Virus record (IMG/VR): IMGVR_UViG_3300037336_000152
Span: 1 to 59,133 of that record
DNA length: 59,133 nucleotides
Direction: 5' to 3' (one strand)
From: a virus
Taxonomy: Duplodnaviria; Caudoviricetes
Of this stretch, positions 1 to 59,133 are shown one piece after another (within the stretch, counting starts at the first letter, position 1; each line of letters begins with the position of its first letter). The notes under the pieces are model-generated. The model was given only the letters and a program-made list of their open reading frames with translations. It was not told where the DNA came from and searched no databases. Made by a program: the position numbers and the translations under genes.

Positions 1-142
1 CTATCTTTTATGGATGCCATTTAGGCCTTTCAAGTTCGCCTGCGCGCCATTCTGGCTTACCCACTACAATCGCCCGCCACCACTCGCCCAGGCTGGTAGG
101 CGATGCGGCCGACAAAGATCGCCCCCCCCATCAATCGCCGCG
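1..142 (+). repeat. Copy of 57259-57397 (left flank of immunity cassette)
   Basis: 1-126 identical to 57259-57384; then C8 vs C5 run, then 13 more identical bases. Confidence 0.97.
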
Positions 143-192
143 CCGCAGCTGGCGCAGGCGGTGGCGTCGCTCTAGGCAGCCTCGCCAAAGTG

Positions 193-1227
193 CTAGTACG
201 AGAACTCGTACCCGCTCTGCAGGGCGCCGATTAACTGAGCCTGGTTTTCCGCACTCTCACTAAAGGCGACCAGGATGTCAGCTAATGGGACATGCTTGTT
301 ATTGACGGCATCAAGCCAAAAATTTAAACCGTCGACATCTGCCGGGCGATTTAAGACATTCCCGTAGAGTCCGGCGATAATATCGCTGGGCGATGCAGAA
401 ATTCCGTAGATGGACGCGAACTCTGTTGAAGAAATAAACATTTCTGCGACACTACCCAGGGAAATCCCGCGATCAATGGCACTGACCCAATACCCTAGAC
501 CGTGAGCATCTGGCGCTCGATCAAACGCGGCCTGGTAGAGGCGGTATGCGGTCGCAGCAGAGCCAGTGGTCTCAAATGAGACTATGAAATCGGTAAAAAT
601 AAATCGTTCGATATCGAAAGCGGTGAGTAGTTGGCCCGTCGTCTTTGTAACCACAGTGTGATCATCAATGTTTTGGATAGCATATTCTGCTCGTGCGCCA
701 GCAAACGTTAAAGTGTCGAGCCCTTCCGCTCCATGAAACTCTGTATATGGCATCGCTAGTAGGCTATCGTTTCCCGATGTGCCATACTGAGTTGTCCAGA
801 CAGGTATTGTGTCAACATCCTCGTAGATGGATAGTGACACGAACGTGTGGTAAGCGCCCTGGTCCCACCCAGCACTAACGTAGTAAGTTCCTGTGTATGG
901 CGCCACGAAATCCCATACGTAGTCCGAGCCGTATGTGCGGTCCTCCCCGTCAACAGCCACGACGTTTCCAAGATTGTCGTACACCTGGATAAGAAACGGA
1001 TCAAAAAAACTACTGCTAGAAATATCGTAAGTAGCACCCGCTGTGCCCTCCCATGCAAAAAGCGAGTGAAGAATTGCGCCTGGCTTGGACGTGTAATAGG
1101 TGACACTGTTATCCCAGTCCGTTATGACTTCAGTCTGCGTGTATTTTGAGAAAGACAGCGTGTTCGCCTTCCGCATCTCCGCAGAAGTGAGATCTGGAAG
1201 GTAGTCAATCGTTGTGTATGCTGGCAT
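193..1227 (-). CDS. DUF4214-domain protein with N-terminal PPC-like beta-sandwich (moron, cassette A)
   Basis: C-terminal AYRLYQAAFDRAPDAHGLGYW...LYGNVLNRPADVDGLNFW...FSESAEN; RTX-like GTSGNDSL/GAEGLDTL; start chosen at ATG 1227 behind GAGGA RBS. Confidence 0.8.
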   Translation of the reverse strand: MPAYTTIDYLPDLTSAEMRKANTLSFSKYTQTEVITDWDNSVTYYTSKPGAILHSLFAWEGTAGATYDISSSSFFDPFLIQVYDNLGNVVAVDGEDRTYGSDYVWDFVAPYTGTYYVSAGWDQGAYHTFVSLSIYEDVDTIPVWTTQYGTSGNDSLLAMPYTEFHGAEGLDTLTFAGARAEYAIQNIDDHTVVTKTTGQLLTAFDIERFIFTDFIVSFETTGSAATAYRLYQAAFDRAPDAHGLGYWVSAIDRGISLGSVAEMFISSTEFASIYGISASPSDIIAGLYGNVLNRPADVDGLNFWLDAVNNKHVPLADILVAFSESAENQAQLIGALQSGYEFSY

Positions 1228-1252
1228 GGTTTCCTCGATAATTACGGCAAAG

Positions 1253-1320
1253 GCGTGCCGGTCCGCCAATTAATTATACGCATCAAAAAATGATGAAATC
1301 TAACCAATTGTTGCTATGTC
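1253..1320 (-). promoter_or_regulatory. Conserved leftward moron promoter/linker (copy at 57939-58006)
   Basis: 68-bp ungapped near-identity between cassettes A and B; TATAAT on minus strand. Confidence 0.7.
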
Positions 1321-1538
1321 ACTGCGTCGAGGATTTTTCGCAGTGATGCCTTTATTTCGGCCAGCTCGGCCTGCGTTTGACCTCTACTATCTCGCAGGCG
1401 AATAAGTATTTCCTGATTGAGCGAATGCCCGTGCTGCTCGGCTGATAGTTGAAGATCGCGATGTAAATCTGGCGGAAGACGCAATGCGGTTTTGATGTAG
1501 TCGGCTTGTGTTGTTTTTTTTGCGGGCGGTATCGGCAT
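1314..1538 (-). CDS. Arc-family ribbon-helix-helix DNA-binding protein
   Basis: TALRLPPDLHRDLQLSAEQHGHSLNQEILIRL Arc motif. Confidence 0.8.
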   Translation of the reverse strand: MPIPPAKKTTQADYIKTALRLPPDLHRDLQLSAEQHGHSLNQEILIRLRDSRGQTQAELAEIKASLRKILDAVT

Positions 1539-1665
1539 CGCCCAATTGTTTCATGCGGGAATTCTATTTGGGTAGCGCTGCCTCCATGTATGAAGGCTCA
1601 ATTGTGTATATTCGTTACTTTTCAACAACGAATTGAGCGCAAAACGCAGCTATTCTCTCTGGTTT

Positions 1666-1681
1666 GTAGGATTGTTCCTAC
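1666..1681. promoter_or_regulatory. Palindromic operator GTAGGA-N4-TCCTAC upstream of smORF A
   Basis: Perfect 6-4-6 inverted repeat, also at 58084-58099; followed by -10-like TACGAT. Confidence 0.65.
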
Positions 1682-1718
1682 TGTACGATTGATTGCTTAA
1701 TCGAACCAAAGGTTGTAG

Positions 1719-1922
1719 ATGAAAAATTATGACGAATACATAGCAATGTATTTGCGAATGAATGACGCGGCAAGGCAAATTATGTTTGATACGTCCGTAC
1801 GGCTTCTACAATCCCCTTCAGCGCAACGTCGGCGACCGACCCTATCCTTGGTTCCGCAAAACATCGGCCGGGTCGCGCCTGGGCGCGCTGGCAACAGTGG
1901 ATCGGATCGCGTGCTGCCCTAA
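1719..1922 (+). CDS. Small protein convergent with cI-A; putative antirepressor resembling the CI C-terminal domain
   Basis: AAAGG RBS; positional homolog 58139-58375 shares Y..xN...R..+.D and PTLxLVP. Confidence 0.6.
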   Translation: MKNYDEYIAMYLRMNDAARQIMFDTSVRLLQSPSAQRRRPTLSLVPQNIGRVAPGRAGNSGSDRVLP

Positions 1923-2288
1923 AGGGTCTGCCAGTCGGTATGCCTCAAGTAAATTTATCTCGTCCTCATAAGCCAAAATCAGTCTCGGCAGGCCCTTTTC
2001 GGAATGCGCCTCAACGGGAAGTCCTGCATCGGTAGGTCGATCCGGCGCGCGATGTTCCGCCGAGTCACTTTCAGCACCAGGCGCTCCGCGCCCAGTGGTT
2101 AGCCACTCAACGCTTACCTGTAATACCTCGGCGACTTTGCCTATCCTAGCCCGATTTGGCGCGGTCCCACCCTCTTTTTCCCATAGTTGGACGGTTTGCC
2201 ATGCCACGTTGAGCTTGGTTGCCAGAGCCTTATGACTCGCCATGCCAAGTTCTTGGCGACGCTGCCTGATTCGTTGGTGAATGCTCAT
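1842..2288 (-). CDS. cI: CI-like XRE repressor, cassette A (no S24 peptidase domain)
   Basis: HTH SIHQRIRQRRQELGM...LNVAWQTVQLWEKEGGTAP...VSVEWLTTG; divergent from cro. Confidence 0.85.
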   Translation of the reverse strand: MSIHQRIRQRRQELGMASHKALATKLNVAWQTVQLWEKEGGTAPNRARIGKVAEVLQVSVEWLTTGRGAPGAESDSAEHRAPDRPTDAGLPVEAHSEKGLPRLILAYEDEINLLEAYRLADPLGQHAIRSTVASAPRRDPADVLRNQG

Positions 2289-2303
2289 ATAAAGAATATA
2301 TCC

Positions 2304-2363
2304 GCTAGTTTTTGTTGTGGATACACAGAAAATTCTTGTCCGTGCTAGTTTTTCTAGTACAAT
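2304..2363. promoter_or_regulatory. OR/pR region of cassette A
   Basis: Three related 15-bp sites GCTAGTTTTTGTTGT, ACAGAAAATTCTTGT, GCTAGTTTTTCTAGT; -10 TACAAT 6 nt before cro ATG. Confidence 0.65.
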
Positions 2364-2369
2364 CACTAC

Positions 2370-2699
2370 ATGGACAAAGAATCTTCAAAGCAAGCACTGG
2401 CCGAGGCCGTTGATAAGTACCCAACTCTCAGGGCGTTTTCTGATGCAATTGGAGTCCCGTATCAGGTCGTCCAGCAGTGGCGAAAAAATGGCGTTCCTGC
2501 CGAGCATTGCCCGACTATTGAGCGGCTGGCTGGGGTTCTCTGCGAGCGACTAAATAGCGGCGTCGACTGGCCCTACGTGCGTAGCACTGGCCAATCGCCC
2601 CAGCACCCTCCGCCTCGCCGCAAGCCACCAGCCAAAACCGTCATGGAGGCGGGAGTCGATCAGACTGACCCGAACTGCGTTGCACAAAACCCCAAATAA
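2370..2699 (+). CDS. cro: Cro/YdaS-family regulator, cassette A
   Basis: LRAFSDAIGVPYQVVQQWRKNGVPAEHCPTIERLAGVLCERL..VDW. Confidence 0.85.
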   Translation: MDKESSKQALAEAVDKYPTLRAFSDAIGVPYQVVQQWRKNGVPAEHCPTIERLAGVLCERLNSGVDWPYVRSTGQSPQHPPPRRKPPAKTVMEAGVDQTDPNCVAQNPK

Positions 2700-2776
2700 C
2701 CAGGACGCCAAATTAACACCCGCATCACCCGAAGTCCTGAACCCACGAAAGCAAGCCATGAGCCTTGAAACCAAAC
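2618..2776 (+). repeat. Copy of 58975-59133 (right flank of immunity cassette)
   Basis: 2650-2776 identical to 59007-59133 (127 bp); 3 mismatches in the preceding 32 bp. Confidence 0.97.
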
Positions 2777-3225
2777 TCGATCAACTGATTGACCTGATGT
2801 CGCGCCCAGTGCAGGGCATCGAGATCGCCGCCGACGACACGCCGGCACTGATCCTGGCCGAGCTGCGCACTCATTCCGCATTGCTGACTACGCTCTGCCA
2901 GCACCAGGACGACGCGGCCAAGATTCACGATGCGACCGTGCGCGGCTTTAACTCACGCACGGCTAAGTCAATGCCATCCCCGTCTGATGGGATGTTCTTC
3001 CGTTTGGGCGGTGAACCTATTCCCTGGCCTGGGCACTCCCGCTGCGAAGAAACACTCAGTGCTTCGGATCAGGCGCAGCTTGAAACTCGGAAGTTTGCAA
3101 TTTCCGAACTGCCGAATTTAGAGCCTCGGCCAGTTCCGATGCCTGGGGAGCGGTCAGGACAAATTGCGGACTCTGAATCGCTTCTGGCAAAAGTTGCATC
3201 GGACTCGTCAGGTAATCGAGCCTGA
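2758..3225 (+). CDS. Hypothetical protein
   Basis: ORF downstream of cro; 3' half overlaps the antisense BssS-like gene. Confidence 0.45.
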   Translation: MSLETKLDQLIDLMSRPVQGIEIAADDTPALILAELRTHSALLTTLCQHQDDAAKIHDATVRGFNSRTAKSMPSPSDGMFFRLGGEPIPWPGHSRCEETLSASDQAQLETRKFAISELPNLEPRPVPMPGERSGQIADSESLLAKVASDSSGNRA

Positions 3226-3298
3226 CCGTGACAGCTTCATACGCCTTGATCGGCCCGATAGTCCAGCCGCACACCGGAAATAGCTTTATCTCGTCCAT
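3056..3298 (-). CDS. BssS-like protein
   Basis: FPVCGWTIGPIKAYEAVTVRLDYLT resembles the BssS motif HPxxGWxIxxxxxYxAxxxRLxY; AAGGG RBS. Confidence 0.6.
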   Translation of the reverse strand: MDEIKLFPVCGWTIGPIKAYEAVTVRLDYLTSPMQLLPEAIQSPQFVLTAPQASELAEALNSAVRKLQTSEFQAAPDPKH

Positions 3299-3412
3299 GG
3301 GAAGCCCTTTTGAAAGTTGTTGTTTAGGAACTGCAACTTTAACTCATCAGGGCAGCCCGCCCGTTTTACCTGAATTTCAACACGTTCCAACCCTCTGAAA
3401 ATGGAGAAACAA

Positions 3413-3718
3413 ATGAGTACACGTAACCGCACGAAAATCCGCGAAACCTGCGTCAACAAGGTCGAGGACGACACCATCACTGACCACCTGCGCGACATCG
3501 GCATGGCGTTTTCCACCTGGTCCCGAATGGTCATGTTCGGATCCATTGCTGAGCATGATGCACTGCAAGCGCGACCAGTGGAATCCCGTAAATGTCGGGA
3601 TGCTCCGATGGCAAGCCGGCCATCAGCCAAGCCGGGCAGGGCCATTCAAACGGCTGTTCGCCATGGCGGGCGGCATCGGGCGGGATTCGGCGGTGCGCCC
3701 CGGCCAATCCGGGTTTGA
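3413..3718 (+). CDS. Hypothetical regulator (CII position)
   Basis: GGAGA RBS; position in early right operon. Confidence 0.5.
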   Translation: MSTRNRTKIRETCVNKVEDDTITDHLRDIGMAFSTWSRMVMFGSIAEHDALQARPVESRKCRDAPMASRPSAKPGRAIQTAVRHGGRHRAGFGGAPRPIRV

Positions 3719-3755
3719 TGGCGATTTCAAACTACGAAAAAAACAGGAGGCGTAA

Positions 3756-3929
3756 TTGAGTATCAAGCAAAACGCGCTCACCGCCCTGGCCGAATACATC
3801 GACGCGCACGAATCATGGAACAAGGTGCAAAGCGAGCATCTGGCCAAGGAGAAGAGGCTGAAGCACAAGCAGTTGATCGAGGCCGGGAAACTATACCGGC
3901 CGCAACACAAGCCCGAATCTGAGCGATGA
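3756..3929 (+). CDS. Small hypothetical protein (57 aa, TTG start; not in ORF track)
   Basis: CAGGAGG RBS, then MSIKQNALTALAEYIDAHESWNK... Confidence 0.55.
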   Translation: MSIKQNALTALAEYIDAHESWNKVQSEHLAKEKRLKHKQLIEAGKLYRPQHKPESER

Positions 3930-3999
3930 CGGGAGAAAGAGGTCATGTACGAAATCCGACTACGCCGGGCATCAGACCCGGCATCAACTGAAAGAGACT

Positions 4000-4209
4000 A
4001 TGGAATCGAACATCAACATTCTGCTGGACAAGATCATGAGCCTGCACGCGATCAAAAACGACGCGGGGCTGGCGGGATTTCTGGAAGTGGCGCCGCCGCT
4101 TATCAGCAAGCTGCGCCACAACAAACTCCAGCTGGGCGCGACGATGATCATCACTATCCACGAAAAAACTGATATCCCGGTGCGCGATATCAAGCAAATG
4201 GCAGCCTGA
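4000..4209 (+). CDS. Small HTH DNA-binding protein
   Basis: LLD...KNDAGLAGFLEVAPPLISKLRH..L.LGATMII.IHE, a family recalled from Oxalobacteraceae. Confidence 0.7.
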   Translation: MESNINILLDKIMSLHAIKNDAGLAGFLEVAPPLISKLRHNKLQLGATMIITIHEKTDIPVRDIKQMAA

Positions 4210-4280
4210 CGCGGAAAAAGAAAAAGCCCGCTGATCAAGAGCGGGCTTCGTGGAACGTTTTTCAACAACAAGGAATTCCC

Positions 4281-5045
4281 ATGATAGCACAATCACAAAA
4301 TGCCGCATCCGGCGCGCCTACCGCTGCGCCAGCGGTGACGATGACGAGCTTGGAGCTTGTCACCATTATCAATTCCATGCGCGAGCCTGGGCGCGCAGAT
4401 CTTCGCCACGATCATTTCATGGCAAAGATCGAGAATCACCCCGGAATCGACTCACCCAAATTTTTGGGCCAGTACAAGGACAGTACAGGCCGCACGCTCA
4501 AGTGCTACCAGTTGCCCAAGCGCGAATGCGAGATCCTTGTGATGAGCGAGTCGCTGGCGGTTCAGGCCAAAGTGTATGACCGCATGACCAAACTTGAATC
4601 CCATCCACCAGCGCGCGCACGTCGCGCTCGACTTCCGAAGGCGCCGATTCTCGTCGCCGCTGCTCTGATCCCGCCAGTTATGCGTACGCTCGAGCGTATG
4701 GGTATGGACAAAAACTCGGCCGCGATCAGCGCAAACCGCATGGCGCTGGCAGAAACTGGCGTGGACTTCCTTGCCCTTGCCGGACACACGCATTTGGTCA
4801 CGCCGACCCAAGAACTGTGCTTCACCCCGACCGAGCTTGGCTCGCGTCGATGCATGAGCGCAAAGGGCTTTAACATTCATCTTGCTCAGCGCGGCCTGCA
4901 GGAGCGCATCAGCGGCCACTGGGTGCCGACCGCCAAGGGCGCGCCCTTCGCCGTGGTGCTCGACACCGGCAAGGCGCACGGCAACGGCACGCCTATTCAG
5001 CAAGTTAAGTGGATCGACTCGGTGATGAGCGAGGTAGCCGCATGA
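4281..5045 (+). CDS. Rha-family regulatory/antirepressor protein
   Basis: TMTSLEL...RHDHFMAKIE...YKDSTGRTLKCYQLPKRE; KilAC-like C-terminus. Confidence 0.8.
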   Translation: MIAQSQNAASGAPTAAPAVTMTSLELVTIINSMREPGRADLRHDHFMAKIENHPGIDSPKFLGQYKDSTGRTLKCYQLPKRECEILVMSESLAVQAKVYDRMTKLESHPPARARRARLPKAPILVAAALIPPVMRTLERMGMDKNSAAISANRMALAETGVDFLALAGHTHLVTPTQELCFTPTELGSRRCMSAKGFNIHLAQRGLQERISGHWVPTAKGAPFAVVLDTGKAHGNGTPIQQVKWIDSVMSEVAA

Positions 5046-5662
5046 CTAGCCGAACAACTATTCCAACGGCTGCGCTTCCCGTCGCGCCACTGAACGTCCA
5101 TGCCCGATCCCTGATCCGCCATTCGAACCTCAAAAAACTGGTTTTTAGCCTGCGAGACAATCCGATGCAGCGCGACGAAATTGCCGGAATTTTTAAATTC
5201 TCACCTTCTGGCGCGCGCAATTACATTAAAGATTTGCGGCTGGCTGGCCTGATTACGATCATCGGATACCCGGATGAAAGAGGTCCGCACAGGGGTCTGC
5301 CGCTGTGGGGAATCGTGCTTGACGCTGCGCATGTCGAAAAATGGCTATCGCGCCTCGATGCCGGCGAATGCGCTGGGGTCCACAAGCAGCGCCCCAAAAA
5401 CCTAATGATTGCCATGAAAGACAAGACGCGCCATTTTCACATTCTCAGCGACGACGCGCATTTTAATGTCAAAGTGAGCAGGTCCAAAGGCAAGCCCGAT
5501 CCGATTGCGCAACACCTTTTTGGCCGCGCGCCGGCTGCTGATTCGCGCGCCGATGGTTTGGATAATTTTCCAGAACCTGCGCGGCCGGCAAAGATCTCGC
5601 CGTGGGAGGCGCTGATGCAGATTCGATTCGACCTGGGCGAGCCGGAAAGGATTCGGGCATGA
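5042..5662 (+). CDS. Winged-HTH domain hypothetical protein
   Basis: MQRDEIAGIFKFSPSGARNYIKDLRLAGLI; ATGA overlap. Confidence 0.6.
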   Translation: MTSRTTIPTAALPVAPLNVHARSLIRHSNLKKLVFSLRDNPMQRDEIAGIFKFSPSGARNYIKDLRLAGLITIIGYPDERGPHRGLPLWGIVLDAAHVEKWLSRLDAGECAGVHKQRPKNLMIAMKDKTRHFHILSDDAHFNVKVSRSKGKPDPIAQHLFGRAPAADSRADGLDNFPEPARPAKISPWEALMQIRFDLGEPERIRA

Positions 5663-5923
5663 ATAATTCCGGCAAATCCCGCAGCACATACACCCCAACC
5701 GCTCCAGGCATCGGCATCCAGACTGCTATGCGCCGCTGTGCGGGTGAGTGCGCGCGCCGGCTCAGTGTCGGGCAGTTCGTGGCTGGGAGTGATGTTTGCT
5801 TGCGCTGCGAGCTTCGGAGGGCGAAATGAAGCGGTCCCCATTCAAGCCAAGCACCATCACCATTAAAAGCAATGATCTGATGCGTATCACGGCTATGGAT
5901 CGGGCGGAGATTGGCGGTGATGC

Positions 5924-6838
5924 ATGATGGCCATCGACTTGTTCGCGGGCGCTGGTGGATTCAGCACTGGCGCCACAATGGCCGGGGTTGATGTGGTATG
6001 GGCCGCAAACCACTGGCCGGCAGCCGTTGCTATCCATGAGCTAAACCATCCCGGCGCGCAGCACGCATGCCAAGACCTGCATCAGACGAATTGGCAGGAC
6101 GTGCCGGCGCATGATCTTTTGCTTGCTAGCCCATGCTGTCAGGGTCATAGCAAAGCACGCGGCAAGGCTAACGGGAATCCGCAGCATGACGCCAGCCGCT
6201 CGACTGCATGGGCCGTAGTGTCGGCTGCCGAATATCACCGGCCAACGTTCGCGCTGATCGAAAATGTTCCAGAGTTCGTTCGATGGGCTCTGTACCCGGC
6301 ATGGTGCGCTGCGATGGATGCACTGGGCTACGCACTGACGCCAATGATTATCGACGCCGCCGACCACGGCGCGCCGCAGCACCGCGAGCGCCTGTTTATT
6401 GCAGCCGTGCGCGCCAAGCACCCGATTCAAATTCAAATGCCACGGCGCGATCACGTCCCGGCCAGCAGTTTTATCGACTTCGACGCAGGGAAGTGGCAAC
6501 CGATCCAGAAGCCGGGCAGGGCGGCAGCTACGCTTGCGCGGGTTGCTGCCGGTCGGGCGCAGCACGGCGAACGCTTCATTTCCAGCTTCTACGGGAATTC
6601 AACGGGCGGGCGGTCTATCGACAGGCCAATCGGAACAATCACGACAAAGGACCGTCACGCGATCATCGACGGCGAACGCATGCGCATGCTATCCGCGCAA
6701 GAGTGCCGCGCCGCTATGGGCTTCCCTGCTGATTACATCCTGCCGACAAAGCACGCCGATGCCGTGCATATGCTTGGCAATGCCGTGGCGCCGCCAGCCG
6801 CGCGCGATGTGATAACCGCAATGATGGAGGCCGCATGA
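5924..6838 (+). CDS. C5 cytosine DNA methyltransferase
   Basis: DLFAGAGG, SPCCQ, ENV, QHRER, LGNAV motifs. Confidence 0.95.
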   Translation: MMAIDLFAGAGGFSTGATMAGVDVVWAANHWPAAVAIHELNHPGAQHACQDLHQTNWQDVPAHDLLLASPCCQGHSKARGKANGNPQHDASRSTAWAVVSAAEYHRPTFALIENVPEFVRWALYPAWCAAMDALGYALTPMIIDAADHGAPQHRERLFIAAVRAKHPIQIQMPRRDHVPASSFIDFDAGKWQPIQKPGRAAATLARVAAGRAQHGERFISSFYGNSTGGRSIDRPIGTITTKDRHAIIDGERMRMLSAQECRAAMGFPADYILPTKHADAVHMLGNAVAPPAARDVITAMMEAA

Positions 6839-6995
6839 GCATCGCCGGAACAATGCCAAATCGCGCTGCATCAAAAAGTGATAGCCCGAGCCTGATCGCG
6901 CGCGTTCGATTCTGCTCAGGTTGTCGCCAAAACCGGTCGCCCATGCAGTTCAAGGGCGCTACCGGCAATTGTATGCAATGTGTGAGGCGCGGTAA

Positions 6996-7289
6996 ATGAA
7001 GCGCACCACATCAGCAGCAGACAAGCAGCACCTGCAAAAAGTCGCGGCGCTTGGCTGCATCCTGTGTGACTGGCTCGGAACGCCAGGCACGCCAGCGCAA
7101 ATCCATCATGTTCGAGTTCGGCATGGATGGGGGCGAAGCAGTCATCAGGCGGTGATTGGACTTTGCGACTTCCACCATAACGACCAGAAGGCAGGTGTTC
7201 ATGGGCAGGGCAGGGAGGAATTCACGGCCATGTACGGCGTGAGTGAGCTTGCATTGCTGGACATTGTGCATATCAGGGTGGGCGCATGA
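6996..7289 (+). CDS. Ref-like HNH nuclease (recombination enhancement)
   Basis: VAALGCILC...AQIHH...GLCDFHH...GVH. Confidence 0.7.
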   Translation: MKRTTSAADKQHLQKVAALGCILCDWLGTPGTPAQIHHVRVRHGWGRSSHQAVIGLCDFHHNDQKAGVHGQGREEFTAMYGVSELALLDIVHIRVGA

Positions 7290-7543
7290 ATCCGGCTGAA
7301 ATTCGATTCACCGCCAAGCCAGCGCGTAATTGCAAGGGCTGCATATTTGACACTTGCCGCAGCACGGTATGTCACCGCGCTACGGAGGTAGCCAAGCTGC
7401 GCAGCTTGCCCGACTGCGACACCGGCTATGTGTATGTGCCGGACGAATCGGACGAGAGGCAAAGTGAATTATTTAACCAGTGCGGGCCACAAGCGGCAGC
7501 AACCGAATGTAGCCCTGTCATAAAAACAAAGGGGAATTTATGA
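7286..7543 (+). CDS. Hypothetical Cys-containing protein
   Basis: CKGCIF...C...DC; translational coupling. Confidence 0.55.
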   Translation: MNPAEIRFTAKPARNCKGCIFDTCRSTVCHRATEVAKLRSLPDCDTGYVYVPDESDERQSELFNQCGPQAAATECSPVIKTKGNL

Positions 7544-8943
7544 GTAGCGTTAGTCTACCAGAATACGAAAGATTCATTAAAAGCAAGTTATCTGCCGACA
7601 TTCCGACCGGATTTGATGCAGATGTACCAGTCGGCCCGCTGTTCGATTTTCAAGCCGCTTGCGTCAAGTGGGCTTTGAAGAGGGGTCGCGCCGCGCTGTT
7701 TCTTGATACCGGCTTGGGAAAAACCGCATGTCAAGTCACTTGGGCGCAGATGGTCAGCGATCACACGGGCGGCAACGTCATCATTGCCGCTCCGCTATGC
7801 GTGGCGCAACAGACCGTCGAGGAAGCCGCGAAGTTTGGAATCGTCGTCAAATACTGCCGATCGGATGAGGAAGTCGAGCCGGGCATCACGATCACAAATT
7901 ACGAAATGCTGGAGCACTTCGACCTGGAATCGTTCGCAGGGGTGGTCCTGGATGAATCCAGCATCCTCAAGAGCCACACCAGCAAAACGCGCGAATACAT
8001 CGCGACAGCTTTTAAGCAGACGCCCTATAAGCTGTCCTGCACCGCTACACCATCGCCAAACGACTATATCGAGCTTGGCAATCAGGCCGACTTCCTCGGC
8101 GTGATGAGCGCACAGGAAATGCTGGCGACGTTCTTTACTCATGATGGCGGCGACACGTCAAAATGGCGATTGAAGGGCCACGGGAAGGTGCGGTTTTGGG
8201 AATGGATGGCGTCATGGGCAATCTGCATTCGCAACCCTGCTGACCTCGGCTTTGACGGATCGCGCTACGAATTGCCGCCGATGCATCTGGTGGAGCACGT
8301 TGTCTCGGGCGGCGAACTGATGGAAGGGCAGTTGTTCGCATTGACAGCGCAGTCGTTGACCGAGCGCCGCGAGGCCAAGCGGAACAGCATGGCCGACCGG
8401 ATCGCACTCGCGGCCAGGATCGCCACGGAAGCAGATGGCCCGGTAATCGTCTGGTGCCACATGAACGAGGAAAGTGAGCGCCTCGCAAAAGCGATCCCTG
8501 GCGCGGTCGAGGTAACAGGATCGATGACTATCGATCAGAAGACGAAGAACGTCATGGCTTTTACTCATGGCGAGGCGCGCGTGCTGGTCAGCAAGGCTTC
8601 AATCTGCGGGTTCGGCATGAACTGGCAGCACTGCAAAACCATGATTTTCGCCGGTATGGACGACTCATTCGAGAAGTACTACCAGGCCGTGCGCCGCTGC
8701 TACCGATTCGGACAAAAAAGCTCCGTGACTGTCCACATCATCACGGCTGAGACTGAGGGCGCAGTCAAGGCAAACATCGAGCGCAAGCAGGCACAAGCGA
8801 ACCTGATGGCCGGGCAGATGGTCGCGCACATGCGCGCAGTCACGCGCAGTCAGATCATCGGCGCCAAGAGCAATACCGAATCCTACAACCCTACCGTGCC
8901 GATGATTATTCCGGCATGGATTATCGCCAACATCGAGAAATGA
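7540..8943 (+). CDS. SNF2/DEAD-like helicase
   Basis: DTGLGKT, LDESS, TATP, QAVRRCYRFGQ. Confidence 0.9.
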   Translation: MSSVSLPEYERFIKSKLSADIPTGFDADVPVGPLFDFQAACVKWALKRGRAALFLDTGLGKTACQVTWAQMVSDHTGGNVIIAAPLCVAQQTVEEAAKFGIVVKYCRSDEEVEPGITITNYEMLEHFDLESFAGVVLDESSILKSHTSKTREYIATAFKQTPYKLSCTATPSPNDYIELGNQADFLGVMSAQEMLATFFTHDGGDTSKWRLKGHGKVRFWEWMASWAICIRNPADLGFDGSRYELPPMHLVEHVVSGGELMEGQLFALTAQSLTERREAKRNSMADRIALAARIATEADGPVIVWCHMNEESERLAKAIPGAVEVTGSMTIDQKTKNVMAFTHGEARVLVSKASICGFGMNWQHCKTMIFAGMDDSFEKYYQAVRRCYRFGQKSSVTVHIITAETEGAVKANIERKQAQANLMAGQMVAHMRAVTRSQIIGAKSNTESYNPTVPMIIPAWIIANIEK

Positions 8944-9848
8944 CCATGACCAACGTACTCAATCAAGAAGTAACCGATAAATTCGCGCTGTTCAATGCCG
9001 ATTGCGTCGATGTATGCAAGACCCTGCCATCCGATTCTATCGATTTTTCAGTCTACTCGCCGCCGTTCGAGTCGCTGTATGTATTCAGCAACAGCGAGAG
9101 GGATATGGGCAATTCCGCATCAAGCGAGGATTTCTGGACCCATTACCGCTACCTGATCGCCGAAATGTACCGGGCCATGAAACCCGGCCGGCTGGTGGCA
9201 ATCCATGCAATGCAACTGCCGACATCCAAGGTTCGGGATGGCTATATCGGGTTGAAAGACTTCCGCGGCGAGATTATCCGGGCCCACCAGCAGGCCGGAT
9301 TCATTTATCACAGCGAGGTCTGCATTTGGAAAGATCCGGTTGTCGCAATGCAGCGCACAAAGGCGCTCGGCCTGCTGTACAAGCAGGTGCGCAAAGATTC
9401 GGCCATGAGCCGTCAAGGTATTGCGGACTACCTTATCGTGGTTCGCAAACCTGGAGAAAACCCCGATCCTGTCACGCATACGCACGATAGCCTAACTGTA
9501 GACACCTGGCAGCGCTATGCCTCTCCGGTATGGATGGATATCAAGCAATCAATGACGCTGCAATACATGAGCGCCCGAGAAAGTGACGACGAAAGGCACA
9601 TTTCGCCGCTTCAGCTCCAAGTGATCGAGCGCGCCATAGACCTCTGGACGAAGCCCGGCGATCTGGTCTTTACTCCATTTTTGGGCATCGGGTCCGAGGC
9701 ATATGTGGCTCTGCAAATGGGACGCCGCGCATGCGGGTCGGAGTTGAAGCGATCGTATTTCGAGCTGGCCGTGCGCAACTGTCGCGAGGCGCAGTCCGGG
9801 GTCGACGGCGACCTGTTCGCCGCCATCGACGCGGAAGCGGAGGCCTGA
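8940..9848 (+). CDS. N4/N6 DNA methyltransferase (beta class)
   Basis: YSPPF catalytic motif; VFTPFLGIGSE SAM-binding motif. Confidence 0.9.
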   Translation: MTMTNVLNQEVTDKFALFNADCVDVCKTLPSDSIDFSVYSPPFESLYVFSNSERDMGNSASSEDFWTHYRYLIAEMYRAMKPGRLVAIHAMQLPTSKVRDGYIGLKDFRGEIIRAHQQAGFIYHSEVCIWKDPVVAMQRTKALGLLYKQVRKDSAMSRQGIADYLIVVRKPGENPDPVTHTHDSLTVDTWQRYASPVWMDIKQSMTLQYMSARESDDERHISPLQLQVIERAIDLWTKPGDLVFTPFLGIGSEAYVALQMGRRACGSELKRSYFELAVRNCREAQSGVDGDLFAAIDAEAEA

Positions 9849-10019
9849 CGTGCTTACCTACGAAGTTTTCGGGCCTATGAACGGCCAATGGTGCGCCGGC
9901 TGCCGCACGCCTGGCGCTGCTCATGTCATCACTATGGGCGAGCCTTGCGGGACGGCTGCGAGGGCGCGCGAGGATGCGACTGTCGAAAATCGCATGCTGT
10001 GCGGGCCGGGGAGGGGCCG

Positions 10020-10880
10020 GTGAACTACTTTCCCCACCACATCGGCGATTTCGACCGGGCTACGCGCCATCTGACCCGGGTCGAGCGCAGCATCTACCGC
10101 GATTTGATTGATGTGTACTACGACTCGGAGTGCGCGCTGCCGCTGGACGTGGCCGCGCTATGTCGGAAGGTCGTGGCGCGCACCGAGGAAGAGAAAGCTG
10201 CAGTCCTGGCCGTGCTCGATGAATTCTTCCACGAGACACCAACTGGCTGGTTCCATGATCGCTGCGAGGAGGAATTGGCGGAATATCGCAAGAAGTCATC
10301 GCAGGCTTCATCTGCCGGCAAAGCGTCATCACTGGCCAGGGCCGAGCGCCGGAATGCGGCAATGCGCGCTAACTCTAGCGAAAACCAACGGGAATCCAAC
10401 GACCGTGGTACGTCCGTTGAACATCCGTTGAACGACCGTGGTACGGGAGCCCAACAGAACGTCAACGAACTCGCAACCAACCAAGAACCAATAACCAATA
10501 ACCATAAACCAAAAACCAAAGAATCAAAAACTAACACTGCCCCATTCTCCGCCGTGGGCTATTTGACCGATGCTGGCGTAACTCCCCAAACAGCGGCCGA
10601 CTGGCTAAAGCTCCGAAAGGCCAAAAAAGCCCCAGCCACACAGACCGCGCTCGACACCGTGAAGCGCGAGGCCGAGAAAGCAGGGCTGACCCTTGATGGC
10701 GCATTGACAATTTGTTGCTCGCGGGGCTGGCAGGGCTTCAAAGCGGAATGGGTTACGCGCGCGCCGGATCGTCTAACACCCGGCGCCCCGACCGACCTTG
10801 CCGCGATCCAACGCGCCGCAAACGCCGAGGCCAAGCGCCGCCTCGGCATCGGACAGCCGGGGGTCATCGATGCGCGCTGA
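10020..10880 (+). CDS. YdaU/DUF1376 replication initiator
   Basis: MNYFPHHIGDF..ATRHL...E..IY..L.D.YY; C-terminal RGWQGFKAEW. Confidence 0.85.
   Translation: MNYFPHHIGDFDRATRHLTRVERSIYRDLIDVYYDSECALPLDVAALCRKVVARTEEEKAAVLAVLDEFFHETPTGWFHDRCEEELAEYRKKSSQASSAGKASSLARAERRNAAMRANSSENQRESNDRGTSVEHPLNDRGTGAQQNVNELATNQEPITNNHKPKTKESKTNTAPFSAVGYLTDAGVTPQTAADWLKLRKAKKAPATQTALDTVKREAEKAGLTLDGALTICCSRGWQGFKAEWVTRAPDRLTPGAPTDLAAIQRAANAEAKRRLGIGQPGVIDAR
10398..10535. other. Putative replication origin (iterons plus A-rich tract) inside initiator gene
   Basis: AACGACCGTGGTACG at 10398 and 10431, CCGTTGAAC repeats, then AACCAAT-rich tract. Confidence 0.6.
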
Positions 10881-11622
10881 CGACTTCGACGACTTCGCCC
10901 AGCTGTTGGACGACGCTTACGACCTGATCGGCTCGGGTTCGAACAAAGCCATCAGCGGCGGCGCCAAGAGCCTATTCTTCGCTGCCATGGCGTCGTACTC
11001 GCTCGCTCAATTTCGCGCCGCTCTGAGCGCGCATTGCCTCGACAGGGCCAGAGGGCGATTCACGCCGAAGCCGGCCGACATCATCGAGCAGATCGAGGCT
11101 TCCGCCCTGAACGACGGACGGCCTGGCGCCGAGGAAGCCTGGGCTATTGCGCTGACCAGCCGTGACGAGGCCGACACCGTGGTTTGGACTGCGGAATGCG
11201 CTGCAGCGTTCTCCGTTTGCGGGCCGGTGCTAGGCCTTGGTGATGAGGTGGGCGCGCGCATGGCGTTTAAGGACGCATACGGGCGCCTTGTCGCTGCCGC
11301 TCGCGCTGATCGCCGGCCTGCCGCGTGGAGCGTGTCGGCCGGCTGGGACACGCTGCGCAGGAATGCCGCTCTGCTGCGCGCCGTGACCGCTGGCCTACTG
11401 CCCGCGCCAGTCGCCCCGCTCCTGGCCGCGCCGGAAGGGCAGGGCGCCGACGACCGAGCCCGCGAGCAACTGGCAGAAATCAAGCGCCGGCTGGTCGAAG
11501 GCGCCGAGGCAAAGCAGCGCGCGATCGACGCGGCATCTGACTCCCGCATCCAGTCCGAGGCCGACATCACGCGAGGCATCGCCGGCCAGGTCGAGGCGTA
11601 CTGCAAAGGTGAATCGACATGA
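10870..11622 (+). CDS. Replication accessory protein (lambda P position)
   Basis: GRFTPKPADII...DGRPGAEEAW...VVWT..GARMAFKDAY; follows initiator. Confidence 0.7.
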   Translation: MRADDFDDFAQLLDDAYDLIGSGSNKAISGGAKSLFFAAMASYSLAQFRAALSAHCLDRARGRFTPKPADIIEQIEASALNDGRPGAEEAWAIALTSRDEADTVVWTAECAAAFSVCGPVLGLGDEVGARMAFKDAYGRLVAAARADRRPAAWSVSAGWDTLRRNAALLRAVTAGLLPAPVAPLLAAPEGQGADDRAREQLAEIKRRLVEGAEAKQRAIDAASDSRIQSEADITRGIAGQVEAYCKGEST

Positions 11623-11737
11623 TCCACGCAACCCACCAATCCCGATTCGGCGCGCTCGGCGGTATTGCCATTCAACGACCGGAGACGACACGCTGCCCGC
11701 GTTCATCCGGTGTTTTTAACACCATGAAGGGACTGCA

Positions 11738-11959
11738 ATGAAAAACGAACCGCATGACAATATCAATCATCCGAAGCACTACACGAACCATGCGAGCGGC
11801 GTGGAGTGCATCGCAATTGCCGAGCACATGAGTTTCAATCTTGGGAATGCAATCAAATACCTCTGGCGTGCGGACGAGAAGGGGGCCCCGATTGATGATT
11901 TACGCAAGGCGGCCTGGTACATCGAGCGTGAGATTGCCAAGAGGGGAAAATTGCTGTGA
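11738..11959 (+). CDS. DUF3310 protein (T7 gp1.7-like)
   Basis: DNINHPKHY...ECI...FNLGNAIKYLWRA..K...DDLRKAAWY. Confidence 0.9.
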   Translation: MKNEPHDNINHPKHYTNHASGVECIAIAEHMSFNLGNAIKYLWRADEKGAPIDDLRKAAWYIEREIAKRGKLL

Positions 11960-12321
11960 TCGAATTCACCATCCCATTTCCGAGCGCCAAGCTCAACCCA
12001 AACCAGAGTAAGGGTATGCACTGGGCTGCCACGTCGAAACTGCGCAAAGACGCGCGCCAGTTCGCATTCATGCAAGCCCGGCAAGTCTGCTGCGGAAAGG
12101 CCCTGTTTGGCGACTCCGGCGACGTTGCTATATCCGTAACATTTGTCATGCCCGACCGGCGCGCGCGGGACCGGGACAACCTGCTCGCGGCGTTGAAGCC
12201 TTCGCTTGACGGCGTGGCCGAGGCGATCGGGGTCAACGACTCGCGATTCGAGCCCATCACCATTCGGCGCGAGTTTGGCACCCGGCCCGGCCTGGTGCGC
12301 ATCCTGATCGGCGCGCCATGA
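11956..12321 (+). CDS. rusA: RusA-like Holliday junction resolvase
   Basis: PDRRARDRDNLLAALKPSLDGVAEAIGVND. Confidence 0.8.
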   Translation: MIEFTIPFPSAKLNPNQSKGMHWAATSKLRKDARQFAFMQARQVCCGKALFGDSGDVAISVTFVMPDRRARDRDNLLAALKPSLDGVAEAIGVNDSRFEPITIRREFGTRPGLVRILIGAP

Positions 12322-12731
12322 GCAAGCGTAAAAAATACGTCCCTAAGCCCTGCATCCTCCCGCTCGGTATGCGCAGGGCCGGGCAAATGGAAATGCCAGG
12401 ATATGCCGCATCGCTGGCACTCGGCACGGACTGGCTTGTCGAGCAGCATATCTACGACCTGCTATCGAATGCCGACATGACGCGCCGTATCGCGCCTGTT
12501 GGCCATCCGATACTGGCGACCGCTCAGGGCATGGTAGAGGCGATTGCAGAGATCCAGGGGCGGCATGTGAGCACTGGAAGGCTTGGCGTCACTGGCGACG
12601 ATTTACGAGTGTTGCGCGAGGGAGTAGGGCGCACGATGGACTATTTGCGCAGCGTGTCGAATGTGTCGATTGATCGGGCGGCTAGATCGGCGCTGGCTGA
12701 ATTCGATAAAATCGGAGTGCTCCGGGTATGA
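12318..12731 (+). CDS. Hypothetical protein
   Basis: Coupled ORF in nin-like region. Confidence 0.65.
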   Translation: MSKRKKYVPKPCILPLGMRRAGQMEMPGYAASLALGTDWLVEQHIYDLLSNADMTRRIAPVGHPILATAQGMVEAIAEIQGRHVSTGRLGVTGDDLRVLREGVGRTMDYLRSVSNVSIDRAARSALAEFDKIGVLRV

Positions 12732-12919
12732 GCGATCAGACTATCAGTAAAGCCGAATTGCTAGCAATCCACCTGTACCGCCAGGGCAAGCCGAAGGACT
12801 ACGCGCAGCCGAAGCAGTCGTATTTCAATCCGGCCGACAAGGTGCGTTTTCAGGTGGAGATTGACGATCGCGAGCGGGGCAGGGCGCGACGGGATAGTTT
12901 GAGGGGAAATAGGACGTAA
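12728..12919 (+). CDS. Hypothetical protein
   Basis: ATGA-coupled ORF. Confidence 0.5.
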   Translation: MSDQTISKAELLAIHLYRQGKPKDYAQPKQSYFNPADKVRFQVEIDDRERGRARRDSLRGNRT

Positions 12920-12966
12920 CGGGAAGCTGCGCACCGAACAGCGCAGCAACATATGGAGCTTTCAGA

Positions 12967-13233
12967 ATGACATTACCAATCAATCAAATCGCAACTTTTG
13001 GCGACGCTCGCCGCATGATCCTCGACACCATTTTAGAACTTCGCAATGGGAATATGGATGTAAATCGAGGCATGGTAATTGCGGCAAACATGAAGGTGTT
13101 GAACGACTCAGTGCAAGTTGAGATCAATGCCGCCAAAACGGCTATTCTCGCTCAAAAAGAGGGGCACAACTTCGGCAGGGTCGTCGGCATGGGTCAAAAG
13201 TTCATTGGCAACGCCGAGGGCCAAGGAGAATGA
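12967..13233 (+). CDS. Hypothetical protein (AT-richer insert)
   Basis: GGAG RBS; coupled to next ORF. Confidence 0.65.
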   Translation: MTLPINQIATFGDARRMILDTILELRNGNMDVNRGMVIAANMKVLNDSVQVEINAAKTAILAQKEGHNFGRVVGMGQKFIGNAEGQGE

Positions 13234-13886
13234 TTTTCCAAATAGACGACCCGGTCTTGGCCTTCGAGGTTCGGCGGGTCATTGACGAGTTCAACCGTAA
13301 AAATGCCGAAGCCGCGAGTATCGCGAGCATGAGCTACCCGGATCGCATGGCATCTTTTCTTGCACGCTTCTATATGCAAGATGAATTGGTCGGACGGATA
13401 GATTGGTACAAAGATATCCCTTTATTCGCCACCTTCCCACCGCAAGAATTGGAGAAATTTTTTTGCAAGGGCGAGCCAGTTCCCTGCCTCATGCGTGGGT
13501 CGATTAGTATGATGAAAAAGCGGCGCTCACCGATGTACTCATTGGCATGCGATGTTTTGAGACGGTTTATCAGAAGTAAAAAATACAATTGCACTAATAG
13601 TGATGAGTGGGTTGAGCTTTGTCGATCATATGCTGGCGACGCAGTAATTAATAGGATACGGGAAAAGTGGGACTCATCAGGGAAACATAACTTTTACACC
13701 TTTGCGCTGACGCTTGTGTCACGGGAATATTACGGCGGAGTCAGAAGCGTCTTGATTGAAGGAGAGAAGTCGTATTTTTCGGCAGAGAAAATCAAGCTTC
13801 TAGATGCTTTACGCGCACAAGAATCTAAGTTGAAAAAACTTGAAGTCACATTCGCAAAATTAACGGACAAGCGAAGCCCCGACTAG
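13230..13886 (+). CDS. Hypothetical protein (AT-richer insert)
   Basis: GGAGA RBS; 218-aa ORF. Confidence 0.65.
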   Translation: MIFQIDDPVLAFEVRRVIDEFNRKNAEAASIASMSYPDRMASFLARFYMQDELVGRIDWYKDIPLFATFPPQELEKFFCKGEPVPCLMRGSISMMKKRRSPMYSLACDVLRRFIRSKKYNCTNSDEWVELCRSYAGDAVINRIREKWDSSGKHNFYTFALTLVSREYYGGVRSVLIEGEKSYFSAEKIKLLDALRAQESKLKKLEVTFAKLTDKRSPD

Positions 13887-14047
13887 CACCGCACGCGGGT
13901 CGATCGCAACCCAAGTTGATCCGTTATTTTGATCGATCAACATGGCGCATCACGCGCACGATCCATCCTTTGCTGGCGCTGCCGGTGTCCCGGTAGGTGG
14001 ATGGCGCGGCATTTGCGCGGCATTATGGCGGCATTACACCTCAGCCA

Positions 14048-14095
14048 TCAGTTCTCAGTTCTCAGTTCTCAGTTTCCATTTTGTCAGTTCTCAGT
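14048..14095 (+). repeat. Heptamer tandem repeat TCAGTTC
   Basis: TCAGTTC x3 + TCAGTTT, then TCAGTTC TCAGT. Confidence 0.85.
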
Positions 14096-14128
14096 GATGG
14101 CAAAAAATCTAGACTTTCGGGAATATTT

Positions 14129-14593
14129 ATGATAGCATCGCGCAGGCTACTTTTGATGGGGCAAGAAATGGGAGCAGCAGACAGCAGTTTTTTTGGATCA
14201 AAAATTTTGCGACGTGTGCGCCTGGACGCGCCGACTACGGGTTTCGTCAGGCCCGATGGGCTGGAATATTGCCTCGATTGCTGGAAATCATGGATGCGAG
14301 GCGACCCCGATAGAGACATGGGCGTAGTAACGATGCGCGGATTGACTGGAGACGACTCCCGCAACATCGACTCAGGGGAGGCGCAGCAGGATAACGATAA
14401 TCGGATCGGCGCAGCAACCGATGCGGCAATATCCGACCTATCAGTGATGCATGGGTGGGCGATCAAGCGGGCATGCAGCATTGCGAGCGTCTGGCGATTC
14501 CCGAGCGCAAATTTCATTGAGGTCGCAGCCGAGGCCAGGGAAGAATTGACAAAAAAGTTAAAGAAAAACATTTGCACATCGGTGCTTTTCTGA
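14129..14593 (+). CDS. Q-like late antiterminator (start uncertain)
   Basis: LDCWKSWM...ATDAAISDL...WAI; last early gene, followed by promoter and terminator. Confidence 0.65.
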   Translation: MIASRRLLLMGQEMGAADSSFFGSKILRRVRLDAPTTGFVRPDGLEYCLDCWKSWMRGDPDRDMGVVTMRGLTGDDSRNIDSGEAQQDNDNRIGAATDAAISDLSVMHGWAIKRACSIASVWRFPSANFIEVAAEAREELTKKLKKNICTSVLF

Positions 14594-14601
14594 TATATTA
14601 T
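14572..14601 (+). promoter_or_regulatory. Late promoter pR'-like
   Basis: TTGCAC...TATATT/TATTAT at the end of the Q-like gene. Confidence 0.55.
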
Positions 14602-14669
14602 TGCTCATAGGGCGATTTTTCACGCCTAAAAATATGTAGTCACCCCGCAAATAGCGCGGGACAAACCCA

Positions 14670-14698
14670 GAAAGCCGCCTCTTAAAGGTGGCTTTTTT
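14670..14698 (+). terminator. tR'-like intrinsic terminator
   Basis: AAAGCCGCCT-CTTAA-AGGTGGCTTT + T tract. Confidence 0.75.
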
Positions 14699-15232
14699 GC
14701 ATTGCAGCGCCACCTTATGAGGCCAGCATGCCCCACGTCATACATACCAAGCGCCGGCCATTCATTTGTCGGATGTGGAATTCATATGCCGGCTGGCGCG
14801 CGATATACGGCCGGTGGGACTCGATCAAAGCTGCTTGGTGGATTGCGAGGCTGTGATGGCATCAACTAACAAACCGAATAAGCAGGCGGTCCGTGATTAC
14901 ATGGACAGCCGCACGCACGAAGAAGACCCGCCGCCGACGCTCGAGGAAATTCGGCGCCAGCTAGGGTGGCATCTGGTCCAGGGTGGCTGGCCGATGCCGG
15001 AGGTGCCAGACTGACGCCTCGCTGGGCGGAAGGCCGCGCAAGCCGGGACGGATGCCGGTCACCACAACTATTTAACGCCTCGAGTCCAGCCGGATAGCGG
15101 GGCATTCCGAATTCATCCGCTGTGAAGTGCTGAATATGGCATGACATTCCTAAGCCGGTATTCACCGGGCCGCAAGGTGCGAGTCAAGCTATTTCAATGT
15201 AGGGCGGCGCCTCCGGGTGTCGCCCTTTTCTT

Positions 15233-15760
15233 TTGGCGGGGATGGAAATGGAAAGCATCACAATAGTCAACACGAGTATCCGGCAGGACCAGGATGGCCG
15301 GTTCTGCCTTAACGATCTGCACCGCGCCGCTGTTGCCCAAGGCAAGGCGACGAAGCATCACCGCCCGGGCGAGTTTATGCGACGCGATGATACTAAGCGC
15401 CTGGTAACTGCCATAAAAAAGAGATGCGCGAATACCCGCATCACTCCTGTGGCAATTATTAAGGGCAACACCCCGGGCGTCACGCAGGGCACATTTGTGG
15501 CAAAGGCACTCGTTTATGCCTACGCCATGTGGATAGACGCCGACTTTCACTTGGACGTGATCGAGGCCTTTGACCGCGGGCAGCACGACCAGCGCAACCT
15601 CTGGCAGCAGATGCAATCCCTGATCGCCAAGGAAGTCCGATCACAAGTCCGCGCCTCGTTCGGCTCGCGCCTGATGCTGGACCGGAAGCGCGAGCTACCA
15701 AGCCTGCGCGATGAGCGAGCCTTGCTTGAGTCTGCCATCCAGCCATCGCTATTGAACTAA
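15233..15760 (+). CDS. KilA-N domain protein
   Basis: IRQDQDGRFCLNDLHRA...P..F...QGTFV...LVYAYAMWI...F. Confidence 0.85.
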   Translation: MAGMEMESITIVNTSIRQDQDGRFCLNDLHRAAVAQGKATKHHRPGEFMRRDDTKRLVTAIKKRCANTRITPVAIIKGNTPGVTQGTFVAKALVYAYAMWIDADFHLDVIEAFDRGQHDQRNLWQQMQSLIAKEVRSQVRASFGSRLMLDRKRELPSLRDERALLESAIQPSLLN

Positions 15761-15771
15761 AGCCGAAAGCC

Positions 15772-15960
15772 ATGATGCACATCGACTACTACCGCGACCT
15801 GATCATCCGAGCAGTCGCAGAGGACGAAAGCATGCTCGATTCCATTGCATCTACGCTATTTGCTAGCACCGATGCGCTGTCAATCCTGCGCGCCAAAGGG
15901 TACGGGGTGCATGGAATGCAGATTGATGCCACGGCCCGCCTGGTGCCCGAGGCAGACTAA
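15772..15960 (+). CDS. Hypothetical protein
   Basis: Short ORF with plausible composition. Confidence 0.5.
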   Translation: MMHIDYYRDLIIRAVAEDESMLDSIASTLFASTDALSILRAKGYGVHGMQIDATARLVPEAD

Positions 15961-16037
15961 GATCCCCTTCGTCGAGCAATCGGCGGTTGCCGCTGGCCGC
16001 ATTCGTGCGACAGCGGCTTTTTTATTCGAGGTATGAC

Positions 16038-16415
16038 ATGCTGATCAACCTATGGTGCGCGCTGTTCGGGCATGACTGGCAGGTCAATGGTGACGGGCCT
16101 TCGGACATCGGTTCTGAGCGCAACTGCAGGCGCTGCGGGCGTCACTGGCCCGCTATCGTATGGCCTCGCAGCCACGCCACGCCAGGCCAATCAGGCGACA
16201 TCAAGACCCAGGTGATCGCGGCCAGTGTTGGCGACACCATCGTTGTGACATACGAGGGCGCGCTGAGCGCGCATCAACTCGCCAAGGTAGTTGAGAACAT
16301 CAAGCGCTGTATGTCCAGTGGCGTAAAGGTGCTGGTGCTCGACAGTGGCGCCAAGCTCACGCATGTGAAGGTGACAACTGTGCGCCCGCGCCCGGTAATC
16401 CCTCAGCCTAAGTGA
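16038..16415 (+). CDS. Hypothetical protein with DUF1660-like N-terminus
   Basis: LWCALFGHDW...CRRCG; GAGG RBS. Confidence 0.55.
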   Translation: MLINLWCALFGHDWQVNGDGPSDIGSERNCRRCGRHWPAIVWPRSHATPGQSGDIKTQVIAASVGDTIVVTYEGALSAHQLAKVVENIKRCMSSGVKVLVLDSGAKLTHVKVTTVRPRPVIPQPK

Positions 16416-16488
16416 AGCTACAAACCCTAAAGAGCCGCACGATGGATGATGCCAGCAGGGCCGCGGCAATGCTGGTCGAGAAGCAGTA

Positions 16489-16812
16489 ATGGCCTGGTCG
16501 AAGCTGTCGCGCCAAGCGCGGGGATATGGCGCTGCATGGGACCGAGTCCGCAAGCTGGTCATGATCCGCGACTGCGGGCTGTGCCAGGTATGCGAGAGAG
16601 CGGGCAGGCTAGGCGTTGCCGCTCATGCGGTCGATCACATCGTAAGTAAGGCAAAGGCCGAGGCGATGAGGTGGAGCCAGGCGCGCATTGATGATCCGGT
16701 GAATCTTCAGGCAATTTGCGATCCCTGCCATTTGGTTAAGACTGAGGAAGAGCAGGGGAAGAAGCTCAAGCCGAGGGTGACGGTGGGGCCGGATGGCTGG
16801 CCTAGCACGTAG
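16489..16812 (+). CDS. Terminase-associated HNH endonuclease (HK97 gp74-like)
   Basis: RGYGAAW..VR..V..RD..LCQVC...VDHI...NLQAICDPCH..KT. Confidence 0.9.
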   Translation: MAWSKLSRQARGYGAAWDRVRKLVMIRDCGLCQVCERAGRLGVAAHAVDHIVSKAKAEAMRWSQARIDDPVNLQAICDPCHLVKTEEEQGKKLKPRVTVGPDGWPST

Positions 16813-16814
16813 TG

Positions 16815-16830
16815 CTGCATGTTTATACAG
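16815..16830. promoter_or_regulatory. LexA/SOS-box-like site
   Basis: CTGCATGTTTATACAG (one mismatch to CTGT-N8-ACAG), just before a TACAAT -10. Confidence 0.55.
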
Positions 16831-16915
16831 TGCTCAGTTACAATACAAACAGCAAGGCCCGATCAGTGTTGACGCACTGCCGGGCCTCTAATTCATCCAC
16901 TATCTGAGGTAGCAA

Positions 16916-17911
16916 ATGACCTGCGCGAATTATACCGCCGTTACGCCAACATGCGCGTGCGGCAATCAACTCAAGCAAGCTGGACACGGACGGCCACGCA
17001 AGTACTGCGGACCGAAGTGCAAAGGGCGGCCGCAGCCCGCACCTAGAGCGACCAAGCAAAGAGCCCCGCAGAATTACAGCGCCGTTGGCGAAAGAGCGTT
17101 TGAGTGCGCACAGTGCAGCGCATCGTTCGCAGCCGACCACAAGCGTATGTACTGCACCGCATCATGCAAGTGGCGCGCACAGACGCTCAAGCGGTACCCT
17201 GGCGCGAGGATGATGTCTGACGTGCCGGCGAAAGACCGGGCGTGCAAGTGCGCTGGGTGCGGCAATGAATACAAGAACAAGCGCAATGGCGGCACAACTG
17301 GCGAGGGAAGCAAGTACTGCTCGCGGGAATGTGCGTTTGCTGATAATGCACAAGGCAAGCACGGCAACGTCAACCCAGATAAGCCGGGCGCATCAAGCCG
17401 CATATATGCGGGCTACTGCCTTTGCTGCGGCATCCCGTTTGTATCGCGCAGAGCTCGGTCGTTTTGTAGTTACGAATGCCATCCATCCAGAGAGTACGTC
17501 AGCATCGCTCCCGCAGCCAGGGAATGCGCCACTTGCGGGGCATCGTTTGTAGCGCCAAAGGCCAAGACAAGGCCAACAGATTTCTGTAGCGCCAGGTGCA
17601 AAGCGTCGGCAATTTCCAAGCAAAGGCGAATCCAGCGCAGCAGGAGGCGAGCCCTAACAAGAATGATGTCGGTTGAGAGTGTTGATCCATTTAAGGTATT
17701 CGACCGCGATAAGTGGAGGTGCCAACTGTGCGGCACAAAGACTCCAAGACTTAAGCGCGGAACATTCGATCACGACGCGCCAGAGTTGGACCACATTATC
17801 ACGCTGGCAGATGGCGGCGAGCATAGCTACAGAAATACCCAGTGCGCATGCAGGAAGTGCAATGGAGCGAAGTCCAGCCGATCAATGGGGCAACTTCTGA
17901 TGTTCGGATAG
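16916..17911 (+). CDS. Free-standing HNH endonuclease with multiple Zn-finger repeats
   Basis: Repeated CxxC...YCxxxC; C-terminal RDKWRCQLCG...ELDHII.L..GGEH...N...ACRKCN..K. Confidence 0.85.
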   Translation: MTCANYTAVTPTCACGNQLKQAGHGRPRKYCGPKCKGRPQPAPRATKQRAPQNYSAVGERAFECAQCSASFAADHKRMYCTASCKWRAQTLKRYPGARMMSDVPAKDRACKCAGCGNEYKNKRNGGTTGEGSKYCSRECAFADNAQGKHGNVNPDKPGASSRIYAGYCLCCGIPFVSRRARSFCSYECHPSREYVSIAPAARECATCGASFVAPKAKTRPTDFCSARCKASAISKQRRIQRSRRRALTRMMSVESVDPFKVFDRDKWRCQLCGTKTPRLKRGTFDHDAPELDHIITLADGGEHSYRNTQCACRKCNGAKSSRSMGQLLMFG

Positions 17912-18021
17912 TTGCACATGGGTAAGCCCCCTTATGTCTTTGGGGAACCAGCCGCGCAGGACCGCGCTTACCCACTATTTTCATAAACGTGGACAAAAAA
18001 AGTAAAAAGGCATTTTAGGAA

Positions 18022-18474
18022 ATGACACAACGCGGCAGAAAATCGGGGGCTATGAAAGAGGTCGCCGGTCTAGTCGCGCCTACGCGCGTTGACGAACGCC
18101 TCCGCGCGCCATTGCACCTAAGCGATGCGGAGCGCTCGGTCTGGGTAGAGGTAGTTAACGATCAGCCTGGAGGTGCATTCACGCCGACGCACTCGCCCCT
18201 GCTGGAAATGTACTGTCGGCACATTACGCAGGCTCGCATTCTTGCTGATGAGCTTATCAATTTTGAGCGCGCATGGCTTGCTGATAGTGACGGGCTGAAA
18301 CGATACGACCGCCTGCTGGCGATGTCCGAGCGCGAGAGCCGGGCCGCGTCGTCACTGGCCACCAGGCTAAGGATTACGCGCCAGGCTGTTGAGCATCCGA
18401 CGACTGTGGGTCGCAGCCTGAAGAACCAAGCGAAGGGACGCAAGCCGTGGGAACTCGCGCTGAACGAAAGCTAA
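18022..18474 (+). CDS. terS: Terminase small subunit
   Basis: P..LS..E..VW...LLEMYC...LATRLRIT; precedes terL. Confidence 0.8.
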   Translation: MTQRGRKSGAMKEVAGLVAPTRVDERLRAPLHLSDAERSVWVEVVNDQPGGAFTPTHSPLLEMYCRHITQARILADELINFERAWLADSDGLKRYDRLLAMSERESRAASSLATRLRITRQAVEHPTTVGRSLKNQAKGRKPWELALNES

Positions 18475-20018
18475 GCCGAGGCGAGCGCAATATTGCGTGG
18501 GTCGAAGATCATTGCCGCATTCCAGAGGGTCGGCTGGTCGGAAGGCCGGTCAAGCTAACCAAGCATCAGCGGCGATGGATTTGCAGAATTTACGATTCCC
18601 CGACTCGCGTATTCATTCTGACGATGGCTCGGAAGAATGCCAAGACTGCACTATCGTCATTTCTTTTACTCCTGCACCTGTGCGGGCCGGAAGCGAAGCC
18701 GAACAGCCAGCTTTATAGCGCGGCACAATCGCGCGACCAGGCATCAATCCTGTTCGCACTCGCGGCCAAAGTTGTAAGGATGTCGCCAAGTCTGTCGGAG
18801 TATGTGGGCATTCGAGACACCGCAAAGCAACTCTATTGCGACGAACTCGGGACGCTATACCGCGCGCTGAGCGCTGATGCATCTACAGCATACGGGCTTA
18901 GCCCGGCCTTTGTTGTGCATGATGAACTTGGACAGGTCAAGGGGCCGCGATCCGAACTATATGAGGCGCTGGAGACTGCAAGCTCCGCGCAAGAGTCGCC
19001 CCTGTCAATCGTGATCTCGACGCAAGCACCGACCGATGCCGACTTGCTGAGCCTCCTGATTGACGATGGCCTGACCGGAGCTGATCCGCGCATCAAGGTC
19101 GAGCTATATACCGCGCCACTTGATTCGGACCCATTCAGCGAAGAGTCGATCAGAGCGGCAAATCCGCACTTTGATGACTTCATGAACAAGGAAGAGGTTC
19201 TTAGGCAGGCGTCGGATGCGAAGCGAATGCCGAGCGCCGAGGCCGGCTACCGGAACCTGATCCTAAATCAGCGCGTCGAGTCGCGAAGCCCATTTGTCAC
19301 GCGCTCGGTATGGCAGGAGAACGGCGCAGCGCCGCGAGAACTTGAGGATGGCGCGGAAGTATTCGGAGGGCTTGACCTGTCTAGCGTTTCTGACCTAACT
19401 GCGCTGACGCTCATTTCTGAGAGCAAGGAGCCGATTGGGCGCAAATACGTAGACGGGCGACTTGATTCTGATGTTAAACCGTGGGATGTCTACCCGACAT
19501 TTTGGCTTCCAGAAAACGGACTAGCCGAAAAGTCGCGCGCCGACAGGGTGCCTTACGACCTATGGCAGCAACAAGGCTTTCTCATGACAACGCCAGGCGC
19601 GTCGATCGAATACGAGTTCATCGCAGCGCATCTGCGCGAGGTATTCGACCGCTACAACGTGCGAGCGCTGGCGTTTGATAGGTACAACATGAAATTTTTA
19701 AAGCCGTGGCTGGAGCGCGCCGGGTTCACAGGGGACGAACTATCCAGGTTCATAGAGTGGGGACAAGGCTTTGTGGGGATGTCGCCGGCAATCAGGGAAT
19801 TTGAATCACTTCTCTTGGCGCGAAAGTTGCGACACGGGAATCACCCAGTGCTGGCTATGTGCGCCAGTAACGCGACAGTCGTTAAAGACCCTGCCGAGAA
19901 CCGCAAGTTCGTCAAGGGCAAGGCAACGGGGCGCATTGACGGAATGGTGGCGCTGGCGATGAGCGTCGGCGTGATGCCGCAAGCGCCATCATCTGAAACA
20001 AAATCATTCTGGGAATAA
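18447..20018 (+). CDS. terL: Terminase large subunit
   Basis: ARKNAKT, VHDELG, ISTQ, GGLDLS...DLTAL, RIDGMVALAM. Confidence 0.95.
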   Translation: MGTRAERKLSRGERNIAWVEDHCRIPEGRLVGRPVKLTKHQRRWICRIYDSPTRVFILTMARKNAKTALSSFLLLLHLCGPEAKPNSQLYSAAQSRDQASILFALAAKVVRMSPSLSEYVGIRDTAKQLYCDELGTLYRALSADASTAYGLSPAFVVHDELGQVKGPRSELYEALETASSAQESPLSIVISTQAPTDADLLSLLIDDGLTGADPRIKVELYTAPLDSDPFSEESIRAANPHFDDFMNKEEVLRQASDAKRMPSAEAGYRNLILNQRVESRSPFVTRSVWQENGAAPRELEDGAEVFGGLDLSSVSDLTALTLISESKEPIGRKYVDGRLDSDVKPWDVYPTFWLPENGLAEKSRADRVPYDLWQQQGFLMTTPGASIEYEFIAAHLREVFDRYNVRALAFDRYNMKFLKPWLERAGFTGDELSRFIEWGQGFVGMSPAIREFESLLLARKLRHGNHPVLAMCASNATVVKDPAENRKFVKGKATGRIDGMVALAMSVGVMPQAPSSETKSFWE

Positions 20019-20019
20019 C

Positions 20020-20178
20020 ATGCAAAAATTCATATCCGCCTTGCCTGACGTGCTGATCGTCGCGGGCGTGAGCGCAATTTCGTATGGCGCCTGGCTCGTA
20101 CATCCTGCTGCCGGCTTCATTATCGGCGGCATGCTCGCGTCGGGTCTTGGCGCTCTTGCATCTCAACGGGCCCAATAA
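20020..20178 (+). CDS. Small two-TM protein between terL and portal (52 aa; not in ORF track)
   Basis: MQKFISALPDVLIVAGVSAISYGAWLVHPAAGFIIGG...; TAATG overlap with portal. Confidence 0.75.
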   Translation: MQKFISALPDVLIVAGVSAISYGAWLVHPAAGFIIGGMLASGLGALASQRAQ

Positions 20179-21398
20179 TGTCGTTCTTCGTGCCTGAGCG
20201 CAAAGCCGCTTCTATTTCCGGCGAACTCCAGGAGTTTTTTAGTTCGCGCTTGTCGATGACGGGCAAGTCAGTGACGGTCGATAGTGCGCTGCAGGTATCC
20301 TCGGTATTCGCGTGCCTGCGCGTACTGGGCGAGGGCGTGGCCCAGGTGCCTCTGAAGTTGATTCGCGAAGGCAAGGACGGTCGCACACGCCTAGCGGCCC
20401 GAGAGCACCCGCTTTATGACGTGCTCGCGTACCGGCCGAACCCATGGCAGACCTCGTTCGAGTTCCGCGAGACGATGATTTGGCACGCCGGACTGGCTGG
20501 CAATTTTTACGCATTCAAAAATATCGTCAACGGCAAGATCAAAGATCTCATTCCGTTCGAATCTGGATGCGTCACGACGCAGCGCGACGAGCGCACCGGA
20601 GTGCTGAGTTACGACGTCTCGCTGCCATCGGGCGAATACAAAACATTCCCGGCCAGCGCGATCTGGCATGTGCGCGGCCCCAGCTGGAATTCCTGGATGG
20701 GCCTTGACTGCATGACGCTCGCCCGCGAGTCGATCGGCCTGGCCATGGCAACTGAAGAACAGCACGCGCGCATGCACAAAAACGGCGTGCAGGCATCCGG
20801 CGTGTATTCCGTCGAAGGCACACTGGATAACGCACAAAGCGAGAAATTACGCGGCTGGATCGAGAAAAACTCGGCCGGATTGGTCAATGCCGGGCGCCCG
20901 ATCGTGCTTGATCGCGCCGCAAAGTGGGTTAGCACTGCCATGACCGGTGTCGATTCGCAGCATTTGGAGACCCGAAAGCACCAAATCATCGAGATCTGCC
21001 GTCATTTTCGCGTGAATCCAATCATGATTTACGGCGACGACAAGCTCTCAACATACGCTGGGTCGGAGCAAAATTTTCTGAGTCATGTCGTCCACACCTT
21101 GAGCCCGTGGTATCAGCGCCTCGAGCAGTCCATGGACGTCAACTTGCTGACAAAAAAAGACCGGGAAGAGGGGCTTTACACTCAATTTGTCGAAGAAGGC
21201 CTGCTTCGCGGCGACTCGAAATCGACCGCTGAGTTTTTGACCAAGCTCAGCACGAACGGGATCATGACGCGCAACGAAGCGCGCGCCAAGCTCGACCTAA
21301 ATCCAATCGAAGGGCTCGATGAGCCGCTGACCCCCGCGAACATGATCATCGGCGCAGAACCAGCCGCCGCAGATCCCGCACAAGGAGTAACCGCATGA
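20178..21398 (+). CDS. HK97-family portal protein
   Basis: SALQVSSVFAC...VAQVPL...RPNPWQT..EF...NEARAKLDLNP. Confidence 0.95.
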   Translation: MSFFVPERKAASISGELQEFFSSRLSMTGKSVTVDSALQVSSVFACLRVLGEGVAQVPLKLIREGKDGRTRLAAREHPLYDVLAYRPNPWQTSFEFRETMIWHAGLAGNFYAFKNIVNGKIKDLIPFESGCVTTQRDERTGVLSYDVSLPSGEYKTFPASAIWHVRGPSWNSWMGLDCMTLARESIGLAMATEEQHARMHKNGVQASGVYSVEGTLDNAQSEKLRGWIEKNSAGLVNAGRPIVLDRAAKWVSTAMTGVDSQHLETRKHQIIEICRHFRVNPIMIYGDDKLSTYAGSEQNFLSHVVHTLSPWYQRLEQSMDVNLLTKKDREEGLYTQFVEEGLLRGDSKSTAEFLTKLSTNGIMTRNEARAKLDLNPIEGLDEPLTPANMIIGAEPAAADPAQGVTA

Positions 21399-22045
21399 CC
21401 ACAAAAACGCTCGACTTTTCCTGTGAGTTGAAGGCATCCAAGGATGACGGCTCTTTCGAGGGCTACGGCTCCGTATTCAACATCACAGACCAGGGCGGCG
21501 ATGTGGTTGTGCCGGGCGCCTTTGTCGAAAGCCTGGCCAGCCAGAAAGCCACCGGGCGCATGCCCGCAATGCTCTGGCAGCATCGTCAGGCCGAGCCGAT
21601 TGGCGTCTACACCAGCATGGAAGAAGATGCGATCGGGCTTAAAGTCTCCGGCCAGCTTGCGCTGAAGACCTCGCGCGGCGCCGAGGCCTACGAGTTGATG
21701 AAAATGGGCGCCTTGTCCGGCATGTCGATTGGCTACCGCTCGCGCGATGATAGCTACGACCGCGTGACTGGCGTTCGGACACTGAAAAAGCTCGATCTGA
21801 TCGAGTTAAGCCTGGTCACGTTCCCGATGAACGATGCTTCGCGCGTCGCGTCGGTGAAAAGTATCGAAACCCTCACCAATATTCGCGATGCGGAGGAATT
21901 CCTGAGAGAGTCAGGGCTTTCACGCAGCGCAGCCGTGGCGTTTATCGCCAGGGTTAAGTGCCTCGGACAGAGCGATTCTGATGGGGGTGACATGCAGCAA
22001 ATCGTTTCGGCATTGAAGCGTCGAGACGCTTATCTGGCCGCATAA
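21395..22045 (+). CDS. HK97-family prohead protease
   Basis: FEGYGSVF..D..GDVV.PGAF...MLWQH...PIG...GMSIGY...LIELSLVTFPMN. Confidence 0.95.
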   Translation: MTTKTLDFSCELKASKDDGSFEGYGSVFNITDQGGDVVVPGAFVESLASQKATGRMPAMLWQHRQAEPIGVYTSMEEDAIGLKVSGQLALKTSRGAEAYELMKMGALSGMSIGYRSRDDSYDRVTGVRTLKKLDLIELSLVTFPMNDASRVASVKSIETLTNIRDAEEFLRESGLSRSAAVAFIARVKCLGQSDSDGGDMQQIVSALKRRDAYLAA

Positions 22046-22112
22046 GCCAAAAATCAACCACCCCCCCCGAGCCGGCATATAGCCGGTTTTTTTACGCCCA
22101 AAGGAAAATATC

Positions 22113-23393
22113 ATGTCGGATCTCGCAGAAGTAAAAAGCATCATCGAAACCCAAGGCCGCGCCTGGGAAGAGTTCAAAAAGACCAATGACGAACTGGTCA
22201 AAGCCAAGGCTGACGGTAAATCTGTTGGCGATCTGGAAGCCAAGCTGACCGCAATCGAGTCGAAGGGCCTGGCATCGGGCGAAGCGCTGAGCGCCAAGCT
22301 GGTTGCCGCAGAAGCCGAAGTCAAGCAGGCCAAACTGGCTGCTGAAGAAGCCAAGACCGCCGTCGAAGAACTGGAAGCGAAGTGGAACCGCGAAGGCCTG
22401 TTCGCAAAAGGCGGCGCCAAGAAAGCGGATCACAACGCCTGGGCGCGGGCAGTTGTCGGCGCCCATACCCAGGGCGTCGCCAACCTGACCTCTGACCAGC
22501 AGAAGGCTCTGGCGGCTGTCGAGGCTGAATACAAAGCGCTGGGCATCAGCAACGACACCACGGGCGGCTATTTGGCCCCTGCGGAATTCGTCCGCGAGAT
22601 CATCAAGGGCGTCACCGAGATGAGCTCGGCCCGTCAACTGGCCCGCGTTCGCCAGACTGGCAGCAAGTCGATCATGCTGCCAAAGCGCACCGGCCAGTTT
22701 GCTGCACAGTGGACCGCCGACCAAGGAGCCCGCTCCGAAACGGCCGGCCTGGCATGGGGCATGCTGGAAATTCACGCGCATGAAATGTATGCGCTGGTCG
22801 ACATCTCCCAGCAGAACCTGGAGGACAGCGCGTTCAACCTGGAATCGGAAATCAGCTTTGAGGCCACGGAGCAATTCGCTGTTGCTGAAGGCGCCGCCTT
22901 CGTCAACGGTTCCGGCGTCGGCCAGCCCGAAGGCTTCATGACCAATGCCGACGTTGGCTTTACCGTGTCGGGCAGCGCCGCTACCGTTACTTCGGATGGC
23001 TTGCTGGCACTCAAGCATGCCATCAAGACCGCCTACGCACGCAATGCTCAATGGGCGATGAATCGCACCACTCTGGGCAGCGTTCGCCGCCTGAAGACCA
23101 CCGGTGGCGATTACGTGTGGATTCCTGGCATCGCCGCCGGCAAGCCGAACACCATCGATGGCGATCCGTACGCTGAAGTGCCTGATATGCCAGTCGAGGC
23201 AGCCAATGCATTCCCTGTTGCGTACGGCGATTTTGCTCGCGCCTACTCGCTGGTTGATCGCGTCGCAATGAGCATGCTGCGCGACCCATTCACGCAGGCG
23301 ACCAGCGGCAATATCCGGTTCCTGTTCCGTCGCCGGCTGGGCGGCATGGTCGTGTTGCCGGAAGCGATCCGCAAGCTGAAGTGCTCGGCCTAA
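22113..23393 (+). CDS. HK97-fold major capsid protein with delta domain
   Basis: Coiled-coil N-terminus; GGYLAP, AF..GSG..QP.G, YGDF...Y..VDR. Confidence 0.95.
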   Translation: MSDLAEVKSIIETQGRAWEEFKKTNDELVKAKADGKSVGDLEAKLTAIESKGLASGEALSAKLVAAEAEVKQAKLAAEEAKTAVEELEAKWNREGLFAKGGAKKADHNAWARAVVGAHTQGVANLTSDQQKALAAVEAEYKALGISNDTTGGYLAPAEFVREIIKGVTEMSSARQLARVRQTGSKSIMLPKRTGQFAAQWTADQGARSETAGLAWGMLEIHAHEMYALVDISQQNLEDSAFNLESEISFEATEQFAVAEGAAFVNGSGVGQPEGFMTNADVGFTVSGSAATVTSDGLLALKHAIKTAYARNAQWAMNRTTLGSVRRLKTTGGDYVWIPGIAAGKPNTIDGDPYAEVPDMPVEAANAFPVAYGDFARAYSLVDRVAMSMLRDPFTQATSGNIRFLFRRRLGGMVVLPEAIRKLKCSA

Positions 23394-23449
23394 TCATCGG
23401 CTAAACCCCGCTCGAGCGGGGATTCCCAACCAAATCAAAGGAGTATTTC

Positions 23450-23872
23450 ATGCAAGATCTTCACAATAATATCGCGATCAAACGCGCCATCAGCCCGGTT
23501 TCGGTCGCAGACAACACCGCGCAAGTCTCGCAAATCATCGACATGCTTGGTTACAACTCACTTGAATTCGTCATTGCGACAGGCTCGATTGCCGATGTGG
23601 ACGCCACATTTACTGTTCTGGTAGAGGACGGCGCCGTTTCGAATCTGTCGGATGCCGCTGCGGTTGCCGACACGTTCCTGCTCGGGACCGAAGTTCTCGC
23701 CGCATTCACGTTTGCCGACGACGACAAGTGCCGGAAGATCGGCTACACCGGCAGCAAGCGATATGTTCGCCTGACCATCACGCCAGGCGGTAATGCGTCC
23801 GCTGCGCTGCTGTCGGCCGTCGCCATCCTGGGCAATCCAGGCAGCGCCCCTACCGCCAATCCACCAGTATAA
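23450..23872 (+). CDS. Putative capsid decoration/cement protein
   Basis: Follows MCP; IDMLGY...GY.G.KRYVRL beta-sandwich. Confidence 0.6.
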   Translation: MQDLHNNIAIKRAISPVSVADNTAQVSQIIDMLGYNSLEFVIATGSIADVDATFTVLVEDGAVSNLSDAAAVADTFLLGTEVLAAFTFADDDKCRKIGYTGSKRYVRLTITPGGNASAALLSAVAILGNPGSAPTANPPV

Positions 23873-23916
23873 CCGCGACATGAGGCGGCCCCGGTCGCCT
23901 CCAAAGGATTATCCCC

Positions 23917-24180
23917 ATGAAAATTATCATGATGGTCTCTGAGCGAGGCTCGATTGACGGCATCAGGTCGGCAATGTACGTCGCCGGATCTGAATATAAC
24001 CTGTCGGATTCGCCCGGCGCGGTTGCGCTAGCAGAGGCATTCATCGGCGCTGGTATGGCCGAAGAAGTCCATTCGCGCACTATCGAAACCAAGGTTACAG
24101 ATCCAGATCTTGAGGTCGGCCAACTGGTTGAGCTTGCATTCGAATCCAAGCCAGGCGCAAAGCCGGGCAGGAAAAAATGA
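23917..24180 (+). CDS. Hypothetical head-region protein
   Basis: AAGGA RBS; basic C-terminal tail. Confidence 0.6.
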   Translation: MKIIMMVSERGSIDGIRSAMYVAGSEYNLSDSPGAVALAEAFIGAGMAEEVHSRTIETKVTDPDLEVGQLVELAFESKPGAKPGRKK

Positions 24181-24428
24181 CCAACTGCCTCCTTTTCGCC
24201 CTCGCGCTGTACTGGCGCCGAAGGGCTAAAGGAGCGCGCTGCTACATCAGCATCAGGAAATCCGACGCGGGCCCGTTCCCGCATTTCCTAGTATTCGAAT
24301 ACCGGCGCGGCATGTTCCGCGCGATCAGTTACAAGCCGATCAATCCGCGTCACAAGACCTGCCCGCCGCCCGTATTCAAGGGCCGGGCAAGTTGGGGCGA
24401 TGCACCGAACAATTCACACAAGAGGTAA
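24177..24428 (+). CDS. Hypothetical protein
   Basis: NCLLFAL...RKS...FPHF..; ATGA coupling. Confidence 0.55.
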   Translation: MTNCLLFALALYWRRRAKGARCYISIRKSDAGPFPHFLVFEYRRGMFRAISYKPINPRHKTCPPPVFKGRASWGDAPNNSHKR

Positions 24429-24431
24429 TTT

Positions 24432-24821
24432 ATGGGCTATAGCACCGAACTGCGTAATGCCAAACTGGATGCGATCACGACTATTGTCGGCGATGGCGGC
24501 AAACTCGAAATCTACTCAGGGGCAAAGCCCGCTGTCGGCGGCGTGGAAGGGACGACGCTTGCCGTTTTCACCCTGGGCACTCCGTTTGCGCCAGCGGCAT
24601 CTGGCGGCGTTCTTTCGCCGACACTTCCTGCCGCAACTACAGGAGTTGCCACCGGCACAGCTGGATGGGCGCGCGTCACGAAGGCCGATGGCACCACGTT
24701 CGTCATTGACCTGACCGTGGGTACATCTGGCGCAAAGATGAATCTCAATACGCTGTCGATCACGAGCGGCGGCGCCGTGTCGGTCACAAGTTGGACCATC
24801 ACCGACGGCAACGCGGCCTAA
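24432..24821 (+). CDS. Small beta-sandwich virion protein (putative filament subunit)
   Basis: RNAKLDAI...LEIYSG..P...ATGTAGWAR...D.TVG.SG. Confidence 0.65.
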   Translation: MGYSTELRNAKLDAITTIVGDGGKLEIYSGAKPAVGGVEGTTLAVFTLGTPFAPAASGGVLSPTLPAATTGVATGTAGWARVTKADGTTFVIDLTVGTSGAKMNLNTLSITSGGAVSVTSWTITDGNAA

Positions 24822-24824
24822 GCA

Positions 24825-25973
24825 ATGACCTACCCGATAGCGCAGTCGTTCTCGGCGGCGAGTGGCGCGACGATTTATGCCGGCCGTGCTGCGCCGTCGG
24901 GCCTGCCAGTATGGTTGCAGGCAATGGCCGTCGGAGAGCTTGCGAGCATCAGCGGCACCGCCCCAAGCGCGTCAAGCGGTGTTGTTCCTGCCGTAGCTGG
25001 GTCGATGGGTACGCAGGCGGGGATTACAAACGCATGGTGCGGCGGGATCGTGCATGGCAAAAAATTCATAGTCCACGGCGGCGGTCATGCCGACTATGGA
25101 GGGAATGAATTTCCGGTCATAGACCTAAGTACAGACGCGCCCGCATGGGATTTGCTGATTGAGCGCACCCCTGTGGGCAACTTGCTCGGCGGCTCAAACT
25201 ACTATGCCGATGGTCGCCCGACAAGTCGGCACACGTATTACGGCATGTTCGTTGCGACCATCGCAAGCGCGGCAAAGATTCTCCGGTTTAACGCAAATAT
25301 GGGCTTCGCTTACAACGGCGCGCCGGTGAATGGGGCAGCGGACGTTCGCACACTCGGAATTGACGGGTTCGACCTTACGTCAAACGTTTGGGAACCCGCA
25401 GCGCACGGCACTATGCCACGGATCACCGGATCAGAAACGGCAATGGGCCAAGACCCCGTTACGGGTGACGTTTACGTGTGGGGCTCAAACTCGGTTATCT
25501 CGAAGTACGACGCGACCACCGGCCTATCTTCCGACATTGCCGACCTGCCCGGGGTAGAGGGCGCAGGCGCGGCGCTATTCGTGGACGCGGCCAACGGGCG
25601 TCTCGTCCGCATCGGCGGGCGCGCGAGTGGTGGCGTCGTCTATACCGACAAGTCCGGGGGCGGCGCGAAGGTAGCGCCGGCATTGACCGGGCCGGGCGCA
25701 GTCGCGTTTAGCGCCGCGCTCTCCGGAGAGCAGCACGGGTGGGGTAGGGCGCACGACACGACACGGAATCACGCATACCTTTACACGACCGCCGGCGCCA
25801 TTTTCCGACTAGACCTGGCGAATTTTAGCGTCGCTCAAGTCGCGCCGACCGGCGAGGCTTTGCACGCGGAGGTAAACGGCTGGTGGGGCCGTGCCCAGTA
25901 CATGGATGAGTTGGACATCATCGTTTCTCTCGCGTCATGGACATCCGCAATACAAATTTACAGGGTGGCATAA
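24825..25973 (+). CDS. Putative beta-propeller virion adhesin
   Basis: AWCGG...GGGHADYGGNE...DGRPTSRHTY; repeated D/YD beta-blades. Confidence 0.6.
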   Translation: MTYPIAQSFSAASGATIYAGRAAPSGLPVWLQAMAVGELASISGTAPSASSGVVPAVAGSMGTQAGITNAWCGGIVHGKKFIVHGGGHADYGGNEFPVIDLSTDAPAWDLLIERTPVGNLLGGSNYYADGRPTSRHTYYGMFVATIASAAKILRFNANMGFAYNGAPVNGAADVRTLGIDGFDLTSNVWEPAAHGTMPRITGSETAMGQDPVTGDVYVWGSNSVISKYDATTGLSSDIADLPGVEGAGAALFVDAANGRLVRIGGRASGGVVYTDKSGGGAKVAPALTGPGAVAFSAALSGEQHGWGRAHDTTRNHAYLYTTAGAIFRLDLANFSVAQVAPTGEALHAEVNGWWGRAQYMDELDIIVSLASWTSAIQIYRVA

Positions 25974-27095
25974 ATGGCGCTACAGGATTTTACCTACCGC
26001 CTAAAAGCGGTAAATGGCGACACTACGCCGGTTGACGTGGTTGGCGGCAGCATAACATTGGCTGGCGGCACGATCACTCTCGTAGATATGGGCGGCAGTG
26101 ATTACGCATGGCAATTTGTCGGGAAGGCCAGCGCCGATGGGCCATCTAAAACTGTAACTGGCACGACTGCCGGCACAGGAGTTACGATAGCTCTACGTAT
26201 TGCGGTAACGTCGTATGACGCGGCAGGGTTCGCCTATTTAGCCGGATACGGTGATGATTCTACGCCTGCAAAGGGGCTAGTGTTGGGCCAAAACGGCACC
26301 AATATTATCCGCAGCCGATGGGTTGATTCGGGCACTGACACGCTTTCAATGTTGACCGTCAATACGGCTATTCGCACGGTGGTTATTCGAGCCACTATCA
26401 ACAGCGGAGTGACAGACAAAGTACACTCGTGGGTCAATGGCGTTACCGGGTCGGCGGATACCGCTGACTACATCAGCACCGGCCAAAACTACACCTCGCC
26501 TATCCTGGATACGGTTTTCCTTGGGTCAGCAGGCAGCACTATCCGCGTATCGGATTTTGTTGTATGGGGCGAAGAACTGAGTGATGCGAACTGTCACACG
26601 CTCGCGGAAAGCGGGATTCGCGCAACGCTGGACGTGACGCCATCGGTCGATGCCACGATCAGTTGGACCGAGCCCGCCGACATTTCCGCAATCGCTGGCG
26701 ACGTTGCAATCTCCGCTGTCACGGTGGATGTCGCGTGGACTGAAGCCGCTGATGTGACGGCTATCGCAGCGCTTGCCGAGGTGTCGGGCGCGATGTCATG
26801 GACCGAGGCTGCAGACGCTGCCGCAATTGCCGCGACATTCACGCCGAACACGCCGACGATCACGATCGCAGATATTAAACTCAACAACGGCACGCTGCGC
26901 GCCTCAGAGACGTTTGACGCATACATCTACAACCTGACGACCGGCGCGCTGGTCGTCAAACTTGCGGCGCAGGTATCGACTGCTGGCGGCGATTTGGAGC
27001 TGGTGAGCGCATCGATGACCGCTGCTGTCGAGTACCGCGTGGTACTAGTTGATTCCGGTGGCCTGGCGGGCGTGGGCAGGGCCACGGCAGCATGA
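25974..27095 (+). CDS. Virion protein: LamG-like N-domain plus three WTExAD repeats
   Basis: SWVNG...ISDFVVW..ELSD-like lectin motif; WTEPAD, WTEAAD x2. Confidence 0.6.
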   Translation: MALQDFTYRLKAVNGDTTPVDVVGGSITLAGGTITLVDMGGSDYAWQFVGKASADGPSKTVTGTTAGTGVTIALRIAVTSYDAAGFAYLAGYGDDSTPAKGLVLGQNGTNIIRSRWVDSGTDTLSMLTVNTAIRTVVIRATINSGVTDKVHSWVNGVTGSADTADYISTGQNYTSPILDTVFLGSAGSTIRVSDFVVWGEELSDANCHTLAESGIRATLDVTPSVDATISWTEPADISAIAGDVAISAVTVDVAWTEAADVTAIAALAEVSGAMSWTEAADAAAIAATFTPNTPTITIADIKLNNGTLRASETFDAYIYNLTTGALVVKLAAQVSTAGGDLELVSASMTAAVEYRVVLVDSGGLAGVGRATAA

Positions 27096-27862
27096 GCTTC
27101 CGCGTAGATGCGCCATGGATTGCCGACTCGTTCATTGTTGGCAACCAGGGCGGCGGCGTACTGGCCGAGGATCTAGCGACGACTGGCGACAGCGGCGATG
27201 GCTTTCTGTCCGCATGCGTCACGCTGCCCGCCGACAATGGCAAGGAAATTCGGGCGCTCATTACCTACGTGCCGCCCGGCCTGACGATGTATGCGTATGA
27301 GGATGGCAGTGTTATAGCGTCGGCAGCAGATGGCGCTTACGTCGCACGGTACGAGCTTTACGTTGACTACGCGCTGACCGGGCCAGAAACTAACCTGACA
27401 TTCACATTTGGCGACGTCTCGATTGCCGCAGCTTGGACTGAGGCCGCTGACAGTTTTGCAATGCAAGGGGCGGTCGAGGTATTGATCGGCGCAGCATGGA
27501 CCGAGGCCGAGGATATTTTCTCGGCTACCGGCAGCGTAGCAGATCAGGCGGTATCGGGCGCAGCAGCATGGACTGAAGCAGCCGATGTTTTTGCAATCGA
27601 GGCGACCGCACTTGGTCTGGAAATAGCCTTAGCGTGGACTGAGGCTGCGGATATCTGCGCCATTGCCGCGCACATGGACGGCGCTGAGATATTGGCGGCT
27701 ATTGCGTGGACTGAGGCTGCTGACTCCATGGCGATAGCGGCAACGAGGTACGCGAATGCGCCGCGCGGTAGCGGATACGCGCCGCAGCGCAGAGAGTCAA
27801 CGACCAGGCCGAGCAGCAGCAACACGTCGCGCCCCGAATCAACCCAGAGGAACAATCGATGA
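27092..27862 (+). CDS. Virion protein with five WTEAxD repeats
   Basis: Acidic, Ala-rich repeats spaced 21-24 aa; basic tail. Confidence 0.65.
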   Translation: MSFRVDAPWIADSFIVGNQGGGVLAEDLATTGDSGDGFLSACVTLPADNGKEIRALITYVPPGLTMYAYEDGSVIASAADGAYVARYELYVDYALTGPETNLTFTFGDVSIAAAWTEAADSFAMQGAVEVLIGAAWTEAEDIFSATGSVADQAVSGAAAWTEAADVFAIEATALGLEIALAWTEAADICAIAAHMDGAEILAAIAWTEAADSMAIAATRYANAPRGSGYAPQRRESTTRPSSSNTSRPESTQRNNR

Positions 27863-28401
27863 CCTACCGCTTGATCACGCCGCCAGTCAATATGGCGGTG
27901 TCGCTCGCTGACGCCCGTACCGCCGGCCGGCTGAATGGCACGGCGCTTGATACCGAGCTTGAAATGGTCGTGCGCGGGATCACTGAGGATGCAGAGCACG
28001 CTACGGGCCGCGCATTCATCACGCAGACGTGGCGCGTCACGCTCGACAGTTTCCCGGATGCGATCAGGCTCGCGGCATCGCCGGTCCAGTCGGTTGCGAG
28101 CGTTAAATATTTGGACGTGAGCGGAGTAGAGCAGACGCTTGACCCGCTAGATTACACGGTCGATCTGGTGAGCGAGCCTGCTTATATCGCGCCAGCGCCA
28201 GACCTCGCATGGCCGACAACTTACGACCGCATCAACGCGGTCTATGTTGATTTTGTATGCGGATATGGCTCCGCAGATACCGATGTCCCGAGCGGCGTCA
28301 AGTCATACATTTTGGCGAAAGTGGCCAGCCACTATGCGCCGGCCGGAACGCCGGAATTGGGATATTTCCCCCGATTGCTTGACCGGTACCGGGTGTACTG
28401 A
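27859..28401 (+). CDS. Head-tail connector (gp6-like)
   Basis: VSLADAR...AEHATGRAFITQTW...F..GYG...VP...LLDRYRV. Confidence 0.85.
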   Translation: MTYRLITPPVNMAVSLADARTAGRLNGTALDTELEMVVRGITEDAEHATGRAFITQTWRVTLDSFPDAIRLAASPVQSVASVKYLDVSGVEQTLDPLDYTVDLVSEPAYIAPAPDLAWPTTYDRINAVYVDFVCGYGSADTDVPSGVKSYILAKVASHYAPAGTPELGYFPRLLDRYRVY

Positions 28402-28745
28402 TGGCCATTCCATTCAAATGTGACGAGCTGGTGACGATTGAAAGCCCGCCAGCGATTGATCCGGCAACCGGTGAGCTTGGCGCGACCTGGACGATCGTCG
28501 CGGCGAACTATTGGGCGAACGCTCAGGACGTTCTGCCTAGCCGCTCGGAATCGGTCGAGCACGGCTTGCGCATTGGCGTGCTGCGGACCCGCCTGCGCAT
28601 GCGCGTAGATGACGCGATCACCGCGACTATGCGCGTCACGCTGCACAACAAGGGCGACAGGGTAATGCAAATTATCGCCGGGCCATCACTGCTTGATGAC
28701 CGCGAGCACATGGAATTCATGCTGGAGGCGTATTCGAATGGCTAA
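28401..28745 (+). CDS. Head closure / head-tail joining protein
   Basis: VTIE...D..TGE...W...WA...I.A.MRV. Confidence 0.8.
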   Translation: MAIPFKCDELVTIESPPAIDPATGELGATWTIVAANYWANAQDVLPSRSESVEHGLRIGVLRTRLRMRVDDAITATMRVTLHNKGDRVMQIIAGPSLLDDREHMEFMLEAYSNG

Positions 28746-29223
28746 TCAAAACATATCTGGCGGGCGCGAACTCGACGCGGCATTGCAGTCGTTATCCGTA
28801 AAAATTGAGAAGAACATTCTACGGTCAGCTTCACGTGCTGGCGTTAATGAATTCAAAGATGAGGTTAGATCCAATTTGGTATCAACCGGGTCCATTGAGT
28901 CAAATATGCTTTGGCGAAGTGTGCGAGTTTCATCGAAAGCCAAGGGCGGTAGGGTCACGGCATCCATAAAAATCGGCAATAAGAAGGCGTGGTACGGACA
29001 CCTTATTGAATTTGGCGTCAAAGCTCACGGCACAAAAAAAGGTGCCGACCGTGAGCGCGGGAAATATCAGGACGGGAAGTTGCACCCAGGCTTCAGCGAA
29101 AAGCCATTTGCCCGACCTGCATTTGACTCAAAGAGTGGCGCAGCACTTGCCGCTTTCGCCGCGCAAGTACGCAAGCGGCTTACGGCCGAGAACATCAACG
29201 TTCCAGCGCCGGAGGTGGAATGA
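28738..29223 (+). CDS. HK97 gp10-family tail completion protein
   Basis: G..EL...L..L...WYGHLIEFG...PFARPAFD. Confidence 0.85.
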   Translation: MANQNISGGRELDAALQSLSVKIEKNILRSASRAGVNEFKDEVRSNLVSTGSIESNMLWRSVRVSSKAKGGRVTASIKIGNKKAWYGHLIEFGVKAHGTKKGADRERGKYQDGKLHPGFSEKPFARPAFDSKSGAALAAFAAQVRKRLTAENINVPAPEVE

Positions 29224-29627
29224 GCGCCGTACAAGTGATCCGGTCGCTACTTACTGGTTCGGCCACGGTAGTAGCGATTTGCCCGGCGATACGGATCATC
29301 ATCGGGACAGTGCCGCAATCAACACCAATGCCCTCGCTGTCAATCTCGCATATCAGTACCGTTGCCATTTCGAGAATTGACGCGCAGGCCGAGTATGGGC
29401 TGGTCACAAGTCGGATTCAGGTCACGGCAATGGCTGGCAATTATTCTGCCGCCAAGGCATTGATTGATGCATCCAGAAAGGCTTGCAACTTCGGACGCGG
29501 GGAATTGGCTGGCGTCAGTGTTGTGAGCGTGGTGCGCGATACGGTTGGTCCCGATTTATCAAATGACGAAGCCACGATCCACTTTCAAACAATAGATTTC
29601 AAAGTCGCATATTTCGAACAGAACTAA
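29220..29627 (+). CDS. Tail terminator (DUF3168-like)
   Basis: P.....P..S.S.IS...SRIQV...A..Y..AKAL; position. Confidence 0.8.
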   Translation: MSAVQVIRSLLTGSATVVAICPAIRIIIGTVPQSTPMPSLSISHISTVAISRIDAQAEYGLVTSRIQVTAMAGNYSAAKALIDASRKACNFGRGELAGVSVVSVVRDTVGPDLSNDEATIHFQTIDFKVAYFEQN

Positions 29628-29705
29628 TTAAGCAAGTAAGTAAGTATTTTCAACCCAAACCGCAATGCATCCGCTTGCGGTTTTTTTTACGTCTAAAGGA
29701 ATTAT

Positions 29706-30917
29706 ATGGGCACCGCGAGCGGAATTTATAAGCAGGTCAAATACAAAGAGGAAGTCACATACGGCACCGTGCCAACGGCTACAGCCTCCCAGGCTATTCG
29801 CCGCGTCACATCGAATCTGGACATGACGAAAGAAACTTACCAGTCGGGCGAGATCCGTTCCGACTTCCAAATGGCCGACTTCCGGCATGGAACCCGCAAG
29901 GTTGGCGGCTCGATCAACGGCGAGTTGTCGGCCGGTACGTACAAAGACTTCATCGCCGCCGCGCTGAAGAAGTCGTTTGTGGCGACGGCTGCAATGTCCT
30001 CACTGTCGATCACGATTGCCGGAACCGCCGGCGCATGGACGATCGCACGGGGCACAGGATCATTTCTCACGGATGGGGTAAAAATCGGCGACGTTGTGGC
30101 ATTGACTGCCGGGGCATTTAATGCAGCCAACCTCAACAAGAACATCATGGTCACCAATGTGACTGCGCTTACTCTGACCGGCCTGGTATTGAATGCGTCC
30201 GTGCTGGTTGCGGAGGGGCCAATTGCATCTGCATCACTGACGGTGCGCGGGAAAAAATCTCTCATTCCACAAACTGGCCACACGGACAAGTCGTACTCGA
30301 TTGAGCAATGGTACCCGGAAGTTCCGACGAGCGAGACATTCACCGGATGCAAGGTGTCGAAGCTTTCGTTTGGCCTTCCACCTTCCGGGATGGCGACAAT
30401 CGGCGTCGACTTCATGGGCAAGGACTCCGTGACTTCGGCTAGCGAATACTTCACCGCTCCGACGGCTGCGACCTCGACCGGCATTATGGCTGCTGTCAAC
30501 GGCGTTTTGCGCGTCGGCGGCGTCACCGTGGCGAACGTGACCGGGCTGACCATTGACGTGGATGCGGCGCAAAGCGGCGAGCCGACTGTCGGCAGCAACA
30601 CTGTGGCATTCCAGGCTGCCGGCCGCGTGATCGTAACCGGGCAGATTACCGCGACGTTTGACTCCACGACTCTGCGCGATGCGTTTTATGGCGAGACTGA
30701 AATCAGCCTGTACGCGGCATTCACCGCAGACAACACGGCGCTTTCCGATTTCATCGGCTTCAACATCCCGCGCATCAAAGTCGGCGGCGCGTCGAAGGAC
30801 GATGGCGAGAAAACCATCACGCAGACATTCCCGTTCCAGGCGCTGCTGAACACCTCCGGCGGTGCGGCCCTGTCCACCGACATGACCACCATTTCCATTC
30901 AAGACTCGGCTGCATAA
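29706..30917 (+). CDS. Major tail tube protein with inserted domain
   Basis: Y..E.TYG..P...SGEIR.D.Q..D.R.G...VGG.I.GELS. Confidence 0.9.
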   Translation: MGTASGIYKQVKYKEEVTYGTVPTATASQAIRRVTSNLDMTKETYQSGEIRSDFQMADFRHGTRKVGGSINGELSAGTYKDFIAAALKKSFVATAAMSSLSITIAGTAGAWTIARGTGSFLTDGVKIGDVVALTAGAFNAANLNKNIMVTNVTALTLTGLVLNASVLVAEGPIASASLTVRGKKSLIPQTGHTDKSYSIEQWYPEVPTSETFTGCKVSKLSFGLPPSGMATIGVDFMGKDSVTSASEYFTAPTAATSTGIMAAVNGVLRVGGVTVANVTGLTIDVDAAQSGEPTVGSNTVAFQAAGRVIVTGQITATFDSTTLRDAFYGETEISLYAAFTADNTALSDFIGFNIPRIKVGGASKDDGEKTITQTFPFQALLNTSGGAALSTDMTTISIQDSAA

Positions 30918-31016
30918 ATCCCAGCCATAACCGGCACCGAGCGGTCCAGTGTCGCCCTTTCGCGGGGCGCGCTGGATCGTCACGGGCATTTTTAAACCAC
31001 CCGCGAAAGTACAAAT

Positions 31017-31466
31017 ATGAACACCGAAAAAGACGTAAGCAATCTGGCATTCAAGTTGATCACCAACCTCGACATCGACGCATACGAAGATGTTCCGACC
31101 GGCAAATTGATCATCCTGGACCCGAAGACCCAGGCTCCAACCAGTTCATTTATTGAGCTGGCAAGCCCGGAGCACGAGTCGCGCAAGCGCCTTGACCTGA
31201 CCCGCACGCGGGCATTGCGGGCCGAGTATGCCAATACCGGAAAGATGCCGAGCACTGACCCTATTGACGACATCGAAGACGAAACGAACTATCTCGTCGC
31301 CGCGACGTTGAGCTGGAATATCACTCAGGGTGGCGAACCTCTGGAATTCACTCCTGCCGCCGCTCGCAAGCTCTACACCGACCCGAAAAAGCAATGGCTT
31401 CGCGCCCAGGCGCTTGTTGGCCTGCGTAAAACAGAGCTTTTTATCAAAACCTCCGCAAAGGCCTAG
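31017..31466 (+). CDS. Tail assembly chaperone (G)
   Basis: LVAATLSWN...LEFTPAAARKLY...WLR.Q. Confidence 0.85.
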   Translation: MNTEKDVSNLAFKLITNLDIDAYEDVPTGKLIILDPKTQAPTSSFIELASPEHESRKRLDLTRTRALRAEYANTGKMPSTDPIDDIEDETNYLVAATLSWNITQGGEPLEFTPAAARKLYTDPKKQWLRAQALVGLRKTELFIKTSAKA

Positions 31467-31786
31467 CGGAGAGCTGCCGCGCCGAGTTTGAACTCTCGGC
31501 GCGGCAAGGTGATGGCGCCAGTCTGAGGACTCACCTCCAGAGGCTAGCGAAGAACACAGGCAAAGCTGACCCGCGCCTATCCATCGAGTGGCCGAAGCTA
31601 GGTCAGCCGATATGGGACGTTTTTTGCCGGCTCGGTCGCCCTGCTTCGATGAATGGCATGGAGGCGATTACCAATCAGGAAATCGCCGCCTATCAGTCTG
31701 TTCGCCGCGTCACTCTCACCGAATGGGAGCTTGACGTGATCGCGATGTTTGACCGTATCGCCCTTGAAATATCGAATAAAAAATAA
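31437..31786 (+). CDS. Tail assembly chaperone GT extension via -1 frameshift
   Basis: CTT TTT at 31437-31442; -1 frame open to TAA 31786 (…IWDVFCRL…GMEAITNQEIAAY…LTEWELDVIAMFD); no good own start. Confidence 0.75.
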
Positions 31787-31795
31787 AGGAAGCTC

Positions 31796-34700
31796 ATGAT
31801 CGTCGGAGATATGGAAATCCGCCTTCGCGCGGATATCGCTCGATTGCAACGCGACATGGACTCTGGCCGCCGCGTGGTCAATGACGCCAGTGCGAGCATG
31901 AGCCGCGCAGCCGACCGGATCAAGACGGCATTTGCCGGTATCGCTGCTGGTATTGGGCTGTCTCAAATCATCTCGATGACTGACCAGTACGCGAAATTCA
32001 CAGCGCAGCTGCGCCTTGCCTCAACATCAGCGCGCGAGTACGCTGCGGCCTATGCTGATGTAAAGCGAATCTCTACCGCTGCGCAACAGGACTTGCAGGC
32101 TACCGGCGTGCTGTACGCCCGGATAGCCAACGGCACGCGAGAACTAGGCACCACGCAAAAGCAAGTGGCCGCGATCACCGAAACCGTCAACATGGCGCTC
32201 AAGGTTTCGGGCGCCACGGCGGCTGAATCCGCATCTGCGCAACTCCAGCTTTCCCAGGCATTCGCATCTGGCACGCTCAGGGGCGAGGAATTCAACGCGG
32301 TCAACGAGGCCGCGCCGCGCCTGATGCTCGCCCTTGCCGATGGCATTGGCGTTCCTGTGGGCGCGCTAAAGAAAATGGCTGAGAATGGCCTAATCACGTC
32401 CAAAATTATGTCTGACGTGCTTCCGAACGCGCTTGAGAAGCTGCGCGAAGAAGCCAAGGAAGTGCAGACCATCGCCGGGGCATTTACTGTCCTCAAAAAC
32501 AACATGATGGAGTTCGTCGGGGTGCAGTCGAATGCAAGCGGGGCTGTATCGGCGATGACCGGCGCGATTGGACTCCTGGCCAATAATCTGACCCTGCTTG
32601 CCGGCGCAATGCTTACCGTTATGGCTGCGAAACTTGGCTCGTTTCTCGGTGCTTCGGTCGCGAAAACTTATGAGAGCGTGGCATCGAATCGCGCACTTGT
32701 GGCGGCCAATCTCGCAACAGCGAATTCTCAAGTTGCGGCAACATCGGCAATTGCATCAACAACGGCAGCTCGCCTTGCCGAACTTCGCGCTGTAGTACTG
32801 GCTGCGCCAGCGACTGATCGACTTTTCCTGGCCACTACGGCACTCATACCAGCGCAAGGCCGCGCCGCCGCCGCCGCGACTGCGCACGCCGCAGCGCTCC
32901 GCGTGCAGTCGCTGGCAATGGGTCAAGCATCTATTGCTGGAGGCATCTTGCGTGGGGCCGTGGCGTTCCTTGGCGGCCCAGTCGGCGCGATCATCACACT
33001 GCTTGGAGCTGGCGCTATCGCATGGAGCATTTGGGGCGACAAAGGAAGCGAGGCTGAGAAGAAGGTCGTTGACACGCTGGCTAATGAGATTGATGACTAT
33101 CTAGCGAACCTGAACAGGCAAATCGAAAAACTCAAGGAGCGCAACGAGCTGGCCGGGAAGGGCATGGTTTCTGCTGCCGCTCCTGAGAGTGATTACGACA
33201 AGAAGCGCGAAAAGATCATGGCCGAAATTAACCGAATCGGCAACCAGGCTGATCTCAATGTCGCGGCCAAAACTGAGATTTTGAAAGTATGGGGCGGGAA
33301 GCTCAATCAATTAACCATTGATATGCAAGCACTCAATGTCGCCCAGCAAAAAAACAAGGATCTTACGTTTTCCGGCAAAGAGGCAGATTGGCTTGGAAAG
33401 TACGGGACTGCCGCGCAAAAAACGGCGTACGAACTTGACGCTTTGCGCAAGGAATTTGGTAGAGTGACGCCCGCTATGGAGGCTCATGTAAAAAGCAAAT
33501 ACGCGGACAAGGGCGCGGCCACTGCCATCAATCAAGAGGCATCTGCCTACAAAAATCTTGTCGCCTCCATTGGTGAAAAGATCGCAGCCAACAAGCTCGA
33601 AATGAGCGGATACAACAAGCTTAACGATGCTCAGAAAATGACGATCAAGCTCGATGAGTCCATTGCATCAGGCAAGAACAAATTGAGCAAGGAGAGTATC
33701 GAGTCCGTGCGCGTGATGATCGCCACTGTGGCCGATCAGGATGCGTCGATCAGATCCGCCAATGACCACAAGAAATTGATGGATGACGCTTTGGCGAGCA
33801 CTGATAAGATCGTCGATGCCATCGACGAACAGACCCGCGCCCTGCAATTCAAGATCAAGACCTACGGCCTTTTGCCGTCCGCAATTACCGCTGTCCAGAT
33901 CGCCGAGCTGGAAGCGTCGCAGCAGTCGCTTGCCCTGAGTGATGCGGGCGTGGCAGACATCCAGCGCAAGATTGACGCGCTCAAGGGCCTGGCAAGCGCG
34001 CAAGCTGCTGCTGGCGCACTCGAAACCAATCCAGGTCTCACCCGCGCCAAAGAACTACTCGATGTCATGGCCCAGATCGACGAGGTGACGAAATCGGCAG
34101 CTGCTGGCATGGCCGAGTCATTTGGCAAAGTTGGCTCTGCCATCGGCGGCTTGACGACCGCGCTTTCAGGTTACGGTCGCGCGCAGGCTGCAATTGCCGC
34201 GCAACTGGCGGCCGCAACGAAGGATGCAGGCGGCGACACTTCAAAGATCGCCAAGGCGAACACGCTCGCGGCGCATCAGTCGGCACAGGCACAGGTGCGC
34301 TCATACGGCGATATGGCCAGCGCCGCCAAGGGCTTTTTCAAAGAGAACACGGCCGGCTACAAAGTCATGGAGGGCGTCGAGAAGGCGTACCGCGCTACTG
34401 AAATGGCGATGGCAATCGAAACCATGATTACCAAGAGTGGCATTCTTACCGCGTTCACCGGCATGTTTGTGGCGAGCAAGGCGACGGAGGCGGCGGCAGA
34501 GGTTGGCGCAACTGGCGTATCAGTCGCAGCTGCGGGCACTCAGTCAAGCGCATGGGGCATCACGGCTGTCGTCAAAGCGCTGGCATCCCTGCCATTCCCC
34601 GCCAACCTTGCGGCGGGCGCGGCCACTCTCGCGGCTGTGGTTGCCATTGGCGCCAAAATGATCGGGGGTATTGGCGGCGGTGGAGGCGGCGGCCAGTCCG

Positions 34701-37297
34701 CAGCCGACGCGCAGAAGGCGCAGGGCACTGGCGGCGTGTTCGGTGATGCAGATGCCAAGTCGGCATCGATTGCCAAATCTATCGAACTGCTCGAAAAGAA
34801 CTCGGGCAGCCTGATCCCGCTGAATCGCGGCATGCTCTCGGCACTTCGCGCTATCGAAGCGTCGATGTCTGGGCTGACGAATATTCTCGTCCGAACGCCA
34901 GGTGTGATTGATGGCTCGAATCTTGGCATCCAAGAGGGAGTTCTGGCGAAAAGCAAGGGGCGCTCCGGGGTAGGTATGGCCGCTGGCGCTGCGGCTGGCG
35001 CGGGCTATGGCGCTACTGCCGGCGCAATTCTAGGGCCGCTTGGCGTTGCCATCGGCGCGGTCGGCGGCGCATTGCTCGGGGCCGCTGTCGGCCAGCTAAT
35101 GAAACTCTGGGGCAAGACCACGCAAAAAATCGTGGACTCTGGCATACAGTTTGGCGGCAGTGTGCGCGGCTTGCAAGCAGGCCAAGGGATCAATCAATAC
35201 GCCAGCGTGGATACGACGAAATCGAGCTGGTTCGGCCTATCGAAGAAAACGACGAACTCGATGCAGACCGCAGGCTTGAGCAATGAATTGACCGCTCAAT
35301 TTGGCCTGATCTTCACCAATGTTGAAAATGCTTTGGCCGAGGCTGCCGGCGCTATCGGAATCGGCTCTGGTCAAATCACGTCCGCACTCGACGCGCTGAC
35401 CATCGACATGACCAGTATTTCGCTCAAGGGGTTGACCGGCACGGCGCTGACAGATGCGCTCAATGCCGTGATCAGCAAGACGACTGACGAGATGGCGCAG
35501 GCTGCAATCCCCGGAATGGACGCGTTCCGGCAAGTGGGCGAGGGCTACGCGCAAACCGTGATCCGAATCGCGTCGAACTATGCGCAACTGGACGTCGCGC
35601 TGTCGTCCATCGGCATAACCTTTGGCGCGGTTGGCGTCAACTCTCTGGCGGCGCGCGAAAAATTGATTGAACTTTCTGGCGGTATTGATGCGCTGGCGCA
35701 GAACGTCGCATCGTTCGCTGAGAACTTCTTGACCGAAGCCGAGCGCCTGGCTCCAGTACAGAAGTACGTTACCGAGGAACTGGCGCGCATGGGTTACGCC
35801 GGCGTCACGACGCGCGATCAGTTTAAAGACGTGGCCATGGGTCTAAATCTCGCCACGGCCAAAGGCGCGGAACACTTCGCTGGTCTGATGTCCCTGCAAG
35901 CCGCTTTCGCCATGGTCACGCCAGCAATCGACCACGCTGCCATCGCAGCTGCCAATCTTGCAAAGGCGGAGCAAGAGCGAACAGCCGCAATTGAGGCGCA
36001 AGCAGCGGTACTGGCTGCGCAAGCTGCAGCGCTCCAGGCGACGCGGGACGATGCCGCCAATCTGCTGTCTGGTGTTGATGCGGCTTTCGGTGTTTTGCAG
36101 CGCGTGATCAATGCCGAGAAATCGAAAATCAACGAGGCTCACGCGCTGACGATGAAGAATCTGGGCGAGCGCATTACTACTGAGACTGCGGCAGTCGCAA
36201 AGCACAAATCGTTAGCCGATTCGATCAACAATTCGCTCGAGCAGATGCGCGCAGATAGCATTGGCACAGGTGCGCGCGCCGATGCTCAATCGCAGATCAA
36301 AATGATGCTGGCCATCGCGCGGTCGGGCGGTCCATTGCCGACATCGGACGCGCTCAAAGGCCCGCTCTCGGCGCTGTCCAAAGACGCATCGGGCCAGTTC
36401 GCCACTCTGGTCGATATGCAGCGTGACGCGGCTCGATCCCACAACGATCTGGCCGAATTGGGCGCACTCACCGACAAGGCGCTCTCGGTCGAGGAACGAG
36501 CACTGGCAGCGCTCGAAAGCCAGCGCGACAATGCGCAGCTCGCACACGCGGCCGAGATCGCGCGGCTCGATGGAATCGTTGCGCAGGCGCAGACTGAGAT
36601 TGACATCATGCGCGGAATGGATGTTTCCCTGCTGACCATTGCGGGCGCCATGGCGGGCCTGCAATTGGCACTCCTGGCCGCGATGAAAAACCCGATCAAC
36701 GCATCGACCGGAGCGATCACGAGCGCATACCAGACGTCACTTGGCCGCGCGCCAGAGGCTGCTGGATTGAAATACTGGCAGGACGCAGCTGCTGGCGGCA
36801 TGGGCAATTCTGAGATTGAAAAGCTGATCGCCAACTCGTCGGAAGCTAAGGTGCAATCGCTGTTCAAGTCGGTGCTCGGTCGCTCGGGCGATGCTGCTGG
36901 TCTTGACTACTGGACGCAGCAAATGAACTCCGGCCTATCCGTCGATGCTGCGCGTCAGATGTTCATGCAGTCGGACGAGTACAAGCGGCGCCAAGGAATT
37001 CCGGGCTTTGCTGTCGGCATCAATCGAGTGCCGTTTGATATGCCGGCGATGATCCACAAAGATGAGGCGGTCATTCCCGCCTCGTTCAATCCGTTCAATC
37101 CTAATGCGCGGCCGGCGATTGCGGGCGGCGACACGCAGCGCCTTGAGCGGCTGGTTGAAGCGCTGACCGCTGAAGTGTCGCAGCTTCGTAAGGACAACAG
37201 CGCCGAGAACATCGCAATCGCTAAAAACACGCTGACCGTAGCCGACATTCAAGAGAAGCAAGAGGCCATCGGCCTGCCAGCAGAAAGGGCTGCATGA
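31796..37297 (+). CDS. Tape measure protein with C-terminal DUF4214-like repeats
   Basis: QLSQAFASGTLRGEEFNAVNE tape-measure domain; Ala-rich helical; AYQTSLGRAPEAAGLKYW / LFKSVLGRSGDAAGLDYW. Confidence 0.95.
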   Translation: MIVGDMEIRLRADIARLQRDMDSGRRVVNDASASMSRAADRIKTAFAGIAAGIGLSQIISMTDQYAKFTAQLRLASTSAREYAAAYADVKRISTAAQQDLQATGVLYARIANGTRELGTTQKQVAAITETVNMALKVSGATAAESASAQLQLSQAFASGTLRGEEFNAVNEAAPRLMLALADGIGVPVGALKKMAENGLITSKIMSDVLPNALEKLREEAKEVQTIAGAFTVLKNNMMEFVGVQSNASGAVSAMTGAIGLLANNLTLLAGAMLTVMAAKLGSFLGASVAKTYESVASNRALVAANLATANSQVAATSAIASTTAARLAELRAVVLAAPATDRLFLATTALIPAQGRAAAAATAHAAALRVQSLAMGQASIAGGILRGAVAFLGGPVGAIITLLGAGAIAWSIWGDKGSEAEKKVVDTLANEIDDYLANLNRQIEKLKERNELAGKGMVSAAAPESDYDKKREKIMAEINRIGNQADLNVAAKTEILKVWGGKLNQLTIDMQALNVAQQKNKDLTFSGKEADWLGKYGTAAQKTAYELDALRKEFGRVTPAMEAHVKSKYADKGAATAINQEASAYKNLVASIGEKIAANKLEMSGYNKLNDAQKMTIKLDESIASGKNKLSKESIESVRVMIATVADQDASIRSANDHKKLMDDALASTDKIVDAIDEQTRALQFKIKTYGLLPSAITAVQIAELEASQQSLALSDAGVADIQRKIDALKGLASAQAAAGALETNPGLTRAKELLDVMAQIDEVTKSAAAGMAESFGKVGSAIGGLTTALSGYGRAQAAIAAQLAAATKDAGGDTSKIAKANTLAAHQSAQAQVRSYGDMASAAKGFFKENTAGYKVMEGVEKAYRATEMAMAIETMITKSGILTAFTGMFVASKATEAAAEVGATGVSVAAAGTQSSAWGITAVVKALASLPFPANLAAGAATLAAVVAIGAKMIGGIGGGGGGGQSAADAQKAQGTGGVFGDADAKSASIAKSIELLEKNSGSLIPLNRGMLSALRAIEASMSGLTNILVRTPGVIDGSNLGIQEGVLAKSKGRSGVGMAAGAAAGAGYGATAGAILGPLGVAIGAVGGALLGAAVGQLMKLWGKTTQKIVDSGIQFGGSVRGLQAGQGINQYASVDTTKSSWFGLSKKTTNSMQTAGLSNELTAQFGLIFTNVENALAEAAGAIGIGSGQITSALDALTIDMTSISLKGLTGTALTDALNAVISKTTDEMAQAAIPGMDAFRQVGEGYAQTVIRIASNYAQLDVALSSIGITFGAVGVNSLAAREKLIELSGGIDALAQNVASFAENFLTEAERLAPVQKYVTEELARMGYAGVTTRDQFKDVAMGLNLATAKGAEHFAGLMSLQAAFAMVTPAIDHAAIAAANLAKAEQERTAAIEAQAAVLAAQAAALQATRDDAANLLSGVDAAFGVLQRVINAEKSKINEAHALTMKNLGERITTETAAVAKHKSLADSINNSLEQMRADSIGTGARADAQSQIKMMLAIARSGGPLPTSDALKGPLSALSKDASGQFATLVDMQRDAARSHNDLAELGALTDKALSVEERALAALESQRDNAQLAHAAEIARLDGIVAQAQTEIDIMRGMDVSLLTIAGAMAGLQLALLAAMKNPINASTGAITSAYQTSLGRAPEAAGLKYWQDAAAGGMGNSEIEKLIANSSEAKVQSLFKSVLGRSGDAAGLDYWTQQMNSGLSVDAARQMFMQSDEYKRRQGIPGFAVGINRVPFDMPAMIHKDEAVIPASFNPFNPNARPAIAGGDTQRLERLVEALTAEVSQLRKDNSAENIAIAKNTLTVADIQEKQEAIGLPAERAA

Positions 37298-38850
37298 TCA
37301 TCCTCGACCCGACTGATATCTCCGACGCGAGCATGACCGGCGCAAATGGCACGTACTGGGACGCCAATGGCGTGCTGCAAACCGCAGCGGCAAATGCGCT
37401 GCGTGTCACGTATGACCCTGCGGATTTGAGCGCGCCGCCGTATGCTCTGATTGAGGGCGAGGCGAGGAATCTGGCCCTTCAAAGCGAAGACCTGACCGCC
37501 AGTTGGACTGTCAGTGTTGCCACGGTCGTACCCAATGCCATCGCAGCGCCAGATGGCGCGCTCACGGCGGATAAACTAGAAGAAACAGCAGTCGCTAATC
37601 AGCACCTTTTCTATCAGATTATGAGTGCTCCAGTGGTTGGCGATGTCTATGCGGTTAGCTGTTTCGCCAAGGCAGCAGAGCGCACCAAGATAGCCATAAC
37701 CATGCACGGAGAGGGCTACTCAGTTTTTGATCTGGCTGCGGGTACTGTCTCACAAGCTGGCGGCAACGTATGCACGATAGCATCGTTGAAGGACGGCTGG
37801 TATCAATGCACCGCTCTTATTACGAAGACCAATACCAACGGCACTTTTCACTTCCTGTTGTGGGAAACGGCCCAGAGTTATCTTGGTGTCGCGGGCCATG
37901 GGGCATACTTTTGGGGCATGGAATGCAAAGCAGGTAAAGCGTCGTCGTACATCAAAACCACCACCGCAGCCGTCACCCGCCCCGCCGACATCATCAGCAC
38001 GACCGGCACATTCCTGGCGTCGAACGTGCCCGAGGATGACGCCCCCGCATACGTGCCCGGCACCTATGCGCTTGGCGCGCAGGTCATTGACTCGCATCTG
38101 GTCTACGAATCGAAAGCCAATGCGAATACTGCTCCGCTGACAGACGCAACAAAGTGGCTGCTGATCGGCGCGACAAATCAGCGGAAGATGCTCGATCAGT
38201 ACAACAACACGGCGACCGAGCATCCCGAGGAAATCGTGTTGACTCTCACGCCGCGCCAGATTGCTCAGGGGTTTTACGTCGGCGAGGTGGATGGGAGCGA
38301 GGTGTCGGTTGTCATGCAGGACAACAACGACAATATTGTCTACTCTCACTCTGAAAGCATGATCCTGTCGAATTCCGGCAGCAGCGCCTTCAACTGGTGC
38401 TTCAAGCGGATTCAGCGGAAGACATATTTTTTCACAGGCGATCTGCCGGTCTACTCAAATCCGCGCGTGACGATCTCGATCAAAAACCCGGGCGGCACGG
38501 CGAAATGCGGGATGTGTGCAGTCGGGCCGCTGATCGACGTGGGCCTGTCGAAATACGGACTCTCCACAGAGATCAAAGACTTCTCGTCATCGACTTTCGC
38601 ATTCGACGGCACCAGCTCGACGATCCAGCGCGGGTACGCGAAAGTGATGTCAGTCGATATGATGGTTGAGAACAGTCAGATCGACTCTGTTCAGCAGCAG
38701 TTGGCCAATTTTCGGCAGCGCCCGGTCGTGTGGGTCGGCGCGGCGATGTACGGCAGCGCGATCATCTACGGAAAATATTCCAGTTTTAAAAATGTGATCG
38801 CTTACCCGGCGCATTCAATCATGTCGCTCAACATTCAAGGAACCGTCTAA
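37294..38850 (+). CDS. Tail tip/distal tail protein with inserted carbohydrate-binding-like domain
   Basis: LIE...RNL...SED...DGWYQC...SSYI.T...VTR.AD insert; GATNQ.KM.D; I.DFS...FDG. Confidence 0.7.
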   Translation: MIILDPTDISDASMTGANGTYWDANGVLQTAAANALRVTYDPADLSAPPYALIEGEARNLALQSEDLTASWTVSVATVVPNAIAAPDGALTADKLEETAVANQHLFYQIMSAPVVGDVYAVSCFAKAAERTKIAITMHGEGYSVFDLAAGTVSQAGGNVCTIASLKDGWYQCTALITKTNTNGTFHFLLWETAQSYLGVAGHGAYFWGMECKAGKASSYIKTTTAAVTRPADIISTTGTFLASNVPEDDAPAYVPGTYALGAQVIDSHLVYESKANANTAPLTDATKWLLIGATNQRKMLDQYNNTATEHPEEIVLTLTPRQIAQGFYVGEVDGSEVSVVMQDNNDNIVYSHSESMILSNSGSSAFNWCFKRIQRKTYFFTGDLPVYSNPRVTISIKNPGGTAKCGMCAVGPLIDVGLSKYGLSTEIKDFSSSTFAFDGTSSTIQRGYAKVMSVDMMVENSQIDSVQQQLANFRQRPVVWVGAAMYGSAIIYGKYSSFKNVIAYPAHSIMSLNIQGTV

Positions 38851-40178
38851 TGATTACAGTAATGCTCGACATCGAGAAGATGCCGAATCAGTCGCAGCAG
38901 CAGCCAATTTTTGACGCGAATATCGAGAAAGTATTTTCAGATCTTCCGACGTTCGCTGCGCAGATCAATGCGACATCGGCGGGCATGAATGCCATTGCGG
39001 CGGGCGGCGGGATATCGCTGGCATACACGTTCAGCACGAGCACGGCCGATGCTGATCCCGGCCCGAACACGCTGCGCCTCAGCAGTGCAACGCAGAACGC
39101 GGCAACGGTGATGCGGGTCGATCTGACAAGTGGCAGTGTTGATGTGACCGCGATTCTCAACTCGCTGGGCGACTCGACCAGCGTAATTAAAGGCCAGGTC
39201 AAACTGATCAAGCAGACGGACCCAAGCAAATGGCTGGTATTCCATTTAACCTCGATACTCAGTCCTGCTGGCTACCGCAATTTCACGGTGGTCAATGCAG
39301 GTAGCAGCGCAGCATCGCCGTTCGCAAATGGCGATGCTGTCCTGCTGATGTTCACGAGAACCGGCGACAAAGGCGATCTCGGTTTCGATTCGGAATTCAC
39401 GGCGATCGCCAGTGCAGCGACGGTCAACCTCGATGCGACGGTCGGCAATTTCGGGCACATGACCGGCAGCGCCACGGTAACTGCATTCACGCTCGCCCAG
39501 GGTGCGCACAAGCGTGTGGTTGCTGATGGCGCGGCAGTCATCACGAACAATGCGAGCATCATCGTGCAGGGCGGTGCCAACTACGCATGCGAGGCTGGCG
39601 ACATCCTGCTGATCGAAGGCGAGGGTAGCGGCGTCGTGCGCGTCACGATTGATCGCGCCAACGGTCGCTCGCTGAAATCAGCAGAGGACTTGATCGCCTC
39701 TTACACCGTCGGCGCTGCCGTAGCCAACATCGACTACCTGACGCTGTTTTCGAGTGAGTACGACAATTACCGGATCGAGGTGATTGGCGATCTTGGAACG
39801 GCCGCGTCGTCAATCTACATGCGCCTAGCCGTAGCCGGGGCGGTTGACACTGGGTCGAATTACTCGGACGGCCTGGGGGGGGATACAACAACCACAGTGC
39901 TTAACCCTCAGATGGCTATTGGGGTATCAACAACAGTCGGTGGGCGAGGTGGGAATGCCACTATATTGGTAGGCGGCGTAAATAGCTCCAATCGACTAAA
40001 AACCGTGCGGTCGTACGGCATTGCCCAAAACGGCACAGCGCCATCATGGGGGTCGCGCACATTGAATTGCGCATACGTTGCTCCCAATGCTGTTACCGGT
40101 TTCCGGCTCTATAGATCTCTTGGTGGCGACACCTTCGCAGCCGGCACCATTCTGGTCTACGGCCAACGCAAAACATAA
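38850..40178 (+). CDS. Tail fibre / receptor-binding protein
   Basis: YTFSTST.DADPG...IASAATVNL...F...GTI.VYG. Confidence 0.7.
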   Translation: MITVMLDIEKMPNQSQQQPIFDANIEKVFSDLPTFAAQINATSAGMNAIAAGGGISLAYTFSTSTADADPGPNTLRLSSATQNAATVMRVDLTSGSVDVTAILNSLGDSTSVIKGQVKLIKQTDPSKWLVFHLTSILSPAGYRNFTVVNAGSSAASPFANGDAVLLMFTRTGDKGDLGFDSEFTAIASAATVNLDATVGNFGHMTGSATVTAFTLAQGAHKRVVADGAAVITNNASIIVQGGANYACEAGDILLIEGEGSGVVRVTIDRANGRSLKSAEDLIASYTVGAAVANIDYLTLFSSEYDNYRIEVIGDLGTAASSIYMRLAVAGAVDTGSNYSDGLGGDTTTTVLNPQMAIGVSTTVGGRGGNATILVGGVNSSNRLKTVRSYGIAQNGTAPSWGSRTLNCAYVAPNAVTGFRLYRSLGGDTFAAGTILVYGQRKT

Positions 40179-40191
40179 CCCGAGGATGACT

Positions 40192-40641
40192 ATGAAAGTT
40201 GCTGATAACGGCATCGAGCGCGATGCCACGCCGGAAGAAATTGCGGAGATTGAGGCGCGTTCGGTTGTTGACGTGGGCGCACTCAAAGCCGCACTGATCG
40301 CCAGCGTCGATGACACCATCGCCGCAATCTGCGCGCGCTGGCTGCGATTCGAAGCAGGCTATGTCAAGCGCGAGGCGGCGGCGCGCGCGTTTGTCGCTGA
40401 TGCGTATGTTGGCGATCCCGGAATCTGGGTCACTGCGTTTTCGAGCGCAGCCGGAATGACGGACGCCGATGCATCGGACCTGATCATCGTGCAGGCCGAT
40501 GGGCTGCGGGTGGCGCTTGAAAATCTTGAGGCGCTGCGCATGACGAAGTACGGCATTCAGGCTGCGGTAGATGCGATCAGCGCACAGGCGGCGCATGATT
40601 CGATCATCGCGCAGGCAAATGCGATTGCGGGGGCGCTATGA
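40192..40641 (+). CDS. Tail fibre-associated protein
   Basis: RDATPEEIAE motif; follows fibre. Confidence 0.6.
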   Translation: MKVADNGIERDATPEEIAEIEARSVVDVGALKAALIASVDDTIAAICARWLRFEAGYVKREAAARAFVADAYVGDPGIWVTAFSSAAGMTDADASDLIIVQADGLRVALENLEALRMTKYGIQAAVDAISAQAAHDSIIAQANAIAGAL

Positions 40642-40910
40642 ACTTCAAACATGGATTTACCCAACTATTCATCGCATTCGATCAGTTTCTCAACGTTCTG
40701 ACAAATCCGTTCAGCGATGAGACCTGGAGCGACGAAACGCTCTCAGCGCGGTGTGGCCGACTCGGCCATCGCAACCCGTATAAATTCTGGCGCGTCGTCA
40801 TCGACTGGATGTTCGCCTGGCAGGGGCCTGGGCACTGCGTCCGAGCGCATCACAGCGAAATGGCGCGCTATAACTCGCCGCCGTCGACGCGCAGCGCGCC
40901 TGTCAAATGA
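40638..40910 (+). CDS. Conserved phage protein
   Basis: IAFDQFLN...DETLSAR...ID..F...HC. Confidence 0.7.
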   Translation: MNFKHGFTQLFIAFDQFLNVLTNPFSDETWSDETLSARCGRLGHRNPYKFWRVVIDWMFAWQGPGHCVRAHHSEMARYNSPPSTRSAPVK

Positions 40911-41344
40911 GCGGCCAGCACAACGGCGGCGACCGGGCCGGGTCGATATTCAGGATGTATATGGGTGGCGCCGCCATCGCAAACTGGCACATGGCCACCT
41001 ACGAGCCTCGATCGCTGATGCGTCTGGTCAGCGCTTCGGCCGAGGGCGCGATGCTGATCTGGCTGCTGGCGATAGTCGGCCTGGCGGCGCTGCTCGATGC
41101 GGTGATAAACGATTTCCTCCCGCCCCGGTTTCGCTGGCGCGTGGCGCTGCGCCAGAGGCATTTCATCCTGGCAGCCATGGCGTTCTGCTACGTGGCGCAG
41201 CTGTACGTGGCATTCATCTACATGCGGTCCTCCGCCGGACTGCTGCTTCAATACCTCTGGAACGTGGCGGCCATCATGGCGGTTGCGTTTTTCGATGCTC
41301 ACCAGCGATCAAAGGACGCCTCATGCGTGATAGTTTGCAACTGA
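40907..41344 (+). CDS. Multi-TM membrane protein (holin/antiholin candidate)
   Basis: 3-4 hydrophobic segments in lysis cassette. Confidence 0.6.
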   Translation: MSGQHNGGDRAGSIFRMYMGGAAIANWHMATYEPRSLMRLVSASAEGAMLIWLLAIVGLAALLDAVINDFLPPRFRWRVALRQRHFILAAMAFCYVAQLYVAFIYMRSSAGLLLQYLWNVAAIMAVAFFDAHQRSKDASCVIVCN

Positions 41345-41745
41345 TTAAAATGTGCTGGGTCTGGCTCCTGACGTTTTGGAGCGCCAGCGCCTGGGCGGCC
41401 ACCACCACGTTCGCCAGCGACTTGTCGAGCATCCCGGCTGCTGCCGTCGCCGTTGCGCTCGCGCTGTCCCTGATCGGCGGCGCTGCGGCGACCCTGCAGA
41501 AGATCGCCAACCCGGAGTTCGTCGTCAAGTCCGTGCCGCTGGAGATCGTCAAGGATATCTTTGCCTCCGTCGTGGCCGGCCTGGTCACCTACTCGCTTTG
41601 CGCCTGGCAGGAAATCCCACTTCTACTGCAGCCTGGCTGCATCACAATCGCAGGCTATGGCGGCTCGCGCGTGCTTGAGCGGTATCTGGCCGCCGGCATG
41701 AAGCGGATCGATCAGCTCGGCGATATCCCGAAAGGTAAGCCATGA
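41323..41745 (+). CDS. Holin-like membrane protein
   Basis: TM segments; SVVAGLV...AGYGGSRVLE; precedes endolysin. Confidence 0.65.
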   Translation: MRDSLQLIKMCWVWLLTFWSASAWAATTTFASDLSSIPAAAVAVALALSLIGGAAATLQKIANPEFVVKSVPLEIVKDIFASVVAGLVTYSLCAWQEIPLLLQPGCITIAGYGGSRVLERYLAAGMKRIDQLGDIPKGKP

Positions 41746-42257
41746 CGCTCGATCAGCTTAAAAAAATTATGCCACATGCCCGCCTTAGAGCGGGTATTTT
41801 TTTGGAGCCGCTGAATCTGACCATGGCCGAATTCGGGATCGACACGCCGGCGCGGCAGGCTTCGTTTCTATCGCAAGTCGGGCACGAGAGTGGGCAGCTT
41901 CGCTACGTGCGCGAGCTTGCCAGTGGCGCGGCATACGAGGGGCGCAAGGATCTTGGCAACACGCAGCCGGGCGATGGCGTGCGATTCCGGGGCAGGGGCT
42001 TGATTCAGGTGACCGGGCGGGCGAACTACGCCGCTTGCATGATGGCGCTCGATATCGACTGCGTAGATCATCCCGAGCTTCTGGAATTACCTATCAACGC
42101 CTGCCGGTCGGCTGGATGGTTCTGGAAGTCGAACGGCCTGAACGGATTGGCCGATGCTGGCGATCAGCGCAAAGTGACCCGTCGAATAAATGGCGGATAC
42201 AACGGCCTGGATGATCGTCTGGCACTGTTTAGCGTGGCGCAGCGAGTGTTGGCATGA
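41742..42257 (+). CDS. GH19 endolysin
   Basis: FLSQVGHESG, LGN...GDG.RFRGRGLIQVTGRANY, INGG.NGL.DR. Confidence 0.95.
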   Translation: MTLDQLKKIMPHARLRAGIFLEPLNLTMAEFGIDTPARQASFLSQVGHESGQLRYVRELASGAAYEGRKDLGNTQPGDGVRFRGRGLIQVTGRANYAACMMALDIDCVDHPELLELPINACRSAGWFWKSNGLNGLADAGDQRKVTRRINGGYNGLDDRLALFSVAQRVLA

Positions 42258-42775
42258 TCGCGCCCTACGCCATGCTGATCAAGATCGGCGCGGCCATCGC
42301 GCTGGCCCTGGCCATCTTCGCGGGCGGTCACAGCATGGGCGCGCGCGGCGTGCAGGCTGACTGGGACCGGGAAGCGCTGGCCCGGGTCGAGTCCGACAAA
42401 CACGCCATCCTGGCCGCTGTCGCCGCAAACGACGCCGCGCACCGGCTCGACATCAAACAATCACAAAAGGTCATCGCTGATTATGAAAAACGCCTACAAG
42501 AATCTGATTCCCGCATTGATGATGAGCGCGCTGCTGCTGACCGCCAGCGGCTGCGCTTCACCATCGCAGCACGCTCTTGCACTGCCGCTGCCGGCCAAGC
42601 CGCAAGTCCCATCGTCGCTGATGGCGCCGGAACCGAGGAAATCGAGCTACCAGGCCCGATTGCAAACGATCTTCGGCAACTAGCGGAGGACGCGGACCGG
42701 GACATCGCGGCCAGGGATGCGAAAATCGAAGCGCTGCAGCGGTGGGCCCGGGATCGCGGGTTTTACGGGGAATGA
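42254..42775 (+). CDS. Rz-like inner-membrane spanin
   Basis: N-terminal TM, coiled coil, LA..AD...ALQ.W. Confidence 0.8.
   Translation: MIAPYAMLIKIGAAIALALAIFAGGHSMGARGVQADWDREALARVESDKHAILAAVAANDAAHRLDIKQSQKVIADYEKRLQESDSRIDDERAAADRQRLRFTIAARSCTAAAGQAASPIVADGAGTEEIELPGPIANDLRQLAEDADRDIAARDAKIEALQRWARDRGFYGE
42483..42683 (+). CDS. Rz1-like outer-membrane lipoprotein spanin (embedded)
   Basis: Lipobox LLTASGC, Pro-rich, +1 frame within Rz. Confidence 0.8.
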   Translation: MKNAYKNLIPALMMSALLLTASGCASPSQHALALPLPAKPQVPSSLMAPEPRKSSYQARLQTIFGN

Positions 42776-42776
42776 C

Positions 42777-43769
42777 TCAATCCAGCCGGCCTGCAATATC
42801 CTCTGCGCTTGCGTTGTAGTATGTCATTAACTGTTTGATATCTCTATGCCCGACCATGCGCGCCAGGTCCAGCACATCAAGTTTTCTCGCCAGCCTGGTA
42901 ATCGCTTCGTGGCGCGTATCGTGGAACGTCAAGCCTTCAATGGTCGTTCGATTGTCCCTCGCCTTGCGAAACAAGGCGTCGAGCGATGACGACGACAGGC
43001 CGAACAGGTAGGCGGACTCTGGCAGCAGGCCTATAAGTTCCCGCGCGCGAGTGGAAAGCGCCACGGCGCGGCTCGTCCCGTTTTTCGTGTCGCGCAGAAT
43101 CGCGGTCCGGCCGATGATGTCGCCCGGGAGAAGGTTGCAAATCTCACCGGCGCGCATTGCTGTCTCGATAGCGAAAAGGAAAGCTACGGCTACAGCCTGC
43201 ATTTTTGTCCGCGCTGGCCCGCCGTCGAACCCGAGCGCCTCGCAAATCTGCGCCGCCTCTGCATCGCTGATGCGCCGGTCCCGCGCTTTGGACACTCCGG
43301 GTCGCCTCGTGTCGGTCGTCGGGCTGGTCGCAATCCAGCGCCATTCGCGCCTAGCGGTGGAAAATACGTGTGACAGCAGGTTCATATCGCGCACGATCGT
43401 CGACCCGCTTACCACCTTCAGTCGGGAATCACGCCAGGCGCCCAGCACCTCCGGCGTGACCGCGCACAGGCGCAAGCTCCCCAATCTCCCCAATTTCCCC
43501 ACCTCGTGATTCGCCAGGGCGAGAATTCTCCGCTGCTCTGCCGCCGACGTTTTTTTGTGCGCAGATACCTCAGTGGCGTAGCGATCGAACGCGTCCTGCA
43601 TTGTCTTGTCAGTATTTACGCCAGTTTCGACCATGCGCCGCAGTTCGGTTTCCCGCGCTGCTGCCCAAGACTGAGCCTCCGCTTTCGTTGAAACGGTTGT
43701 CGAATCGCGCACGCCGCGCACGTAGACCTGGGCTCGCCAGCCGGATTTTTGTTTTGTGATGGATGCCAT
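42777..43769 (-). CDS. int: Tyrosine integrase
   Basis: ETAMRAGEI, TKNG, FHDTRH, VGH, YY catalytic residues. Confidence 0.95.
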   Translation of the reverse strand: MASITKQKSGWRAQVYVRGVRDSTTVSTKAEAQSWAAARETELRRMVETGVNTDKTMQDAFDRYATEVSAHKKTSAAEQRRILALANHEVGKLGRLGSLRLCAVTPEVLGAWRDSRLKVVSGSTIVRDMNLLSHVFSTARREWRWIATSPTTDTRRPGVSKARDRRISDAEAAQICEALGFDGGPARTKMQAVAVAFLFAIETAMRAGEICNLLPGDIIGRTAILRDTKNGTSRAVALSTRARELIGLLPESAYLFGLSSSSLDALFRKARDNRTTIEGLTFHDTRHEAITRLARKLDVLDLARMVGHRDIKQLMTYYNASAEDIAGRLD

Positions 43770-43770
43770 G

Positions 43771-43963
43771 ATGGGGAGATCATGGGTAAAGTTTGGGGAA
43801 CTGTCAACGGAAACGACCTTGATTAACCTCTTAAATCATGATCTTCACGCCCAAGATTTACCATTATTTCACTCTACCGCCTGTTTTATTGGTGCCCGGA
43901 ACCGGAATCGAACTCCCCGCCTTTGAAGGCGCTGCACTGTCGGCGGGGAGTTTATGGGGAGTT
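43771..43963. other. attP: core 43890-43913 = tRNA 3' end, flanked by arm-type repeats
   Basis: Minus strand GTTCGATTCCGGTTCCGGGCACCA (T-arm + acceptor + CCA, Leu-like); TGGGGAG/TGGGTAA/TGGGGAA repeats at 43772-43800 and GGGGAGTT x2 at about 43945-43963. Confidence 0.85.
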
Positions 43964-43969
43964 GCTGCG

Positions 43970-44230
43970 CTAGTTTTTTTCACGAAACTTTTTGGTCCAT
44001 TCCACAACCTCTATGGCATTGTACAGCGGTCTTGCGCGGCCCTGAGATGGCAGGCGAATTGCTTTTGGGAATGATGTTAGGCAGGTCAACGTATTCTGCA
44101 CATAACTCGAACTGCGCCGCAAATATTTGGCCACGTCCGACAAATCCCAGAGTTGATCAGAAAACGGAACGACCGGCCCGCCAAGTTTTTCGATCAGCGC
44201 ATCAAATCTGTCCAAAAGCTCATCTGTCAT
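43970..44230 (-). CDS. xis: Excisionase (AlpA-like HTH)
   Basis: LWDLSDVAKYL..S...FPKAIRLP...PLY.A.EV.EW; adjacent to attP. Confidence 0.8.
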   Translation of the reverse strand: MTDELLDRFDALIEKLGGPVVPFSDQLWDLSDVAKYLRRSSSYVQNTLTCLTSFPKAIRLPSQGRARPLYNAIEVVEWTKKFREKN

Positions 44231-44732
44231 TTTCAATCCCCTTCGCGGCAATAGCCGCATCATCCGTCCCGACCAGCACTCGGCGTACAGCGCGTGCCCG
44301 GCCACCCTCGTACGACGTGCGGTCGTTGTCCTGGCCGCCACCGTCGAAATCCTGACTCCACGCGCGAGAAGTGTCGGCTGCGTACTGCTCTCTGGACCAA
44401 TAAAGCGTCGCATCGAACTTGTTCTTCAAGTTCGCGTACAGCAGCGCCTGCTCTGATCTGGTTGGCAGGTCACCGCCGATACTGGCCACCCATTCGACAG
44501 CCTTGTCCCACTGGATGTCGCGGGCCTGATCGCTCATGAGGATCAAGTGGTACGAGGGGGCGCCAGTCTCGCTGAGCACAATGCCTGCATAATGCTCGCC
44601 GGAATTGATCTCGATCTCTACGCGGGGGATGGCGAAGATGCGCGGTATCGTCGCCTCATAGGCTGCGATCATGTTTGCAAGCTGCTCCTGCGCGGCTTTG
44701 ATCGCGTCAAGTGTGATGATGGTGGTGGTCAT
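44220..44732 (-). CDS. DUF1566 (Lcl/C-type lectin fold) protein
   Basis: W..A..W...GGDLPTRSEQ.LL...YWS.EQY...AW.Q.F..G.Q...RARAVRR. Confidence 0.85.
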   Translation of the reverse strand: MTTTIITLDAIKAAQEQLANMIAAYEATIPRIFAIPRVEIEINSGEHYAGIVLSETGAPSYHLILMSDQARDIQWDKAVEWVASIGGDLPTRSEQALLYANLKNKFDATLYWSREQYAADTSRAWSQDFDGGGQDNDRTSYEGGRARAVRRVLVGTDDAAIAAKGIENDR

Positions 44733-44760
44733 AGTGACTCCGATAGGAATTGATGAATGA

Positions 44761-45363
44761 TTAAATTGCTAATCTGCGGACAGCGCGCGCCCGGCCCTCG
44801 TACGACCTGTGGCCGTCGTCCTGGTAGCCATCGTTGAAACCCTGATACCACGCGTAAGAAGGGCCGGCTGCGTACTGCGTGGATGACCAGTGCCAGACCG
44901 GATCGATGGACTCTGCCTTGCCGTCCTTGAATGCCTCCACGCTCGTCTGGCCGGGCAAGGCTTCGGTGTAGGGGTAGCCGACTGGCGCGCTGCTCGGGTT
45001 GTCGCCGTCGCGGAAAGACTCGTAGTTCTCTTGGCCGGTCGGCTTGAGGTTTCGATACATCAGCTCGAGCTCGTCGCGGCTAGGGATGTACCAGTCGGTG
45101 TGACCTTCGATGTCGAGACCGCGCGCCCACTCGGCAAGGTCGCTGCCGGCCTCGGCCATGGCGGTAGTGTTCTGCATGCCATCGGAGTAGCTCTGTGCTC
45201 CTGGCAGGGTCTTGGTGCCCGCATTCCAGGGGGCCTTGTGTTCGCCGGCAGCCTTTGGGGAAACGATCAGCGCGAAGGTTCCGCCATCGACATTGATCAG
45301 GCCAGCGAAGAAGCCGCCGGCGAACGCGGCGCCGATGGTTGTGGGAAGTTTTGGTTGGTTCAT
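44761..45363 (-). CDS. DUF1566 (Lcl/C-type lectin fold) protein
   Basis: GHTDWYIPSRDELE...WSSTQY...AWYQ.F..G.Q...RARAVRR. Confidence 0.9.
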   Translation of the reverse strand: MNQPKLPTTIGAAFAGGFFAGLINVDGGTFALIVSPKAAGEHKAPWNAGTKTLPGAQSYSDGMQNTTAMAEAGSDLAEWARGLDIEGHTDWYIPSRDELELMYRNLKPTGQENYESFRDGDNPSSAPVGYPYTEALPGQTSVEAFKDGKAESIDPVWHWSSTQYAAGPSYAWYQGFNDGYQDDGHRSYEGRARAVRRLAI

Positions 45364-45923
45364 TTTGGTTCCTTATTGGTGTTGGTGGCAGGTGCGGTCA
45401 CGGCCTCGCCGGCATTCACAGGGGTGGGCTTCATAAATACCAGCCAGTGCGTCATGCCGCTGCGCCCGGAGATTTGCCCGAATAGCGGCTTTTGATCCGT
45501 CAACGCAAGAACTTCGGCCAGCTTGACCTGCGTTTCATTCCACTTGAACACCAGCACGCCTTCCGGCTCAAGCACGCGGAAGCACTCGGCGAACCCAGCG
45601 CGCAAGTCCGAGCGCCAGTCGTCGGACAGCTTCCCGTACTTGGCGGCCAGCCAACTACGCGGGCCAGCACGTTCCAAGTGCGGCGGGTCGAATGCGACCA
45701 GTCGGAAGGTGTCGTCAGCGAATGGCATGGCGCGAAAGTCCATGATCTCGTCGGGGGCGATGTGCAGCGTGCGAGTTCCGTCTTCGCGGTGAGTGCGATC
45801 CGTGACGATGATGGTTTCGCTACGCTTATCGCCGAACAGGGTTAGCTGGTGCGCCTTGTCGAACCACATCATGCGACTACCGCAGCACGGGTCTAGTACG
45901 CGCTTTAGAGTGGCGATGCTCAT
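45360..45923 (-). CDS. SAM-dependent methyltransferase (DPPH, probable adenine MTase)
   Basis: LDPCCGSRMMWFDK...FDPPH...ECFRVL...FKWNE. Confidence 0.85.
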   Translation of the reverse strand: MSIATLKRVLDPCCGSRMMWFDKAHQLTLFGDKRSETIIVTDRTHREDGTRTLHIAPDEIMDFRAMPFADDTFRLVAFDPPHLERAGPRSWLAAKYGKLSDDWRSDLRAGFAECFRVLEPEGVLVFKWNETQVKLAEVLALTDQKPLFGQISGRSGMTHWLVFMKPTPVNAGEAVTAPATNTNKEPK

Positions 45924-46150
45924 CAACTCTCCCCTGTCACGTTGCTCTTGAGGGCGCGGATAACGGCGGCACATGACGTTGCCTCCCCTCTACACACCGA
46001 GTAGAAGTCTTGCAAACGCATTGAGTTTTCCTCGTCTCTTACCTCGTCGCCCCACCACGCGGCACGCTTATCAAGCGCTTTTGCAGCCTGCTCAAGCGCC
46101 TGGTCCGCGCCAATGGTTGTGGGAAGTATTGCTGTTTTCAGGTCGGTCAT
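45923..46150 (-). CDS. Hypothetical protein
   Basis: ALEQAAK...CA..IRALK motif. Confidence 0.6.
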   Translation of the reverse strand: MTDLKTAILPTTIGADQALEQAAKALDKRAAWWGDEVRDEENSMRLQDFYSVCRGEATSCAAVIRALKSNVTGES

Positions 46151-46283
46151 GGTTTTGCTTTCTGTGTAGTGGCGAGAGCGGCTGCGGTATGCAGTGCGGC
46201 GTTAAAACCTTGCGAGTACAGTCCGCAGTCACCCCCCGCATGAGGGTTGGCCCATTTCAGCGCCATAATTAGTTCTGAGGGTT

Positions 46284-47324
46284 TCATTTCAATTCCTCTG
46301 GTTTTTTAGTAGCGAGTGCTTCCACGATCTTTTCAGCGAGTGCGCCAGCGCCCAGATTGTGATTGCCATCGACTGAGCGGATTATGTTTGCGAGCCAATC
46401 AACATCAGGCACAGCCAAGCCGTCAGGAATACCCGGCTGCGATGCGATAGACTCAAATGTAAGCTCGCTACCAAGAGCTTGCATCGCAATACCTTGAATA
46501 TGCTGGATGATAGAGGTCGGGTCAATCTGCTCGCATCCAATCGGATCACCATCTGGTGAGATATGCTCGATGAAGAAGCCGTTTTCTCCATACGATGGGA
46601 TTTCGCGCAGAATCTTGCGCAACGCTTCCTCTGCCACCGGCTGCGCTTGCACTTGCGCGGCAGGGGTGCTCATTTCACCAACCCTCTGTGGCACAACATC
46701 AAACCAGTGCTCGATGATGTTGCACAAGCCCTGGTACTGCCAGCCGATCTTGCTGTCGCCGTGCTTGCGAATCACGGCTGCGCGAAACTCGTCTACAGAG
46801 CCACGGAAACAGCCGCGAGTAACTTCTACTCCTGTCTTGGTGCGATACGCCGTTAGTGTGTCGCTGTCAGAACCAACACACGAGTACCACTGAATGCTGG
46901 TGCGTGTTTCGACCCGCGCATCGCCGTAGACCTGTGCATCGCCGTAGACCTGTGCATCGCCGTAGACCTGTGCATCGCCGTAGACCTGTGCATTGCCGGA
47001 TACCTGCGCATTGCCGTAGACCAGTGCATTGCTGGATACCCACGCATCGCCGTAGACCCGTGCATTGCTGGATACCCACGCATTGCCGTAGACCAGTGCA
47101 TTGCCGTAGACCCGTGCATTGCCGTAGACCCGTGCATTGCCGTAGACCCGTGCATTGCCGTAGACCCACGCATTGCCCTCATGACTCAAGCATGTCTCAG
47201 ACTCTACATAACCCCCAAGCTCCCCCGCCGCAATTAAACTAAAATCCACGAGCGCCCGAATACGGTACAGCGTATGGCCTTCGAATTGTTTTGTGTCAGT
47301 CTGGATGAGTTCGTATTTTTTCAT
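46284..47324 (-). CDS. Hexapeptide-repeat (beta-helix) phage protein with extra C-terminal domain
   Basis: LYRIRAL.DF...GELGG.VE...L...GNAWV; 15 GNAxVY units; V.RGCF.G...EF. Confidence 0.85.
   Translation of the reverse strand: MKKYELIQTDTKQFEGHTLYRIRALVDFSLIAAGELGGYVESETCLSHEGNAWVYGNARVYGNARVYGNARVYGNALVYGNAWVSSNARVYGDAWVSSNALVYGNAQVSGNAQVYGDAQVYGDAQVYGDAQVYGDARVETRTSIQWYSCVGSDSDTLTAYRTKTGVEVTRGCFRGSVDEFRAAVIRKHGDSKIGWQYQGLCNIIEHWFDVVPQRVGEMSTPAAQVQAQPVAEEALRKILREIPSYGENGFFIEHISPDGDPIGCEQIDPTSIIQHIQGIAMQALGSELTFESIASQPGIPDGLAVPDVDWLANIIRSVDGNHNLGAGALAEKIVEALATKKPEELK
46908..47177 (-). repeat. 18-bp coding tandem repeat x15
   Basis: Consensus GGC AAT GCA CGG GTC TAC. Confidence 0.95.
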
Positions 47325-47872
47325 TTTGTGCTTTCGGCAGAGACAACTTGCGCAGTAGTGCCGGGCGCGGCTGGCAATGGCATCCAGTGGGTAACATTTC
47401 CGGTGTCGATCAAGTCGCAGAGGAACGTCGTGCAACGTGGGACCAGGTGCGAGATAACGACCCATGACTTCCCTGGGTAGCCAGGATGGGTAGGAGTTGC
47501 TACGGGGCCTGCAAACCTCGAAACCAATACAACTTCATCTGGCAGCGGCAACCGATCATCTACGCTGATCCATGCGCTCTGCTCGGAGGCTGCGCGAGTG
47601 AGCGCGGCGCAAGTAGCGTTAAGGCGATTGGCCGCATCGCGCCAAACTTGCTGATGCTCGTTAGCAGCCCATACCGCACCTTCGTGGCCGTGCAGCGCCA
47701 TGTAAAACTGCTCGCCAGTGATTGCGCGATCAGCGGCCTGCGCAGCCATCACGCGCTCGCCGTGGGCGGTGGCGTAGGCGTGCATGTCGTCTGCATCAAA
47801 CCAGCGTCCGTAGTCCTGAAAATCAGGCTCGGGAAGCGGCGCAAGATCTACGACTGGGGTGGCGGCGCTCAT
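47321..47872 (-). CDS. DUF551 domain protein
   Basis: WISVDDRLP...VLV...VTHWMPLP.AP. Confidence 0.85.
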   Translation of the reverse strand: MSAATPVVDLAPLPEPDFQDYGRWFDADDMHAYATAHGERVMAAQAADRAITGEQFYMALHGHEGAVWAANEHQQVWRDAANRLNATCAALTRAASEQSAWISVDDRLPLPDEVVLVSRFAGPVATPTHPGYPGKSWVVISHLVPRCTTFLCDLIDTGNVTHWMPLPAAPGTTAQVVSAESTK

Positions 47873-48102
47873 GCTGCACGCTCACATGTGGCGCTGATCA
47901 ACGTGTATCCGCTGCTGCGCTTGACCGATTCAACATCAACACGTTTATCTGCCTCGCACTGCTGTCGAGTGGTGGCCTGGTAGCGAATCTCGACAATATC
48001 GGCCTGTGGCGTTTTGAGGCGAATTACGAGTTCGTGCGCGACGGGAGCGGCGTGCGCGGCAGTGGCGAGGAAAAGCGAGGCGATCAGAATGATTTTGGCC
48101 AT
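47869..48102 (-). CDS. Small secreted protein (start uncertain)
   Basis: Signal peptide MAKIILIASLFLATAAHA; two Cys. Confidence 0.55.
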   Translation of the reverse strand: MAKIILIASLFLATAAHAAPVAHELVIRLKTPQADIVEIRYQATTRQQCEADKRVDVESVKRSSGYTLISATCERAA

Positions 48103-48371
48103 GATTGGATCCATGCGGTTCGGTTTGGAAACCGACGCACTAAAGTCCAATTTAGGGCGGCGGCCTGGCAGGATTGGACTACCGGAAACCGCATGCGCGA
48201 ACCGGCGAGCCGTGAGGCTCTCCCACCAGGCCGCCATAGGAGGGGCTGGAAATGAAAAAGCTACGACGTGAGCGTAGCTATATGCCACGCGGTTTATCAG
48301 GAGTCCAATCCTGGCCGCGTTTTTCTCCGCGGCAGAGAAATCATGCGCCTGGAATGCGTTATTGTCAAGAT

Positions 48372-48680
48372 TCATTTCGGCTGTTCCTGTAAAGTTATTT
48401 CGCTGCTGTCGATAGGCGCCGGACTGCCGGCCAGGTACACGGTCATCGCTACGCGGCCACCGGATGGTCCAACGTGGGCCGATTGAATATGGCAGGACTT
48501 GCCGCCGTGGATCACCGGCCTCGCGCAGTGCAGCGACTTGAGCATCAGCGCGTGATGCTTGTACGCGTCCGGGTCCAGTGGGGCGTAATCAATGGCGTGG
48601 GGTGTCATGGCATGGCGTCCATCGATCACCTGATCGCTGCCGTCGGCTCGAGCAATCCTACCTCGTTCTGCTTGGTTCAT
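48372..48680 (-). CDS. Hypothetical protein
   Basis: Operon position; CAGGA RBS. Confidence 0.5.
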   Translation of the reverse strand: MNQAERGRIARADGSDQVIDGRHAMTPHAIDYAPLDPDAYKHHALMLKSLHCARPVIHGGKSCHIQSAHVGPSGGRVAMTVYLAGSPAPIDSSEITLQEQPK

Positions 48681-48693
48681 TTTCCTGTCCTTG

Positions 48694-49191
48694 TCATGCG
48701 CGCTGCGGCGCTTCGTGAAACTCGACGCCCATACTGGCGCCGAATGCGTGTATCTGGTCCAGGTACTGCGCAAAACCCTTGATCGTCAGATCGGTGCTGC
48801 TGCCCACCAGGACCCGATCACCGGCTGGCGTGGAGTCCCATTTTTTGTAGCCTTCCTTGCACAGATCGAGGTCGAATTCCTCTGGTAGCAGCTCGGCCTT
48901 GAAGTATTCGTGCCAGATTTCGGCGCTGTACTGGCGCCCGTTCGCCCAGCACTGATCCGCAATATCCTTGAGCGGCCCAGCCCACATCAGCGCGTTCTGG
49001 TCTGGCTTGCGGGCCCTCACTTCCTCGCGCAACACGACTTCGATCGGCTTCTTTGCATCGAGCGGCAGGGTTGGCAGCAGGGCAATCAAGCGCTCGATCT
49101 GTTCGGCGCTGCGTAACAGAACCTTGCGCGTCACGAACTGCGGGCGCTTCAAGGCCCCGCTGGTAGCCTTGGCCAGGACGATATCTGTCAT
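48694..49191 (-). CDS. NinB/YbcN-family recombination protein
   Basis: R..DQNALMW...WH..FK...SSTDL....F..Y...I.AFGA..GV.F. Confidence 0.8.
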   Translation of the reverse strand: MTDIVLAKATSGALKRPQFVTRKVLLRSAEQIERLIALLPTLPLDAKKPIEVVLREEVRARKPDQNALMWAGPLKDIADQCWANGRQYSAEIWHEYFKAELLPEEFDLDLCKEGYKKWDSTPAGDRVLVGSSTDLTIKGFAQYLDQIHAFGASMGVEFHEAPQRA

Positions 49192-50456
49192 GGCGGCGTG
49201 GATTTGACCAGCGAGGCGAAATCGCAATCCACCAGGATCGAAAGCGCCTCTTCGTATTCGTACCCGTACTCGCTCATGACCATTGCGACGATGGATCCAG
49301 CATCAGGAGGCTGCAGCGTCGATACCTGGCAGGACTCAGGCGGCGGGAGGTCGTGCGCAATTAGATCGACAGCATCGGCCGGCGCCGAAGAATCGGGCGC
49401 AACTTCGGCAGCAACGAGCTTTTGCGCCTCATCAGATCGCGCCTGTGCTTCGGCAGCTATCCGCGCATCGAACTCGGCCTGCTGGCGCGCCAGCGCGTCC
49501 TGCTGCGCTTGAATGGCGGCAGCGGCCTTGTCATGCTCGGACTTGACTCGCAGCGCCTCAATGCGCGCCAGGCTGTCGCGCTCGGCTTGCTCGGCGCGCG
49601 CTTGTCGCTCCTGTTCGGCTGCGACTTCGGCAAGGCGCGATTGCTCTTGCTGGATTGCCAGGCGGGCGGCAGCGGTTTCCTGATCGGCTTTGACGCGCTC
49701 AGCGGCCAGGCGTTCGGACTCGATACGGATGCGCTCGGCCTCTTCGGCCATCTGGCGAGCCAGTTCGGCGCGCTCTGCTGCGATGCGTTCTTTTTCGGCT
49801 TCGATGGCGGCGGCGCGGTCGGCTTCGGCCTGTTCAGCGGCAACGGCGGCGGCGTGCATTTCGGACAATTTAGCGAGCGCGGCAGCTTGCGCGGCATTTG
49901 CTTCGTCTAAAAATTCCATGTAGTCACCGGACGGAGCGGGACCGGCGCTGTAGTGCTCAACAGCACTTGCCAGAAGTTCGGCGCTCGAGCCGGCGTAATT
50001 GGCAGGCGCCTGGACGATGGCTGCGATCATCGCCTTGATAGCATCGGTGCGCGCACGTTCCTGGGCGATCTTGGCCTGGCGCTCGGCTTCTATCTTGGCG
50101 TCCCATTCGTCGCGCAGGGCCAGAACTCGCGATTCCTCGGGCTCAATCAGGGCGACTAGCGCAGCCTCTTCCTTGATGACGGCCTTGCTGAATGCCGTTG
50201 CATCCTCGCGCGCCGCCTTGCCGGTCTTTTCGATAGCGACCCGGGTGGACTTGAGCACCATGCCAGCGGCATGCGCTTCGTGGCGACCGTCGGCGTTCGT
50301 CACGGTCAGGATGCCCGACGACTTCGTGACCAGTTCGACCAGTTGCTTGCGCGTCTCTGCGCTACTGAGGGCGACAGCGGCGCGTGCGGCTGGCGCGAGG
50401 GTGGTAATATCGGTGCTGGCGACTGCGGCCAGTTCGGGGGCGGTTGTCGTGTTCAT
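49188..50456 (-). CDS. Long coiled-coil protein (Gam/DUF1351-like position)
   Basis: R..IEK..KA....A......V......L...IEP.E; Ala/Glu-rich. Confidence 0.7.
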   Translation of the reverse strand: MNTTTAPELAAVASTDITTLAPAARAAVALSSAETRKQLVELVTKSSGILTVTNADGRHEAHAAGMVLKSTRVAIEKTGKAAREDATAFSKAVIKEEAALVALIEPEESRVLALRDEWDAKIEAERQAKIAQERARTDAIKAMIAAIVQAPANYAGSSAELLASAVEHYSAGPAPSGDYMEFLDEANAAQAAALAKLSEMHAAAVAAEQAEADRAAAIEAEKERIAAERAELARQMAEEAERIRIESERLAAERVKADQETAAARLAIQQEQSRLAEVAAEQERQARAEQAERDSLARIEALRVKSEHDKAAAAIQAQQDALARQQAEFDARIAAEAQARSDEAQKLVAAEVAPDSSAPADAVDLIAHDLPPPESCQVSTLQPPDAGSIVAMVMSEYGYEYEEALSILVDCDFASLVKSTPP

Positions 50457-51097
50457 GCGGCCTTTCCAATGCTCATAAAATCGTTGACCTTGACCTGCAC
50501 TTCTGCCAAGAATTGAAGAACCTGATCTTCCAGGCTGTCGATGTATTTCTGGTCGCGCGGAATGCGCTGGGTGTAGAGCTTCAAATGCTCGCCGCCCGAC
50601 TGTAGGCGCGGGTCGTAGCTGCAGAAATCGACCCAGTCCAGATCGAGAATCCAGATTTGCCCCTGCACCTGGGCTGTGTGATGCTCTGGCATGCCTTCTG
50701 CCCAGGTCTGCAAGTGAATCGCGCTGTTATGCGGACACTTGATCTCGACCGCGCCGCGCGGGCCGACACGGCCATCCGATGACGCGCCGATCCACTTGTG
50801 CACCGGGTGGCGCACAAAACCCACTTCGGTAACAATGTTGCCGGTCGCGAGCTCGTATTCGGCGCGAGCGTAGGGTTCGGCGTCCGTGCCCCAGTTCATT
50901 GCGAAGCTGCTTGCGCTGGCGACCGGCTCGGCGGTGATGCGCTCGACGACCAGTTTCATGAGGTAGTCGTCGCGAGCCTTGAGGGGCTTGCCAGTCTTGC
51001 CGATGGCAACAATGTCAGCGAAGCAGGATGCGGTTGCATGGCCTGCCCGGTCAGCGAGCCAGCCGGCGCTGCCTTGATCAGATTGACGCTCAAGCAT
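50453..51097 (-). CDS. YqaJ/lambda-exonuclease family
   Basis: QGS..W...R.G..TAS...WG...EP.AR..YE...GASSDG...EIKCP...QVQGQ. Confidence 0.92.
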   Translation of the reverse strand: MLERQSDQGSAGWLADRAGHATASCFADIVAIGKTGKPLKARDDYLMKLVVERITAEPVASASSFAMNWGTDAEPYARAEYELATGNIVTEVGFVRHPVHKWIGASSDGRVGPRGAVEIKCPHNSAIHLQTWAEGMPEHHTAQVQGQIWILDLDWVDFCSYDPRLQSGGEHLKLYTQRIPRDQKYIDSLEDQVLQFLAEVQVKVNDFMSIGKAA

Positions 51098-51863
51098 TTT
51101 CGGATCCTGCTGCGGCGGCGCGCTCTTTCAGTGCTGCCATCTCGGGCAGAATCTCGCGGCGAACGTCTTTTGCCAGGCCTTCCCACGCGGCTTGCAGCGC
51201 GTCTGTACCGGTGTCTGCAGCCGCACTCATATCCGCTAGCAGGCTTTCGCGCGCTTCGGGCGTCATGGCATCAGGCGCAGCGATTGCGGCCTGGGCGATC
51301 TGACCGGCATTCTGGCGCACTGGCTTGGCCGGCGTAATGTCGCGCGGCTCTACGTCCATCATTTCCTCGGCAATCGGCATGCCCCGGAGCACATCTGGAA
51401 ACACGTCGCGCAGGGCCCAAGACCGTGCGCGCATCTGCATCATGCGTTTCGGGTACTGCGTCCATGGGCCGGCTTTGCCCTGCAGGCCAGCCTTCTTGGC
51501 ATCCTCTGGCGTGAAGATGCGGACCTGCTCATCCTCGCCTCGGCGCTTGACGCGGCAGACTGCCTTGCCGTCGATTTCTTCTTCGATCACGTATTCGCAC
51601 AGCGGCGACGACCGCACCAGGCCGATCACCGCATCACCCCATAGCGAGGGGCGCCCGTTGATCACGGCGATGTTCTGCATGGCCTGCATGGGCTGCAAAC
51701 CGAGTTCCATGCCCCACTGGACGGCAACAAGAATGTTGCCGGGGTTGTTCTGAAAGTCCTTCGGGATGATGTTCGATTTTGCCATCATGTCGGCAAAGGA
51801 AATGGCCTGCGCCAAATCTTGCGGGGCCAGGCTGAAGCTCTTGCTTACGGTCATGTCGTTCAT
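51090..51863 (-). CDS. RecT/Red-beta-like single-strand annealing protein
   Basis: G.ELGL.PMQA.QNI.VINGRP...W..YPKRM...RA...ALRD.FPD. Confidence 0.88.
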   Translation of the reverse strand: MNDMTVSKSFSLAPQDLAQAISFADMMAKSNIIPKDFQNNPGNILVAVQWGMELGLQPMQAMQNIAVINGRPSLWGDAVIGLVRSSPLCEYVIEEEIDGKAVCRVKRRGEDEQVRIFTPEDAKKAGLQGKAGPWTQYPKRMMQMRARSWALRDVFPDVLRGMPIAEEMMDVEPRDITPAKPVRQNAGQIAQAAIAAPDAMTPEARESLLADMSAAADTGTDALQAAWEGLAKDVRREILPEMAALKERAAAAGSENA

Positions 51864-51995
51864 TTGATGCCTTTCTTGCGAGGACTCTGCCCGCTTTATG
51901 TGGGTGCTACAGGTTAAAATACTTCAAGCTCAAAACCAGCGCATCGCCGCGCCGAAAGCCCCAGCCGCGCCACTGGCGATACTTGCGAATCAGAT

Positions 51996-52244
51996 TCATT
52001 TCCGAATCTCGTCAAACGCGACCATCGCCCGAGCCTGCGCATCCAGCCGCTCGAATTTATTGGCGACCTCGACCCGGCAGACTTCGGCGACCTGGCTGCA
52101 CGCAATCACACGAGCAGCATTTTTCGCAGCCTGCTCGTCGTCGTGCTGCATCAAGCCAGTGAGCGTAACGAGCACAAGCGCAGCGCAACCGCCGGCGCAA
52201 AATCCTGCGATCTTGCCGATGGCATCCTGCTCGCGGCGGGTCAT
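51996..52244 (-). CDS. Hypothetical membrane protein
   Basis: N-terminal TM; operon position. Confidence 0.5.
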   Translation of the reverse strand: MTRREQDAIGKIAGFCAGGCAALVLVTLTGLMQHDDEQAAKNAARVIACSQVAEVCRVEVANKFERLDAQARAMVAFDEIRK

Positions 52245-52347
52245 GACATCACCCAGACGAAAATGTCGGCCGCAGTCTCTGCGAGCGCAATAATCACTAG
52301 AATTGCTACAGCGTTGCGAGCCGGATGGGCGCTGGTGAATGGGTCAA

Positions 52348-53199
52348 TCATGCTGCGCTCGATGGTGAAAATGCATCGCGCATAGCGTCCAGCCACTCCT
52401 GAGACCATTGCAGAGCAAGCGCGGAAAACTGGCTAGTCTCTGGCGTATCGCCTCGACGGATGCCCAAGAAAAATCGCTCGGCTGGGCGTGAGCTATTTGG
52501 TTTGAGGCTCCCAAGATCGTTGACCGAAGCTTTGCGCGCCGTCGCGATTGTGCCAACCAGGCAGGAGCATTCGCCCGAGTAAGTCGAACCATCGACGCGT
52601 CCAGCTTTCAAGGCTTCGATCAGTGCCTGGACTTCATGCGGTGCCGATGAAAGAACAGCCCAAATGTCGTCACGGATCGGCAATAGCTCGGCATCGCGCA
52701 GATCGGCACCGCGCAGGTCGGCACCGCGCAGGTCGGTATTGCGCAGGTCGGCATCGCGCAGATCGGCACCGCGCAGGTCGGCACCGCGCAGGTCGGTATT
52801 GCGCAGGTCGGCATCGCTCAGGTCGGCACCGATCAGATCGGCACCGCTCAGGTCGGTATTGCGCAGGTCGGCACCGCTCAGGTCGGCATCGCGCAGGTCG
52901 GCACCGCTCAGGTTGGCACAGCTCAGATCGGCACCGCTCAGGTCGGCATCGCGCAGGTCGGCACCGCTCAGGTTGGCACAGCTCAGATCGGCACCGCTCA
53001 GGTCGGCATCGCGCAGGTCGGCACCGCTCAGGTCGGCACCGAGCAGATCGGCACCGCTCAGGTTGGCATCGCGCAGGTCGGCACCGCTCAGGTTGGCACC
53101 GCTCAGATCGGCACCGCTCAGGTTGGCCATGCTATTAGCCTCCGCGTCATGCGCAAACAGTGTTGCTCCGGTGTAGCGATGTTTGATTTCGATAATCAT
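52348..53199 (-). CDS. Pentapeptide-repeat protein
   Basis: 29 A(D/N)LxX units; C-terminal domain [16 protein letters not shown]. Confidence 0.92.
52693..53127 (-). repeat. 15-bp coding tandem repeat x29 with 60-bp higher-order units
   Basis: Consensus GCC GAC CTG AGC GGT. Confidence 0.95.
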
Positions 53200-53207
53200 G
53201 TTCTCTC

Positions 53208-54224
53208 CTAGTTGTTGGATTCCACAAACTCACCAGCCGCGTCGAGCATGTACCAGGCGCCGGCCTTGATGCCGTTGTCGCCGACCTTGCTGGCGCGAAT
53301 GTGGATCAGTTCGTAGTTGTCATTGCGATACACGAGGATGATTGCCCCGCTTTCGCCGGCCATGGCGCGACCCATATAGCCAGAGGCCATGGCGACGGAA
53401 TCTCGCCCCGTGTTGCTGGCGGCGCTGCGGTCGCCCGTGTTGCTGGCGGCGCTGTAGTCGCCCGTGTTGCTGGCGGCGCTCTGGTCGCCCGTGTTGCTGG
53501 CGGCGCTGTGGTAGCCAGTGTTGCTGGCGGCGCTCTGGTAGCCAGTGTTGCTGGCGGCGCTGCGGTCGCCCGTGTTGCTGGCGGCGCTGCGGTAGCCAGT
53601 GTTGCTGGCGGCGCTGTAGTCGCCAGTGTTGCTGGCGGCGCTCTGGTAGCCAGTGTTGCTGGCGGCGCTGCGGTAGCCAGTGTTGCTGGCGGCGCTGTAG
53701 TCGCCAGTGTTGCTGGCGGCGCTGCGGTAGCCAGTGTTGCTGGCGGCGCTGTAGTCGCCAGTGTTGCTGGCGGCGCTCTGGTAGCCCGTGTTGCTGGCGG
53801 CGCTGCGGTAGCCAGTGTTGCTGGCGGCGCTGTAGTCGCCAGTGTTGCTGGCGGGGGATTCAGGGTCAACAGGCCCGCAACGGCTGATCGTGTATGCAAT
53901 AGCCGCTTTCACAAGGCCGGCAAAATTGATCTCAGCACTGACCGTCAGAGTTTGGCTTGCGACATTCGTGTCTTCGCCGTGGCGACTAAGTTGCCCGGAC
54001 TGCTCGACAGCGGCAAAATTGCTGCCAGCTGGTGGGTAGTAGTTGAAAATGTCGAGCGGATATTCGCAGGCATGAAAGCCGGATTTGCACGCATCCACAT
54101 CGCCATCGTGCGTGTACGTTTCGCCGACAGCGTATTGAAAATCGCGGCACTTCCAATGTTTGTCAAATCCCTTGTACGAAATTACCGTTTCCTCTGGCTT
54201 GCTTGCTGAAACCTTCTTGCTCAT
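53208..54224 (-). CDS. Phage protein with YKGF...GFHAC N-domain and 9-aa SAASNTGxx repeats
   Basis: YKGFD...CR.FQY..G...C..GFHACE.PLD.F.YY; C-terminal V...GIK...WY.L...GEF. Confidence 0.88.
53406..53852 (-). repeat. 27-bp coding tandem repeat x17
   Basis: AGC GCC GCC AGC AAC ACK GGC KAC NNS. Confidence 0.95.
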
Positions 54225-54348
54225 TGATTTCTCCTAGTTGTTTGGTGCCCGTCTTTCCAGGCTGTCAGGGCATGCTGATCCCTCAGGGCCAGTTATTTCG
54301 GCTGGCGTGCCTAGCTGCGCAATTAACGAGGCGCGGCGCTCGGTGAAT

Positions 54349-54729
54349 TCAAGGCGGCCGCAAGAACATGCGCGCAATTCCACGCTCCCACTCGGTCCAC
54401 TCGGCCCGCGCCTCCTGATCGGCCTCTAAATCACGCTCCACTTGTTCGATATCTTGCATCGCGCAAATTTCGGCCATGTCGTCAATGCAGGACTGGATCA
54501 GGTCGTGCTGAGTAGCCCCGGCCACGCCAGCGCCACAAGCGCGGTCAGTGCTGATCAGGTGCTCTGTCACGCCAGGCTTGCTAACCTTGAACGACCACGC
54601 ATCTGCAAGCTCGCTAAGTGTCTCGGCATCGCCGGCAGCGGCCAGATCGCTGATGCGCTTGGCGTGCTCGCGGGCGGCAGATGCGATTGCCATGTCGCGC
54701 AGGTCGTCGGCGTCGGCGCGGGCGTTCAT
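54349..54729 (-). CDS. Hypothetical protein (early left operon)
   Basis: Acidic ORF near the start of the pL transcript. Confidence 0.55.
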   Translation of the reverse strand: MNARADADDLRDMAIASAAREHAKRISDLAAAGDAETLSELADAWSFKVSKPGVTEHLISTDRACGAGVAGATQHDLIQSCIDDMAEICAMQDIEQVERDLEADQEARAEWTEWERGIARMFLRPP

Positions 54730-54859
54730 GCGGACACCGCGCCAACTTGGATCGCCGCACCAATGCCGCGTGCGGCGCAGAACGGCGCTTTGCGGGCCGG
54801 GCGTGCGGGGCGGGTCAATGTAAGCATGGTGTCCTCTGGTGCTGTGTGGCGATGAGGTA

Positions 54860-54900
54860 ACTATAGCAAATTGCTTTTCCATTTGCAACAGCAATTTGCT
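54860..54900 (-). promoter_or_regulatory. pL/OL with cassette-B operators
   Basis: Minus strand TTGCAA-N17-TATAGT with AGCAAATTGCT-type palindromes at 54865-54875 and 54890-54900; near copy of pR-B. Confidence 0.85.
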
Positions 54901-55268
54901 TTTATTTATGCTATGATTACCCATCGCAGGAATTTTTGGCGATCGCCTCGCACGCGTTATACGCTTAGAGTTGCAATGCAGTGCTGCGTGGTAATAGTCG
55001 GCAGTGGTTGTAAGAGATAAAAAAAGAAACACCGAAGGTGAAAAATATAGTCATCTTGCGAAGCAAGTGACGCCCCCGTGGCGAACGGGCCTCCACGGCG
55101 AGTGGGGTGTGATTGATTAGTTAAGGATGAGCCGTCGATTAAGCAACCAGCACATAGCTTTAGCTACTACGCGTGCGAATACCATAAATTCGATGCCTTG
55201 AATAGGCATATTGGAAGCGACTTTAAGATTTTAAAGTAATATAGGCGGGTGGCCATTCAGGCGAGCAA

Positions 55269-55291
55269 GAAAAAGCCCCGACTGGCGGGGC
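55269..55291 (-). terminator. Intrinsic terminator for leftward moron transcript
   Basis: Minus strand GCCCCG-CCAGT-CGGGGC-TTTTT. Confidence 0.7.
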
Positions 55292-55521
55292 GATGGGGAT
55301 GACAATGATGGACCAAGGCAAGCAAGGTGAAATAACATTTAAGGCAAGGGCTGCGGTTCAGATCGCAGGCCGCCGCTTCGATGGCTCGACCGAGTTGTAC
55401 CTATTGGCAACCACGGAATTGCCCGAGTTCTGGGTTGCCTTGGGGCGTCAAGGTAAGGCTGATCCGATCGGCTACCTTCACTATGTACAGGCTAAGAATG
55501 CTGGCAATGCCACTGGCGACG

Positions 55522-55998
55522 CTATTGAGAGGACGTTTGAATTGCGTGAAGTACTCTCGGCCAACTCTCCAGCCCCGCATCCAATAATTTCATTGTCAGG
55601 TATTTTATGGACTCGCCGCGCAGATCTCGAAGCTGATCGATCCATCCTTGCTTATCTTCAGGGCTTAGATCTGATCTGCTGATTCGCGCTTCGACCATCG
55701 ACTTGATTGTATCGTCGTGCAATTTGACCGTCAGCACGCCGAGGATGGCCGATAAGCCACCATCCTCGGCCAGCAGGTCCAGTCCATTAACCGTTATCCG
55801 CGCATAAAGGAAGTGTTTTGAGGTGCTGGCAACTGCGGATGAAATATCCCCGTCGATCAGTCCGTGCCCGTAGAGATAGTGCATATTCGGCGTGACTTCC
55901 GGGTTATCCTTTGCATGCTGCTGGACGTTGGCTTGCGCAGGATAGGCTTCGGCTAGCTCTTTGAGTAATTCGAGCTGCAGTGCTCGGTCAAGTTTCAT
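55522..55998 (-). CDS. Moron: winged-helix-like hypothetical protein
   Basis: LDRALQLELL..L...YP...N..YL..HGLI...ITVNG.D.LA.DGGLSAILGV.TVKLH.DTI. Confidence 0.75.
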   Translation of the reverse strand: MKLDRALQLELLKELAEAYPAQANVQQHAKDNPEVTPNMHYLYGHGLIDGDISSAVASTSKHFLYARITVNGLDLLAEDGGLSAILGVLTVKLHDDTIKSMVEARISRSDLSPEDKQGWIDQLRDLRGESIKYLTMKLLDAGLESWPRVLHAIQTSSQ

Positions 55999-56525
55999 AA
56001 TCGCTTTCGTAGTTGATGGACACACTCCGCTCGGCCTGCAAGCAAAAAGTGGAGCGCACTTAATTTTAACCAACAGAAGCCCCGAATGGTGGGGCGTGGA
56101 ATACCAGGCATGGGCGAAGAAGATCTGCGACTTGCGCGGCGCGGAAGGGCGTTAAGAAGCCTGCTCGGGCGGGCTGGTGTGGGAGTAAGCTGGTCTGGCG
56201 CTACTTACTTTGGTGGTGCCGTGGAGGCGGGTACAGTGATGATGACTCGGCGCGCGGCATTGCGGCGGCACTCGGCCCGTCAAAGCCAGGCGGTAAGGAT
56301 TTTTAGCGGCTTGTGAATGGCAAGGGTTGTCGAAACACCGTGGTGCGGAAGTGATTTAAAAAGTGATGCAACCCATTGAATTCAAATGGGATTACCTTGG
56401 TGCGGCTGTATGCGCGCGATCAGCAGGACGCCGATGGTTGGCGCCAGGTCGGCGCCAGGTCGGCGATATCAACAAGGGCGATGAGGATAGATCTGCCATT
56501 GAGGAGGCGGTGGCAGTGCGCACAT

Positions 56526-57278
56526 TCACTTCAGGGCTGGTGCTGGCGGTGTCGGCTGCGGCACAACTGGCTGAGACGAAGAAACTGCCGATGGCTGGAT
56601 GACAGGTACTGAATGATGGGAAGCCTTGTTGATGTAGGTTAGCAAGCCAACCGTCGCACCAATAATCGCAATCGCAATACCGAGACCCCATTTGATAAGG
56701 TCAGAAGTATTCTTGTGCATCTCCGTTTGCAACTTGGCCATTTCCGTACGCATTTCGGCGAAACCTACCCGCACGTCCGCAAATCCTGTTTTGATGCTTG
56801 CGTCGAAGTTGGCAAGGCGTGCGTCAATCTTCGCTTCCGAAGCAGCGATCTTTGCATCTACTTCCTGGCGGGTCAGATCAGTCATAGTTGCATCATTGGG
56901 CAGTTCTTCGTTATTGTCAACCACGGAGTGGGCGCGAATCGGCTTAGAGGTCGGCGCAGGGGCATCATCAACTGGAGGTGTTAGCGAGGCAAAGTCTTCG
57001 GCCAGCGCCATTATCTCGGCCAATCGCTTTGCGCCATCTTCGGTGGACGGGTTGGTGTCTTGCGCGGCCCGCTTGAATTCTTTCCTCGTTGTAATCCCTT
57101 CAAGCCCGAGTGCTCTCAGCCGCTCGCCAATGGTCGCGGCCATCGTGTTTTGCCGTCTGGCGTGCTGAATATAGGCCTCAAACCCCTCACCAGCCCGGTC
57201 AAGAGTTTCGGTTTTACTCGGCGCCGCCGCCTTTGTTGCTTGCGTCGACGGCTTGCGCCTATCTTTTATGGATGCCAT
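56526..57278 (-). CDS. Moron: TMP-like N-domain + coiled coil + C-terminal TM + Pro-rich tail
   Basis: Residues IGERL...PPVD align with the tape measure protein; TRQEVDAKI...EMAKL...LIKWGLGIAIAIIG DUF1640/CCDC90-like stalk and anchor. Confidence 0.8.
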   Translation of the reverse strand: MASIKDRRKPSTQATKAAAPSKTETLDRAGEGFEAYIQHARRQNTMAATIGERLRALGLEGITTRKEFKRAAQDTNPSTEDGAKRLAEIMALAEDFASLTPPVDDAPAPTSKPIRAHSVVDNNEELPNDATMTDLTRQEVDAKIAASEAKIDARLANFDASIKTGFADVRVGFAEMRTEMAKLQTEMHKNTSDLIKWGLGIAIAIIGATVGLLTYINKASHHSVPVIQPSAVSSSQPVVPQPTPPAPALK

Positions 57279-57556
57279 TTAGGCCTTTCAAGTTCGCCTG
57301 CGCGCCATTCTGGCTTACCCACTACAATCGCCCGCCACCACTCGCCCAGGCTGGTAGGCGATGCGGCCGACAAAGATCGCCCCCATCAATCGCCGCGGCC
57401 TGTTGTGGGTTGTAATTCACCTGTAAGTCCTTATTTCTACGCCATGAACGAGAATTTTCCGCATCGATGACCATGCTTTTTCGGAACACCACTTTGGGTT
57501 TTGGGGTGCAGCTGGCGTAGTCGGTGACGTCACCGTCACCCATGTGTCTACACTTC

Positions 57557-57916
57557 TCAGAATGCAAGTGCCTGAATTTTTGTAAATGTTTTAGCGTCAG
57601 TAGTGGCAAGCATCTTCTTTCCATCCTTCATTATCAGAATGAAAGTAACATCCTTGCCCCTGCCTCCGAGCAAAAGGCCCGCCAAAAGCCCAACAGGTCC
57701 GAGCAATACGCCGCCAGCAAGTCCCCATCCAACTGTGCCGCCAGTGCGCTTTACATCCTCCTCGGATGCGACGGATGCCGACTCAACCTGCCCAATAAGA
57801 GTGACGGTCTTCCCTATAAGTCCATCGCCAGGCTGCCATGCCAGCAAGATGACACTGGCAGATGCAGAGTGCCTACCCTTCGGGAAGTCGCCAGCATGTA
57901 TTTCAATTGTCGCCAT
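57557..57916 (-). CDS. Moron (cassette B): glycine-zipper membrane protein
   Basis: IHAGDF...EEDVKR.GGTVGWGLAGGVLLGPVGLLAGLLLGG...VTF...KDG...LA; GGAGGA RBS. Confidence 0.75.
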   Translation of the reverse strand: MATIEIHAGDFPKGRHSASASVILLAWQPGDGLIGKTVTLIGQVESASVASEEDVKRTGGTVGWGLAGGVLLGPVGLLAGLLLGGRGKDVTFILIMKDGKKMLATTDAKTFTKIQALAF

Positions 57917-58083
57917 ATATCCTCCACTCGGCATCATCGCGTGCCGTGTCGCCCATTGATTATACGCAAAAAAAAATGATGAAATCTAACCAATTGTTGC
58001 TATGTCGCACATAGCCATGATGTGAGAATTTGTTAGTTTTAAAGCATCAAAGTAATCGTAAAAACGCTTATTGTTCTGCGCAT

Positions 58084-58099
58084 GTAGGAGTTGTCCTAC
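58084..58099. promoter_or_regulatory. Palindromic operator GTAGGA-N4-TCCTAC upstream of smORF B
   Basis: Same palindrome as 1666-1681; TATAGT -10 at 58104-58109. Confidence 0.65.
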
Positions 58100-58138
58100 T
58101 GGGTATAGTTGCCTTTTCAATCGTACCTGGAGTCATCA

Positions 58139-58375
58139 ATGCAAGATGTGCAGCAACTATTAAATCTTTATGAGCGTACCAATGAGATTGGCAGGGACTT
58201 TCTCATTGACCAGGCCAAGAAATGTGTGCGGGACTGGCCGGCGAATGTTGTGGCGACCCTACCCACCCTTAGACTCGTCCCGCCTCTGCCCGTCCGTACG
58301 CCGCATGGCCGACTCGACGCCATTGGAAATCATTCGTCGTGCCACCTCGTCGCCAAGACGCCATGCAATAAGTAA
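58139..58375 (+). CDS. Small protein convergent with cI-B; putative antirepressor
   Basis: CTGGAG RBS; QQLLNLYERTNEIGRDFLID...PTLRLVP. Confidence 0.6.
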   Translation: MQDVQQLLNLYERTNEIGRDFLIDQAKKCVRDWPANVVATLPTLRLVPPLPVRTPHGRLDAIGNHSSCHLVAKTPCNK

Positions 58376-58672
58376 TCGCAATTCATCCGTCGATCTGGCA
58401 CCGTCACTCAATAAGCTATTTGAGTCGCCATCATTGCTTTTTTCATGGTCTCGGTCCATCCATCCGACAGGCTTATCGCAACCATGTTCAAGCTTGCGCG
58501 CTAGGGCGTCACCTACGCCACGAACCGTTCCTGTAGACGACTGAGCGCCAGTCAATATTTGACTCAGGTACATGGGGGCCGTGAGCGCCCGCTTAGCCAC
58601 GTCGTCGGCGGTCTTAAATTCGGCCACCAGGGAGCGCAGGTTTTTCAGTCTCAATTCTTTTGATGTGGCCAT
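58259..58672 (-). CDS. cI: CI-like repressor, cassette B (no S24 peptidase domain)
   Basis: R..NLR.L...YLSQI...RGVGDALARKLE...P.GWMD..H HTH family; divergent from cro. Confidence 0.85.
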   Translation of the reverse strand: MATSKELRLKNLRSLVAEFKTADDVAKRALTAPMYLSQILTGAQSSTGTVRGVGDALARKLEHGCDKPVGWMDRDHEKSNDGDSNSLLSDGARSTDELRLLIAWRLGDEVARRMISNGVESAMRRTDGQRRDESKGG

Positions 58673-58685
58673 GTCGATATTAAAT

Positions 58686-58750
58686 AGCATTGCGCTCATT
58701 TGGAGAATGTGCAAATTGCTATTGCAAAACCAAAAGCAAATTGCTATAGT
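58686..58750. promoter_or_regulatory. OR/pR of cassette B
   Basis: Sites AGCATTGCGCT, TGCAAATTGCT, AGCAAATTGCT; TTGCAA-N17-TATAGT. Confidence 0.85.
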
Positions 58751-58756
58751 TGGTGC

Positions 58757-59056
58757 ATGAAACTTCTCAGATACGTCCAGACACACAGTACTCAGCGCGA
58801 ACTTGCCGTTAAGTTGGGCATTACACCGGTACTCATCAGCCAGTGGGCCAACGAATCAAGGCCAGTACCGCCAGAGCGATGCGTTGAGCTGGAGATGGCA
58901 ACTGACGGGATGGTTACTCGTCGTGATCTGCGCCCGGACGATTGGTTGCGCATCTGGCCAGAACTTCGTCCCACCCGCAAGCCATTAGCCAAAACCGTCA
59001 TGGAGACGGGAGTCGATCAGACTGACCCGAACTGCGTTGCACAAAACCCCAAATAA
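58757..59056 (+). CDS. cro: Cro/YdaS-family regulator, cassette B
   Basis: QRELAVKLGITPVLISQWANESRPVPPERCVELEMATDGMVTRRDLRPDDW..IWPEL. Confidence 0.9.
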   Translation: MKLLRYVQTHSTQRELAVKLGITPVLISQWANESRPVPPERCVELEMATDGMVTRRDLRPDDWLRIWPELRPTRKPLAKTVMETGVDQTDPNCVAQNPK

Positions 59057-59133
59057 CCAGGACGCCAAATTAACACCCGCATCACCCGAAGTCCTGAACC
59101 CACGAAAGCAAGCCATGAGCCTTGAAACCAAAC

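Follow-up and report, generated by a model that had tools for sequence, protein, structure and literature searches.

The stretch of DNA analysed here, called the window below, is an IMG/VR virus record of 59,133 bases. It contains two cassettes, A and B, and in each a short repressor gene is flanked by a divergent cro-like gene and by a small convergent open reading frame (smORF). In cassette A, cI-A (1842..2288, minus strand) encodes 148 amino acids, arranged as an N-terminal helix-turn-helix (HTH) of the XRE/434 type, a linker and a C-terminal hairpin, without an S24 domain. The cro-like gene A (2370..2699, plus strand), of the YdaS/Cro family, has a PR-like promoter at 2336-2363. On the other side, smORF-A (1719..1922, plus strand; 67 amino acids) overlaps the 3' end of cI-A by 81 nt, and divergent from smORF-A lies a gene for an Arc/HicB/FitA-like ribbon-helix-helix (RHH) protein (1314..1538, minus strand), with HicB, FitA-like_RHH and Arc all above their Pfam cut-offs. 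In cassette B, cI-B (58259..58672, minus strand; 137 amino acids) also lacks an S24 domain and ends in a hairpin of the cI-A kind, and smORF-B (58139..58375, plus strand; 78 amino acids) overlaps it by 117 nt. The first-pass annotation of this DNA had called a small convergent ORF at the 3' end of each cI gene, and these overlaps bear it out. The cro-like gene B, again of the YdaS/Cro family (plus strand), has a PR-like promoter at 58722-58750; its listed start, TTG at 58700, lies upstream of that promoter, so ATG at 58757 is the likelier one and the gene is taken as 58757..59056.

How can one phage record hold two such cassettes? Its ends repeat each other at 91-98% identity (1-142 with 57259-57397, 1253-1320 with 57939-58006, and 2618-2776 with 58975-59133), which places cassettes A and B at the same position of a circular genome roughly 57.2 kb long. 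Only one public DNA run, possibly of the source sample, contains the stretch; in it contigs break exactly at the repeat borders and the contig carrying cassette B has a depth of 125. A further contig of 1,389 bases, with a depth of 11.9, links 58006 to 58975 with other letters between, a length consistent with the shared ends plus a cassette-A segment of 1,297 bases. We read A and B as probable heteroimmune variants in one phage population, the assembly having apparently gone round the circle through both. No RNA runs containing the stretch are listed.

Neither repressor appears able to cleave itself in the manner of lambda CI. The absence of an S24 autopeptidase from both had been proposed from the letters alone, and in a Pfam search Peptidase_S24 was indeed absent from CI-A and CI-B even at E<=1. 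The only Pfam matches of CI-A were HTH_3 and Phage_CI_repr; no Pfam family matched CI-B, residues 1-84 of which matched phrog_12107 'transcriptional repressor' in a PHROG search. The N-terminal domains of the two repressors are unrelated, and most relatives that have the N-terminal domain of cI-B have S24. In the PDB, the N-terminal part of the CI-A family profile matched the N-terminal domains of 434 repressor, P22 C2 and SinR, the last at E 6e-4. A short helical C-terminal domain, also claimed earlier for both repressors, is present in each; in cI-A its coding part is 1878..1964 (minus strand; residues about 109-137, with coordinates derived from aligned template positions), and hhalign aligns it with the smORF family.

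The two smORFs are 28% identical over their first 60 or so residues (E 1e-5 in a single comparison), and the alignment takes in the PTL-x-LVP stretch, so the earlier view that they are alike and share this motif holds. The boundaries first assigned to both are correct as well, but only about 48 residues, up to the L-x-L-V motif, are conserved. The conserved core of smORF-A (1719-1862, plus strand; residues 1-48) is a helical hairpin followed by the L-x-L-V tail, and what comes after residue 48 is an unconserved run-on, antisense to cI-A; the core of smORF-B is 58139-58288 (plus strand; residues 1-50). Among relatives, too, the parts running antisense into cI are unconserved and differ in length and sequence. 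The family consensus reads M-x-N-L-x-R-x-I-A-A-Y-x-x-M-D-x-R-x-R ... P ... L-x-L-V.

Word-based homologue searches with single smORFs returned only the window's own protein, and a profile search was required to find relatives. A profile built from 15 smORFs of the loci described below matched 212 clusters at E<=1e-3, and 26 at E<=1e-10, in a library of 1.84 billion representative proteins. Nearly all of these relatives are 48-90 amino acids long with the domain at the N-terminus; smORF-B is itself among the matches (P0002, E 2e-13), and every family member checked for a name is a 'hypothetical protein'. No relative of the family was found in Pfam, PHROG, NCBIfam or the PDB: at E<=1 no Pfam family matched either smORF, the CI C-termini or any of five family members with a single hairpin, the smORF profile had 0 matches among PDB sequences at E<=10, and Foldseek with the smORF-A model found nothing in the PDB at E<=0.001. 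The same model found in the ESM Atlas solely unnamed 'hypothetical protein' clusters, with scores of at most 0.86.

In the part of the smORF that lies outside the cI overlap, pN/pS is about 0.2-0.5 and there is a third-position excess in 7/7 relative pairs. Judged by these substitution patterns, the smORF is a real protein under purifying selection. The idea that it is a chance antisense frame of cI is ruled out by its conservation outside the overlap. AlphaFold2 (AF2), given an alignment of 136 rows, folds smORF-A with a pLDDT of 80.7 into helices at residues 4-13 and 16-31 followed by an extended tail, and the pLDDT is 93-97 across residues 1-30. A lone two-helix hairpin is a unit that normally requires a partner.

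A relative of this hairpin is found next door. With 12 smORFs aligned to 12 CI C-termini, hhalign gave a probability of 69.5% (E 4e-5); with deeper alignments (136 versus 17 rows) the probability was 92.9% (E 3.8e-7) over 29 columns. When the smORF HMM was run over 5846 ORFs from the window and 39 loci, the best matches outside the family were CI C-termini (best E 0.0012), and a Y-x3-D-x3-R signature can be seen in the alignments of both smORFs and CI hairpins. These comparisons identify the smORF as a paralogue of the hairpin in which the repressor ends, which upholds and extends the resemblance to the CI C-terminal helices that the first-pass annotation had noticed. A predicted complex between CI-A at full length (alignment of 12 rows) and the core of smORF-A (15 rows), run without controls, scored 0.00, the mark being 0.32, which speaks neither for nor against binding. 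A natural two-hairpin protein of the family (P0114) was modelled by AF2 as four helices with a pTM of 0.40 and low confidence in the second hairpin, so that the packing of one hairpin on another is not predicted with confidence. We also note that simple hairpin mimicry gives no account of the conserved L-x-L-V tail of the smORF.

Is the smORF tied to this type of repressor? To keep the sample unbiased toward the smORF, we took, besides the two cassettes of the window, only loci that repressor queries had retrieved from viral contigs and genomes. A convergent smORF accompanies 15/15 hairpin repressors in this sample, a count that takes in one repressor split by a frameshift (L027), versus 0/26 repressors without the hairpin. 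The latter comprise 22 long proteins with an S24-type C-terminus, three short ones with another C-terminus and one unclear case; Pfam confirmed Peptidase_S24 in 10/10 of the long relatives tested, and for the remaining long repressors S24 was judged by length and similarity only. In lacking S24, CI-A and CI-B thus differ from their longer relatives as they do from cleavable repressors such as LexA and lambda CI. Searches based on the smORF added nine further convergent pairs (L042-L044, L051, L052, L054, L059, L060 and L065), for a total of 24 loci with at least eight unrelated repressor N-terminal domains. This changes an argument made when the locus was first annotated, that retention in two divergent cassettes speaks for function: the two cassettes appear to be alleles of one locus, and retention across the 24 loci and their DNA-binding domains is the stronger argument.

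One and the same N-terminal domain can be joined to S24 in certain phages and be found with the hairpin and smORF in others. Natural examples of such swaps are L031 compared with cI-A, and L014-L026 compared with cI-B and L013. Going by these sequences, hairpin and smORF together take the place of S24 where the DNA-binding domains are otherwise alike, and the modules are interchangeable. Among 21 non-redundant loci (left out were L007 and L030, which nearly duplicate L006, and L027, which has a broken repressor), smORF identity tracks hairpin identity with r 0.56, a value reached by 0/2000 permutations; for smORF identity and N-terminal-domain identity r is 0.09, which 518/2000 permutations reach. 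At the level of sequence, then, hairpin and smORF are inherited together as one unit. A co-evolving interface does not follow from this, because the coding regions physically overlap: smORF and cI overlap in all 12 loci measured, by 27-129 nt, and in the later pairs also. The hairpin domain is not exclusive to a role facing cI either, since in eight places (a weak match, L062, being left out) family members occur without a convergent repressor, often as arrays of 2-4 hairpin genes; for the proteins around these arrays no family was found in NCBIfam or Pfam.

Carriers of the smORF include cultivable isolates of Duganella, Janthinobacterium and Pseudoduganella. A six-frame profile search found a smORF match at E<=1e-3 in 13/301 sampled genomes from the family of Duganella phyllosphaerae, a tally that includes one genome flagged as unpublished. 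In an even sample of the class, 1/400 scored genomes matched the smORF profile, and that one was the query genome itself. No match was found in 50,697 deposited phage genomes by blastn with both cassettes or by tblastn with two family members.

What might control the small gene? In both cassettes its start is preceded by the perfect palindrome GTAGGA-N4-TCCTAC. The copy at 1666..1681 is 38 nt upstream of the smORF-A ATG and just upstream of a -10-like TACGAT (1684-1689), and the copy at 58084..58099 is 40 nt upstream of the smORF-B ATG and is followed by TATAGT (58104-58109). These are the only 2 matches in the window, where 0.00 are expected, and one-mismatch versions were seen by eye in two other loci (L003 and L004). 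Position 1666, where the feature marked out in the first-pass annotation begins, is the first base of the palindrome. We regard the palindrome as a candidate operator in the smORF promoter. Because cI-A and cI-B differ, and cassette B is without an RHH gene, the protein that binds it should be encoded elsewhere.

The interval from the RHH gene to smORF-A contains a second, imperfect palindrome (of the GCCTCCA-N4-TGAAGGC type; 1580..1597, read by eye), which we take as a candidate RHH operator; palindromes like it were found at the same place in 7 further loci, again by eye and without statistics. In 16/24 loci, cassette A included, the smORF has an Arc-like RHH gene as its divergent neighbour, which makes that gene a candidate regulator of the smORF. 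In two of the 24 (L027 and L042) the divergent gene encodes a LysR protein instead, cassette B and three other loci (L013, L059, L060) have neither, and L010 is cut off. The candidate RHH palindrome is situated about 70-90 nt upstream of the -10 and not over it, so control of the smORF by the RHH protein is only an analogy with Mnt/Arc of P22.

As for the promoters themselves, a -10-like hexamer, TATAGT or TACGAT, stands 35-41 nt before the smORF ATG in 8/18 loci. No recognisable -35 was seen, and a sigma-70 consensus scan found only the PR-like promoters. We scanned for one LexA motif, the canonical consensus CTGT-N8-ACAG, with at most one mismatch: within 250 nt upstream of the smORF it occurs in 0/2 of the window's cassettes and in 1/18 loci (L043). 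No terminator-like sites were found between smORF and cI in the window's cassettes. The window also has a separate Ant-like gene (4281-5045); as a trigger of induction it was ruled out, for it lies inside the repressed early operon.

Taken together, the arrangement suggests a three-part immunity-switch module in which the smORF acts as a dominant-negative antirepressor that breaks up CI oligomers held together by the hairpin. We give this reading a probability of roughly 55%. The first-pass annotation had already suggested a dominant-negative antirepressor. The smORF is under selection, is a hairpin paralogue, is strictly linked to S24-less hairpin repressors and usually has a divergent regulator of its own, and these are traits to be expected of a SinI-like antirepressor. 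To that extent the suggestion is supported, and its mechanism would be as follows. The first part would be a lambda-type repressor made of a variable HTH, a linker and the two-helix C-terminal hairpin, which presumably serves self-association and sits in the place occupied by the S24 autopeptidase in other repressors. The second would be the small gene that converges on cI and overlaps its 3' end; it encodes a free hairpin copy, about 50 residues long, with its short L-x-L-V tail. The third, usual part would be the divergent Arc-like RHH regulator gene. In the lysogen the small gene would be held off. When the smORF promoter fires, the free hairpin would pair with the hairpin of a repressor and displace the second repressor subunit, so that the oligomers required for operator binding would dissociate and the cro/early operon would be derepressed. 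Convergent transcription into cI may add to derepression; such an antisense contribution is possible because the overlap of smORF and cI is always present. We infer, in this scheme, that the hairpin mediates oligomerisation, that smORF and CI bind each other and that the effect is antirepression, and also the nature of the input signal.

The smORF family appears to be new and unannotated, and the mechanism proposed for it has precedents in SinI/SinR, AimX/AimC and the TF-smORF modules of vibriophages. SinR of Bacillus subtilis is an HTH repressor of the XRE type that oligomerises through a small helical domain at its C-terminus, and SinI is its paralogous small antagonist, which heterodimerises with it; the pair is a chromosomal biofilm switch in which sinI lies upstream of sinR in the same direction. 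The likeness is that here too, by the hhalign comparison given above, the putative antagonist and the helical domain at the repressor's C-terminus are paralogues. The differences are that the smORFs have no Pfam match to SinI (or to any family at E<=1) and that smORF and cI are phage-borne and convergent, whereas sinI and sinR are chromosomal and codirectional.

Non-cleavable repressors with a separately regulated antirepressor are known in other phages. In immI of P22, Mnt and Arc control Ant, and in phage 186 Tum is a small antirepressor controlled by LexA. GfoA and GfhA of the Gifsy prophages are likewise reported to be small LexA-controlled antirepressors (Lemire et al. 2011, PMC3121763). 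The module described here resembles P22 immI in having an RHH gene divergent from the (candidate) antirepressor gene, and the Tum and Gifsy systems in combining a non-cleavable repressor with a candidate antirepressor under separate regulation. Unlike Ant/KilAC, Tum and the Gifsy proteins, however, the smORFs match nothing in PHROG or Pfam, and the scarcity of LexA boxes upstream of them (0/2 cassettes, 1/18 loci) sets them apart from LexA-controlled antirepressors of the Tum, Gifsy and N15 type.

The TF-smORF modules of vibriophages, VqmA-Qtip included, consist of a transcription factor (TF) gene divergent from a domainless gene of about 55-80 amino acids, the product of which inactivates the phage's own cI without proteolysis and so leads to SOS-independent lysis (Silpe et al. 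2023, PMC10432266). Again the smORF here is usually divergent from a TF gene, RHH or in two loci LysR, cassette B having neither. The differences are several. The vibriophage modules lie between repA and telN of linear plasmid-like phages, away from cI, whereas the module here abuts and overlaps cI (and the window record has a tyrosine integrase at 42777-43769). The cI of the vibriophages is cleavable in the SOS response, whereas the cI here is without S24 and the small protein is paralogous to part of it. Finally, the TF in those modules is an activator, and the RHH protein here is a candidate regulator only.

Another close parallel is AimX-AimC of the 'extended' arbitrium systems of Bacillus phages, described in a preprint by Kabel et al. 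(bioRxiv 10.1101/2025.11.23.689978). AimC is a short, non-cleavable HTH repressor of a class with 80-140 amino acids; AimX attaches to the C-terminal helical domain by which AimC oligomerises, substitutes for the second AimC subunit and blocks DNA binding, and the authors liken this to SinI/SinR. A LexA site precedes the AimX-type small gene in some of the phages and is absent in others. Both that system and the present one have a short HTH repressor that lacks an autocleavage domain, next to a cro-like gene in divergent orientation and a small ORF that is convergent with the repressor gene and overlaps it. No sequence relation between the two was found. AimX-AimC adjoins aimR-aimP, whereas in the loci read here no AimR/AimP module was noticed and the genes upstream of the smORF encode RHH or LysR proteins or are unrelated ORFs; and the hosts here are Gram-negatives of the Oxalobacteraceae type, not Bacillus. 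The smORF is homologous to the domain at the repressor's C-terminus, a homology that the preprint is not known to report for AimX. For AimX the function has been measured, whereas for the smORF it is inferred.

Several other readings can be offered, and the tail of the smORF provides one of them. Residues L42 and L44 are conserved at 90% or more, the tail consensus is L-R-L-V-x-G-G and the motif is among the best-conserved features of the protein; such a conserved short motif suggests a common external ligand. Hydrophobic tails of a similar kind terminate several CI hairpins, and the AF2 model of smORF-A leaves the tail extended. Instead of serving self-association, the hairpin and tail might therefore dock some other factor (RNA polymerase, another phage protein or, from the host, a protease or an adaptor), for which the free copy would compete with CI. 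Depending on the partner, CI would be stabilised, favouring lysogeny, or stripped of a cofactor. We think this rather unlikely: there is no candidate for the partner, the tails of CI are far less conserved than those of the smORFs, and convergent, mutually interfering genes with a separate regulator suit antagonism better than support.

A broader and more speculative reading, which we consider unlikely, takes the hairpin as a portable currency of subunit exchange among the mobile elements of this lineage. The hairpin is fused to many unrelated DNA-binding domains, and free copies exist singly beside repressors or, in other islands, in arrays of 2-4; by pair-specific competition these free hairpins would set which regulators oligomerise. 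The L-R-L-V(-x-G-G) tail, near-invariant in free copies, may be a second functional element that tethers CI to a host machine such as a protease. If the tether exists, the small protein would deliver CI for destruction, and proteolytic induction by this route would functionally replace S24 autocleavage.

Paralogy and linkage fit any hetero-oligomer, whether inhibitory or not. The free hairpin might thus be a co-repressor or assembly factor made in the lysogen, which enters CI oligomers and strengthens or extends repression, for instance by bridging dimers, and the arrays of hairpin genes elsewhere could be read as building blocks. We find this improbable. A hairpin without a DNA-binding domain would only cap or dilute oligomers unless it had two interfaces, the known analogues SinI and AimX are inhibitors, and the gene is head-on to cI, an arrangement in which the expression of one normally lowers that of the other.

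Least probable, in spite of the constant overlap with cI and the lack of a terminator-like site between the genes, is that the peptide is incidental and all that matters happens at the RNA level, through convergent transcription or through RNA antisense to the 3' end of cI, since the amino-acid conservation with its synonymous excess is located outside the overlap, start and motif are conserved in the protein family of 212 clusters while the overlapping part is the unconserved one, and the AimX authors held the sense-antisense interaction to be probably inconsequential (bioRxiv 10.1101/2025.11.23.689978).

If we return to the smORF as a dominant-negative antirepressor, what would it mean? Annotation of temperate phages mostly assumes that a repressor without S24 has an inducer that is unknown or distant. 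In these phages the likely inducer is a gene of 50 residues, and it mostly escapes gene callers because part of it lies opposite the repressor gene on the complementary strand. This provides a rule for finding it: where a repressor gene is faced by a small gene for a free copy of its product's C-terminal hairpin, that small gene would be the induction gene, in a set of prophages of soil and freshwater Betaproteobacteria. The natural recombinants indicate that on one and the same DNA-binding domain the sensor module can be either 'hairpin + mimic' or 'S24 autopeptidase', the two being exchangeable. Should bench work bear it out, the module would extend the SinI/AimX principle to Gram-negative lambdoid phages, and the two alleles in this record would provide matched pairs, cognate and non-cognate, in which to examine how specific small antirepressors are.

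The two ends of the record (1-2776 and 57259-59133) repeat one another: three short blocks are common to both and flank two variable blocks. One genome is shorter than the record. Because the common blocks surround variable ones, both the immunity region and the gene on its left are present in the record as two alleles. The left-hand gene is a 358-aa ORF in the A form (193-1269, near the record start) and a 126-aa ORF in the B form (57557-57937, near its end). In the single DNA run that contains the stretch, the borders of the blocks are the break points of contigs, and the depth of the B form is about 10 times that of the contig that fits the A form. The cro-like genes of the two cassettes have near-identical 3' ends and are otherwise different (2618-2699 vs 58975-59056), since the common block starts within both genes; a recombination junction therefore lies within cro. 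Downstream of cro, within the rightward early operon, there is an Ant-like gene on the plus strand (4281-5045, 254 aa; phrog_63 'anti-repressor Ant', E 1.7e-12).

Among related loci, three (L032, L034 and L037) encode short repressors with an N-terminal domain of the cI-A type and a helical C-terminus of another kind (A-F-D-R-L ... A-F-G type), which may be a third kind of C-terminal module; there is no convergent smORF at these loci. In a viral contig (L027, 3001-3537) the repressor is in two pieces. Its N-terminal domain stops at 3378 and the C-terminal two-helix hairpin resumes in a different frame (3379-3537); the change of frame is either genuine or an artefact of assembly. In this contig the smORF carries an N-terminal extension of 25 residues and is without L-x-L-V.

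The hairpin family also occurs without a convergent repressor. In bacterial genomes its genes are arrayed on the same strand in sets of two to four (L048 516-1650; L056 765-1641; L057 805-1659; L053 1196-2216; L063 1226-1737), and at these five arrays a convergent repressor is absent. Some arrays adjoin a gene for a protein of about 145 aa that combines an N-terminal hairpin with a conserved C-terminal part, for which there is no known family. Two hairpin units per chain occur in natural proteins of the library (P0041, P0114, P0123 and P0126), the first of them annotated as hypothetical and coming from an Oxalobacteraceae isolate.

A conserved block of about 22 nt, of the type TGTGAGAAT-n-TGTTAC-w-TTTCA, precedes the smORF ATG by about 105 nt (1602-1624 in cassette A, 58024-58046 in cassette B). 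It is at the equivalent place in L002, L005, L010 and L029, despite the cassettes being otherwise unlike, and in several loci it is followed by locus-specific inverted repeats. In a prophage of a Herbaspirillum MAG (L043), the smORF ATG is preceded, at a distance of 74 nt, by a perfect LexA-box-like site, CTGT-N8-ACAG. Such a site was found upstream of the smORF in this locus alone of the 18 scanned. The site suggests that the smORF responds to different inputs in different phages.

Follow-up and report, generated by a model that had tools for sequence, protein, structure and literature searches.

A tail-anchored protein encoded in a phage immunity region carries a head homologous to a domain of tape measure proteins

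Why should a phage keep a piece of a tape measure protein (TMP) beside its repressor, joined to a membrane anchor? The question is raised by a gene of the window, the whole stretch of 59,133 nucleotides analysed here, which is a complete viral record. The original prediction, made from the sequence alone, had read the product of this gene as a membrane-tethered mimic of the phage's own TMP that would act against related phages. The answer depends on whether the resemblance is homology, on how old it is, and on where and when such a protein would act.

The TMP-like head and its homologues

The following features enter the comparison.

56526..57278, minus strand: gene of the tail-anchored protein, 250 aa, an open reading frame
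56961..57215, minus strand: head, a three-helix domain (residues 22-106), assigned by homology to the conserved TMP domain
31796..37297, plus strand: tape measure protein, 1833 aa, with TMP_3 at residues 57-242 and DUF4214 near the C-terminus
35681..35938, plus strand: TMP domain homologous to the head (residues 1296-1381), located by sequence comparison

The resemblance had been proposed from the translations of 56967-57131 (minus strand) and 35768-35932 (plus strand), both of which are exact, and a recount of the ungapped alignment between the small protein and the phage's own TMP gave the same 22 identities in 55 positions. Ungapped BLOSUM62 scoring of the 55-mer along the 1833-aa TMP gave a best score of 108, at TMP residue 1325, and none of the 300 shuffles of the 55-mer used as control reached this value (mean 14.8, sd 5.9, maximum 42). 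Pairwise BLASTP aligned the two proteins with 24/68 identical residues at an E-value of 4e-9. A hidden Markov model of 8 homologues, from which the window's own protein had been excluded, matched TMP residues 1302-1381 with 48.4 bits (E 3.6e-17, Z=1), and the model made from the small proteins alone matches many other TMPs with 50-58 bits. The PHROGs search assigned residues 34-113 to phrog_25966, tail length tape measure protein (E 2.3e-8). Since the shuffled controls, BLASTP, both hidden Markov models and PHROGs agree, we regard the similarity as homology over about 85 residues. The predicted TMP-like segment is real, but its extent had been placed at 55 residues and is closer to 85 (small protein 22-106 against TMP 1296-1381).

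The head carries the pattern FL..ER....L..G..G.TTR.QFK...G....L..L..FA of a conserved domain in the C-terminal third of TMPs. This relation is one of shared domain ancestry and not of membership in the TMP family; the 250-aa protein is not a TMP by definition, being short, encoded in the immunity region and without a TMP family of Pfam. The gene of the TMP itself comes just after a chaperone-like gene (31017-31466). Its product has two DUF4214 repeats near the C-terminus, as well as Gly/Ala-rich hydrophobic stretches starting at about residues 384, 934 and 1075 and a glycine run near 970, all of them N-terminal to the shared domain.

When the segment profile was run against 1.84 billion cluster representatives, the domain was found in 2781 clusters at E<=0.001 and in 448 at E<=1e-10. 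Among the best 150 of the 2781, three are proteins of about 250 aa of the present kind and the other 147 are long proteins or pieces; 127 of the best 150 are longer than 1000 aa and carry the domain at a relative position whose median is 0.71, and five short members are C-terminal TMP fragments. Many of the long proteins among these 150 hold two to six tandem copies of the domain (P0053, P0054, P0058, P0060, P0094 and others). P0053 repeats a unit of about 125 aa, of which a conserved upstream stretch (…ARE.LI.LAGG…) is missing from the small protein. About 89 (counted by eye) of the 120 matches listed in a word-indexed search carry TMP_2, TMP_3, PhageMin_Tail or DUF4214, and the names among the matches listed are 'tape measure', mostly from Massilia, Pseudoduganella and other Pseudomonadota. 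A word-indexed search of longer proteins with the head alone returned nothing at E<=0.001, although profile searches did find them. Search of a phage collection with the TMP domain gave one record, Microcystis phage Me-ZS1.

Five long representatives were scanned with Pfam: TMP-type families appeared in two, DUF4214 in one and only odd weak matches in another, and the fifth was without any family; in the window's TMP no Pfam family covers the domain itself. AlphaFold2 (AF2) folds the domain into a bundle of three helices with a mean pLDDT of 85.7. No PDB entry matched the head model in a fold search at E<=0.001, and the sequence profile of the domain found nothing meaningful among PDB chains. 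The shared segment is therefore best described as a strongly conserved, unannotated TMP domain. As it is both widespread and strongly conserved among TMPs, it probably has a specific partner for which a copy could compete.

Architecture of the protein and its stalk family

Behind the head, the protein continues with the following parts.

56871..56960, minus strand: disordered linker, residues 107-136 (AF2, family alignment); in the AF2 model the disorder begins at residue 100
56688..56870, minus strand: stalk helix, residues 137-197 (AF2), distantly CCDC90-like/DUF1640-like in relatives
56631..56687, minus strand: single transmembrane helix, residues 198-216 (mean Kyte-Doolittle 2.06; AF2)
56529..56630, minus strand: Pro/Ser-rich disordered tail, residues 217-250 (AF2)

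All homologues begin with MAS[VIT]K, and an AAGG Shine-Dalgarno-like motif lies 5' of the ATG. In the full-length AF2 model, for which 52 relatives were used, a basic disordered N-terminus precedes the head, whose helices (22-56, 65-74 and 80-99) are modelled with pLDDT above 90. The end of the linker and the start of the stalk form the family motif VDN..x..M-T-D-L-T-R-Q-E. The coiled-coil stalk and single C-terminal transmembrane helix of the original prediction reappear here as one continuous helix (137-219) that spans stalk and membrane segment, and the only hydrophobic 19-mer of the protein is 198-216. No signal-like stretch was found at the N-terminus, and the type-B anchors of relatives have four to five Lys/Arg on the N-side flank versus one on the C-side. 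Because of the lack of a signal sequence, the C-terminal anchor and the positive-inside rule as applied to the type-B flanks, an N-in, tail-anchored topology with a cytoplasmic head is most likely. The predicted location is the inner membrane, and the Pro/Ser-rich tail (217-250) would lie in the periplasm. With the head in the cytoplasm, any action on an injection channel would have to come from the inner membrane face.

A promoter-like site, TTGACA-17-AATGAT (10/12), lies within the gene at 56892-56920 (minus strand) and ends 6 nt 5' of the ATG of Met132, the residue to which the first residue of the family's stand-alone stalk proteins is equivalent. Its GTT GAC A is kept in 4/4 DNAs available. 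The site may serve a head-less short isoform starting at M132 or may merely reflect the VDN...M peptide motif; as this motif is conserved in the protein across the whole family, we regard an internal promoter as unproven.

The arrangement of head, coiled-coil stalk and C-terminal membrane anchor is shared with the DUF1640/CCDC90-like proteins (PF07798; MCUR1 family), of which the head is unrelated to the TMP-like head. Weak PF07798 matches at E<=0.1 were obtained for 40 of the 52 family members (best 1.4e-5) and none for the window's protein. DUF1640 is described as a membrane protein family with a beta-layer motif, [aliphatic]-A-T-K-[polar]-[DE], at the start of its C-terminal stalk (PMC4786415). 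The T-[RK]-polar-[DE] at the stalk start of the present family resembles the motif, in the form given by that source, only in part: D-L-T-R-Q-E (P-T-R-E-E in type B) agrees with it at 4/6 positions by eye.

The 52 relatives were collected at E<=0.001. The TMP-like head is present in nine of them, in one fragment (P0010) and in one further protein from locus L005, and it occurs on at least two kinds of stalk and anchor. The remaining relatives consist of stalk and anchor with short or unrelated heads, which bears out the suggestion that N-terminal domains are swapped on the same stalk. M132, R137, R154, L155, A156, S161, G165, R177, H188, K189 and W197 are nearly invariant; they sit in the linker-stalk junction and the stalk and include polar residues (listed as R137, R154, S161, G165, R177, H188, K189 and W197), which suggests that the stalk and anchor are more than a passive anchor.

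Annotation of the family is sparse. The 250-aa protein matched no family in Pfam (E<=0.1) or NCBIfam, and PADLOC-DB 2.0 gave 0 families at E<=0.01 for it and six neighbours; in PHROGs the stalk family falls into families of unknown function and in the protein atlas into clusters of hypothetical proteins only. We considered whether the other heads are also fragments of virion proteins, but in ten other-head proteins PHROGs matched the stalk only. As these heads match no known virion family, capture from virion proteins as a general origin of heads is unsupported beyond the TMP-like head. A search of the phage collection with the whole 250-aa protein returned one record, covering only stalk residues 112-194. 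The profile of the head found no locus in genome contigs and one in metagenomes (L015, apparently the same element as L003), so, with the patterns used, these collections contain the TMP-like head only rarely. By comparison, the stalk-and-anchor module, judged from its genomic neighbourhoods, is common downstream of S24 repressors and bears many different heads.

In stalk-only relatives, a small cysteine-pair gene (zinc-ribbon-like, CPxC...W) overlaps the start of the stalk gene (L016 5589-5912, L017 5511-5912, L018 5495-5902, L022 1774-2070 and L025 5579-5881). The overlap suggests a translationally coupled two-gene module. A Pfam scan of three of these genes found no family.

Location within the immunity region and comparison with the resident TMP

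The surroundings of the gene are as follows.

58259..58786, minus strand: cI-like repressor (phrog_12107, transcriptional repressor, E 7e-14); start uncertain, ATG at 58676 possible
58700-59056: cro-like gene, which, like the repressor-like gene, flanks the OR-like array
58711..58756, no strand assigned: OR-like operator repeats (GCAAATTGC type), with a rightward promoter-like TTGCAA-17-TATAGT towards cro
57557..57937, minus strand: gene of a 126-aa glycine-rich hydrophobic protein between cI and the 250-aa gene (phrog_12025, phrog_20920)
56079..56095, minus strand: GC-rich terminator-like hairpin, 430 nt downstream of the 250-aa gene
54859..54914, no strand assigned: OL-like operator repeats, with the same promoter-like site TTGCAA-17-TATAGT, leftward

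The OL-like array is an inverted copy of the OR-like array (41 nt, 88%), and the promoter-like sites point outwards. Flanked by these two sets and downstream of cI, the 250-aa gene lies inside the immunity region and on the repressor strand; the duplicated operator and promoter sets at 54859-54914 and 58711-58756 support its predicted place between pL and cI. From this position, expression from the cI promoter during lysogeny may be inferred. The hairpin, taken as 56077-56096, has a 90% identical copy at 55273-55292, and the two copies bracket a 183-aa gene (55522-56073; phrog_3983, weak DUF2513) that looks like a separately acquired cassette.

In lambda the same map position, on the cI strand between OL and the repressor gene, is occupied by rexAB. 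No sequence similarity to RexA or RexB was detected at the level of Pfam families, neither the 250-aa protein nor its 126-aa neighbour having one at E<=0.1; RexB is polytopic, in contrast to the one membrane helix of the 250-aa protein. The arrangement is kept elsewhere. In 3/3 related viral records, the head-bearing gene is downstream of a repressor-like gene on the same strand, with a helix-turn-helix (HTH) and peptidase S24 in two and a weak HTH in one. Upstream of the stalk-only relatives in ten viral loci, the same strand has an S24 repressor in eight, an HTH protein in one and nothing recognisable in one, and in Pseudomonas phage vB_PaeS-D14O the stalk relative comes two genes after the annotated cI.

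A TMP with the domain is present in all four complete head-bearing phages (the window and the three records). Where the stalk protein bears another head, a domain-bearing TMP was found in 3/10 records, which by completeness amounts to 3/6 at >=85% and 0/3 at >=90%. Against the set that is at least 85% complete, the hypergeometric p for co-occurrence is 0.17, a value that comes from four related genomes and a small control. The co-occurrence of the head with a same-type TMP is suggestive, the numbers being small and the genomes related.

The head is not specifically a mimic of the phage's own TMP, and here the original prediction has to be corrected. Identity is 50-73% among the heads and 22-34% between heads and TMP domains, and by this measure heads show no consistent preference for the cognate TMP. 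In a tree of 161 domain sequences, ten heads form one clade (support 0.999) on a long branch, and the resident TMP domains lie at 1.71-1.93 from it, about the median distance (1.76). Because of this single long-branch clade, to which the cognate TMP is not closest, the head is not a recent copy of the resident TMP; by its place in the tree it is an old paralogue of the widespread TMP domain. Being no closer to cognate than to other TMPs, it gives no evident specificity for its own TMP type.

The head nevertheless changes slowly. Its dN/dS is 0.13-0.21 in the four of six pairs for which dS could be estimated, and among L003, L004 and L005 its dN is 0.15-0.17 versus 0.30-0.41 for the linker. By these rates the head is under purifying selection and selectively maintained, and it is the best-conserved part of the protein.

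Possible roles of a membrane-anchored TMP domain

We tentatively favour an exclusion protein, expressed in the lysogen, that would act at the cytoplasmic membrane face to disturb TMP-dependent genome entry; this is possible and far from assured. A tail-anchored inner-membrane protein would be made in the lysogen together with the repressor and would sit at the inner membrane face, possibly as a trimer on its DUF1640-like stalk, which would agree with the stoichiometry expected of a TMP. The stalk would present copies of the TMP domain on the cytoplasmic side, and these copies would compete with the incoming TMP for the partner that the domain normally engages or, alternatively, would co-assemble with the incoming TMP. 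Phages of the same TMP type would then be unable to bring in their genomes. Within this reading, the trimeric state, any binding and the block to superinfection itself are what we infer. A complex prediction of the head with TMP residues 1229-1535 scored 0.47 versus 0.56 for a control in which chain 1 was replaced, and so speaks neither for binding nor against it.

This reading is favoured because the gene sits in the repressor operon and its product is predicted to be a membrane protein with a link to TMP, features reminiscent of known exclusion proteins. Exclusion proteins usually exclude their own kind, and the co-occurrence of the head with a same-type TMP therefore counts in its favour. 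HK97 gp15, TP-J34 Ltp and P22 SieA are described as membrane proteins that block entry, with escape through changes in TMP or ejection proteins, and together with Tuc2009 Sie2009 they are small prophage-encoded membrane proteins whose action is tied to the incoming TMP or ejection proteins (PMC10883804). Like these, the 250-aa gene is expected, by its position, to be expressed in the lysogen. By the descriptions given there, none of the four is a TMP homologue, whereas the head of the 250-aa protein is a paralogue of a TMP domain; moreover, Ltp is an external lipoprotein, and prediction places the present head in the cytoplasm.

An effect exerted at the cytoplasmic face is plausible because lambda TMP can be reached there: labelling and crosslinking from the cytoplasm during injection have been reported, as has contact on that side with a membrane-anchored defence protein, SNIPE (PMC13190303). 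SNIPE, like the 250-aa protein, is membrane-anchored with cytoplasmic parts, and it is reported to meet the TMP at the injection site (PMC13190303). It has a nuclease effector and binds TMP through DUF4041, in contrast to the 250-aa protein, which is without an enzymatic domain and carries a piece from TMP itself. Some SNIPE homologues are reported to have an N-terminus homologous to the P22 tail needle, a protein of the injection machinery (PMC13190303), which adds to this plausibility. A full-text literature search turned up no described defence made from a TMP fragment, these SNIPE homologues being the nearest precedent.

Other readings have to be weighed against exclusion at entry. The protein may have no part in defence, either as an accessory of the phage's own cycle or of host physiology, for instance by binding a host factor that the TMP domain recognises, or as a membrane protein of the lysogeny operon that resembles TMP by ancestry alone. 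The stalk family is without functional annotation in PHROGs, the protein atlas and PADLOC, and the persistent presence of a same-type TMP would fit a partnership with the phage's own TMP; the repressor-operon position argues instead for a function in lysogeny, when the resident TMP is not made, and the membrane proteins that have been studied at this position mostly have exclusion or abortive-infection functions. We consider a role outside defence doubtful, though well worth keeping in mind. Somewhat more unlikely, but a serious rival because conservation of the stalk exceeds what a mere anchor would need, is an abortive-infection sensor-effector whose head would sense TMP or a TMP partner homotypically and whose stalk and membrane helix would then damage the membrane. 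A conserved stalk and membrane segment with nearly invariant polar residues below highly variable heads is the usual layout of sensor-effectors, the gene is in the cI operon in the place of rexAB in lambda, and the zinc-ribbon gene that overlaps the stalk gene in several stalk-only loci suggests a partner. Yet there is a single membrane helix without a recognisable pore or enzyme domain, and the use of the same head on at least two anchor variants fits the role of an anchor equally well.

Interference with tail assembly in the manner of Tab, in which the head would bind newly made TMP or its chaperone and prevent tail formation, agrees with the predicted cytoplasmic head, since tails assemble there, and with the place of the shared domain in the C-terminal third of TMPs. 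Tab of Pseudomonas phage JBD26 is described as expressed from the prophage and acting through the C-terminal part of TMP; it is encoded between the terminase genes, is accompanied by an anti-Tab gene and blocks assembly rather than entry, and its description mentions no membrane anchor, unlike the 250-aa protein (PMC10884400). The present map position is unlike that of tab, membrane anchoring has no obvious reason here, and the four head-bearing phages, all with a same-type TMP, would block their own assembly when induced, unless an antidote were present. Because every carrier has such a TMP and no antidote gene was identified among them, we think assembly interference improbable. Least credible of all, and very improbable in our judgement, is an anti-defence decoy whose TMP-like head would soak up TMP-binding host proteins such as sensors of the SNIPE or Avs18 type. 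TMP segments are bound by some reported host defences (PMC13190303; PMC13581612), but a decoy would be needed at injection or late in infection and not from a lysogeny operon, it would lower the protection of the host in the lysogen, and such sensors might be set off, not blocked, by a fragment of TMP.

The preferred reading, exclusion at genome entry, can be carried one step further. A domesticated TMP domain, mounted on a trimeric, tail-anchored stalk at the cytoplasmic membrane face and expressed with the repressor, might act as a dominant-negative or competitive mimic and keep out the genomes of phages that share its TMP type, with the stalk family as a general scaffold for baits; we regard this fuller version as conceivable but rather unlikely. 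If true, an exclusion protein made from part of its own target would here be seen for the first time, and the stalk family with its interchangeable heads would be a repressor-operon scaffold for presenting baits. Phage-phage competition would gain a new design principle, in which a captured copy of the invader's injection protein takes the place of an unrelated binder. A function would follow for a domain that occurs in tape measure proteins by the thousand, and the mimic might lead to the partner of this domain; another function would follow for the tail-anchored family downstream of repressors in many temperate Pseudomonadota phages. Even if the defence reading fails, the domain and the stalk family are well defined and ready for curation. 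As for the earlier interpretation, TMP homology, the head-stalk-anchor layout, the position on the cI strand of the immunity region and the swappable heads have stood, and mimicry specific to the phage's own TMP has not.

Several observations concern other parts of the window. At 48153-48241 (minus strand), a full-length match to the C4 antisense RNA of Rfam (RF01695; 60.1 bits versus a gathering score of 45), an immunity RNA of the P1/P7 type, lies within a lambdoid-looking early region. In the leftward early operon, the gene of a pentapeptide-repeat protein adjoins that of a collagen-like repeat protein (52348-53199 and 53208-54224, respectively, both minus strand); the best NCBIfam match of the pentapeptide-repeat protein is the Alr5209 family (E 4e-40), with weaker Qnr/MfpA-like matches, all below cut-offs. 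The large terminase (18447-20018, plus strand) is 75% identical to that of Pseudomonas phage PAJU2; in contrast to this PAJU2-like terminase, the named relatives of the TMP are mostly from Oxalobacteraceae.
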